Source of the DNA: Octopus vulgaris
Taxonomy: Eukaryota
DNA: 64,000 nt
Direction: 5' to 3'
Assembly: GCA_951406725.2 (NCBI GenBank)
Contig: OX597835.1
Coordinates: 35,154,001-35,218,000 of the forward strand
The notes below the pieces were generated by a model. The model had not been told where the DNA came from. It worked only from the letters and a program-made list of their open reading frames with translations, and made no database searches. Positions within the stretch are counted from its first letter, which is position 1; each line of letters opens with the position of its first letter. Shown here piece by piece: positions 1-64,000 of this stretch. Made by a program: the position numbers and the translations under genes.

Positions 1-236
1 TTACGTTTCTTCTTTTCCTTCACGACGGGAGGATGGAGTTCTTCCCTCTTGTCTGGAAGTCCTTCCATTCCTTCCGCCGCCTCAGGATCCATTGGTGAAC
101 AACCATTCTTGCCCACCGTCTTTCTTTTTTTCCCTTTCTTTTTTGATAGGGTTGCCTCTCCCTCGACTTCTTCCCTCTCCCTCCAATGGGGGAGCAGGGG
201 GATTTTCTATTAACTGTTCCAGGACCTTTGCTTGGT
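1..236 (-). mobile_element. Fragment of a Tx1-like ORF1 element (inverted copy of ~1474-1690)
   Basis: The reverse complement matches 1474-1690 (aaccaagcaaaggtcctggaa...cccctgctcccccattgga...gacttccagacaaga). Confidence 0.7.
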
Positions 237-352
237 TCATTTCACGTTGCTCCAGTTCGCTCAGCTCTGCGAAAGTGAGTAATCCGGCAATGGACTAGCT
301 TCCCGTCCAGGTGGGGAATATACACATCAGGGAAACCGGCCTTATGGCTCTG
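236..352 (+). mobile_element. SINE fragment, family D (V-domain-like)
   Basis: ttcatttcacgttgctccagt...atggact..tcccgtccagg matches the copy at 38390-38628 (-). Confidence 0.6.
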
Positions 353-485
353 GAAAGTACTTTAATCATTTTATAACCATTTATCATTTAATTATCTTGA
401 GAAAAAAAGAAAGAAAGCAAAAACAACAAAAACAAAAAGTAACACAGCAGCCGGAAGTGATAGATAGTTTCTTTATTTTTTAATT

Positions 486-902
486 TTTCAGCCATTGCAC
501 TACGGCCACGCTGGGGCACCGCGTTGAAGGGCTTGAATTGAACAAATTGACCAAAGTACTTCAGTTTTTTTTTTGTTTTCCAAATTTGTTACTTATTCTA
601 TCTATCTCTTTCACCGAAGCGCTAAGTTACGGCAACGTAAAAACTCCAACACCAGTTGCCAAGCGATATTATGGTACGCAACACAATCCTAAGACGCACA
701 CACACACACAAATACACGCATGCACACACACACATACACACACACATATGTACGACAGGTTTCTTTCAGTTTCTGCCTGCCAAATCCACTGAAAAAGCAT
801 TGATCGACCTTGTACTTATAGTAGAAGAAACTTGCCCCAGGTTACATGCAATGGGATTAAACTCGAGACCACATAGTTGCAAAGCAAGCTTCATAACCAT
901 GT
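486..902 (-). mobile_element. Degenerate tRNA-derived CORE-like SINE, family A
   Basis: Similar to the full copies at 8305-8700 and 23985-24388. Confidence 0.65.
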
Positions 903-1004
903 GTATATGTATAGACAAAGATATATCCATGAACATACATACATACATACGTACATACGTACATACATAAATACATACATACGTACATACATACGTACAT
1001 ACAT

Positions 1005-1152
1005 GGAGAAACTGTGTACAGTTGTGGAAATTAGCTGCCCAGCGGATGTTAACATAAAGCTGAAGATCAGTGAAAAAGAGAATACCTATTCAGTCACTCT
1101 ATCCAGATTACAAATTCAAGTTTATACCTGTAATTATTGGTGCCCTGGGATA
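1005..1152 (+). pseudogene. C-terminal fragment of a restriction-like endonuclease from an R4/NeSL-type retrotransposon
   Basis: EKLCTVVEISCPADVNIKLKISEKENTY followed, in a shifted frame, by YPDYKFKFIPVIIGALG parallels CLLIDMSIPCDHNISAKEFDK...IPVIVGALG at 48513-49730. Confidence 0.7.
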
Positions 1153-1710
1153 TGAAGGGAGGAGACTGACAACAGCTTGGGTGTGTGGGCTGCCACCCGA
1201 TATAGAGCTCGAATGGATAGAATACACTATCCATCGGGGTCTGGGTGGCAGCACTGTCAAGCTCTTGAATGTCAGAATTCTCCCCGCGGCTGATTGGGTG
1301 GGGTCAAAAGCAATTTTGACCCTATGGACCCAATCAGCCGATGATCTGATTTTGCCAGATTTTCTAACAATGGCCGGTTCCAGGTACCTGGTGATCTTTG
1401 AGGGATGTCCCCCCCCCACCGCCAAGTGTCACCTGTGTCTGGAATTGGTCAACATAAAGAAAAACTGCCGCCGGAACCAAGCAAAGGTCCTGGAATAGTT
1501 AAAAGATCCCCCTGCTCCCCCATTGGAATGGGTGGGAAAGAGGGAGGAAGTCGAGGGGAGGCAACCCCATCGAAAAAGAAAGGGAGAAAAAGAAAGAAGG
1601 TGGGCAAGAATGGTTGCCCACCTATGGGTCCAGAGGCGGCAGGAGGAATGGAAAGACTTCCAGACAAGACGGAGGAAAAGATGAAACGTAAAAAGAAGAA
1701 CGGGACATTG
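1153..1710 (+). pseudogene. Tx1-like ORF1 (gag-like) fragment with a degenerate zinc knuckle
   Basis: WVCGLPPDI...ILPDFL...YLVIFEG..KCHLC...IKKNC parallels IKNVPPEI...LPDKI...LYVVAEGKKPRCYKC...HLIAKC in ORF1 at 54277. Confidence 0.65.
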
Positions 1711-1841
1711 TATATATGTATATATATATATGTATGTGTGTGTGTGTGTATACATATATACAGAAGAAGAAGAAGAAGAAGAGAAGAAGACACACACACA
1801 CACACACTCACACACGTATATATATATAGACTTTTGTCCAG

Positions 1842-1896
<55 letters not shown>

Positions 1897-2046
1897 CATA
1901 CGTACGCACAGACTTATCAAGAAGTGCGTTAAATTAAACAATTCCACAACAATCGAAAACCCATTACGTCGTATATATTATTTGAACGTAAATAAAATTA
2001 ATTGCATCCAGAAGAAAGTTTAAATTAAAGGAGACAGAAACGGCGT

Positions 2047-2105
<59 letters not shown>

Positions 2106-2516
2106 ACACACACACACACACGCACACACACGTGTGTATAGGAAAGGAGTTCACTTAAAAACATCATCAACGCAAAAAAAAGAACCTGAAAAGAAACAGC
2201 AACAAAGCAAAGGTGACAGAGAATTATCAAGACAAAAGACTTGTTTAATTATACACCTTATATATATATGTATGTATGTATATGTGTGTATAAGCAGTTG
2301 TAGTCTATGCACGGTTAGTAGATATATCATTATATAGCATTGAACTCTTTGAACAAGGCCATTCAGCTCCAGTGTCATTCGGTACACAACTTTGCTACGC
2401 ACGTCCAAAATGTGAAACTGGACAATACGAAAATAACACCCAATTACTCGGTTCTATTAAATTGCGTTTCTTCTTAATTGAAATGATTTCGTCTTTGTTG
2501 TGTATTTTTTCGCAGG

Positions 2517-2714
<198 letters not shown>

Positions 2715-3215
2715 GAGAGCAGTGCATGCCATCAAAGTGACACTGGGGTAAAATATACGAAGCCCAGTATACCCATCATGACTACCCGTCTGATAAGGGT
2801 ACACTAGGCACATGCATCACAACCACATGTGTTCAAAATGATGATCTCATATGAAGATAAACAGCACATGACCTTGCAGGTGGGGCTCAGTTAGAATTTT
2901 CTTCCGGTTGAGTAACCCATCTCGCTCAAAAGGTCCCTGAATAAGGGTTGTTTAAGGATGTTGAGCGAAACAACCCATGTTTCCAGAGGCGAATTATTCA
3001 GTCACCAAAGAATTCCTCTTAACACATGGCTATGATGCTCCCCCACTACTTCTGCTCGTGATCAGAGATGCACATATCGTCAGCCACTAAGGGACATGAT
3101 CAACTGGTTAAAGTCAAACAACTGACAAGCAAATCTGTGGTATTGAGCAGAATATTTGCTTCCAATCAGTTAAAATCAGAATACATGAGAGCAACTGCCT
3201 GATACTTCATCCGGG
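2715..3215 (-). mobile_element. Non-coding retroposon (SINE or LINE 3' UTR) whose 3' end abuts (AAT)n
   Basis: The reverse complement of ~2715-2963 matches 47808-48065 and 48166-48423; all three copies end in (AAT)n. Confidence 0.75.
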
Positions 3216-3346
3216 TTTCTTCTTCTTCTTCTTCTTCTTCTTCTTCTTCTTCTTCTTCTTCTTCTTCTTCTTCTTCTTCTTCTTCTTCTTCTTCTTCTTC
3301 TTCTTCTTCTTCTTCTTCTTCGTCTTCTCTTTCTCCTTCTACTTCT

Positions 3347-3394
<48 letters not shown>

Positions 3395-3644
3395 CCTCCT
3401 TATTCTATCCGAACCGCTAAGTTACGGGGACGTAAACAGACGAGCATCGGTTGTCAAGCGATGGTAGTGGTGTGGGGATAAACACATACACACAAATACA
3501 TAATACATACATGCATACATACATACATACATACATACATACATACATACATACATACACACTCAAATATATAGTTTATAAAAAAACAGAAGACGAAGGT
3601 AGGTGTATGAACAAGCAAGTTTGAAGCTCGGGAAATTAAAAAGT

Positions 3645-3680
3645 CTTTCACGTTTCAAGCCTACGCACTTCATCAGAAAG
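3645..3680 (-). ncRNA. Minimal type I hammerhead-like motif (degenerate, GUG at the cleavage site)
   Basis: Minus strand reads cttt-CTGATGA-agtgcgtaggctt-GAAA-cg-TG-aaag; related copies at 29491 and 35497. Confidence 0.55.
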
Positions 3681-3957
3681 GAGTAAGAGAAAATAAACAG
3701 ATTGAGAGAATGACAAAACTTGTATATTTCAGCAGTCCAACCATGACGAATGGTTGGAAATACGACGGGCTTCTTTTAGTTTCCATCTAGCATATCCACT
3801 CACAAAGCTTTCGTCAACGCGAAGCTATATCAGAAGACACATGCCCAAGATACCTCACAGTGGAACTGAACCCGGAGCCATGTGGATGGGAAGCAAGCTT
3901 CTTACCACACAGCCACTCCTGCACCTACATAAAGTATTTTATTACGCTCAACGTGGG

Positions 3958-3989
<32 letters not shown>

Positions 3990-3999
3990 CCATATATAT

Positions 4000-4289
4000 A
4001 TATTGTTATATTTCGGAATGGTCATATTGCCAGTTTAGCCAATAAAAACACACGCACTATATATTTGGTGTTATTTTGCTTCAGTGATATTTATTTTTTA
4101 CATTAATCTTAATCTTATTTCGGCCAAAGTTCTTTCGTCACACTCCTGTGACCGCATCAGTGGTCCTTTGTTTTCTTCTCACTTACTTGTGTCTCTCCAT
4201 ATCACTGAAGCAAAATAACACCAAATATATAGTGCGTGTGTTTTTATTGGCTAAACTGGCAATATGACCATTCCGAAATATAACAATAT
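4000..4289. repeat. 91-bp inverted repeat (4000-4090 / 4199-4289) with an HHR-like motif in the spacer
   Basis: The arms are reverse complements by eye. The spacer's minus strand (4122-4166) reads ggacca-CTGATGC-g-gtcaca-ggag-tgtgac-GAAA-gaac-TT-tggcc. Confidence 0.85.
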
Positions 4290-4374
4290 CTGTTTCAACA
4301 CACGACTTCACATAAAAAATCTTGCACAACAAATATTTAAACGTACATATATATATATGTATCTCTCTCTCTCT

Positions 4375-4425
<51 letters not shown>

Positions 4426-4427
<2 letters not shown>

Positions 4428-4848
4428 GGGCTACAAACTACAGTAGCATCCACCCTTTTGGGTTAGCCATATTCAAATGGCAAATATGCATCACGATGTG
4501 TTACCGCTACTGTTTATAACTCGCTCTGAGATTTATCATTGTTTGATTTCACTTTTTCAATATCAGTGTCAATCGGACACTGGAAAAAGTATATGTATTT
4601 GTGAAGGAATCTGACTTTTCGTCGACAACCATGATTGTCACACGCTGATGAAAGGTAAACACCTTGAAACTCGGGTACGTGTGTATCATGTGTTGAAGAC
4701 GGGGAGGATGACTCCCCTTCACAAATACTGACAGGACACAGATAGTGTGTCTATAGCCAGCGGGAGGAGGTGTCTTCCTGGGGCTACAAACTACAGTAGC
4801 ATCCACCCTTTTGGGTTAGCCATATTCAAAAGGCATATATGCATCACG
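4426..4848 (+). mobile_element. Retrozyme-like element: 353-nt unit plus 70-nt terminal redundancy, inserted in (TA)n
   Basis: Direct repeats at 4426-4495 and 4779-4848, one internal hammerhead, no meaningful ORF. Confidence 0.7.
4639..4683 (+). ncRNA. Type I hammerhead ribozyme with canonical core
   Basis: cacacg-CTGATGA-aaggt(aaac)acctt-GAAA-ctcggg-TA-cgtgtg: stem I 6 bp, stem II 5 bp, near-palindromic stem III, GUA cleavage triplet. Confidence 0.85.
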
Positions 4849-5009
4849 TTATGTATATATGTATATATATATATATATATGTAGAAGGTTGAAAAGGAAT
4901 ACACGAGTTGATATATACGGAAAAAGTTAAGGTAGAAAATGCTACAATAATTTTATAAAAACATTTCAGAAAAATATGGAACGCTCCACGAATTTGTGAG
5001 TCATATATA

Positions 5010-5522
5010 TCTATATATATAAAACTGTAGTTGTGTGAGTGTCTGTCCCCTTCGATTTAGATTCCTAACTACTCCCACATTTTGCGGTGCAGTTTAACCA
5101 AATTCGGCTATCTTATAGTCGTGATTAATATCGAGCCCGTCTGAGTATTAGCGCGCGTCTACGATGAGTCTACGATTTAAAAAATAATTTAACATCATTT
5201 TTTATTCCATTTTAATGCATAATTTTTCGTGTGTCGATGGCGGCGGAGTTGGCGTCCATGGTCATACCTGCACCTGTTTGCTTCTCCCCCTTCTTCCCTC
5301 CCTCGTGAAGCTGTGGGGAAGGGAGTGTAAGGAAATCAACGTCGTAAAGCGTTGTCAAGGAGACCAGCGTTCTCTTAGAACAACGACTTCATGGCTTGAA
5401 GACACCAAAACAGAAATGGCTAAGAAAGCCCGAATTGGCATCTATAAGGGAAGTAACTCTCTAAAAATGCTTATATAGTTATTTCCCTTACAAACCCGAG
5501 CAACGCCGGGCGATACTGCTAG
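5010..5522 (+). mobile_element. Non-autonomous Helitron
   Basis: 5' TCTATATATATAAAA; 3' GC-rich hairpin cccgagcaacgccggg followed by CTAG; inserted between A and T with no TSD. Confidence 0.8.
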
Positions 5523-5575
5523 TATGTATATAATATAATATAATATAATATAATATAATATATATATATATATAT

Positions 5576-5738
5576 GCGCTGGAGTCGCTGTGTGGTAAGT
5601 AGCTTGCTTACGAACCATATAGTTCCGGGTTCAGTCTCACTGCGTGGCACCTTGGCCAAGTATCTTCTACTATAGCCGCAGGCCAACCAAAGCCTTGTGA
5701 GTCGATTTGGTAGACGGAAACTGAAAGAACCCTGTCGT
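5576..5738 (+). mobile_element. SINE family A head
   Basis: A-box-like and B-box-like segments (ggttcagtc) and the CORE-like ggcaccttggccaagt. Confidence 0.8.
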
Positions 5739-5765
5739 ATATATGTTTATACATATATATATATG

Positions 5766-5831
<66 letters not shown>

Positions 5832-5861
5832 TATATATATATATACACATATATATATATG

Positions 5862-5965
<104 letters not shown>

Positions 5966-6479
5966 TTTGAATTCTTTAGCTTATGCAGTTGACTCTTTTG
6001 ATATTGCATCAGTTTTGTAGACTACACAGGTAGAAAGACGGAAAATGAAAATTAAATTAGAATTGTTTTCCTGCATTTTAAGAAGGACGAGGATTAGTCT
6101 AAGATATAACAAATGTGTAATTTTGTTTCCAGTTTAAAGTAAAATGATAAAATAAAATACTCTCTCCTAATTTGATTTCGAAAATCTGATGCAATTTCCT
6201 AGCGTCTAGCGAAGGAAGGATAATCTAGCAAAAGAGACAAAAACAACAAAAAAAAAAAAGGACAACAACGTCAACGGTGTATAGTAATCTTAATAACATA
6301 TATATCTACAAATATTGTTAGCAGTGCGTCTCTAACTGTCTCTTCATTTGTCCGTTCCCGCTGCCAAGCGTATCGTAAGTAATTAGCTGTGAAAACATAG
6401 AAGGAATATATTTAAGAGATGAGGAATTATGTACATTATTTACATTATTTACATTTGACGGATATTTACATTTGCCCAC

Positions 6480-6546
6480 GGGCATATGGCGTAGTGGTTA
6501 ATAGGGCGGGCTACCCAAGATTCTGAGTTCGATTCCAGGCAGTGAG
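6480..6546 (+). mobile_element. tRNA-derived SINE head
   Basis: tggcgtagtgg A box and gagttcgattcc B box, but no complete cloverleaf. Confidence 0.55.
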
Positions 6547-6567
6547 AATAATAACAACAACAACAAC

Positions 6568-6599
<32 letters not shown>

Positions 6600-6637
6600 T
6601 GATGATGATGATAATAATAATAATAATAATGATGATA

Positions 6638-6669
<32 letters not shown>

Positions 6670-6738
6670 AATAATAATAATAATAATAACATCGAAAAAT
6701 ACCTTAGGAATGAGAACCTATGTTCGAAATTTCCCCAA

Positions 6739-6784
6739 GACACCTGATGAAGGCTGGGTGGTATATCAGCCGAAACGTTGTGTT
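6739..6784 (+). ncRNA. Minimal type I hammerhead (Penelope-like), in a ~150-bp repeat at 6688-6838
   Basis: gacac-CTGATGA-a-ggctg...cagcc-GAAA-cg-TT-gtgtt, with a palindromic ACGU stem III. Confidence 0.8.
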
Positions 6785-6837
6785 AACAACAAACAAGATG
6801 AGGACAAATATCTGTCGAATGTAAATAATGTAAATAA

Positions 6838-7807
6838 GGAAAAGAAAAAGAAAAGAAAAACGGGGCATCGCCAGCGGCGGCAGGCCCCGAAACCCCATCG
6901 GTGGGATGTGTCCCACCGGAGGGGGAGAAGAAGGAAACCTCGTCGGTGGGATGTGTGCCACCGAGCGAGGGAGTTGAGGCCCCTCCCGATGAAAGTGTGG
7001 AACTATATGTGTTCTATCACAGGGGAGGGCCATTGATAATTATATGGAAAATGTCCTTGATAGTCGGGGACTAATGGAACCGATGTTTATTGACAGACCA
7101 GAGTTGCCCCCGCAGGTGTCTGCTCTGGTACTGGAATGAAAGGACTTTTTCACACATCAGGCTCCTTCTCAAGAGAGGATTATAGATTATATTTTTGGTG
7201 CCCAGACTTGCAGATGCAGGTATGCCTGCAGGCCGCGAGATAATTAATCGAGGACGTGAGGTAAGAGTTTCATCGCCTCAATATCTGTCTAATTGTATTT
7301 TTAATTGTAATTTAATTGTAATGGACTTGTTAGTCCAAAGAAATTGTAAAACATCGTAAATTGTACGAGGGTTATAACCTCAATATGTGTTTTATGAAAA
7401 GAACAATGGTATAGAGGACGGTGAGCTGGCAGAATCGTTAGCAAGTCGGGCGAAATGCTTAGTGGTATTCCGTCTGTTGCTACGTTCTGAGTTCAAATTC
7501 TGCCGAGGTCGACTTTGCCTTTCATCCTTTCAGGGTCGATTAAATAAGTGCCAGTTACGCACTGGGGTCGATATAATCGACTTAATCCGCTTGTTTGTCC
7601 TTGTTTTCCCTCTCTGTGTTTAGCCCCTTGTGAGTAGTAAAGAAATAGAAAAGAACAATGTTATAGAGAAGCAGAGGGTCGGCGGGCGCTTTCTGTCTTC
7701 TCCCATCCTTAAAATCTTGAATTATTATCATTCGCCTCATCAATGTCTTCTCCAGCACGCAAAGCTACTCATCTTTGCATTGCCTCTATGGCAAATGAAA
7801 TGAATAA
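6838..7807 (+). mobile_element. 3' part of a Tx1-like ORF1-bearing element, interrupted by a SINE
   Basis: Its start resembles 1674-1710. Its 3' UTR (gagaagcaga..gtcggcgggc..tgtcttctc..atggcaaat..aataaa) is shared with 10697-10845 and 40097-40243. Confidence 0.6.
7417..7647 (+). mobile_element. SINE family B with a ~21-bp TSD
   Basis: TSD gaaaagaacaatg(g/t)tatagag at 7396-7416 and 7648-7668; body contains gagttcaaattc and gcctttcatcctttc.gggtcgat. Confidence 0.85.
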
Positions 7808-7951
7808 AAGTAGCTTGCTTCTCAACTACAAAGTTCTGGGTTCAGTCCCAATTCGTGGTACTTAGGACAATTATTTTCTACTATAGCCTCGAGCCGACCA
7901 AAGCCTTGCGAGTGGATTCGGGAGGCAGAAACTGAAAGAAGCCTGTCGTAC

Positions 7952-8045
<94 letters not shown>

Positions 8046-8290
8046 GTGTGTGTCTGTCCGTGTTTGTTCTCCTGCCATCGCTTGACAGCCGATGCAGGTG
8101 TGTTTATATTCCCGTAACTTAGTGGTTTGGCAAAAGAGACCGATAGAATACGTCCTAGGCTTTTAACCCCCTCTCCGCTCCCCAAAGAAAACAAGCCCTG
8201 GCATCGATTTCTTCGACTAAAACCCTTGACGGCTGTGTTCCAGCATGGTTGCAGTCAAATGACTGAAACAAATAAAAGAATAAAAGAATG
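7808..8290 (+). mobile_element. SINE family A (5'-clipped) with internal (TATC)n
   Basis: Matches the family A consensus from aagtagcttgctt onward. Confidence 0.8.
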
Positions 8291-8304
8291 TATATATATA
8301 TATA

Positions 8305-8700
8305 CAGGAGTGGCTGTGTGGTAAGTAGCTTGCTTACCAACCACATGGTTCCGGGTTCAGTCCCACTGCGTGGCACCTTGGGCAAGTGTCTTCTACTATA
8401 GCCTCGGGCCGACCAAAGCCTTGTGAGTGGATTTGGTAGACGGAAACTGAAAGAAGCCCGTCGTATTTATGTATATATATATGCGTGTGTGTGTGTGTCT
8501 GTGTTTGTCCCACTAGCATTGCTTGACAACCGATGCTGGTGTGTTTATGTCCCTGTCACTTAGCGGTTCGGCAAAAGAGACCGATAGAATAAGTACTGGG
8601 CTTACAAAGAATAAGTCCTGAGGTCGAGTTGCTCGATTAAAGGCGGTGCTCCAGCATGGCCGCAGTCAAATGACTGAAACAAGCAAAAGAGTAAAGAGTA
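8305..8700 (+). mobile_element. Near full-length tRNA-derived CORE-like SINE, family A
   Basis: tRNA-like head, ggcaccttgggcaagtgtctt CORE-like segment, internal microsatellite and tail ending gactgaaacaag.aaaagag. Confidence 0.9.
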
Positions 8701-8753
8701 TATATACACACACACACACACACATATATATATAACTTTGTTTGTGTATTCAG

Positions 8754-8807
<54 letters not shown>

Positions 8808-8808
8808 A

Positions 8809-8839
<31 letters not shown>

Positions 8840-9196
8840 CTCGAAGACAGAGAACGGACTGGATTTTTGCTAAATTATCGAAGCCACCCAATTCTCTTAT
8901 TCCATGTAACCGTTTACATACCCAACACCTTGCTCTCCACTTCCACTCGACGTTTAACTCAAATCACCATATGTACATCATTCATCTCTCTCTCTCTCTC
9001 TTTCGCTCTTTCTCTCTCCCTCTCTCTCACCCACCCCTGACTCTGCTATCAGCCCATTACTGCTAAACTAGCGAGAAATCTTAGTTAAATTGTAATTACA
9101 GAATTAGTAAAGCAGCGAGTACAAAACAATTGTACAGAAGAGTTAGTGAGTGGCGACACGTCCAATGCACCCGTTTACCTCAGCCGATCAAAATAC

Positions 9197-9232
<36 letters not shown>

Positions 9233-9431
9233 TAATAATAATAACAATAATAACAATAATGATAATAATAATATTGTTTAGGGAACAGGGTAGGTCGAGT
9301 AGTTAGCGAGGGGCTGTTGGTAAGGTGAAGGTGGTGGTGGTGGTGGAGGTGGAGGTGGGGGCGATGTCCTCTACTCTTCCAGAGATTTCCGAGGAAATAA
9401 AGAATTATCGTGATTGTACGTGTGTGTGTAT

Positions 9432-9467
<36 letters not shown>

Positions 9468-9920
9468 AGAAAGAGAAGAGAAAAAGAGAGATAGCGGAGA
9501 GAGAGAGAAGAGAGAGAGAGAGATAGCAGGGAGAGAGAGAGGTAGCGAGGAGAGAGAGTTTAAATTTCAATGTACCCGATTACATTGGCTGGTCAAATGA
9601 TCAGGTGATCAACAATATAAAAATTAAACTAAATACAATAAAACTATAAGACGTTTTTGTTTCGCTTTTCTTTTCCTTCTTTTTTTAAAGAGTTTTTCTG
9701 GTTGCGGGAAGAAAAAAAGGTTTTCGAACATTAAACCAAAATCTCTTCCACACTCACCAAAATAAAATAAAAGAATTAAATGAAGAAGATAAAATAACGA
9801 TCGTTGATTGTCACAAATTTCGTTTTTAGAAGAAACACAACGAAATAATTACAGGTTCAAATAAACTATGCGATCAGACATACATACATACATACATACA
9901 CACATATATATGCATATATA

Positions 9921-9978
<58 letters not shown>

Positions 9979-10241
9979 TATATGTTTATACATATATATA
10001 TATATATATACACAGTCGAAACATTCCTGTCACAACCTGGGATCTTGAATACTGCTTTAATGCAAGATAGTATACTAGTCCCTTAATATTTGATATTCAG
10101 TATTTCATCTATTCAATAAGACAATCAATACTTCATTTAATTTAACTATATATATATTATTTATACTATATATTCTATATTCCACATTAATATTATAAAG
10201 AATATAAATAAAACATAAAAAACAGAGTTGGAATTTCTTTG

Positions 10242-10312
<71 letters not shown>

Positions 10313-10314
10313 AA

Positions 10315-11083
10315 GGCGCATGTGTGGCTGTGTGGGAAGAAGCTTGCTTCCCGGAGGGAGGAGCCCATGCCCTGGACAGAGGACGAGGAGTGGCTTTCGC
10401 GGGTGACTACGAAGATCATATCAGATGTCGCTATGGTCAGGGTAATGAACACCTTCCCAAAGGACATGTTTAGATACGCCTTCAGGGGCCCCGACCTAGA
10501 GCTGGAGCATTGCCTAAGGGAAGCGTAAGCCAAGTCTGGGAGGAGGGGCTTTGTGTATTGTATTTATATATATTATATGTAATTATTGAACTATCTTGTT
10601 TGTAATTGACTGTTAAGTCCAAACATTGAAAAGTTGTAAAAGTTGTAAGAGGTTTAATACCTCGTTTTCTGTTTGGTTTTAAAGAAAAATGTTTTAGAGA
10701 AGCAGAAGTCGGCGGGCCCTTATTGTCTTCTCTCATCCTTATCATCTTTCTTTCATTATCATTCATTTCATTAATTTCCTTGTGCAGCCCGCGCAAAGCT
10801 ACTTTACTCTATGTACTGCCTTTATGGCAAATGTAATGAAATAAAGAAGCTTGCTTCCCAATCACATGGCTCCGGGTTCAGTCCTACTGCGTGGCACCCT
10901 GGGCAAGTGTCTTCTGCTATAGCCTCGGGCCAACCAATGCCTTGTGAGTAGATTTGGTGGACGGAAACTGAAAGAAGCCTGCCATTTATATATATATGTA
11001 TATGTTTATGCATGTGCGTCTTTGTGTCTGTGTTTGTTCCTCAACCGTCGCTTGATAAGCGATGTTGTTCCCGTAACTTAGCG
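10315..11083 (+). mobile_element. SINE family A interrupted by a retroelement 3' end (10353-10843)
   Basis: 16-bp TSD aagaagcttgcttccc at 10337-10352 and 10844-10859. Confidence 0.85.
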
Positions 11084-11302
11084 TATGTGTATTATATGAG
11101 GTCGATATATGTCGGACGATTTATGTCGGACGATTTTATCCCAGTGAAAGCATGGATGTAATGCCTTTCTATACGAGCTTTCAGTGGAGTTTATCCGAAA
11201 CTCCGTATTTTGGACGATACCATGGTCTAATTATATAAACGTCTAACTTTTATAACACATTTGCTCAGATATGATTCGGCATGTCTCAACTGACTCAGTA
11301 TA

Positions 11303-11705
11303 CTCTTTTACTCTTTTACTTGTTTCAGTCATTTGACTGCGGCCATGCTGGAGCACCGCCTTTAATCGAGCAACTCGACCCCAGGACTTATTCTTTGTAA
11401 GCCCAGTACTTATTCTATCGGTCTCTTTTGCCGAACCGCTAAGTGAAGGGGACGTAAACACACCAGCATCGTTTGTCAAGGGGGACAAACAAAGACACAC
11501 AAACACACATACACATATATATATATATACATACATATATACGACAGGCTTCTTCCAGTTTCCGTCTACCAAATCCACTCACAAGGCTTTGGTCGGCCCG
11601 GGGCTATAGCAGAAGCCACTTGCCCAAGATGCCACGCAGTAGGACTGAACCCGGAACCATGTGGCTGGTAAGCAAGCTACTTGCCACACAGCCACTCCTT
11701 CGCCT
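11303..11705 (-). mobile_element. Full-length SINE family A
   Basis: Reverse complement of the 8305-8700 type. Confidence 0.9.
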
Positions 11706-11905
11706 GGTGAATTATTATTTATTTATTTTTAGTTTTATTTCGGGGACATCACTTACAGTTTATGCAGCAGATTGTTGTGGCCTGAAATATATCCAGGTGT
11801 CAGTGGTTTGGTTTGAATTTGGCCAGACCTCATTTGAAGGGTAGTATGGGGGTCTTTTAATTGTTTCAAAATAATGTTGATTAGAGAGGGACTCAATGTT
11901 CTCTC

Positions 11906-11947
<42 letters not shown>

Positions 11948-12349
11948 GAATGATAATAATAATATATATATGTTCAGCAAAATTTAGATCAGATGAATAT
12001 GGTACTTAAGTTAAAGGCACCAGAATTTGGTATGGTATTATCCATATAAATCAAATGGGGTGATTATAATCAAAATAAACAACAAGGATATCTATGTTCT
12101 TAATGATGAAATTAACCTCTCTATGTATCTAACCTAGTTATAATGTTGGCAAATAAAATAAGTATAAAAATATACATTGTCCATTTAATTAAAAAACATA
12201 CTATATGTGGCTGAAGATTGCTCGACATTTTAAAACTGATGTAATACTTACAGAGTTTAATAAAATGAAGTAGCATGAAACGATTGTACTACAAGCAACA
12301 AGGATATCCAAGGTAGTGTACCTTGGATATCCTTGTTGCTTATTTTGAT

Positions 12350-12442
<93 letters not shown>

Positions 12443-12451
12443 GTATGTATA

Positions 12452-12624
12452 TAATTAAGAGAAATAACCTCTATTAAGCAATTCAATAGTGAAAGACATT
12501 ATCCATATTAAATAGACATTATTGATTTTTTGAATAATATTTATTATTTAAATGTTTCCTATTTAATATGGATAATGTATTTCACTATCGAATTGCTTAA
12601 TAGAAGTTATATCTCTTAATTATA
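12452..12624. repeat. Imperfect AT-rich inverted repeat
   Basis: aattaagagaaataacctctattaagcaattc... pairs with ...gaattgcttaatagaagttatatctcttaatt. Confidence 0.75.
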
Positions 12625-12891
12625 TACATATATCGTGAAATTTGATTTAGAATTGCTAAATTGAATTTTTCCCTGTAAGTTTGGAATTGTATCCCCTACT
12701 ATTATATATATATATAAAATTATATATATAAAACTACAAAATGGGATAAGAACGCAAAACATTCAAATAGACGATACAAAAAACGGACGGGTCATTCGAA
12801 GCCTCTAATCTTCAGTCAAGAACCGGATCATCCTCGCAATTTCGGCTATACATGTGTGTGTGTATGTGTGTGTATGTGTGTATGTGTGTGC

Positions 12892-12932
<41 letters not shown>

Positions 12933-13845
12933 TATATTTAAGTATACATGCACACATTTGCATCGATTTATATTACATTATTTGCATGCATGTGTATATA
13001 TGTATGTATATATGTCTGTGTGTGAGGGAGAGAATAAATTTATATGTATTCATACAACCACAGGCGCGCATGCACACACACACACACACACACACGCACA
13101 CACACGCACACACACGCACATACACGTACAAACGCACACACGTGTATGTGTCTGTATTATATATAACATTAAGATGATTAAGCTAAGCAAGAAGCTAAAG
13201 GAATGTTATTTCCATTTTAGGACAGAGAAGTTTGTCAGTGATTAATTAAAACTAATGAGAGAGAGAGGAAGACCAGCATAAACAATGATAGCAAGTTAAA
13301 TGAGTGTTTGTCGACTAATTATAATCCATTTAAGTGTATAAGTAGGATAGAATCTTCGCAGAAACTTGCAACGCAATCAAAATAACGTGTAGAAAGATAG
13401 GTTATGTGACCGCACGAAGTTGTTTTCTCAAGAAGGATGTTTTAGAGCGTTCTATTGAAATCCAACAAGCAGTTTGCCAAAGTATTATGTACTTGGTGAC
13501 ACGATGAAATTTGGTTGCTGTTGAGCACAAGGTCAAGCTTTGATAGCTAACTGATCTATAACCGAAATCAAATTCCCCTCGCATTCCTCCCCATACTTCC
13601 AGCCGTCATCGTCGTCACGTCTGCGTTTCTTAGCACTAGGTCAGTATACATACATGTATGACTCATTTAAAAATAAAGAACAAAACTCTTTTACTTGCTT
13701 CAGTCATTTTGAGCGAGGCCATGATGGAGCACCACCTTTCAGTCGAAGAAATCGACTTATTCTTTGTAATCCTGGTATTTACTCTATCGGGGACGTAAAC
13801 ACAAGCAATGGGAACAAACAGACACAAACACACAAATACATACAT

Positions 13846-14256
<411 letters not shown>

Positions 14257-14418
14257 TATACTTATAATTTTAAAATAAACATACAAATTTCCGCACGAAG
14301 ACACGTAGTCTATGCCCTAGGGACGTAGCTTCAACCGTGTTCTTTCTGATGTGAATTTGCTACCCAGGTATCGGTTATCTTTCGAATTATCCTTAATAAG
14401 ATAATTCATTCAACTACT

Positions 14419-14465
<47 letters not shown>

Positions 14466-14553
14466 CCGTCATATAAAGATGTTTTTGTTAAATATTGTTA
14501 TTGTTTTTGTTGAACAAAATGCGCAATAATTATGCACGAACCCAATATATATA

Positions 14554-14611
<58 letters not shown>

Positions 14612-14613
14612 TG

Positions 14614-14664
<51 letters not shown>

Positions 14665-14782
14665 GCCTACTGGTTCATCACTACCACCACCACTACTACC
14701 ACAGCCACCATCGCCACCACCGCCACCACTGCTACCACAACCAACACCACAGTCACAACGACCACCACTACCACCACCACCA

Positions 14783-14813
<31 letters not shown>

Positions 14814-15039
14814 CGACGGGTTCCTTTCAGTTTACGTCTACAAAGCTTTGGTCGGCCCGAGGCTATAGTAGAAGACACTTGCCCAAGGTGCCAATAAGTG
14901 GGACTGAACCTGGAACCATGTGGTTGGGAAGCGAGCTTCTTGTTACACAGCCACTCCTGCGCCTTATATGTATATTCTTTTACTTGCTTCAGTCATTTCA
15001 CTGCGGCCATGCTGGTGCACCACACTAAAATGCTTTAAT

Positions 15040-16782
15040 CGAAGAACTCGACCCCAGGACTTATTCTTTGTAAGCCTACCACTTATTAATATCAGGATCT
15101 TTTGCTTTTAAGGGTTTTTAGTCGAGCAACTCGACTCCAGGACTTATTCTTTGTAAGCCTAGCACTTATTCTATCAGGATATTTTGCTTTTAAGGGTTTT
15201 TAGTCGAACAACTCGACTCCAGGACTTATTCTTTGTAAGCCTAGCACTTATTCTATCAGGATATTTTGCTTTGAAGGGTTTTTAGTCAAACAAATCGACC
15301 CCAGGACTTATTCTTTGTAAGCCTAGCACTTATTCTATCAGGATATTTTGCTTTTAAGGGTTTTTAGTCGAACAACTCGACTCCAGGACTTATTCTTTGT
15401 AAGCCTAGCACTTATTCTATCAGGATATTTTGCTTTGAAGGGTTTTTAGTCGAACAACTCGACTCCAGGACTTATTCTTTGTAAGCCTAGCACTTATTCT
15501 ATCAGGATATTTTGCTTTTAAGGGTTTTTAGTCGAACAACTCGACTCCAGGACTTATTCTTTGTAAGCCTAGCACTTATTCTATCAGGATATTTTGCTTT
15601 GAAGGGTTTTTAGTCAAACAAATCGACCCCAGGACTTATTCTTTGTAAGCCTAGCACTTATTCTATCAGGATATTTTGCTTTGAAGGGTTTTTAGTCAAA
15701 CAAATCGACCCCAGGACTTATTCTTTGTAAGCCTAGCACTTATTCTATCAGGATATTTTGCTTTTAAGGGTTTTTAGTCAAACAAATCGACCCCAGGACT
15801 TATTCTTTGTAAGCCTAGCACTTATTCTATCAGGATATTTTGCTTTGAAGGGTTTTTAGTCAAACAAATCGACCCCAGGACTTATTCTTTGTAAGCCTAG
15901 CACTTATTCTATCAGGATATTTTGCTTTGAAGGGTTTTTAGTCAAACAAATCGACCCCAGGACTTATTCTTTGTAAGCCTAGCACTTATTCTATCAGGAT
16001 ATTTTGCTTTGAAGGGTTTTTAGTCAAACAAATCGACCCCAGGACTTATTCTTTGTAAGCCTAGCACTTATTCTATCAGGATATTTTGCTTTTAAGGGTT
16101 TTTAGTCGAACAAATCGACCCCAGGACTTATTCTTTGTAAGCCTAGCACTTATTCTATCAGGATATTTTGCTTTGAAGGGTTTTGAGTCGAACAAATCGA
16201 CCCCAGGACTTATTCTTTGTAAGCCTAGCACTTATTCTATCAGGATATTTTGCTTTGAAGGGTTTTTAGTCAAACAAATCGACCCCAGGACTTATTCTTT
16301 GTAAGCCTAGCACTTATTCTATCAGGATATTTTGCTTTGAAGGGTTTTTAGTCAAACAAATCGACCCCAGGACTTATTCTTTGTAAGCCTAGCACTTATT
16401 CTATCAGGATATTTTGCTTTGAAGGGTTTTTAGTCAAACAAATCGACCCCAGGACTTATTCTTTGTAAGCCTAGCACTTATTCTATCAGGATATTTTGCT
16501 TTGAAGGGTTTTTAGTCGAACAAATCGACCCCAGGACTTATTCTTTGTAAGCCTAGCACTTATTTTATCAGGATCTTTTGCTTTGAAGGGTTTTGAGTCG
16601 AACAAATCGACCCCAGGACTTATTCTTTGTAAGCCTAGCACTTATTCTATCGGGATCTTTTGCTTTTAAGGGTTTTTAGTCGAACAAATCGACCCCAGGA
16701 CTTATTCTTTGTAAGCCTAGCACTTATTCTATCGGGATCTTTTGCTTTTAAGGGTTTTTAGTCGAACAAACCGATCCCAGGA
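15040..16782. repeat. Tandem array of an 82-bp unit (~21 copies) derived from the SINE family A body
   Basis: Unit cttattctttgtaagcctagcacttattctatcaggatattttgctttgaagggtttttagtcaaacaaatcgaccccagga; period 82 (15881 to 15963). Confidence 0.95.
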
Positions 16783-16934
16783 CGTATGTTTTTTAAAGCT
16801 TGGTACTTACTGTGTCTGTCTCTTATGCTGAACCGTTAAGTTACGAGGACGTAAACACACCAACACCAGTTGTCAAGCGGTGGGGTGGGGGGACAAACAC
16901 AGTGAATATGGTCATGGACGAGAGATGGTCGTGG

Positions 16935-16975
<41 letters not shown>

Positions 16976-17149
16976 GAGAAAGAGATAGATAGAGAGAGAG
17001 GTTGACGGTGCACAAGTCTTCGCGTAAGTCATCAGCCATTCTGTTAAGGATGACTAATTAGCCGTCGTCGTTCCAACGAGGGTAAATTACACCTCTTAAT
17101 TAAAGGAATACAAACCTCGCCTGAAGTGACCGGTGCCTTCTGGTCCATC

Positions 17150-17660
17150 AGCACCACCACCACCACCACCACCACCGCTACTACCACCGCCACCACAGCC
17201 ACTACTACCAACTCCACCAACACCACCACTAACATCAGCACCACCACCACAGCCACAACCACAACAAACACCACAGTCACAACGACCACCACCACCACTT
17301 GCACTACTGCCGCCACTATCATCACGATCAGCATTACCACCACTACCACCACCACCACCACCACTACAACCACCATCATAATCACAATCATCATCGCTAC
17401 CGCTACCACCATCATCACCACCACCACTACCAGCACTACCACCAGCACCACTACCACCACCATCACCACCACCATCACCACCACTACCATCATCACCACC
17501 ACCACCACCACCAGCAGCAGCACCACCACCACCATTATCATTAGCATCGTCACCAATAGCAACAAGGGCAAAAACAACAGCAACAGCAACACCAACACCA
17601 CCACTGCCAACAGGTGCAACAGTAGTAGCAGTAGTAACAGCAGCAGCAGTAGCAGCAGCT
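17150..17660. repeat. (ACC)n/(ATC)n/(AGC)n low-complexity tract
   Basis: Directly visible. Confidence 0.9.
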
Positions 17661-18003
17661 TCATCTTATCAATTAACATCATGATGCTAATAGTGATCAA
17701 AAAGTGAAACCCGCTTAGACCTAATGTGATGGTTTAATCTCATTCTTAGTTAGAAATACACAGATTACTGCTTGGATCGCATTACTTTGTATGATATAAA
17801 AACACCTTAGCTTTTTACAAGTAGTATTGTTCTTGACATATATAGCATTACACACACACACACACACGCACACACACACGCACACACACACACGCACACA
17901 CACACACGCACATATATATTTATACATATAGATATTTACATATATATGTAAAAATATATAACAAAAGAAAGAAAATGCTCACAGTTTTCATAGTTTTTAT
18001 ATA

Positions 18004-18040
<37 letters not shown>

Positions 18041-18143
18041 GTATGTATGTATTACGGAGATGTACTTGCATAGCAAGTGGCTTGATCTCAGTTGCAGCGT
18101 GGAAGCCATTAAAAAAAAGGAAAAAGAACACCCCCCCCTACAC

Positions 18144-18340
18144 AAATACCGTTTGATTCACTTCAAAATTTAAATTTAATTTGTGTAAAAATATTTTCGT
18201 AGCTTTGGAACCGCGACCTGTTCTCTGACAAAATTTCTTGCTGCAATAAGTTTTGTCAGTGAACAGGTCGCGATTTCAAAGCGACGAAAATATCATGACA
18301 CAAATTAAATTTATATGTTGAAGTGAATCTAACGGTATTT
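18144..18340. repeat. Imperfect ~95-bp-arm inverted repeat with a variant hammerhead-like motif at 18254-18300
   Basis: tgtca-GTGAACA-g-gtcgc...gcgac-GAAA-atat-ca-tgaca; the arms are reverse complementary. Confidence 0.7.
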
Positions 18341-18671
18341 TTGTGTTTTGAAAATGACATATAAAATCCTTCCACACTGCAATTGTATATATAATATAAT
18401 ATAATATAATATAATATAATATAATATAATATAATATAAGATAAGATAATATAATACAATATAATATTATATATATATATAATAAAATATTAGGGAATAA
18501 ATCCAAACTTACAGGGAAAACGATAGTAGTGTTTTACTCATTATCTTTTATTAAATTTTTAATAATTTTGATATATATTTAAAATAATATAAATTAATTA
18601 ATTTTATGTATTGGCTTAAGTTTTTCATTGTTTGATTTGCCTAATAGTGGTTTTATCTCTAATTTAATATA

Positions 18672-18743
<72 letters not shown>

Positions 18744-18747
<4 letters not shown>

Positions 18748-18913
18748 ACAATTAGTTGGTTGTCATAATAAAACTCAGAGTTTCGGACGCCGGGCTGAAG
18801 TCTGCTCCGGCATCTCATCAGTTTGTCTTAATAACTGGTGAGATGCCGGAGCAGACTTCAGCCCCGGCGTCCGAAACTCTGAGTTTTATTATGACAACCA
18901 ACTAATTGTCACA
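18744..18913. repeat. ~80-bp-arm inverted repeat with a hammerhead motif in each arm
   Basis: Plus arm 18829-18891 reads taataa-CTGGTGA-gatgccgg..ccggcgtc-c-GAAA-ctctgag-TT-ttatta; the minus arm has CTGATGA. Confidence 0.85.
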
Positions 18914-18980
18914 CATTATATTTATAGATAAATTCTTCTATTTACATAATATCGAGGTCTCATTCATTCTTTTGTTGTAA

Positions 18981-19056
<76 letters not shown>

Positions 19057-20082
19057 ATTATTAATATATATATACACGTACACATACATATATACACGTA
19101 TACATATATATATTCGATCGAATCCCTTACGAGTTCACGCGGTTTCTCCAAACGATAATGTAAACTTCATATAATCAGAGTCTCCTTGGCGGGAAGGGTC
19201 ACTTGCAATCTTCCCCTTATTTGGATAATTTACTACTTCTGAGGGTCCGCTGGCTATGAAACATACGTAGCCTGGACTTTATCAATTCCATTTCCTAATT
19301 TTCGATATATATATATATAGTGCATGTATATATGTGTATATATATATGTACATATTACATGTACATTTATATATATATATATATATACATCTGCACATAA
19401 AATACAAAATACAAAGTTATATATTGATATCGCTAGTGATAACAATACTCAAAATATATAACAGACTGGAATTGTTAGCCCGTCTCTCGTAATTTCGATC
19501 AATTGTATCTTGTCTTCCCTCTTGTATAGAAGTGTGGCTACAGTCCAGCCTACCTCTACTCCCGGGGGTGGGGGTATTTAAATTTTTTTTCCGGGACGTC
19601 CTACGTCCCAGATATAGAGGTAAAAATGAAATATTTCCACTTTGCAAGTTCGAGTCGAGTACTCCCTTGCACGCTCCGTTGACTCGAACCTTGCTTCTAT
19701 TGTGGCGAATTTACCGCCTCTGATTAGATATCTTTCATAGTCGCACCAAGACACTTTTCGAAGGTGCTTTCATCCATGTGTTCAAATCTTCTTTTTCTCT
19801 CTACATTGTATACTTTATAGACAATAGTCTTTTCTTTAATTTAAATTTTTATTATCCATCTGGACTATTCCATTTCTGCACGCTAATTTTATTTTTAATT
19901 TATTCCCATTCATGTGAAACCACTTATTCAAGTTCAAGTCATTGATGCAATTTTATACCAATTGCTATTTTTACTTTTGTTATGTTACGATTATATTATA
20001 CTTTAGATTGATTTTAATTATTACTTACTACATATAATTCAATTGTTATTATTATTTTTATTGTTAAAGTGAAAGCATCTGT

Positions 20083-20490
20083 GGGTAGTAAAGAAGTAGG
20101 TATTTCGTCTGTCACTACGTTCTGAGTTCAAATTCCGCCGAGGTCGACTTTGCCTTTCATCCTTTCGGCGTCGATTGAATAAGTACCAGTTACGCACTGG
20201 GGTCGATATAATCGACTTAATCCGTTTGTCTGTCCTTGTTTGTCCTCTGTGTTTAGCCCCTTGTGGGTTGTAAATAAATAGGTATTTCGATTGTCTTAAC
20301 TTTCTGGGACAGACAAACGGATTAAGCCGATTACATCGACCCCAATGAGTAACTGGTACTTAATTTATTGACCCCGAAAGGATGAAAGCAAAGTCGACCT
20401 CGGCGGAATTTGATCTCAGAACGTAACGGCAGACGAAATACGGCTACGCATTTCGCCCGGCGTTCTAACGTTTCTGCCAGCTCGTTGCTT
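20083..20490. mobile_element. Two SINE family B copies, tail to tail
   Basis: Plus copy at 20083-20290 and minus copy at 20305-20490. Confidence 0.8.
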
Positions 20491-20839
20491 TAATGATCGA
20501 AAAATAATAAGATACCTATGAAATAATTAGAAGTATCATATCCAAGCATACACACACGCATGCACATACACACACACGCATGTACATTTTCATATTTTTC
20601 TTCCTTTTCGTCCTTCAATTCGTCCTGGGCTTCTGTCGGTCTCATGGAAATACTATTTACCATTCTGCTCATTCCTTACAGATATCTGGAACTGATTCAG
20701 AGAAAGTGTTCATAATCCCTGCTTCCTTCATGTCTATCCATCAAACTCATACAGTTCTATATTTAAGAGATGAGGAATTATGTACTTTATTTACATTATT
20801 TACATTTGATGGATATTTGTCCTCATCTTGTTTGTTGTT

Positions 20840-20885
20840 AACACAACGTTTCGGCTGCTGTACCCTCCAGCCTTCATCAGGTGTC
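20840..20885 (-). ncRNA. Minimal type I hammerhead (same family as 6739)
   Basis: Minus strand reads gacac-CTGATGA-a-ggctg-gagggtacag-cagcc-GAAA-cg-TT-gtgtt. Confidence 0.8.
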
Positions 20886-20954
20886 TTGGAGAAATTTCGA
20901 ACCTGGGTTCTCATTCCTAAGCTATTTTTTGATAATAATAATAATAATAATAAT

Positions 20955-21019
<65 letters not shown>

Positions 21020-21270
21020 TAATAATAATAATAATAATAATAAAAAGAAGTAGTAGTAGTAGAATAATAATAATAATAATGATAATAATAAGAAGTAGTA
21101 GTAGTAGAAGGAGGAGGAGAAGAAGAAGAAGAAGATGAAGAAGAAGAAGAAGAAGAAGAATGATAATAACATCGAAGAATACCTTAGGAATGAGAACCCA
21201 GATTTGAAATTTCCCCAAGACACCTTCTTCTCTCCTCCTCCTCCTTCTTCTTCTCCTCCTCCTCCTCCTT

Positions 21271-21410
<140 letters not shown>

Positions 21411-21456
21411 CAAAAAATAGCTTAGGAATGAGAACCCAGGTTCGAAATTTCTCCAA

Positions 21457-21502
21457 GACACCTGATGAAGGCTGGAGGGTATAACAGCCGATACGTTGGG
21501 TT
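21457..21502 (+). ncRNA. Mutated hammerhead copy (GATA in place of GAAA)
   Basis: gacac-CTGATGA-aggctg..cagcc-GATA-cg-TT-gggtt; inverted relative to 20840. Confidence 0.65.
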
Positions 21503-21834
21503 AACAACAAACAAGATGAGGACGAATATCCGTCAAATGTAAATAATGCATCAAATGCATGCGCGCTCATCCTTTCCCTCGTAAACTTTCGAGTTTCCTA
21601 AAAGAATACTCTTTGCCACGCCATCTGAGACCAAAGAATTTTAATGTCTCTTTGACAATCGATCTAGGCATTCTTGAAAGCATTCTTTGATTTCATTAAC
21701 CGCAATGTCGATCTGTTTGTCTTTGATTCCGTCCATGAACGCATGAACAAACTGCGTGTATGTGTGCGAGAGTGTATGTGTGTGAGAGTGTGCGTGTGTG
21801 TGTATAGATATATGTGTATGTGATATAGATAGAT

Positions 21835-21897
<63 letters not shown>

Positions 21898-21958
21898 GAT
21901 ATATATATATATATATATATGCATATATGCATATACATACATATGAATGCATATATAT

Positions 21959-22020
<62 letters not shown>

Positions 22021-22032
22021 ATATATATGTAT

Positions 22033-22106
<74 letters not shown>

Positions 22107-22109
<3 letters not shown>

Positions 22110-22141
22110 TCCGACGAAGTGCTACGCTCGAAACGTTAAGC
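22107..22141 (+). ncRNA. Minimal hammerhead-like motif with CCGACGA core
   Basis: gttt-CCGACGA-agtgctacgctc-GAAA-cg-TT-aagc; the downstream sequence recurs inverted at 22851-22940. Confidence 0.55.
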
Positions 22142-22801
22142 CCTCCTTCTTCCCTTCTTTCCTGCGCGTTCAATAATACTTTATTTGTTCCACGTCCTCG
22201 CGTTGCTGTGTTTTTTTTGTGTTTTCTTGTTTGGATTAACTTTAACTACATATATATATATATATATATATACGCACACATATACACACATGCGTATGTA
22301 TGTTTCTGCCACTCTACTAATTTATATATTTAGCTATCAATCTATCAATCAATGTGTCTCAGTTACCTCTCTGTTTATCTCTCTATCTCTTTTCTTCTTC
22401 TTAATGCTCACCCTATAAATGCATCAGTTTATCTATCTCTCTACAGGTAGATCAGACTACTTCTTTCGTTTTTCTCTGTCAGATTGTATCTATACATCTC
22501 TGTCGGTTTGTCTGTCCGTCGATCACTTTCCAGTTCTCCCTCTCTCCCCCTCTCTATTCACCCCCCTCGCTCTCTCTCCCCATCTTACTTTGTTCCTTAA
22601 TGAATTTAATATTTATGAAATATATTTATACATACATATATAGCTATCCACATACTATGTATGTGTGTATATAAATATATATATATATACATATATATAT
22701 ATATGTATATATATGTCTTTATTTATATATGTATATATATATATATATACATTTATATGATATATATATATGCATATATATATATACATTTATATAATAT
22801 A

Positions 22802-22840
<39 letters not shown>

Positions 22841-22966
22841 ACATATATATAAAGTTAATCCAAACAAGAAAACAAAAAACAACACAAGGATGTGGAACAA
22901 ATAAAGTATTATTGGACGCTCAGGAAAGAAGGGAAGATGATGTATATATATACTTATATAAACATG

Positions 22967-23058
<92 letters not shown>

Positions 23059-23357
23059 CAACTACATATGTATATTTATATAGTGATTAATGTAAAGGTA
23101 AAGAGATTACCTATTGCACCAATTTTTTCATAATTCTAAACAAGAAAGTCTTGACAATATGAATGTATGCATACACACACACACGCACACACACACATAT
23201 ATGCATATGCATACATTCATACATACATACATAAATACATTCATACATACATACATACGTACATAATACATATATATATATACACACACACATATATATA
23301 TACATAATACATACGTATATGTATATATATATCACCGACCTTTTATCTACATACATA

Positions 23358-23449
<92 letters not shown>

Positions 23450-23705
23450 GATAAAAGGTCGGTGATGTTTTTCCAGCGCAGCATTAGTGACCCAGACACG
23501 TAAATTTACCCCTGAACAAGACACCTGCCCTTCAAGGGATTATTAAAATCTTTTGGTAGGGGTAAAGCCAAAGCTTCTTAGCTGTTTTTTTTTTCGGCCA
23601 CCTCGGCAGAGCGATGAAGGGCAAACTAGATCTCAGCTAAATTTGAACTGAGAACGGAAAATGAAGCTAAACGGTCTTGTTTGATGCGTCACCGATTCTA
23701 CCCTT

Positions 23706-23779
<74 letters not shown>

Positions 23780-23984
23780 TATAACTGTACTTGTGTGTGT
23801 TGTGTATATATATATATATATTTATGTATGTGTATATATATATGTATGTATATATATTTATAATATATATGTATGTATTTAATATATATATGTATATATA
23901 TATATGTATGTATGTATATATACGTATATATCTATATATCTATCTATCTCTATATATATATGTATATATATCTATATATATGTA

Positions 23985-24155
23985 GGCGCAGGAGTGGCTG
24001 TGTGGTAAGTAGCTTGCTAACCAGCCACATGGTTCCAGGTTCAGTCCCACTGCGTGGCACCTTGGGCAAGCGTCTTCTGCTATAGCCCCGGGCCGACCAA
24101 TGCCTTGTGAGTGGATTTGGTAGACGGAAACTGAAAGAAACCTGTCGTATATATG

Positions 24156-24188
<33 letters not shown>

Positions 24189-24388
24189 CTGTGTTTGTCC
24201 CCCTAGCATTGCTTGACAACCGATGCTGGTGTGTTTACGTCCCCGTCACTTAGCGGTTCGGCAGAAGAGACCGATAGAATAAGTACTAGGCTTACAAAGA
24301 ATAAGTCCCGGGGTCGATTTGCTCGACTAAAGGCGGTGCTCCAGCATGGCCGCAGTCAAATGACTGAAACAAGTAAAAGTAAAAGAGT
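23985..24388 (+). mobile_element. Full-length SINE family A
   Basis: ggcgcaggagtggctgtgtggtaag...gactgaaacaagtaaaagtaaaagag. Confidence 0.9.
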
Positions 24389-24483
24389 TATATGTATATA
24401 CATACATATGCATGCATGCATATAGACATTTATACATATGTATATATGTACATTTATATGTGTATATATATACGTATGTAAGT

Positions 24484-24538
<55 letters not shown>

Positions 24539-24647
24539 TACGTACGTATGCACACATACGTACATATGTATATATGTATGGATGTATACATACTTACATG
24601 CATTGCATGCATAAATAATACATATATATATTATTGTTATATATATA

Positions 24648-24882
24648 AAAGGGTAAAGACCCCCTTCGGTCATGAGTGACCATGGGATTGCACCTAGAGA
24701 GTTACCCTCTGAGGCACAAGTCTGGGCAAGGTTTTTATATGGAAGACCAGCAGTCGCCCATGCATACCGGCCTCCCCTCTCCACGCCACCAGTGTTATCC
24801 AAGGGAAAGACAAAGGTCGATACAGCTTGGCACCTGTGACGTCGCAACTCATTTCTACAGCTGAGTGAACTGGAGCAACATA
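24648..24882 (-). mobile_element. SINE family E body (second copy at 63820-64000)
   Basis: Shares gattgcacc..gcag...cccatgc..tctcca.gccac..ccaaggg.aag.caaa.g.cgatac with the window end. Confidence 0.7.
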
Positions 24883-24957
24883 TAAATACATACATACGTA
24901 TTTATATATATGAACTTATGTATAAATACATAAATGCATACATATATATACTTGTTC

Positions 24958-25016
<59 letters not shown>

Positions 25017-25254
25017 AATATACATATATTTAACGCTTTATCAAATTTTGGCACCCGACCAGAAATTTTATAGGGAGAAATAATCGATTGCACGGACCAA
25101 AGTTCTTGACTGGTACCTTATTTTATCGATTTCGAAGGAGTGAATTGCAAAGTCGAACGTAGAGCTTGAAGAAATACCGCTGGAACGATTCTGTCACCTA
25201 TCGATTAACATCCTCTCTTTCTCCTAATTTCGGTGTATGTGTGTGTGTTTTTCT

Positions 25255-25387
<133 letters not shown>

Positions 25388-25511
25388 GCATATATATATA
25401 TTTATACATTCATACATACATACCTATACATATAAATATATATATATATATATATATACATATATACATACATACGTATGTATGTATGTATATATATATA
25501 TACATACATAC

Positions 25512-25552
<41 letters not shown>

Positions 25553-25653
25553 TGTGTGTGTGTGTGTATATATATATTTGTAAATATATATACATACATA
25601 TTCATATATGTATATACATATATATAGACATGCATATATATATATATATATAA

Positions 25654-25692
<39 letters not shown>

Positions 25693-25762
25693 TATGCATG
25701 TATGAATTTATATACATATATATATATATATGTGCGTGTGTGTATATATATGTATATATATA

Positions 25763-25812
<50 letters not shown>

Positions 25813-25979
25813 TCAAACGGCCCCAAAGTATTTAAGTATTGTCCAAGTCAAATTAGGTTACCTAGGAATAAAACTAATGTATGAATTATGATCTATCTAT
25901 CTATCTATCTATATATTTATCTATCAGTCTTTATGTGTATATATACACACCTACATACATGCATACATACACGCAAGCA

Positions 25980-26057
<78 letters not shown>

Positions 26058-26245
26058 AATATGTACTTATATAAGATCAAAGAGGGTACGGACGTCGCTA
26101 TATATATTATATGTAGAAAAATACAAACTGAGACAAGAACGTAAAAACATTTAGAAGACGATTCAAAAAACACGGACGAGACATTCGAAGCCTTCAATCT
26201 TCAGTCAAGAACCGGATATTCCTAGCAATTTCGGCTGATTAATCT

Positions 26246-26308
<63 letters not shown>

Positions 26309-26451
26309 ATGTGCGTCTGAGACCGATAGAATAAGTACTAGGCTTACAAAGAATAAGTCCTGGGGTTCATTTGTTTCACTAAAGGCGGTGCTCCAGTATG
26401 GCCTCAAATGACTGAAATACGTAAAAGAATATGTATATGTATAGTGATTTG

Positions 26452-26485
<34 letters not shown>

Positions 26486-26486
26486 T

Positions 26487-26550
<64 letters not shown>

Positions 26551-26767
26551 CACACATAAATTCATATATAATTTATCCTTGTCCTTGTAGTGCCACACCG
26601 GACCACTTGTTCCTGCTGGCCGTTTACCCAGGCAGCAGGAAATTCGTTAGTAACCTGAAAATATGGTGGATAGAAATTCAACGGTAGGGTATGGGTTTAG
26701 TCGGTAAGCTACTACTGTATACTAAAGTATTAAACATTATTAGCTCAGTTCGTTAAAGGCGATTCTT

Positions 26768-26846
<79 letters not shown>

Positions 26847-26847
26847 C

Positions 26848-26929
<82 letters not shown>

Positions 26930-26967
26930 TTGGTTAGCAAGCTACTTAGAACACAGCCATGCCTGCG

Positions 26968-27005
<38 letters not shown>

Positions 27006-27173
27006 TATATATTCTTTTGTTCTTTTGTTTTAGTTATTTGACAGGTGCCATGATGGAGCACCCCAGGACTTATTCTTCGTAAGCCTGGTTCTTATTCTAT
27101 CGGACTCTTCTGTTGAACTGCTAAGTTACGGTGACGTACACACCAACATCGGTTGCCAAGCGTTGGTTGTGGT

Positions 27174-27220
<47 letters not shown>

Positions 27221-27254
27221 ACACATATGTATGTATATACCAAACATCTCAACC

Positions 27255-27600
27255 CTCTCATCTCAAACACATGTTTGAGGGCTATGCTTGGCGTGACACG
27301 GATGGACAGGATGATGAATGTGGAGGTGCGAAGGCGAGCAGAAATGAGAGAAAAAGGAACACCAAAATGGACAGACGAATGTTGAGGTGGTTTGGCCACA
27401 CGGAGAGGATGGAGGAGAACCGGATGGTGAGGAAGGTGGTGAGGGCAGAATTGGTAGGCAGCAGAACCAGAGGTAGACCTCGGTTTGTGTAGATGGACGT
27501 AGTGAGGGAAGTTTTAGTGGTTAGAGGTGTTGGAGTGAGAGAGGCAAGAGAGTGTATAAAAGATAGGAAAGCTTAGAGAGTGTTTGTGGACGAATGAGTG
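27255..27600 (+). pseudogene. RTE-clade LINE C-terminal fragment
   Basis: CLRAMLGVTRMDRMMNVEVRRR followed, in a shifted frame, by LRWFGHTERMEENRMVRKV...RTRGRPR. Confidence 0.85.
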
Positions 27601-28280
27601 AATTTGATTTTGCTCAAAGTGGTACGGAACCTGCATGATACGGCAGGGGTAAACCAGCATATACTGTCGGTCCCTGCTGCTGATACTAGGGGTTGCGTTC
27701 AATGACTTGACCCAAGCATAGAACGGAGCTCATCTCTTGAGGTGAGAGATGAATGGAATGCCTAGTGCGTACCCTGTTGTGGTTACCCCTTCCTAATAGA
27801 ATGAGGATTAGGCCTGGGTATATATAATATATATATATATATAGTAAGTCTGGTTTTCTGGTTTCTGTGGCGTATATAATTCCCACTGGAGGAAACATCG
27901 ATCCGTGGCAGAATTACACATTTTTGGCAGTTCAATGGATTGGAGCAACGTGAAATGAAGTGGTTTGCTGATGAATACAACGCATTGCCTGGACTGGGTG
28001 GATTTGGCAGACGGAAACTGAAAGAAGCCCGTCGTGTATATATATATATGTATGTGTGTGTGTGTGTGTGTTTATGCGTCTGTGATTGTACCCCACCATC
28101 GTTTGACAACCGATGGTGATGTGTTTATGTCCCCATATCTTAGCGGTTCGGCAAAAGAGGGCGATAGATTAAGTACTAAGCATACGAAGACTGAGCCCTG
28201 GGGACGACTTGTTCGACTAAAGGCGGTGCTCCAGCATGGCTGCAGTCAAATGACTGAATCCAAAAAGGTGTAAAAGAATA

Positions 28281-28424
<144 letters not shown>

Positions 28425-29197
28425 AGTATATACATTATATATATATATGTGTGTGTGCGTGCGTATGTATTAAAAGCGTTCTCGCATATGAAGACAGAAA
28501 ACATGGATTCACTTGAATATTTTCTTCACAAAGATTGAATTATTAAAATATTACTAAGACATATGCAACAATCCTACACCCATGTTTATTTTTTCTTATT
28601 TTCAGTCATTAAATTCGTCATAATCTTTCAACATCATCGCCATTATTAGCATGATGATGATGTTGTTGATGATGATGATGATGATGATTTTCATCATCAT
28701 CATCACCACCATCGTCATCATCATTTTCGTCATCATCATCCTTGTCGTCATCGGTATTGTTATCATCATCGTCGTCGTCGTCGTCGTTATAGTCATCATC
28801 AAATAAATAATTATAATTACAAGGCTGGTGATTCGTATAATTATCTCTTTGCCCTTTTTTCATATCTCTTCTCTATCTCTATCTTCCCTTAACTCTCGCT
28901 CTCCTCTCATGATCCTAACTGCACCCCCCTTATATTTATATAATACTTACGTACATACATGAACATAGACACCCGTACACATACACACAAACACACACAC
29001 ATACATATATACATATATAAATATATGGTGCATCTTGGTGCATCTAAGTTAAGTGCCATTTGAATTCATTTGAATTCTTTTGAATCTTAATTGTTTTTGC
29101 ATATATAAATATATATATATTGATAAAAATGGTAAGACAACAAAAGAATGAATGAGACCTCGATATTATGTAAATAGAGGTATTTTTCCGATAAATG

Positions 29198-29258
29198 GAT
29201 AACTGAAGAATTGGCGGCGTGGATTTCCACCTCGGCATCCGAAATTCGGAGTTTTATC
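29198..29258 (+). ncRNA. Degenerate hammerhead (family of 18829)
   Basis: gataa-CTGAAGA-...cggcatcc-GAAA-ttcggag-TT-ttatc; 29135-29185 is the reverse complement of ~18930-18977. Confidence 0.6.
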
Positions 29259-29375
29259 ATGGCTACCGAATAATTGTCACATATTAAATTTACAGATAAA
29301 TAAATATATATATATATATGTACCTCTCTATATATACATATTTATATATATAGATATATACATACATAGACATAT

Positions 29376-29414
<39 letters not shown>

Positions 29415-29996
29415 CAAAACAATAAACGAAGACAGGTAGTGTACAAAACAAACAGATGTATTAGTATAACGCTCAGGAATAGAAAAAGTATTTTACGATT
29501 CGAGCCTACGCTCTTCTACAGAAAGGGACACAGAAAAAACAAGGAGAGAAAAAATGTGTGTAGTGGCTATATATATATATATATATACATAGGCACGCAC
29601 ACACACACACATACACACACTTACTCACACACGCACTCTCACTTGTTATATACATATATATATTCCCTCTAACGGAATTCCATCTGTCTGTCTCCCTCTC
29701 TTCGCTCTTTGAAACTTCTGTCAGTACTTTGTGTCATTCTCTGATAAACTTTATCTTCACCACCTTCTCCCCTTCGTCTCGTCTCCTTGCCCTCCATATC
29801 AGATCTCTGTCTCTTGAAACTCTTCAATCCCACCTCGCCATCCAGATCTATTTATCTATCTATCGATATGTCTGTCTGTCCGTCTGACTATTTGTGTATC
29901 TGTCTGTCTCTCTGTATGTCTGTGTCTGTCTGTCTGTCTGTCTGTCTATGTATGTATGCATGTATGTATGTATGTCTATCTATCTACCTATATATC

Positions 29997-30071
<75 letters not shown>

Positions 30072-30104
30072 GTCTGTCTGTCTGTCTGTCTATCTGTCTG
30101 TCTT

Positions 30105-30136
<32 letters not shown>

Positions 30137-31155
30137 TCTATCTAACTATCTATCTATCTATCTATATCTATCTATCTGTCTATCTATCTATCTATCGTAA
30201 ACATCCATACACACCCTTATCGAACTGTCATCGATGATATTTCATCCCCAATGCTATTTGAGCTTTCATTATTTCTGGTATGTTGAACAGGCGGAGTCAT
30301 TTTTGCACACGTCTACATCTACAGACACATACACACACGCACACATACACATTTTCCACATCCGCATCCATACACACAAACACGCCCCACCCTCCCATAG
30401 ACATTCACACACATATACATACCCTTCAATGTATAAATATGTCTGTAAGAATATATACATCTATATAAGTACATACATATATATATGCATATATATATAT
30501 GCATATATATATGCATACATATATATATGATATATATAATCATATATATAGATATATGTATATACACATACATACCTACACACATATATACATACACAGA
30601 TTCGTATATATGCATATACACATATATATATATGCATACATGTATAAATGTATGCATGTTTACATATATAAATGTACACACACACACACACACACGCATA
30701 TATATATATATATATACATACATACACAAACATATTTATATGTGTGTATATATATACATATATATGTATATATATATATATACAAGTGTGTACAGATTTA
30801 TCTACATATAGATATGAATGTTTGTATCTATGTATGCCTGCATATATATATATACACACACACACACATATACACATATACATATATGAGTAGGTCCACA
30901 CAAACACACACACACATGCACAAATACCTACTCACACGTACACAGTCTGAGGAGAAACCTACATAAACATACACACGCCACATACACTGCAACATCATAT
31001 AATACCAAAACCGTAACCACACTACACACCACCGCAGCTCACCGCACCACCACATCACCTATACCTACACGACGATACACGCCCTGTACATTACTTTCCT
31101 AGACGGGTTTGGAATATTTTCTGATCATATGACGTAGCCGTATTAATACCACCAC

Positions 31156-31236
<81 letters not shown>

Positions 31237-31646
31237 TTTTTTTTGCTTGTTTGTTTGTTTGTTCATGCTGCTGTTGTTTGCTGGTACAGTCTGGTAATCT
31301 AGTGCGTGATAGGTTATTTGCTGTGACCAGCCAAGCAGAAAACTTAATTCTCATTAAGACGTATCAGGAACGAAAATTCGTCCTTGTAAATTTTTTTGTC
31401 TCTCACTATTTATTATAAGAAGATTCGCTGGCACCGTTCCACGCTTGTTACTTGTTTATTTGCAGCTTTATAGAGAGAAAAGAAACAGACAAAAAAAGAA
31501 AAAAAGAAAAAAAAGAAAAAAGAAACTAACTCTGTGGATGATGAAGATGATGATGATGATGGTGATGCTGGTGATGGTAATGGTGATGACTAATCAATGA
31601 TGCGGAACATGCTTTGCCCCCACCGCGTATACGTGTACATGTGTAC

Positions 31647-31719
<73 letters not shown>

Positions 31720-31832
31720 CATATATAAATATGTATATATATGTATATATAAGTATATATATATATATATCTATATATATATATACATACACATATATAT
31801 ATGTATATAATGTCTGTATGTATATTTGCATC

Positions 31833-31881
<49 letters not shown>

Positions 31882-32018
31882 AGTATGTATACGTACATGT
31901 ATACGTGTATGTGTGTGTGTGTGGATAAATATAGATGTGTACATGTATGTTTGCATATAAGTACATATATATGTATATAAATCCGTGTGTATATATCCAT
32001 ATATACATATATATGAAT

Positions 32019-32071
<53 letters not shown>

Positions 32072-32083
32072 AGTATATATATG

Positions 32084-32120
<37 letters not shown>

Positions 32121-32667
32121 GTATATATATATCTATATATATACACATATATATATACCCACAGACACAATCACACACATATATGTAATCATGAATTTAA
32201 TTATGATTGCATTGATGTCTATATTCATACATATTTATAATATATATATGCAAATATATATACATACACATATACACTATATGATGTGAACATGCATGAA
32301 CGCCTACCTATTTACATACACACATCCATACCCATACATATCCATACACACGTACACATATAAACACACACACACACACGCCTATACACACCTGCTCTTT
32401 CCTGATATCTCCATGCTGATTTTTGTGTTCTTTTCACCTTTCATCGCAAGGACGTCATCAATCCCATCATCACTTCTTTCCCTCATCTCTTTCCTCTTCA
32501 CTTTTTTTCGTCTCCTCCTCCCCCCTTTACCATTTCATTTTCTTTCTCCTACGCCTTTTCCTCCTCTTATCCTCCCCTTATCCTCCTCTTTTTTTGCGTT
32601 GGTTACTTTTCACAGAGTCTGCCTCGAAATTGAATACATGATACTTACATACATATATATATATGTA

Positions 32668-32715
<48 letters not shown>

Positions 32716-32800
32716 CACACGTCACAGTTACTCATATATAATGGCGTCACTATGTATAGGTGATGTATGTGTACATACATGTATAAATCATTCATACATG

Positions 32801-32850
<50 letters not shown>

Positions 32851-32993
32851 AACATATTTATATACTTATATGTATTCGCATCTGTATATTTCAGTATGTA
32901 TGTATGTATGTATGTATGTATGTATGTATGTATGAGTATGTATAAATGTATGTATGCGTGTATGAAAGTATGCATCCGCGTGTATATATATAT

Positions 32994-33060
<67 letters not shown>

Positions 33061-33139
33061 TATATATATCAATATCTATATGTATATATATATAGATATA
33101 TACATATACATATATATGTATATAGATATAAATATAAAT

Positions 33140-33180
<41 letters not shown>

Positions 33181-33603
33181 TAAATATAAACACACACATA
33201 CATACATATATATATATTCTTTATTCTTTTACTTGTTTGAGTCATTTGACTGCGGCCATGCTGCAGCACCGGCTTTAGTCCAACAAATCGATGTCAGGAC
33301 TATATTATATTGGAAGCCTAGTACTTATTCTATCGGTGTTTTTTGCCGAACGGCTACGTTACAGGGTCGTAAACACACCAATCTCGATTGTGAAGCGATG
33401 GCGGGAGGACAAACATAGACCAGATACAATATATATATATGTACCCACACACACACTCATATATATATATAGTTACGACGGGCTTCTTTCAGTTTTCGTC
33501 TACGAAATCCACTCAGAAGACTTTGGTCGACCCGAAGCTATAGTAGAAGACACACTTCCAATGTGCCACGTAGTGGAACTCAACCCGGAACCACGTGGGA
33601 AAC

Positions 33604-33661
<58 letters not shown>

Positions 33662-33872
33662 GTGTGCGTGTGTGTGTGTGCGTGCGTGTGTGTGTGTGTG
33701 CGTGTGTGTGTATGCATCATATCTATCTAATCTATCTATCTATCTATTTATCTATCTATCTATCTCTTTGTATGTCTTTATATATATATATATATATATA
33801 TATACATACTCTCAATACAATCACACATATATGTTTGTCATACAAAAAAGAAAAAAAATTGCATCAAAACAT

Positions 33873-33907
<35 letters not shown>

Positions 33908-33911
<4 letters not shown>

Positions 33912-34190
33912 CAAAATGGGACAAGAACGCAAAACATTCAAATAGACGACACAAAAAACGGACGGGTCATTCGAAGCCTCTAATCTTCAGTCAAGAACCG
34001 GATCATCCTCGCAATTTCGGCTGATTAATCTTGAGATCGCTCCTATCCGGCCAGCCCCAAGGAAAAACTAAGCTACGAGCATTAGATTTCTTGGAAAAAG
34101 GATCGAATGTATACGAAACAAGGACAGAAAAACGGACGATGCCACACGAATATAAATACAAAAAACATTAATGATAATAACAACAGGTTT
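33908..34190. mobile_element. Unclassified dispersed repeat (other copies at 12735-12848, 26118-26245, 36558-36815)
   Basis: Shared aaaatgggacaagaacgcaaaacattc...ttcgaagcctctaatcttcagtcaagaaccggatcatcc, usually next to (TA)n. Confidence 0.75.
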
Positions 34191-34357
34191 CTTTCGACTT
34201 TAGACGGTTCAACTTAGCTTAGCTGGCGTATTTGGAAAATAATGCCTTACGGTAGACGAAGAAGTCGATGTTGTCGTGGCGGTGCTCAGAAGCCGAGAGG
34301 CTAGTTGACCGGCGGTCACGTGAGAAGAGAAGAGAGAGCAAAAAGGGACAAAGGAAT

Positions 34358-34396
<39 letters not shown>

Positions 34397-35074
34397 GGAC
34401 AAAGGCACCAAAGAGGGCGAGAAGAGAGAGAAAGAAGGAATTAAAGAGGGGAGAAGAAAGAGAGCGTGCCAAGGATTGGCGGGACAAAAGAAAGGCAGGG
34501 TCAGTGAGGTGCAAAGTGAGAAAGACAGAGAAATGTGAGAGAGTGGAGGAAGAGGAGACCAAAGAATCAGAGGCGAGAAAAGAGAATGACAGAGACCAGT
34601 GAAGTATAGAGAAAGTGTGTGTAGAAGTCGTACAAGTAGTGGGATGCTTACATACATAGAAGAGAAGAAGGTGTACGTTACGCCGCAATAATATATGTAT
34701 AAAAAATATATATAAAAATAATATATATCCTTAATTTTGGAGGCCGAACTTTCAAGGTTTTCTCTCTCTTCTCGCTGAACGTTTCGTGTGTGGTACTAAT
34801 AAAGGGTATACACGAAACACTCGGTCATTGATTCACTTCGTAACTTCTACCTCTATTTCAAAATCCATATGTAGATGTGTGGTTATGTTTGCGTGTGTGT
34901 ACGTGTGTGTGTGTGTTTCACCTTTGCTTACTTCCTAGTATCGGCGACAGTTCGATGCTATTGAAGGTTTTCATTTGTCTTCTTACTATTGAGTGGTTTA
35001 TTCATTGCGTGTTTATTGTATTTAAATACACAATCCTATATATATATATATATATATGCATATGTGTGTGTGTC

Positions 35075-35136
<62 letters not shown>

Positions 35137-35224
35137 GACACACGCACAAACACACAAATACGTATGTGAGGAGGTAGATTTGTTCATATCTTTCTTGTTA
35201 TTCTTTATTATATTTGGAGAGAAC

Positions 35225-35330
<106 letters not shown>

Positions 35331-35611
35331 TTATATACGTATATATGTATATTATATATATATATTATATGTTCGTGCGTGTATGTGTGTATATATATAT
35401 ATTTTGTTGAAATTTACTGAAAAACAAAAGACGAAGGCAGGTGTATAAACAACAAACAGATGTATTTTAGTTTAATGCTCGGGAAGGTGAGAAAGTCTTT
35501 TACATTTCGGGTCTACACTCTTCAACAGAAAGGAACACGAGGAAGTATACAGAGAGAGAATAAAAACTTTTGGATTTAGCGATCAGTATGTGTGTGCATG
35601 TGTGTGTGTGT

Positions 35612-35669
<58 letters not shown>

Positions 35670-36358
35670 ATATATAGGAAGACGTGTAATTTTGCCGTTC
35701 CATTGGCAGAAAATATTGGCCAAATCCTCCTAGTACGATCCTAATATGACCAGAAATAAAATTTGAGCATATTGTACACAGTTTAAATGTAGCATTAAAA
35801 AGGCTTGCTGATAATTTCTCGAATGCTTTTAATCACACATTTTCCTGAATCCCACAGTAGTCCTTACCTTGAACATCAAAATCAGGTTCCAGATGAATTT
35901 TTATTAGATTTTTAAAGAGGGGCATATGTTTGTTCCTTCTCGTGCCATGCCTGGCTCATAAGGGCCGGTTTTCCGGTTTCTTGGCGTATAGGTTCCCTAC
36001 CTGGACGGGACGCCGGTCCGTCGCAGGTGAGCTGCAAGATACAGGAGGAAAGAGTGAGAGAAAGTTGTGGCGAAAGAATCAGCAGACATTTCGCCATTAA
36101 CTTCTGCCGGAGCTGCATGGAGCTTAGGTGTTTCGCTCATGAACACACACATCGCCCGGTCTGAGATTCGAACCCGCAATCCCTCGTTTTTTTTGGCGCT
36201 TTATGTCCTCAGTGTGTTTTCTGTTTCTTATCTTTGTCAGCCCATCCTGGGTAATAAAGAAATTGTGTATGAGACTGCGTGCGTGTCGGTAGGATTATAT
36301 ATCACTGTAAACCATTTTGTTAATATGTGTGTGTATGTGTGTGTGTATGTGTGTCTGC

Positions 36359-36412
<54 letters not shown>

Positions 36413-36425
36413 AATATGAGACAAC

Positions 36426-36472
<47 letters not shown>

Positions 36473-36500
36473 TAAAACGGTAAGATAACAAAAGACATTT

Positions 36501-36563
<63 letters not shown>

Positions 36564-37291
36564 GGGACAAGAACGCAAAACATTCAAATAGACGATACAA
36601 AAAACACGTACGGGTCATCCGAAGCCTCTAATCTTCAGTCAAGAACCGGATCATCCTAGCAATTTCGGCTGATTAATCTTGAGATTGCTCCAATCTGGCC
36701 AGCCCAAGGAATAACTAAGCTACGAGCATTAGATTTCTTGGAAAAAAGATCGAATGTATACGAAACAAGGACAGAAAAACGGACGATGTTACACGAATAT
36801 AAATACAAAAAACCAAAAATAATACGAATATAAATACAAATAACAATATATATGTATATATATATATACACATATACAGTTAATAAGATGAGGAGAACGG
36901 AGATTTGCACATCGAAATTTTGTTATACAGTTAATCACATCGTTCTTGGTCTTGACGAAGAATGATGTGAGGATTAACTGCATCATAAAACTTGGTTGCG
37001 CAAATTTTCGTTCACCTGATCTTTATGAATTTTATTTTTTCTCTACGGACACTATGCTGTCCTTATAAGGAGATTAGGTTTTATGAAGTGACCATTAACC
37101 GAATATAGCTAATTTTAACTAATTTTAACTAAATTTAACAAAGTTCAACATTCACTGTGGCTAGCCAGGATTATTAACCGATAAGAGCGGACACGGAATC
37201 CGGTAGGATTATATATCACTGTAAACCATTTTGTTAATATGTGTGTGTATGTGTGTGTGTGTATGTGTGTCTGCGTGCGTGTGTGTGTGTG

Positions 37292-37322
<31 letters not shown>

Positions 37323-37472
37323 TGAATAATATGAGACAACATATACATGCTCACACAAGACCTGCATTAGACTCCTCATTCGTATTATTGTCGGACCGAG
37401 AGCCTAACTACGGCCCAGCTGTAGCAGTTACATAGTTTTAACTGCTATCTTGGGTCTTCTGCATACTAATAC

Positions 37473-37531
<59 letters not shown>

Positions 37532-37584
37532 TTGGCGATTTTTTTTCCTCTGTCTTCCCTTCTCGGGATCTTTACTTCTCCTAT

Positions 37585-37619
37585 GTTTCCGACGAAGAGC
37601 CCCGCTCGAAACGTTAAAC
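37585..37619 (+). ncRNA. Minimal hammerhead-like motif with CCGACGA core
   Basis: gttt-CCGACGA-a-gagc-ccc-gctc-GAAA-cg-TT-aaac. Confidence 0.65.
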
Positions 37620-38074
37620 CCTCCTTCTTTCCTTCTTTCCTGAGCGTCCAATAATACCATATTTGTTCCACGTCCTCGTGTTTTTTTGTTGTGCTTTTTG
37701 TGCTTTCATGTTTGGATTAACTTTATATGTTTATAACTGTATATAAATATATATATGTATATATATATATCAATACACATGCACACATACACGTACATAC
37801 ACGTACGCACACAGATATACTGTTTTATGCCTAGCGTTGGTTTGTTTGCGTCCCATGAAATAGTATTTCGGCAAAAGAATAAGTACTGTGGTCGACTTGT
37901 TCGACAAAAATCTTTCAAAGCTGCAACCCAATAACTGAAACATGTAAAAGATTAAAAAAAAGGTAGCGAGACGTTGGTAACGGTAAGATTTGAACGCAGA
38001 ATTCAATGATCCATCGCTAAATACAGCAAAACCTTTCGTGCGATGCTAGTAGTCCAGCTTTCTTCTTTCTTTCT

Positions 38075-38375
38075 CGCCCCTTTTCAAGCCTGGTCAGTCT
38101 CATGGGCCCGGTTTTCCGGTTTCTGTGGCGAATGTGTTCCCCCCAGCTGCACGGATGCCAGTCCATCACAGCGTTACTCAAGAAACAGGAAGCGAGAGTG
38201 AGAGAAAGTTGTGGCGAAAGAGTACAGCAGGTGTCGCCACCACCCACTGTCGGAGCCTCGTGGAGCTTTTATGTGTTTTCGCTCGATAAACACACACAAC
38301 ACCCGGTCTGGGAATCGAAACCGCGATCCTCCGACCGTGAGTCCGCAGCCCTAACCACTGGGCCATTGCGCCTCA
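38075..38375 (-). mobile_element. tRNA-derived SINE family C
   Basis: Head ggcgcaatggcccagtggttaggg; related copies at 40600-40862 (+) and 35920-36180 (-). Confidence 0.8.
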
Positions 38376-38389
38376 ACAAATAAATGTGC

Positions 38390-38628
38390 CCATTTAAAGC
38401 CTAGCTAGGCTCATGGGCCCGGTTACCCGGTTTCTATGGCGTATGTGTTCCTCAGCAGAACGGGACACCAGTCCATCGCAGTGTTGCTCAGTTTTGCCAG
38501 CTGAGTGGACTGGAGCAACGTGAAATGAAGTGTTTTGCTCAAGAACACAACGCGTCGCTCGGTCCAGGAATCGAAATCACAATCTTACGATCATGATGGT
38601 AACACCCTAACCACTAAGCCACGCGTCT
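38390..38628 (-). mobile_element. tRNA-derived SINE family D (V-domain-like)
   Basis: gcgtggcttagtggttaggg head and ctgcgatggactggtgtcccgt segment. Confidence 0.75.
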
Positions 38629-39461
38629 CTACCTAGTAGTCCAGCGAAAGACTGAAATTCTCGGGGCGCGGTAAGAATCAATTCTTTGTAAGATTATCGC
38701 TGTTGTTAACCAAGGTGACGGATGAAGACTGCGGCACAACATATCTTCTGACAGGCTTACATAGTTTCTGTCTCCGAAGTTACACTTTGGTTGACCAAGA
38801 GGTCATGGTGGAGACGTCTGCCTGTGATGCTGTGTTGTGAGATCAAACCTAAAGCTACATAGATTCAAAATGAACTTCTTAATTGCACAGCCGTGCCCGG
38901 GTCTACTGAATCACCACTACCACCACCACCACCACCACCACCACCACCACCACCACCACCATCACCACCACCACTGTCACAACAACTGCCACAACCAACA
39001 CCATCATCATCATCATCATCATCGTCGTCGTCATCATCATCATCGTCGTTGTCATCATCATCATCATCATCATCATCACCAACACCACACCACCACCATC
39101 ATTATCCTCATCGTCATCATTATCGTCGTCGTCGTCGTCATCATCATCATCATCATCAACCCCGTTTTCCGCGGTATATTAGAGACCAAGATCACAATAT
39201 ACTCCCTGGATAGAACGCCAGTCCGTCGTAGGGCTACTTATGCACACCTGAGTGAACTGAAAAAGAAAAGAAAACAAAAAACAAAAAAAAAAAACACGAA
39301 AAATTGTTTTGTGGATGAACACAATGCATTTCCCGTTCCAGGAATCGAAACCAGGATTTTGCAATCGCGAGTGCACACCTTCACTAAGATGCTCTACATG
39401 CTGGTTACGATGTTTTACACTCTGCTGGGTCAGAGCTTCCCCAGACAAGGATTTTGAACTA

Positions 39462-39887
39462 GATTCAACGGTTTTGAAGTTTTTTCTAGCTGTGTCATAT
39501 GAAATTGTCACCCATAATTATGACCCTAGTATCGATCTATTGCATTTCAATCTCTTTTAGGGTTAGGGTTAGTTAGGGTTAGGGTTAGGGTTAGGTGTGG
39601 GGGGAAGGGTATCTTTTTTTTCTTCAGAAATGTAAATAAACCCAATCCGTTTCTTAAACGAGGGACATATTCATACGGCACAGAATGTTGTTTACCTCAA
39701 TAGACGTCAGTGATTGGTTGAAATTGCAGAAAAAACAACAACAAATATCTTACAAACTATAGAATTTTCTCAATAAAGCCAAGAGAAAAAGATGTTTTAT
39801 AAACACATTCTACCAGTATACGAAGTTTAAATTTTTTTAGTTACCTAGAAATTATGTTAAAAACTGCCGCTCAAACCGAAAAGATCC
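39462..39887. mobile_element. MITE copy with internal TTAGGG repeats (one TIR degraded)
   Basis: Reverse-complement homologue of 46708-47136. Confidence 0.75.
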
Positions 39888-40516
39888 TAGAAGTATGCTT
39901 TGGTATGTCAATGCACGTTTGTTGTGTTTTACTGTATTTTTTGTATTTAATTCAGTTGTGTAAGAGGTTTATTGCCCCATAAAGGGATTTTGTATTGCAA
40001 AAATGTAAGAGATTTATTGCCTCATTAACGTGTGTTTTGAACTGTGTAAGAGGTTTTAATGCCACGGTTTGATACTTTAAAAAGAACAATGTTTTAGAGA
40101 AGCAGAAGTCGGCGGGCGCTTTTTGTCTTCTCCCATCCTTATCATCCTCGTATCATTATCATTTATCTCATTAATGTCTGTGTCCAGCCCGCAAGGTTCC
40201 TTACTCTATGTAATGCCTTTATGGCAAATTCTATAAAATAAAGAATGTATATCGGTATGTCACGTGAGCAAGATTATTGACAATCTCTTCCATTAACATA
40301 ATATATGGCATATTATGTTATACTCTTTTACTTGTTTCAGTCATTTGACTGCGGCCATGCTGGAGCACCACCTTTAGTCGAGCAAATCGTTCCCAGGAGT
40401 TATTCTTTGTAAGCCTAGTACTTAATCTATCGGTCTCTTTTGCCGAACCGCTAAGTTACGTAAACACACCAGCATCGGTTGTCAAGCGATGTTGGGGGAC
40501 AGACACAGACACACAA

Positions 40517-40590
<74 letters not shown>

Positions 40591-41603
40591 GTGTGTGGAG
40601 GCGCAATGGCCCAGTGGTTAGGGCAGCGGACTCGTTGTGTGTGTTTATTGAGCGAAAACACCTAAAAGCTCCACGAGGCTCCGACAGGGGGTGGTGATCC
40701 CTGCTGTACTCCTTCACCACTCTTTCTCTCACTCTTTCGTCTGTTGGCCTGCTCGCTTAGCCAGCGGGGTGGCGTCATTCGAAGGCTAAAACAATGCGAA
40801 CGCATTGTGACCAGCGATGTGTAGCAACATCTAATGGTCTGGTCGGTCACGTGATCACGTGATATATATATATATATATATAACGGGCTTATTTCAGTTT
40901 ACGTCCACCAAATCCACTCACAAGGTTTTGGTCGGCTCGAGGCTGTAGTAGAAGACACTTTCCCAAGGTGCCACGCAGTGGGACTGAACCCAGAACCATG
41001 TGGTTAGTAAGCAAGCTACTTACCACACAGCCACTCCTACACTGTTTAAATCGGCAGCTTTTTTAAAAAATAAATCCATTGTCCTAACACTCTCTCAGAA
41101 CAAATGAAGAAACCACACGAGACACCAGAATCCTATACAAGCATTTTGCCCGGGGCGGTAACGATTCTGCCACCTCGCCGCCTTTCGCCGCTACCTTAGG
41201 TATAATAATAACTCGTTTTACAATCGGCACAGGGCCTGAAATTTTGTTGGGGAGGGCTGCTCGATTGCATCGAGTCAAGTGCATAACTGGACATTATTTT
41301 AGCGAACCAGAAAGGATGAAAGTCATAGTCGACCTCGGCGGGATTTGAACTGAAAACGTCAAGAGCTGAGAGGAATACTACAAAGCATTTTTTTCCGACG
41401 TGCTAACGATTCTGCCAGCTCATGATTGCATTTAAACACCCCGCCACCCAGGTGATAACAATCCCATCCTTAACATTGCTACCATTACTATCAATATCAT
41501 CACCATCACTATCATCTTATGCTACAAACACAAACAATGCTATTATCATCATCATCATCATCATCATCGTCGTCATCATCATCATCATCATCATCATCAT
41601 CAA

Positions 41604-41640
<37 letters not shown>

Positions 41641-41647
41641 GTCGTCG

Positions 41648-41679
<32 letters not shown>

Positions 41680-42563
41680 GTCATCGTCGTCGTCGTCGTC
41701 GTCGTTGTCGTCACCCTCCTACCACTAACATCACCGCCATCAGTATCATCATCGCAACCACCACCATAACCATCCCCTTTACTAAAACGAACCCGAACGC
41801 TAATATCACCAGAGCGACCGACATTACCACCACCATTACCACCACCACCACCACCACCTCTTCAAAACCAATACCATCACCATCACCACTACCACATCAT
41901 CATCGACATCAATATCCACCACTCCTTCTCCTCCTCATCAGCATCATCCTCAATATTATCATATTCCTCCTCCTCCTTCCCCCCCTCCTCCGCCATCTTC
42001 TTCTTTTCCTCCTCCTCATTATCATGTCATCACCATCATCTACAAAACCACCACCACCACCACTACCATCATCATCATCATCAGCAGCAGCAGCATCATC
42101 ATCATCAATTTCCCACCATTATTATTCGGTGCCTAATAATTACACCGCCATCCGCCCTCCCCCACCCACCCACCTCCCGCTCACTCCCCATCCTACTCCT
42201 TCCTTACCAATAATATCTGTTTTACGACATAATACTTGGACTTTGGCAAAATCTATTAGAATCGAGAAGCAAATTGTTCTAAAACGTTATTGGTGATTGC
42301 AGTGACATCAGATTCATTGTCACAGAAACACACGCACACACACGCACACACACACGCACACACACACGCACACAACACACGCATACATGCACAGGCAATA
42401 TAAATATAACTATATCTATATATATCTATATATATATACATATATACACACACGCACTTACATATACGCATGCACATATGCAACTGAATATGTTTATATT
42501 TGTGCGTGCTCGTGTATACACATACACACACATACTTAAATGCATATAAACACATACACACAG

Positions 42564-42645
<82 letters not shown>

Positions 42646-42723
42646 GCATTTACAAACGCATAAGTATTCCTTATACACCTATTGTCTAAAGTTTTCTAAT
42701 ATGCTATTAACAATATATATATA

Positions 42724-42755
<32 letters not shown>

Positions 42756-43184
42756 CATATATACATTTGTATACATATCTATATATATATATATAAATAT
42801 ATACATATATTGGCATATATATATATATATATATATGTACGTATGTATGTATATATGTATGCACATATATATATATACATATGTATGTATATAAAGCAAT
42901 TGTGTACTCTTGCCTCCTGAGCTATCAACTGTTTCGCTACAATCCATCGCAGCCGTCAAATATGATTAGCCTATAGCTTATCGTGACTTTCGCATATCAA
43001 TATTTTCTTTTCATCTACCTACAACCACCTCCACTACACCTGTATATATACGCACACACCACGCACAATATACATACATGCATATACACATACATTCATA
43101 CATACACGAATACATACATACATGCATACATACATATAAATATAAATATATATGTATATTTATTTATATATATATATATATATA

Positions 43185-43252
<68 letters not shown>

Positions 43253-43414
43253 GTATATTGCATTATATTGATAAACATGAAGTTATAGGCGCTTGTGAAT
43301 GAATTATGATTATATATATATGTGTCTATACAATTGGAATTTATCAATTATATGCCCATACGCATATACACATATACATGCAATAATATACATTTCAAAC
43401 ACACACACATATAA

Positions 43415-43498
<84 letters not shown>

Positions 43499-44235
43499 CT
43501 TGAATGTAAGTAATTGATAAATTCCAATTGTATTGACTGCGAATTAAAAGTGACTGCGGTGGATATTACTAATAATAAATGGTTTATATATTTATATGCA
43601 CATTCGCTGCACCAATATGCAAACAGATAATAAATACATACTATGCATATATATACATATACACATACATACATATATATACAGGTATATATAGGTATAT
43701 ATAAGCGTTCTTGTCTATATCGAATGAATCGTTATAGACATATGTGTATGTGGTTCTATGACTATTATGTAGACGTAGGCATGTATGTGTATTTGTTTTA
43801 ATGTACGTGTGTGTAGATGCGTAAATGCATGTGTGCATAAGTTTATGTGTGTGTGTGCGTATGTATGTGTGTGTGTGTGAATATGTATTAAGAACAATAA
43901 TCTGCAATATGGTTAATAGATGTTTTTGACAGAATTGGTTCCTCAAATAATGTCACGCGTATTTGTATTGCACCTTCTCCGTTCTCTCCTCTCCTTTTCG
44001 GTATTGGTTTGTGTGTGTGTGTGTATGTGTGTGTGTGTGTGTGTGCGTGTGTATGTGTTTGTGCATTTACATACTTCTCACTCTGCATATACACACATAC
44101 TCACACACACACACACACATATATCTAAACCTATATATATATATATATATATGTATATACTTGTATCCATGTTGGTATGTATGTATTTATTTTTTTACAC
44201 ATGCGTCTCTGTAAATCTATAAAGTATTTATGCAT

Positions 44236-44318
<83 letters not shown>

Positions 44319-44600
44319 AGCGTACATGTGTGTGTATATATATATATATTTGTATGCATGTATATATATACATACATACAAACATACATACACAAAAATA
44401 TACGCGCACAAATATGGACGCACACTCATATACATTGCTTATGAGATGCGTTCAGTGAGTGGTATGCTATATGAAACAAATTGGTTTTTATAGAATTTTT
44501 TCCCATATATGATAATTTGATGTAATCGAACCTACCCTCCTAAACACATATATGCATACATACATACATACATATATACATACATACATACATACATACA

Positions 44601-44634
<34 letters not shown>

Positions 44635-44814
44635 CATACATACATATATACATACATACATACATATATACATACATACATACATATATACATACATACA
44701 TACATATATACATACATACATACATACACTGATATATATATATATAGGTATAGGTAGATAGATTAGTATTTGTATATATATATATATATATATATAGGTA
44801 GATAGATTGGTATT

Positions 44815-44897
<83 letters not shown>

Positions 44898-44995
44898 CCT
44901 CATATGTATTTATCAATATATATAGATATATAAACTTTCACACACACAGACACACACACACACACACGCACATACACTCTCTCTCTCTCTCTTTC

Positions 44996-45050
<55 letters not shown>

Positions 45051-45834
45051 GGATGCGCATGCGTAATCACTATAACGTACTAATGTGGCATGGTTATGAT
45101 TAGTCACTACAGAAGGCTTGCACGATATCATTGCCGTTTTAGGTTTCCCTATCAGTGTAGTACATTGTTTTTCATTTCTCCTATGAAAATATATCGTTAA
45201 CGACTTCAGTAAAAGCGAAGCTGATTCCATCGCGATCCCTGATGTGTTTTTAGAGCGCGAAATTACATCGTAAAATCGACTTCTCTTTCAGTTGTAAAAA
45301 CTTTTCTGATTTATGCTGAAATATAATTTAAAATTGAAGGCGCATGGCTCAGTGGTTAGAGCATCGAGCTTACGATCGTGAGGTTGTGAGTCCGATTCCC
45401 GGATCGAGCTGTGTGTGTGTTCTTGAGCAAGACACTTTATTTCATGTTGCTCCAGTTATCTCAGCTGTAGAAAGATCTCTGTCTGTGAAGATCTCCGCCA
45501 GCCTTCATGTCGAGGATAATTGCTGGTGACAAGAGTTGGGTCTACAGGTACTACTCTAAGACGAAGTAGCAGTCGTCACAATGGAAGACCCCTTCATCTA
45601 CACAACCGCAAGAGGCACGGCGGAGCCACAATTCAATCAAGAGCATATTAACCTTTTTTCTTTCAACATGCGCCGTATTGTGCATCGAAAATTACACTCC
45701 CCGCCCAAGTTCTAAACCGTCAATCGAGAGTTCTGCTGTAACGTTTTGAAGCGTTTTGAGGAATGGCATTTGGCGAAAGCCACCGCATCTGTGTAGCACG
45801 AATAGGATTCTTCATGACGATAATGCATTCGGAA

Positions 45835-46226
45835 GGCAGCGAGCTGGCAGAATCGTTAGCACGTCGGGCGAAATGCTTAGCGGTCTTTCGTCTGCCGCTA
45901 CGTTCTGAGTTCAAATTTCGCCGAGGTCAACTTTGCTTTTCATACTTTCGGGGTCGATAAAATAAGTACCAGTCACGCACTGGGGTCGATATAATCGACT
46001 TAATCCGTTTGTCTGTCCTTGTTTGTCCTACCTTGTGGGTAGTAAAGAAATAAGTATTTCATCTGCCGTTATGTTCTGAGTTCAAATTCTGCCGAGGTCA
46101 ACTTTGCCTTTCATACTTTCGGGGTCGACTAGTCACGCACTGGAGTCGATATAATCACCTTAATCCATTTGTCTCTCCTTGTTTGTCCTCTCTGTGTTTA
46201 GCCCCTTGTGGGTAGTAAAGAAATAG
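45835..46226 (+). mobile_element. Tandem dimer of SINE family B
   Basis: Two consecutive gttctgagttcaaatt..ccgaggtcaactttgc units. Confidence 0.8.
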
Positions 46227-46600
46227 ATAATGCACTCGGCCACCGAGCTCTCCCCACTTGTGAGTTTCTCGCCAAAAACAACATGGTGTCGCTTCCGCAC
46301 CCGTCCTATTCGCCAGATTTAGCCCATGCGGACTTTCCTCTCTTCCTACAAAATGAAAAGGCTGCTCAACGGTCGCCGTTTTCACACCACTGCTGAGATC
46401 CGGAGCGAATCGCAGAAGGTCCTCGACTCGCTTACAGAAAACAACATCCAGGCCGGATTCCAAAAGTGGCAGGAACGCTGGGACCGGTGTATTGCTGTGC
46501 AACGTTACTATTTCGAAGAAGATGATGGCAAAACTAAGGTAAATAAGGTATTTTCTATTATTAAACATAATTAGTCCTGGAACCTTTTGATACCACCTCG
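46226..46600 (+). pseudogene. mariner transposase C-terminal fragment with probable right TIR
   Basis: DNALGH...LPHPSYSPDLA..DF.LF, then MKRLLNGRRF...FQKWQERWDRCIAVQRYYFE, then ggaaccttttgataccacctcg. Confidence 0.9.
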
Positions 46601-46707
46601 CATAAAGGAGAACCCTAAATAACCCTAGGGTAAAATCCAGCAGGCTAAATATAAACACCGTAGAGCGAGTAAATGACTGGTTGTAGTTCTAGGTTAATGA
46701 TGTGATC

Positions 46708-47136
46708 GGATCTTTTCGGTTTGAACGGCAGTTTTTAACATAATTTCTAAGTAACTAAAAACTTTAAAACTTTGTATACTGGTAGAATGTGCTTATAAAA
46801 CATCTTTTTCTCTTAGCTTTCTTGAGAAAATTCTATAGTTTGTAAGATATTTGTTATTTTTTTCTTCAATTTCTGCAATTTCAACCAATCACTGACGTCC
46901 ATTGAGGTAAACAACATTCTGTGCCATATGAATATGTCCCTCGTTTAAGGAACAGATTGGGTTTATTTACATTTGTGAAGAAAAATAGATACCATCCCCC
47001 CCTTAACCCTAACCTTAACTAACCCTAACCCTAAAATAGATTGAAATGCAATAGGTCGATACTAGGGTCATAATTATGGGTGACAATTTCATATGATACC
47101 GCTAGAAAAAAACTGCCGTTCAATCCGAAAAGATCC
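46708..47136. mobile_element. MITE with 29-bp TIRs, apparent ATC TSD and internal (CCCTAA)-like repeats
   Basis: ggatcttttcggtttgaacggcagttttt pairs with aaaaactgccgttcaatccgaaaagatcc; atc on both flanks. Confidence 0.85.
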
Positions 47137-47745
47137 ATCTGATCTATATGACAAATTTGAAACGAATTTATTTGACTTTATTTTGATCTACTTCTGTATC
47201 GTTTTATTAAGATTAATTCTCTTAAAACCTACGTGAGGCATCAAGTGAAAGCATTAGCTTTAAGTGTTCTCTTTATTTGCATCTTGTTAACACGCCTAAA
47301 TCAACACATCTCAAAATTTTCATTTGGTCGAACGTGCGCTCAGATCATGACATCCGAGGAAGCGAATGGACTACATAATTGTTATGACATATTTCCATAT
47401 ATCATGGTAGGTATTTCATAACATTGAATGAGTTGTATAATGTTGTATGAAATATGGAATAAAATTATAGCCCGGGTTCGGAAACGATTGTAAGCGTCAA
47501 TTTCAGTTGTCCTTTCCTCATTTGAATTATTACTTGCAGACTTTGGCACAAGGCCAGCTATTTCGGGGTAGGGATAAGTCGGTTACACCGACCCTAGTGT
47601 TCAACTGGTACTTAATTTATCGATCCCATAAAAGATGAAAGGCAAAGTCGACCTCAGCGGAATTTGAACGTAAAGAACGTAAAGACGGACGAAATGCCGC
47701 TAAGCATTTTGGCTGGCGTGCTGACGATTCTGCCCGCTCGCCGGC

Positions 47746-47807
<62 letters not shown>

Positions 47808-47809
<2 letters not shown>

Positions 47810-48064
47810 CAACATCCTTAAACAACCCTTATTCAGGGACCTTTTGAGTGGGATGGGTTACTCGACCTGAAGAAAATTCTAACTGGGCCCCACCTGCAAG
47901 GTCATGTGCTGTTTATCTTGATATGAGATCACCATGTCGCGCACATATGCCTGTGATGCATGTGCCAAGTGTACCCTTATCAGACGGGTAGTCATGATGG
48001 GTATATTGGGCTTCGTATATTTTACCCCAGTGTCACTTTGATGGCATGAACTGCTCTCTCACTC

Positions 48065-48131
<67 letters not shown>

Positions 48132-48422
48132 TAATAATAATAATAATAACAATAATAATAATAATACCAACATCCTTAAACAACCCTTATTCAGGGACCT
48201 TTTGAGTGGGATGGGTTACTCGACCTGAAGAAAATTCTAACTGGGCCCCACCTGCAAGGTCATGTGCTGTTTATCTTGATATGAGATCACCATGTCGCGC
48301 ACATATGCCTGTGATGCATGTGCCTGGTGTACCTTTATCAGACGGGTAGTCATGATGGGTATATTGGGCTTCGTATATTTTACCCCAGTGTCACTTTGAT
48401 GGCATGAACTGCTCTCTCACTC

Positions 48423-48423
<1 letters not shown>
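47808..48423 (+). mobile_element. Two tandem ~258-bp copies of the (AAT)n-associated retroposon
   Basis: Near-identical units at 47808-48065 and 48166-48423, separated and flanked by (AAT)n. Confidence 0.85.
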
Positions 48424-48487
<64 letters not shown>

Positions 48488-48489
<2 letters not shown>

Positions 48490-49901
48490 CTGAACTAAAT
48501 GCACGTAACAAGGTGTTAGCTATAAATTCCTTAGCAGTTCCAGTTGTTACTTATAGCTACAATGTGTTGAACTGGAATATGAGTGAAGTAAAGAATATAG
48601 ATAGAAAAATACGCAAGCTGCTGAGTTGTAATAGGATGCACCACCCAAAGGCAGACGTAGATCGCCTTTACCTTCCCAGAGCCCAAGGAGGTCGAGGCCT
48701 GATCCAATTTGAACTAGCTTACAAAACAACCACAATTGGACTGGCCAAATATCTCGAAATATCGAATGACTGGATGCTAAAGCTCGTGGAAAATCACGAG
48801 AGACGAAAGAAGCTTCATTCTATCATAAAGGAAAGCAAAAAATTTGCTATTGATCTCGTGCAGGATACCCAAACTGAACAACCCGAGGGAAGTACGGCAA
48901 CTATTGTTGCAAAGAAGGTGAAAATGATGGCAATGAAAAAAGCGCACGAGCAATTGGCTGATAGGTGGGAGGAGAAACCTCTGCACGGCAAATATGTGAC
49001 CCGCAGCAAACAAGCTGATGTTGACCAGAAGCAAACCCATCAGTGGCTACGGAGCTCAGGGCTAAAAGCAGAGAGCGAAGGTTTCATCCTGGCTGCTCAA
49101 GATCAAAGCCTATTAACCCGGAACTACCAGGCCAATGTGATGAAAAATGGAGCAGACCCAAAATGCCGATTCTGCAACGACATGATTGAAACAGTGGACC
49201 ACCTAATCTCTGGATGTAAAGTCTTAGCACCAGTGGAGTATAAATTAAGACATGACAGAGTTGGCCAATATCTCCACTGGCTATTAAGTCGGCATTACAA
49301 TATCAAAACTGCCGACAAGTGGTATAATCACCACCCTGAGGCTGTAACTGAAGGAGAAAATGTAACCATTCTGTGGGACTTTCCAGTACATACAGACCGA
49401 ACCATCAAGGCCAATAAACCAGATATTGTTGTGAAAGACCAAAACAATAAAGTTTGCTTATTGATCGACATGAGCATCCCCTGTGATCATAATATCTCAG
49501 CGAAAGAGTTTGACAAGCTCAGAAAATATAAAGCCCTACTCATTGAAATTGAGAAAATGTGGCATCTCAAGGCGGTTACAATACCAGTGATCGTAGGAGC
49601 ACTAGGAATGATCAAGAAGGGAACCGAAAATTATATGAGAATGATCCCTGGCTTACCATCCCTGCAAGAAGTGCAAAAGATTGTCTTAACTGGTACATCA
49701 CACGTATTGAGAAGAGCATTGTCGATGTGAGAACTGTTGCTGCTCATGTATTTTAATTTAACTTTAAAAAAAAAAAAAAAAAAAAAAATGAACGAACTAC
49801 TGAGTTTGGTTTAATGGCCTACCAATGTATACTATGAGTTTCTTTGCCCTAGGAGTCGGGAAGACACTCGGCAAGAAATGGAAGCAAATTTGAAAGAAGA
49901 A

Positions 49902-49902
<1 letters not shown>
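48488..49902 (+). mobile_element. 5'-truncated R4/Dong-clade non-LTR retrotransposon inside (AAT)n
   Basis: Uninterrupted ORF plus 3' UTR, with (AAT)n on both sides. Confidence 0.88.
48513..49730 (+). CDS. Post-RT region, CCHC zinc finger and restriction-like endonuclease (partial)
   Basis: RLYLPRAQGGRGL, CRFC...ETVDHLISGC, RHDRV, KPDIVVKD...LLIDMSIP...K, IPVIVGALG. Confidence 0.88.
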   Translation: MLAINSLAVPVVTYSYNVLNWNMSEVKNIDRKIRKLLSCNRMHHPKADVDRLYLPRAQGGRGLIQFELAYKTTTIGLAKYLEISNDWMLKLVENHERRKKLHSIIKESKKFAIDLVQDTQTEQPEGSTATIVAKKVKMMAMKKAHEQLADRWEEKPLHGKYVTRSKQADVDQKQTHQWLRSSGLKAESEGFILAAQDQSLLTRNYQANVMKNGADPKCRFCNDMIETVDHLISGCKVLAPVEYKLRHDRVGQYLHWLLSRHYNIKTADKWYNHHPEAVTEGENVTILWDFPVHTDRTIKANKPDIVVKDQNNKVCLLIDMSIPCDHNISAKEFDKLRKYKALLIEIEKMWHLKAVTIPVIVGALGMIKKGTENYMRMIPGLPSLQEVQKIVLTGTSHVLRRALSM

Positions 49903-49948
<46 letters not shown>

Positions 49949-49959
49949 TGATGATGATG

Positions 49960-50022
<63 letters not shown>

Positions 50023-50099
50023 GTAATAATAATAATAATAATAATAATAGTAATAATAATAGACAAGAATAAGTTAGGCAAGGACCGCTTTTCACCTGT

Positions 50100-50600
50100 T
50101 AAAAAAAGTATGGAGCGCAAGTGTAATTTCAATAAAGAACAAAATAAGAATTTTTAACACTAACGTAAAAGCGGTGTTATTGTATGGGACTGAGACATGG
50201 AGAACAACAGTGAAGTCAAATAAGCAATTACAATCATTCATCAACATATGCTTGCGTAGTATACTTAAAATTAGATGGCCCAAACACATAAGCAATATGG
50301 AGCTATGGCAAAGAACAAATCAAGTTTTGATTAGGGATCAAATATTTAAGAAAAAGTGGAAGTGGATTGGTAGCACAATTAGAAAAGACACACCAAATGT
50401 AGCGAAAAGTGCTTTACTGTGGAAACGGGATGGATATAGAAAGAAAGGTAGACCTAAGAACTCGTGGCAGAGATCAACACAAAAGGAACAAGAAAGAGGG
50501 GGACATTCATGGCAGAGTATAAGTACAGCAGCGAAAAATTATGCGACATGGAATTCAGTTATGAGTGGCCTATACTCCGCGTTGGAGGGTTAAAGACAGG
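50100..50600 (+). pseudogene. RTE-clade LINE C-terminal fragment
   Basis: LLYGTETW...CLRSILKIRWP...KWKWIG...RKKGRPKNSW. Confidence 0.85.
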
Positions 50601-50688
50601 AAAAAAATTGATAACCTAAGGGTACAGGTAGTAACCCGCAACCCACATAAATACTACCAGGAATAAGACCGAACCTGAGCCAAACCAA

Positions 50689-50732
<44 letters not shown>

Positions 50733-51023
50733 TAATAATAATGATGATGATGATGATGACGATGATGATGGTGGTGGTGGTGATAATAATAATCCCTAGC
50801 ATCAATATGATAATAATATGAGTGAATAATCTTTGTCTTTTTTTACTTAACTTTTTGGCAATAATCTATAATCCATTACATTTCTATTACCCGGCGTTTA
50901 ATCCATTCACATCTTACTTATGTCATTCTAATCAAAGCAAATAAAGATCAGATCAGGTTTTAAGATGTAATTTTTGTTTTTCACTTATGTTTAAGTTTGT
51001 TATTGTCTAGGTGCGTATTAGGC

Positions 51024-51056
<33 letters not shown>

Positions 51057-51393
51057 ATGTGTTCTGATGTATTTGTTTTATTCACACACACACACACGAT
51101 TGCACACGTACGCACATACATACACACACACGCAGACATATACACACATACACACACATACACATATATATCTTTCATTAGTGACTGGACTGCAGTCATG
51201 CTGGGGCACTGCCTTGAAGAACCTTCAGTGGAATGAATCGAACCTTGCACTTATTTTTTTTAAAGCATAGTACTCATTCTATCGGGCCATTTTGTCGAAC
51301 CGGTAAATATCGGGGACGTAAATACACCAACATCGGTTGCCAAGCGCTGGTGGGTGGAGGAGCAAGCACAGACACAGCGACACACAAACACCC

Positions 51394-51469
<76 letters not shown>

Positions 51470-52167
51470 GACAGACTTCTTTTAGTTCGGTCTCTTTGAG
51501 GCTTTAGTAGAAAACACTTGGTCCAAAATGCTACGCAGTGGGACTGAACCTGGAACCATGTGGTTTTGAAGCAAACTTCTTACCACACAGCAACGCCTGC
51601 GCCTACATAAAGTAATTTATAATGAGTATTGTTTATTAATGATGAGTAGCTTATGCTCCTGATTGCAGAAGGAAGCTAGCCACGCCATTTGCGCGGGACG
51701 TTAAACAAATCGCAAAACGGTCCGCCAGAAAACTCCCCAAATCTTAGGGATGTTTTTACCTTCTTTTTACTGCATCTATAGTCAAACTTTGCAATAATCG
51801 AATTTATTTAAGTTTTTCTGATTCATATGATGGGCATAAAAATGCCAAACCTGCTACCTTCGGATTTGATTTTCGTACTTATCAGAAGTTATGGGCAATG
51901 ACCCAAAATCTCGATCGCGAATACAAGCGACCGAAAAGGAGTCTCTCAGATAAATCTCCCAAGTAACGTTCCTCGACAGTCTGCATAACTTAGAGATAAG
52001 TAAATCTCTCCAGGTTGAGCCGCAGCTTTTCCGCATTAAGTGGTCACACGCCCGGTGTTACGAGCATGGGATTAGATTGTCGCAGGAAAGGATTACATGA
52101 GGACTCTCCGGCCGCGATCCTTCCAGGAATATTGGCTGATGAAGATGAGTGGATATACATACATGCT

Positions 52168-52229
<62 letters not shown>

Positions 52230-52416
52230 AACAATTAAGGATAACTTCTTAATAAGGAATCTTAACAAGAAATTATCAGGGTGATACAGAACTAAATTCA
52301 TTTTTTAAATGTCTTGCTTTGAAGAACTGCATTAGGTATGATTAGTGTAATTTTGGTAGTAATGACTTTGTCCCTCTTAGTGTGAGGCATTTATGTGTAA
52401 TAATGCCCTCTATACA

Positions 52417-52459
<43 letters not shown>

Positions 52460-52477
52460 TAGATATATGTATGTATG

Positions 52478-52535
<58 letters not shown>

Positions 52536-52712
52536 AACAATTAAGGATAACTTGTTAAAGACTTGTTAAAGACTTGTTTTATTTATATTTCCTGAGCGCC
52601 ATACTAATACAATTGTTTGTTTGTTTTCCACCTGCCTTCGTCTTTTGTCTATTTTCATAAAGCTTCCCGTTATATATATATATACTATATTAAAAGCAGC
52701 AAAAATATCAGA

Positions 52713-52758
52713 AAAACTGTTACTCAGAGTTTCACGTTCCCGTTCGTCGGACAGTTTT
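52713..52758 (-). ncRNA. Type I hammerhead-like motif with CCGACGA core
   Basis: Minus strand reads aaaactgt-CCGACGA-acg(ggaa)cgt-GAAA-ctctgag-TA-acagtttt; 8-bp stem I and GUA triplet. Confidence 0.72.
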
Positions 52759-53046
52759 GTATTCGAGTACTATTTTTTCCACCTTGTTTCGCATTTATAT
52801 ATATATATATTCTTTTATTCTCTTACTTGTTTCAGTAAATTTTACTGTGGCCATGCTGGAGCACCGCCTTTGAGTCGAAGAAATCGACCCCATGACTTAG
52901 TTTTTGTAAGGCTGGTACTTATTCTATCGGTCTCTATGCCGAAACGCTAAGTTATGGGGTCATAAACATGCCAAAATAAGTTGTCAAGCGATGGTGGGAG
53001 TACAAACACAGGCGCAAACACACAAATATATACATATATATACATG

Positions 53047-53117
<71 letters not shown>

Positions 53118-53993
53118 GGTGCGAAATAGCACCAGCGATTGCTATAAATAAGAGTCTGAAAGCCACACAAAAAAACCCCAAAAGACCTCATTACATCTAC
53201 GGGAAGCGGGCACAACAAACTAAAACGATTTTCCCCTTGTGTGATAGACTGTCCAGGCATTTCTTTTTGTGAGTCTATCTCACAAGGGAAAGATAAATTT
53301 AATTTGCTGTGTCCGCCTCCCGTAAATATAATGAGCTGTACCTCATACAAATACTAAAACATAACTATCACCCTTTTCAGACATTATGACACTTAAACCA
53401 CCGGTATTGTTCGCACTTTCTACTGCAAACTTACACCCTTAACCTTATAGATCCAAAACTATTTTCTAAATAGTCAAATCATTGAACACTTTCTCAAATG
53501 TTTCGTTCATTTTCTTTTCAGCGATATTTCTTCTTTCCGTTTTCTTGCGAAACCTGTAAAAGAGAAATGTAATTGTTTTGAGAGTAATTTTAATGAAAAG
53601 AAAACGCTTTTAATGGACGTCTTCGATTCAAATTCGAATCAAATTCGACTTAAATTGACTCATACGAGAGTTTTTTTTTATTTCTGTTTGGAAATTCAAT
53701 GATGACGAAGCAGAAATTTGTCCCTGTTCTTTTCCGAAGCCGATAATGTGGTTTTGGTAATAGATTCATGCGTAGAAATTATTGATAACCTTTCAATTCT
53801 TTTTTTTACTTTAGATCAAATAACTTGTACTTATAGGAATAAATGCAAAATAAATGACCCCCCAAAGAAGTTGGGTATTTCCAACGAATCGATAATCAGC
53901 CTGAGCCTAGAACAACATACACTCGGTGACTCAGAGAAAACCAAACCTATACACTCTCAAAATGGTAAAACCTGAATACAAACATTATATAAA

Positions 53994-54080
<87 letters not shown>

Positions 54081-54276
54081 GGACGTGCTGTCACTTCGGC
54101 TCCGAAGGTAATCGTTTATTTTGACTATTTATAACCCATATTTTGTGTACATTTTTGCAAATAAGGTGTGTAAGGCACCCAACTTTCGTTTGAGTGCTTT
54201 TCCAAGGGAGGAATTCGCCCCTAGGGGCAGTTTCAACCCCATTTCATTTCTGTAATTTTCTTCTCGACATTAGAAA

Positions 54277-56148
54277 ATGTCGAGAAATTTTATTCTAGAA
54301 CGCTGGTCGCGTTCTTTTATGGACCAGCATTTTCCTAGTCTGGAAACGCTAGGAGAAAAAAAGAACGTACGCATGCAAAGTGCAAACATGAATATCGGTG
54401 GAATGAACGCTGCAACCACGTGCGGTAACAGCCCTGTCACTACCACCACCACCACCACTAACAACAGCAACCACGAGACTACTACTGCTACCGCCACCAC
54501 CTCCACCACCACCACCACTACCACGACCAACATAAATGATAAAAATAAAACTCACACGAAAACTATTGACAAAAACAACAGCAACAACAAGAACAACAAT
54601 AAAAATAGTGAAGATGTTAATACAAAAATATCAACAACACCAGTAAATTTCGCTGACACTCTTCGCCAGAAGAAGGAGATTGTAACATTTACAAATGAAG
54701 AGCTCATAGAAACAAGAGCTCTCTTTACAACCCGTGGACAAGATTTAGTGCTGCATACACCTCAACACATAAAGCAAGAAATAGAAAATAAGACAATTAT
54801 TTATAAAATTATAAGAAAAAACAAAAAACTAAATGAACAGATTACAAAAACGGATGTAGAAAAATGCTTAAAAAACATAATGAAAGAAAAAGAATATATA
54901 AACTGGGGTCCCCAGTTTAACACAGTAGTGGTCCGCTTCCCTAACCAGGAAGTGGCAAAAGCTCACTGTACTGAGTCTCTGGGAAATGATGAAATCATCA
55001 TGGTCCCATACTATAAAAACCAGAGAGTGAGTCGAATCACTATTAAAAATGTACCTCCCGAGATTCCTAACAAATCGATAACAGGGGCAATCTGTTACCA
55101 TTTAAAAAATATCAACATTTTGGAAACCGCCGTGTACCTTGGCGACATTTGGGGTGGGAAGACAATAGTGGTGACCATACAGATTAAGGGGGCCTCTATC
55201 GAGAGCCTACCGGATAAGATCCACTTGGAAAATGGGCAATGCCTATATGTTGTAGCAGAAGGCAAAAAGCCTAGATGCTACAAATGTGGCAGCCCTGAAC
55301 ATTTAATTGCCAAGTGCGCTCTGTTACAGAAAAAACAAGAAAGAACAAATCAGAAAACAAATAAAAAACCCTTGTTGCCAACACCAACACCAACACACTC
55401 AATTATGGAACAATGCCAAGAAAAGCAACAAACCAGCAAACAAACCCCAACAACATCACCAAGAAAAGAAACAGTACCAACACAATCACCGTTGATGTCA
55501 CAACCAATTCAATATGTTGAATCAACAAAAAATAGACCAACACCCACAACGAGGACGACAATTAAAAAGACAGAAAACAGTGACAAGAAGACAAATTCTA
55601 CCCCTAACACCACAACAACACAAACACCGCACAAAACATCAACAACTTTTACAAGCATACATAGTAATGCAAATGCTTTGCCTTTACCTTCTACTGATAC
55701 GTCGGACGACGAACGTTCGACGGAATGGCAAATAGCCACAGGGGGTAACAGGAAAAGATCCCAAAAATCCACCAAACAAGGATGTAAAGCAGGGAGATAT
55801 CTAACTCCGGACAACATCCCCCTAGACAATCAAAAAAGCAATGAAACCGTAAAACCACACACACAACTAACTGCAATAGACACAGACAATAAAGAATTAA
55901 TGGACTACATTACATCCAGCACGGTCATCTGTGAAAATGACTTTAAGACAAACAATCATTCGCATACCACACCACCGAAACACATCAGAATTTTACACAT
56001 AACACAAGCACAACACCACATACTGAAAACAATATTTCCGAATGCGGTAGGCGGGTTTCAACGATACCTGTCGAAAAATCTATACAAACACCTCATCAAA
56101 AACAATACAAAAGAAGAAAAAAATGAAACTTTTAAAATGAGTAAGTGA
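54277..56148 (+). CDS. ORF1, gag-like nucleic-acid-binding protein with a CCHC knuckle
   Basis: 623-aa ORF containing CYKCGSPEHLIAKC, lying upstream of the EN-RT ORF. Confidence 0.85.
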   Translation: MSRNFILERWSRSFMDQHFPSLETLGEKKNVRMQSANMNIGGMNAATTCGNSPVTTTTTTTNNSNHETTTATATTSTTTTTTTTNINDKNKTHTKTIDKNNSNNKNNNKNSEDVNTKISTTPVNFADTLRQKKEIVTFTNEELIETRALFTTRGQDLVLHTPQHIKQEIENKTIIYKIIRKNKKLNEQITKTDVEKCLKNIMKEKEYINWGPQFNTVVVRFPNQEVAKAHCTESLGNDEIIMVPYYKNQRVSRITIKNVPPEIPNKSITGAICYHLKNINILETAVYLGDIWGGKTIVVTIQIKGASIESLPDKIHLENGQCLYVVAEGKKPRCYKCGSPEHLIAKCALLQKKQERTNQKTNKKPLLPTPTPTHSIMEQCQEKQQTSKQTPTTSPRKETVPTQSPLMSQPIQYVESTKNRPTPTTRTTIKKTENSDKKTNSTPNTTTTQTPHKTSTTFTSIHSNANALPLPSTDTSDDERSTEWQIATGGNRKRSQKSTKQGCKAGRYLTPDNIPLDNQKSNETVKPHTQLTAIDTDNKELMDYITSSTVICENDFKTNNHSHTTPPKHIRILHITQAQHHILKTIFPNAVGGFQRYLSKNLYKHLIKNNTKEEKNETFKMSK

Positions 56149-56205
56149 CCTCCCTTCTTGCCTCTTGTCTCTTCTAATGTAGTGTGTAAAACACAATTTT
56201 CGTAA

Positions 56206-59200
56206 ATGTCAAGTATGCTTAAATTAGGTTGTGTGAATGCGCGTGGCTTGGCGTCGGCTTGGAAGCAAGGTTACCTTCTAAACGACATCAAGTCACTGAA
56301 TGTGGATATAGTAGCTATCAGTGAAACCAGACTCAGTAAGCCGCGGGCCCTCGAGTCCATGTTTGGCAATCAATTTGACATTTATTTTTCTCCCTGTCTG
56401 CCGAACATGGGTGGTGGAGGTACCGCGGTGCTTTTTCGAAAGAGTCTAAATGTAAAAATAAGAGCAATATTCCTAGACCCGGAGGGTAGGCTGGTTGTCT
56501 TGGACGTGGATGGCAGAAATGGGTGTGCATTCCGTCTGATGGCAGTTTATGCACCGTCCTTAACGGGTCGCGCGGATTTCTTCAGACGTCTAGAGGTTTT
56601 CCTGGGTACGTCTAGACCTTTACTGTTAGTAGGGGATTGGAACGCTACCTTGGACACGCATCTTGATTATGTGGGAAGGGATAGGAATAGAAGGGGGTGT
56701 AAGAGCCTCAAAGACCTGCTCAGACGTTTCCATTTGTCTGACAGGTTCCGACTCGACCATCCGAACGTGCCAACGTGGACTTGGACAAACCGCGTCGGAT
56801 CGTCGAGATCTTATCTAGATAGAATTCTATGCAGGACAGCGGATAAGGATAGTGTAGGATGTCCACAATATAAAAGAGTCAGCTACACAGATCACAAATT
56901 TGTTACGTGTACGCTCGACTTAGATAAAACACATAGGCAGGTTCCGGTTACTGGAAACTGAACACGTCGCTGTTAGCGCGACAGGTTTACAGGAACCGGA
57001 TTAGCGAGTTAATTAAGAGGGCGCTGACGGGAGCCGTCGTTAACAACCGCTGGTGGTACGCCCTGAAAATGGCAATAAAATCGGAATCAATTAGGTTTAG
57101 CAAGGAATTAGCGATAGAACGAAATAGAGTAGAGGGAGACTTAGTTAAGAAACTAGAAGAGGCACTTACCACTGGCAGTGCAACCAACGTGCTGGCTGCG
57201 AGGATGGCCCTCGACCAACACCTCAACGCCAAGCACGAAGGTTGCGTCGTCAGAGCTAAAATGCGTGCCTTAAGGAAGGAAGGGATCGAAGCTGCGCGAG
57301 AGGCCCGGGTAGCGGAGGGCAGCGTGGTAACAGAGCCACCATTCGGTCTCTAATAGATCAACAGGGATGCAGTTTACTCGAACCCGAAAGGATGTGTGAG
57401 GCCTTTCAACAGCACTTTGCTCGACTGTTTGGTGCGAGTGGTGGGTCGGAACGCGGGATGGATTTCAGTGCCTACCTGACCGACCTGCCGCGGCTCTCGG
57501 CAAGAGAAGCGGAGTGTTGTGAAAGTCCCATCACAGCCGCTGACGTGTGGGATGCGATGGCGGGCTGCGCGAGGGATAAGTCGCCTGGATCGGATGGTTT
57601 ACCCTACGAGCTGTATTGTCGAATGCCAGACTTGTTTGGCGACCTCTTGGCATCAGTCTACTGCAACTGGCAACAAAACGGGAGAATCCCCGGTTTCGTG
57701 AGCCGAGGTGCAGTGACGTTGCTGAAGAAAGACCCAAACAAGGGGAATTTTATAGATAATTTCAGGCCCATCACTCTGCTCAACGCAGATTTGAAAATTT
57801 TGGCCAAAGTAATAGCCGAGAGGTTGGCGCTTGTCATTGGTAAACTGGTATACAGGGCGCAAACATGCGCCGTGCCGGGCAGAACCATACATGACAACCT
57901 CCATCTGATGCGCTACATTGTGGACAGGGTAGTTAAGGATCCTGGCATGGGTGGGGCGCTGATAAATTTGGATCAGTCTAAAGCCTTCGATAGGGTCGAC
58001 CATCGGTACTTGGCAGCCGTCCTTAGGGCGGCTGGCTTCGGTCCCGTCTTCCGCGGTTGGATCGCTGCCTTGTATAGCGGCATCCGATCGGTGATTCGGG
58101 TGAACGGTCACCTGTCGAAAACGTTTGACATCACGCGTTCGGTCCGTCAGGGGTGTCCCCTGTCGGCGCTTCTGTATGTATTGACTCTCGAGCCGCTACT
58201 GCGGAAGCTGGCGACACTGAGGGGCATCCCACGGGAACTGGGTTGCGGGACGAGCGTGTCGGCATATACGGACGATGTCACCGTCATAGTGTCGAGCGAC
58301 AAACACATCAAGATGATAGGCGAGACACTAAGAAAATACGAAACGGTGACGGGAGCAAAGATTAACCCGGAAAAGTCAGTGGGTTTGCTACTCGGCACCT
58401 GGAGAAGCAAGCCCATGCCGTCCGACTGCGGCTCAGTAGTGGGACGCTGGACGGACGGACCGCTTAAATTGCTCGGGGTCTGGTTCAGTCCTGACCTCCA
58501 AATGGATAAGAACTGGGACGAGATCACGAGTAGAGTGGTCGCTCTCAGCCAAACATGGGCCGAGAGAAAGCTGTCTCTAAAAGGCCGGGAGGAGGCGGCG
58601 AACGCGTACATCGCATCCGTCATCGATTACCGCCTGACCGTCGTACCTTGTCCCGACGCCACCATCACCAAACTGGCACGCATACTCATCCGCTACCTGT
58701 GGAAGGGTGGCGTTCCGATGGTGAGGATGTCCATTTGCTGCCAACATCCGTTGAATGGAGGACTGGGCATGCCGTGGTTGATGATGCGCAGGCATGCGCT
58801 GAGACTGCGACATCTCTGGAAATTCATCGACGACGGTGAACAGGTGTGGGCGCCGTTTGTGAGGCGCGACTTCCCGCAGCTCGTCTCACTGACCGAACTG
58901 CAAACGTGGATCAAAAAGAGGCCGAAACTGGGCGATTGGCACCGAGAGTGTCGCCAAGCTCTGCAGCAGCTCTGCCGACCGGAGTCAAACTTGTGCAACT
59001 TACAAACGACTAAAGCGTTCTATAGAGGACTAGTGGAGGGGAGGTCCGACGACACACTCGGGGCAAACCTGGGCATCGACGAAGAATTCCTAACCCGCCT
59101 GTTCAGGACGACGTTCGGGCCGGGGCCTATGGATAACTTCCAGAAATCCTGGCTTTGCAGTGCTATCGAGACGCACTACCTGTTCGAGAGAAGAGCTACA

Positions 59201-59652
59201 GACACGGTTCGAAAACCATCACCGGACCGACCTGCCCGAGATGCTGTCAGAGCGACGAAACCGTTCTGCACGCACTCGTACAGTGTCCAGATATTTCAGA
59301 GCTGTGGTCCTTCGTCGAACAGCTGTTGTCACGTGTAGGTCGGGCTCGCCTATCGGCCGAGTCTATCGTGAATATTGTTCCACCACCTTCCTTTAAACGG
59401 GAAGGGAAAACGGTTTTCGTTACGCTGATGGCTATGGCGAAAGAATGTGTGTGGTGGACGCGTTTGAAAGGACTGCAAACAAACACCTTCCTCTCTGGTC
59501 AGTCTCTCGTCAACTATTTCAAGTACCACTTGAAAAGGAGGATAAGAATAGAGAGGAAGGCTTTGTCGAACGAATGTTTTAATAAAAAGTGGGTAAAAGT
59601 GGCAAAAATGGTCAGTATGAAAGACGACACTATTTTAAGCATAAATCTGTAA
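56206..59652 (+). pseudogene. ORF2 (APE endonuclease, reverse transcriptase, Cys-rich domain) with three frameshifts
   Basis: NARGL, ISETR, GDWNA, SYLDR, TDH (EN); KSPGSDG, FRPITLLN, DQSKAFDRV, VRQGCPLS, YTDD (RT); CPRC..ETVLHALVQC. Frameshifts near 56940, 57320 and 59150. Confidence 0.92.
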
Positions 59653-59927
59653 CCAAAAGAGACAACGAGAAGTAAGGCGACTTACTCATGTGTTCTTTTT
59701 CGAATTGGTCTTTTTTGTAGGTTTTTCTTTCCAAGGCTACACCTAAACTGTGAACCTTATATATATATATATTGCCTTTTTATACACCACACAACCCACA
59801 GATCCCTATTGATCAAACGTGTTTTTTATTTGTGCCCCACCCATCCCACCGCGAAAAGAAAACATTCTACATTGTATTTCGTCCATTTTTATTCTGTGTT
59901 TAGCCCTGTGTGGCTACAATAAAAAGT

Positions 59928-60004
<77 letters not shown>

Positions 60005-60009
60005 TCTAT

Positions 60010-60066
<57 letters not shown>

Positions 60067-60076
60067 TCTATTCTAT

Positions 60077-60165
<89 letters not shown>

Positions 60166-60738
60166 ATATATATATATATTCATACACACACACACACACA
60201 CACATACACACACACACACATATATACATACATATATATATAGAAAACAAAGATATTTTATTCCACACGGGTAGAAATATAGGAAAATAGAATTTGAAAA
60301 TGCACTGAGAATAGTTTAAATATTTTTATTAATATATTTAAAAATTTAACCGGTTTCAAAGTTTACACTGATTTTCATGAAAATTTTAAATAGAAAGATG
60401 TAGTTATGTCGTACCTCTCTTACTTGTGACTAGTGCTTGAAGTTAGCCCTGTTTTTATAGAGTTTATGGCCCAAATTAGTATGTTTTAGATAGGATTTGA
60501 TTGGTAGAGGATAGTTTTGCAGGTTCCCCGCTACATCTGTGTGTTAGTATCAAGTGACAATGTTTGGCGTCGTAAGTTAAGGCTGACACGATTGACTGAA
60601 CAGATCCAGTCCAAACAACTAATTTTCTGAATATTTTCAGTCAAATTTTTGTTGAAAATTAACACACACACAGACACACTCACACAGACACATACAGACA
60701 CACACAGACACACACAGACACACACATACACACACACA

Positions 60739-60797
<59 letters not shown>

Positions 60798-62235
60798 CCA
60801 CACACACACATCAATACAGGAAATTGAAAATATTTTGGGTATTAGTTATTCAACATTACACGTGTTTCATTTGCTAATAGGATTTACAACATTGTACATG
60901 TAGTAGAAGACATGTAAGATATCTCCTGTTAGAAATTCTTCAGATAGAACATCAAATAATATATCAGAATAGTTAGCGTAGTATAGAACACTTCTCATTC
61001 TCTAAGTTAGGATCAACGAAGATAAGAATGAACGTAGACGACTAAGATAGAGAATGTTAAATCCAGACTAGACTGCAACGGACCTCCTGAGAAGTCAAGG
61101 AACTGCACGCTAGTCTCTATGATGCCTGAAACAAACAATAGAATACATCTGTATAGTTAGTATAGTATAGTTAGTATTTCAAGAATGAATAGTAGCGAAA
61201 TGCTAAGTGGTGATAATATATGTTACCGTAAATTAAAATGTAATATTCTTTGGTAATTAGTTGCAATAGAGATACTGAGGAACAAGCTTCTTCCTTTTGA
61301 ATAAGAATGTTCTGGTCCTCAGAATAAAACTGACACCATCTAAAAATGAAGCTTCGGGTTAAATCTACTGGGAATCATCTCTATGTGTTTTTATTCCTAA
61401 ATCGTGAATGATATTCATACAGAGTTTCCCTACATTGAAACTAACCAAAAGTGTATTCGCTTTTGTTGCTTTGGGAAGATGAGACAAAACTAAAAAAAAA
61501 AACACCAATGTCCTCTTGAATGAAAATAAATCTGAAAGGGTACAGTAGTTTGAAAATAATTCTTTCTACTACAGGCATAAGGCCTGAAATAATGGGTGGG
61601 GGTAGAAATGGGGACTAGTCGATTTCATTGCCCCGAGTACCCAGTCGGTGCTTGTTTTATTGACTCCGAAAGTATGAAAGGTAAAGTCGACCACGGCGGC
61701 ATTTAAACTCAGTATATAAAGAAATGCCATTACGCTTTATCACCGGCGTGCTAACGCTTCTACTATTTCTAATTGCTTAGACTATTATTGGTAGAAGCTG
61801 CCAGGTCAGCAATGATAAGATTAAGCTGTTGATATTTTGGTTTGAACAATTTGACATATTCACCACTTTGTTCTCTCACCACATTATGAGTATCCGTCGA
61901 CTTCTTTATTTTCCAGAGTTCATAAAATCTTGTAGCTTTTATTTCAAAATTGATAAGGCCATTCCTTTCTTTTGTTTAAAGCCACAAAGCCACATTACTG
62001 AGCTGCTTCATAATGCGATGCTTTATATTTTTCAGGTATTTCTGAATAAAATTTGTATCTTTTAACTCTTCTTCAGCTTGACATAATGCATGCTAAATAT
62101 TATCGGGATTGATAATATTTAGCATCCATTATGACAATAGATCCAATTTATCTGTCTGTTTGGTGTCCATTGTTTCATTCTTTTCTAGATTTTTAACCGC
62201 AGACTTTTCCGATTTCGTAATATTCTGTTTGACAA

Positions 62236-63178
62236 AGGCGGCGAGCTGCCAGAATCGCTAGCACGCCGGGCGAAATGCCTAACGGTATTTCGTCTGCCGC
62301 TACGTTCTGAGTTCTGAGTTCAAATTCCGCTGAGGTCGACTTTTGCCTTACATCCTTTCGGGGTCGAATAAATAAGTACCAGTTACGCACTGGGATCGAT
62401 ATAATCGACTTAATCCGTTTGTCCTTGTTTGTCCACGCTATGTTTAGCCCATTGTGCGTAATAAAGAAATAGGTATTTCGTCTACCGCTACGTTCTGAGT
62501 TCAAATTCCGCCGAGGTTTACTTTGCCTTTCATCTTTCGGGGTCGATAAATTAAGTACCAGTTACGCACTGGGGTTGATATAATCGACTTAATCCCTTTG
62601 TCTGTCCTTGTTTGTCCTCTCTGTGTTTAGCCCCTTGTGGGTAGTAAAGAAATAAGTATTTCATCTGCTGTTACGTTCTGAGTTCAAAATCCGCCGAGGT
62701 GGACTTTGCCTTTCATCCTTTCGGAGTCAATAAAATAAGTACCAGTTATGCAATGGGGACGATGTAATCGACTTAATCCGTTTGTTTGTCCTTGTTTGCT
62801 CCCTCCATGTTCAGCCCCTCGTGGGCAATAAAGAAATAAGAAACGTTAGTACGCTGGGTGAAATGCTTAGCGGTATTTCGTCTACCGTTATATTGTGAGT
62901 TCAAATTCCGCCGAGCTCGACTTTACCTTTCATCCTTTCGGGGTCGATAAATTAAGTACCAGTTACGTACTGGGGTCGATGTAATCGACTTAATCCGTTT
63001 GTCTGTCCTTGTTTGTCCACTCTATGTTTAGCCCCTTGTAGGCAATAAATAAATAGGTACTTCGTCTGACTTGACGTTCTGAAGTCAAATCCCGCCGAGT
63101 TCGACTTTGCCTTTCATCCCTTCGGGGTCGATAAATTAAGTACCAGTTGCGTACTGGGGTCAATCTACTCGACTGACA
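62236..63178 (+). mobile_element. Head-to-tail array of about five SINE family B units
   Basis: Repeated gttctgagttcaaattccgccgagg...ttagcccc.tgtgg..a.taaagaaata. Confidence 0.88.
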
Positions 63179-63465
63179 CCCTCCCCCGAAAATTTCAGGC
63201 CTTCTGCCTTCAGTAGAAAAGAATATTTTGTTTGACAAAACTAATTTATTATGTATATTGGTTTCAAATTTCGAGACAAAGCTAATAATTTTGGAGAAGG
63301 ACATAAGTCAATTACATTGAGTACAACGCTCAACTGGTACTTATATTATCTGCTCCTAGAAGGGATGACAAAATTGAGCTCCGCGGAATTTGAACTCAGA
63401 ACGTAAAGAGCTGAAAGAAATAACTATTGAGTATTTTGTCCGGCGTGCCACTTTCATATATGCAT

Positions 63466-63507
<42 letters not shown>

Positions 63508-64000
63508 ACACACCCACCCCACACACCCACACCCACACCCACACCCACACCATTATACACGTAAATACATACATACGTAGATACATACGTACGTACATAT
63601 GTAGATACATACACATATACATACATACGTACATAAATACATACGTACATACGTACATACATACACACATGCATGCATACATTCATAAATAGCTACGTAC
63701 ATACATATATACATATGCACATAAATACATACGCACATGCATACAGGCGCAGATAGATACATACATACATACATACACGCATACATACATACGTACATTC
63801 CTTTCAACTATAGGTAAAAAGAATGACCGTAAGATTGCACCAAGAAAGTTCCCCCCTGGGAGGCTCCAGGCAAAATTGCTTATGGAAGAGCAGCAGTGAC
63901 CCATGCGTAGCAACCTTTCCTCTCCATGCCACTCATATTGTCCAAGGGGAAGGCAAAAGGCCGATACACTTGACACTAGTAACATCGCACCTCATTTCTA

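What the first reader, a model, noticed from the sequence alone, without database searches (positions are those of the whole stretch)
4426..4848. Retrozyme-like 353-nt hammerhead unit with terminal redundancy, suggesting a circular RNA template
Seen in sequence: a non-coding 423-bp insert in (TA)n whose first 70 bp recur 353 bp later, with a canonical type I hammerhead in the middle (4639-4683, GUA site). Established: metazoan non-LTR retrozymes are small units of a few hundred nt with type I HHRs that form circRNAs, and Penelope-like elements carry HHRs in their pLTRs. Inference: 1.2 circularly permuted units is what reverse transcription around a 353-nt circle would leave, so this may be an undescribed mollusc retrozyme family.
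Basis: partly seen in the sequence, partly recalled or inferred. Interest (0 to 1): 0.88.

Follow-up and report, generated by a model that had tools for sequence, protein, structure and literature searches.

The report
Retrozyme with Penelope-type insertion footprints
This is one truncated copy of an abundant 353-base, protein-free jumping repeat that carries a predicted self-cutting RNA motif; its kind (a retrozyme) is known, and its insertions suggest that a Penelope-type enzyme copies one RNA unit, probably a circle, again and again.

Summary
In detail: 4426-4497 recurs 353 bp later and a type I hammerhead (HHR) lies at 4639-4683. The insert is one 5'-truncated copy of a large non-coding family: 1,349 intact HHR motifs genome-wide, subfamilies about 68-100% identical, arrays up to 5 HHRs with a 353-bp period. 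Copies are not randomly permuted. Of 206 arms, 196 end at one of two fixed 3' points about 45 nt apart, and 59 of 64 two-armed inverted insertions use one of each. Most sit in microsatellites. This is the Penelope-like element (PLE) 'tail' signature. Units within one insertion share their haplotype (96/96 tandem and 49/49 inverted comparisons versus 65% between insertions, youngest subfamily), and 13 private variants recur in every unit. That points to one monomer copied repeatedly, most likely a circle. The HHR shows compensatory changes. Circular RNA and cleavage were not shown, and no autonomous PLE sharing sequence was found. Verdict: new member of a known kind (non-LTR retrozyme; mussel examples of 350-390 bp are published). 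This scan already reported similar families on other DNA, including this genome.

The parts
4377..4425 (.). (AT)n target microsatellite, upstream
4426..4850 (+). Single-armed, 5'-truncated insertion of the 353-nt retrozyme family (1.2 units)
4426..4778 (+). One full 353-nt unit (arbitrary phase, u1-u353)
   Evidence: same period in arrays
4440..4513 (+). Predicted three-hairpin domain (u15-88) containing the short 3' end point (u72); candidate RT-recognition site (inferred)
   Evidence: fold; ends
4498..4543 (+). Internal copy of the 'tail' (u73-118) that lies between the family's two 3' end points
4639..4683 (+). Type I hammerhead motif, predicted cleavage after GUA at 4677; self-complementary stem III
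4779..4850 (+). Partial second unit u1-72 ending at the family's short 3' end (inferred RT start)
4851..4881 (.). (TA)n target microsatellite, downstream

Best explanation
The insert is a 5'-truncated copy of a non-coding 353-nt hammerhead repeat family that is likely a non-autonomous retrozyme mobilised by a Penelope-like (PLE) reverse transcriptase from one monomeric, probably circular, RNA. Shown: copy number, tandem 353-bp units without ORF, two fixed 3' ends, variable 5' ends, inverted two-armed insertions, microsatellite targets, target duplications, HHR conservation, shared haplotype within insertions. Inferred steps: (1) an array with two or more HHRs is transcribed; (2) the HHRs cut, likely as a pair through the palindromic stem III, releasing a 353-nt monomer; (3) a host ligase circularises it (by analogy with PMC7229834); (4) a PLE protein nicks AT-rich DNA and starts cDNA internally at u72 and/or u115-118, 173 and about 217 nt downstream of the cut site; (5) it reads through the HHR junction for up to about 4 further turns and stops at random; (6) cDNAs begun on the two target strands join to give inverted insertions. 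The window copy is a one-HHR daughter that cannot release a monomer alone.
For: Copies: 130 exact cores, 1,349 relaxed intact HHRs, 2,725 matches to a 21-nt motif, controls 0. Ends: 103 arms end at u58-78 (70 exactly at u72), 93 at u105-125, 10 elsewhere, of 206; 59 of 64 inverted pairs join one short and one long end. This matches the two RT start sites and tail shown in vitro for an Anolis PLE (PMC11167929) and the tail/inversion pattern in PMC8557442. 48 of 63 two-armed insertions have a microsatellite flank; 12 of the other 15 have flanking direct repeats of 9-15 nt (lengths include a few element bases, one is a T run). Single template: at polymorphic sites units agree 96/96 (tandem) and 49/49 (inverted) versus 65% between insertions in the youngest subfamily, and 236/255 and 376/412 versus 57% in the window's subfamily. 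Variants private to one insertion and present in all its units: 5 in 24 and 8 in 67 insertions; two occur in 5 of 5 units of L202. 98 arms cross the cut site once and 12 twice, with no gap column at the site in 121 aligned segments. HHR under constraint: stem II pair 1 A-U 82 / G-C 28, pair 2 A-U 120 / G-C 30, triplet GUC 82 / GUA 73, of 160 motifs. Intact RT + GIY-YIG PLEs with (AT)n targets and two 3' ends occur in the genome.
Against: No autonomous PLE shares sequence with the unit (47 GIY-YIG loci, 20 loci), out of 6,136 candidates, so the helper is unidentified. In vitro the Anolis PLE needs no HHR cleavage and prefers unprocessed RNA (PMC11167929), and 8 of 9 Xenopus retrozyme dimers did not cleave (10.64898/2026.07.22.740005). 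The predicted minimum-energy fold pairs the core CUGA with stem III, an inactive shape. Stem II pair 1 is unpaired in 46 of 160 motifs. Pair counts are not independent (one array gives many), and 19 of 255 tandem comparisons disagree in the older subfamily, many at one CpG site. DNA alone cannot prove circularity.
Confidence: 0.72

Rival explanations
1. Same non-autonomous PLE-mobilised family, but the template is linear: either an uncleaved multimeric read-through transcript of a homogeneous source array, or a cleaved linear monomer that the RT re-enters by precise template jumps. No circle is needed.
For: All end and target signatures fit equally. [quoted passage not shown] A source array that is itself homogeneous would pass its variants to all units.
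Against: 5' truncation shortens arrays each generation, so length must be regenerated from a monomer at some stage. Private variants recur in all units. No junction indels and no haplotype mixing in the youngest subfamily, which jumps between molecules would tend to give. 5' ends do not pile up at the cut site: 6 of 206 in u241-260, 4 of them at u252-254. Long-term HHR conservation argues that cleavage matters.
Confidence: 0.2
2. The unit is the pseudo-LTR of an autonomous PLE and the copies are its 5'-truncated remains.
For: The ends are PLE-like. Such remnants exist: window 4000-4345 is one, and two of its relatives have a GIY-YIG domain upstream. One locus (L220) joins the unit directly to a PLE ORF fragment.
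Against: Arrays repeat head to tail at 353 bp with no ORF. PLE coding sequence lies in 7 of 194 unit loci (6 distinct), and by coordinates none has the unit as the downstream repeat of an ORF. L220 looks rearranged: its PLE 3' end is short of that family's normal ends.
Confidence: 0.05
3. Arrays grew after insertion by DNA-level duplication or gene conversion (satellite-like), which would also make units alike.
For: Proposed for vertebrate retrozymes (10.64898/2026.07.22.740005, discussion).
Against: Inverted arms share the haplotype too. Stepwise duplication should leave variants in a subset of units: 1 such against 32 single-unit variants in the youngest subfamily, 15 against 181 in the window's. 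Arrays are short, dispersed and begin at the same 3' points.
Confidence: 0.03

Closest known systems
Metazoan non-LTR retrozymes (Cervera and de la Pena 2020, PMC7229834; parts 2-4 of 6 read plus passages; supplement not read)
   Same: Canonical type I HHR in 150-450-bp tandem units, GC under 50%, no ORF, long TSDs; mussel units 350-390 bp, axolotl 330/350 bp; 2-bp stem III with tetraloop and dimer cleavage in axolotl.
   Different: There cleavage and circles were shown but PLE mobilisation was only proposed. Here the reverse holds: insertion footprints and single-template evidence, no RNA data. I did not compare sequences with the mussel elements.
Vertebrate retrozymes as non-autonomous PLE derivatives (Li, Clavereau, Pollet, bioRxiv 10.64898/2026.07.22.740005; parts 1-3 of 5 read, supplements closed)
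   Same: Co-occurrence with PLEs; monomers, dimers and multimers.
   Different: Their link rests on co-distribution and pLTR homology (24 of 57 Xenopus families). No mollusc is named among the groups reported in the parts read. Here no pLTR homology was found, and the link comes from insertion ends.
Penelope-like elements: Poseidon PAc (Frangieh et al. 2024, PMC11167929, parts 1-2 of 4 read); Neptune/Naiad structure (Craig et al. 2021, PMC8557442 and its preprint, passages only)
   Same: Two internal RT start sites downstream of the HHR bounding a tail, AT-rich or (TA)n targets, inverted 5'-truncated partner, partial tandems.
   Different: No ORF; tail 43-46 nt rather than 30-40; a canonical rather than minimal HHR; head-to-tail monomer arrays. 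Non-autonomous multicopy head-to-tail PLE derivatives are noted for Chlamys elements in PMC8557442.

Membership tests
non-LTR retrozyme | Canonical type I HHR in each unit | tested here: met
   Rfam models did not score it
non-LTR retrozyme | 150-450-bp unit in tandem copies, dispersed | tested here: met
   353-bp period, up to 5 HHRs in L202
non-LTR retrozyme | Non-coding, GC under 50% | tested here: met
   GC 43%; longest ATG ORF 34-46 aa in three arrays or copies
non-LTR retrozyme | TSDs longer than 4 bp where visible | tested here: met
   12 of 15 non-microsatellite two-armed insertions have 9-15-nt repeats
non-LTR retrozyme | Self-cleavage of the RNA | not testable with these tools
   only conservation and covariation
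non-LTR retrozyme | Expressed as monomeric circular RNA | tested here: inconclusive
   only assembled contigs of runs guessed to be RNA were available
PLE-mobilised non-autonomous element | Two fixed 3' ends (tail), 5' truncation, inverted partner, AT-rich targets | tested here: met
PLE-mobilised non-autonomous element | Sequence homology to an autonomous pLTR | tested here: inconclusive
   none in 67 PLE loci of about eight Neptune-like families; most of 6,136 candidates unseen; Naiad and Poseidon families not targeted
autonomous PLE (pLTR remnant) | Repeat flanks an RT + GIY-YIG ORF | tested here: not met
plant LTR retrozyme | Type III HHR in LTRs, 4-bp TSD | tested here: not met
   type I topology; longer TSDs

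The most novel reading that the evidence does not exclude
An independent, viroid-like RNA lineage, not a recent pLTR derivative. It has kept its fold, its paired-cleavage hammerhead and its two start points through about 30% sequence divergence by structurally mimicking a PLE RT-binding site. Both arms of each insertion are written from the same RNA circle by a PLE dimer starting at two sites: rolling-circle target-primed reverse transcription recorded directly in the genome.
Probability: 0.3. Interest if true: 0.75.

Novelty: new member of a known kind. Interest (0 to 1): 0.48.

Why it matters
The published retrozyme life cycle (circle, then PLE reverse transcription, then tandem insertion) has its RNA half shown and its integration half proposed. 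This family records the integration half: two mapped start points, TSDs and one template per insertion. A young subfamily (0.8% from its majority sequence) and intact 781-aa PLE ORFs coexist in the genome, so the helper and the circle-versus-linear question can be tested with an existing in vitro PLE assay. It is not a new class, and this scan has seen the same pattern in other families.

Tried and rejected
Rfam: no HHR hit at gathering or E up to 10. RNA evidence: no RNA holder listed on record; 8 lays of 7 runs guessed to be RNA, all contigs, showed no joints and no start/end pile-ups, which is no evidence either way. Random circular permutation: rejected. Pile-up of 5' ends at the cut site: not seen; the u1-20 bin is inflated by BLAST splitting at the unit boundary. 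Helper search: GIY-YIG family search, DNA comparisons and two motifs from contig loose ends gave only older subfamilies of the unit. The possible chimera L220 is one ambiguous locus. Alignment had poorly chosen coordinates and was not used. Folding z-scores are strong on both strands (-6.6 and -5.7), so they show hairpin richness, not strand function. Sequence look-up in earlier findings was blank.

Full report
Observation. Window 4426-4501 recurs at 4779-4854 (period 353, 95%) between two (TA)n tracts. The type I hammerhead reads CACACG-CTGATGA-stem II-GAAA-short stem III-GTA-CGTGTG at 4639-4683, with the predicted cut after 4677 (unit position u252). It is the only such motif in the window by my descriptor; Rfam does not score it. 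The unit is 43% GC and non-coding. A 2.8-Gb genome in about 30 large contigs, rich in microsatellites, suggests an octopus; that label is my inference and that of earlier scan notes, and was not tested.

A large family. The unit gave 2,460 candidates in the own genome; the 40 scored had full-length matches of 94-100%. Exact pattern counts, each with a reversed control of 0: 130 for the window's HHR core, 1,349 for a relaxed intact HHR, 2,725 for a 21-nt motif near the 3' end. Subfamilies run from 72-100% identity down to about 68%. A younger subfamily, 87% identical to the window unit and 0.8% from its own majority, keeps the 353-bp period and forms arrays of up to five HHRs (L202, 1.8 kb). 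The window's subfamily is 2.3% from its majority. All samples are partial: about 190 loci, chosen by score or as the first places listed, mostly on contig C1.

Ends are fixed, not permuted. In 142 de-duplicated insertions with 206 arms, 103 arms end at u58-78 (70 exactly at u72), 93 at u105-125 (modes 115 and 118) and 10 elsewhere; 5' ends are scattered. Of 64 two-armed inverted insertions, 59 pair a short with a long end. In the motif-sampled set 35 of 75 insertions are two-armed and 11 of 110 arms exceed one unit. 48 of 63 two-armed insertions have a microsatellite flank, and 12 of the other 15 show flanking direct repeats of 9-15 nt. The youngest subfamily has the same two ends. This is the PLE pattern: an optional tail at one end and an inverted 5'-truncated partner (PMC8557442, passages), with the tail shown in vitro to lie between two internal RT start sites (PMC11167929, parts 1-2 of 4). 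The window's 'terminal redundancy' is therefore a short-end start at u72 plus a 5' truncation 425 nt later.

One template per insertion. Overlapping units within an insertion are closer than units from different insertions. At polymorphic sites, agreement is 96/96 for tandem and 49/49 for inverted pairs versus 65% between insertions in the youngest subfamily (24 insertions; L207 dropped as a duplicate of L206). In the window's subfamily it is 236/255 and 376/412 versus 57% (67 insertions; 17 duplicate loci dropped). Many disagreements there fall on one CpG site (u65). Variants private to one insertion but present in all its units number 5 and 8; two are in 5 of 5 units of L202. Pairs are not independent. 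98 arms cross the cut site once and 12 twice, without a gap at the site in 121 segments, and 5' ends do not accumulate there. A monomer is thus being re-read. A circle is the simplest reading; precise re-entry on a linear monomer or a homogeneous linear multimer is not excluded.

The ribozyme is under constraint. Among 160 parsed motifs (selected by requiring the core, so core conservation is not tested by this count; a few are spurious), stem II pairs 1 and 2 swap between A-U (82, 120) and G-C (28, 30), though pair 1 is unpaired in 46. The triplet is GUC in 82 and GUA in 73. Stem III stays self-complementary, including a different palindrome in the oldest subfamily, and is predicted to pair with itself at -8.9 and -10.7 kcal/mol. 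This suggests dimer cleavage as in axolotl (PMC7229834). The predicted minimum-energy fold sequesters the core, which could protect a circle or could mean poor cleavage. Activity is untested.

Helper. The genome holds many PLEs: 6,136 GIY-YIG candidates, with repeated intact 781-aa frames carrying RT, a CxxC linker and GIY-YIG ('Neptune-like' follows the linker criterion in PMC8557442). They end in (AT)n and show two 3' ends about 40 nt apart. None of 67 PLE loci shares terminal sequence with the unit. PLE coding sequence lies in 7 of 194 unit loci; by coordinates these look like neighbours in shared targets, apart from one ambiguous junction (L220). The helper is inferred, not identified.

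RNA. Only assembled contigs from runs guessed to be RNA were available. They cannot show ends, strand or circles.

Comparison and novelty. It meets every DNA-level criterion of a non-LTR retrozyme (PMC7229834, parts 2-4 of 6 read). Mussel retrozymes of 350-390 bp are published, and a 2026 preprint argues that animal retrozymes are non-autonomous PLE derivatives (10.64898/2026.07.22.740005, parts 1-3 of 5; its supplements were closed, and those of PMC7229834 were not read, so either might list a cephalopod). Searches for retrozyme, hammerhead or ribozyme with octopus or cephalopod found no description of such a family; the giant squid paper only counts 235 hammerhead hits (PMC6962438, passage). 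This scan has 45 notes on similar families, two of the eight shown from this genome with 534-536-nt units. I formed my reading before seeing them and do not count them as support. Verdict: new member of a known kind with unusually direct evidence on how it integrates; interest 0.48.

Noticed in passing
window 4000-4345: Perfect 91-bp inverted repeat plus a 55-nt tail in (AT)n: a two-armed remnant of a different, low-copy PLE family (22 candidates). It has its own HHR-like motif on the minus strand near 4155, and two relatives have a divergent GIY-YIG domain upstream.
   Followed up: yes
L220:1026-2800 (G000:C1:71843600-71846600): A young unit array is joined directly to an inverted PLE ORF fragment: possible template switch between parasite and helper, or a deletion.
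   Followed up: partly
window 61281-61969: Minus-strand fragment similar to PLE proteins.
   Followed up: no
window 15034-16787: 82-bp tandem array, 21.4 copies, 97% matches; the unit resembles part of a dispersed repeat seen in many flanks.
   Followed up: no
window 3760-3944 and 5556-5740: 185-nt inverted pair at 76%, probably two copies of a common short interspersed repeat.
   Followed up: no
window 39557-39595: Short internal TTAGGG run.
   Followed up: no
L091-L097, L094:268-3971: Young Neptune-like family with many intact 781-aa RT-EN frames preceded by an overlapping upstream ORF of about 480 aa, and a degenerate HHR-like motif in its pLTR.
   Followed up: partly
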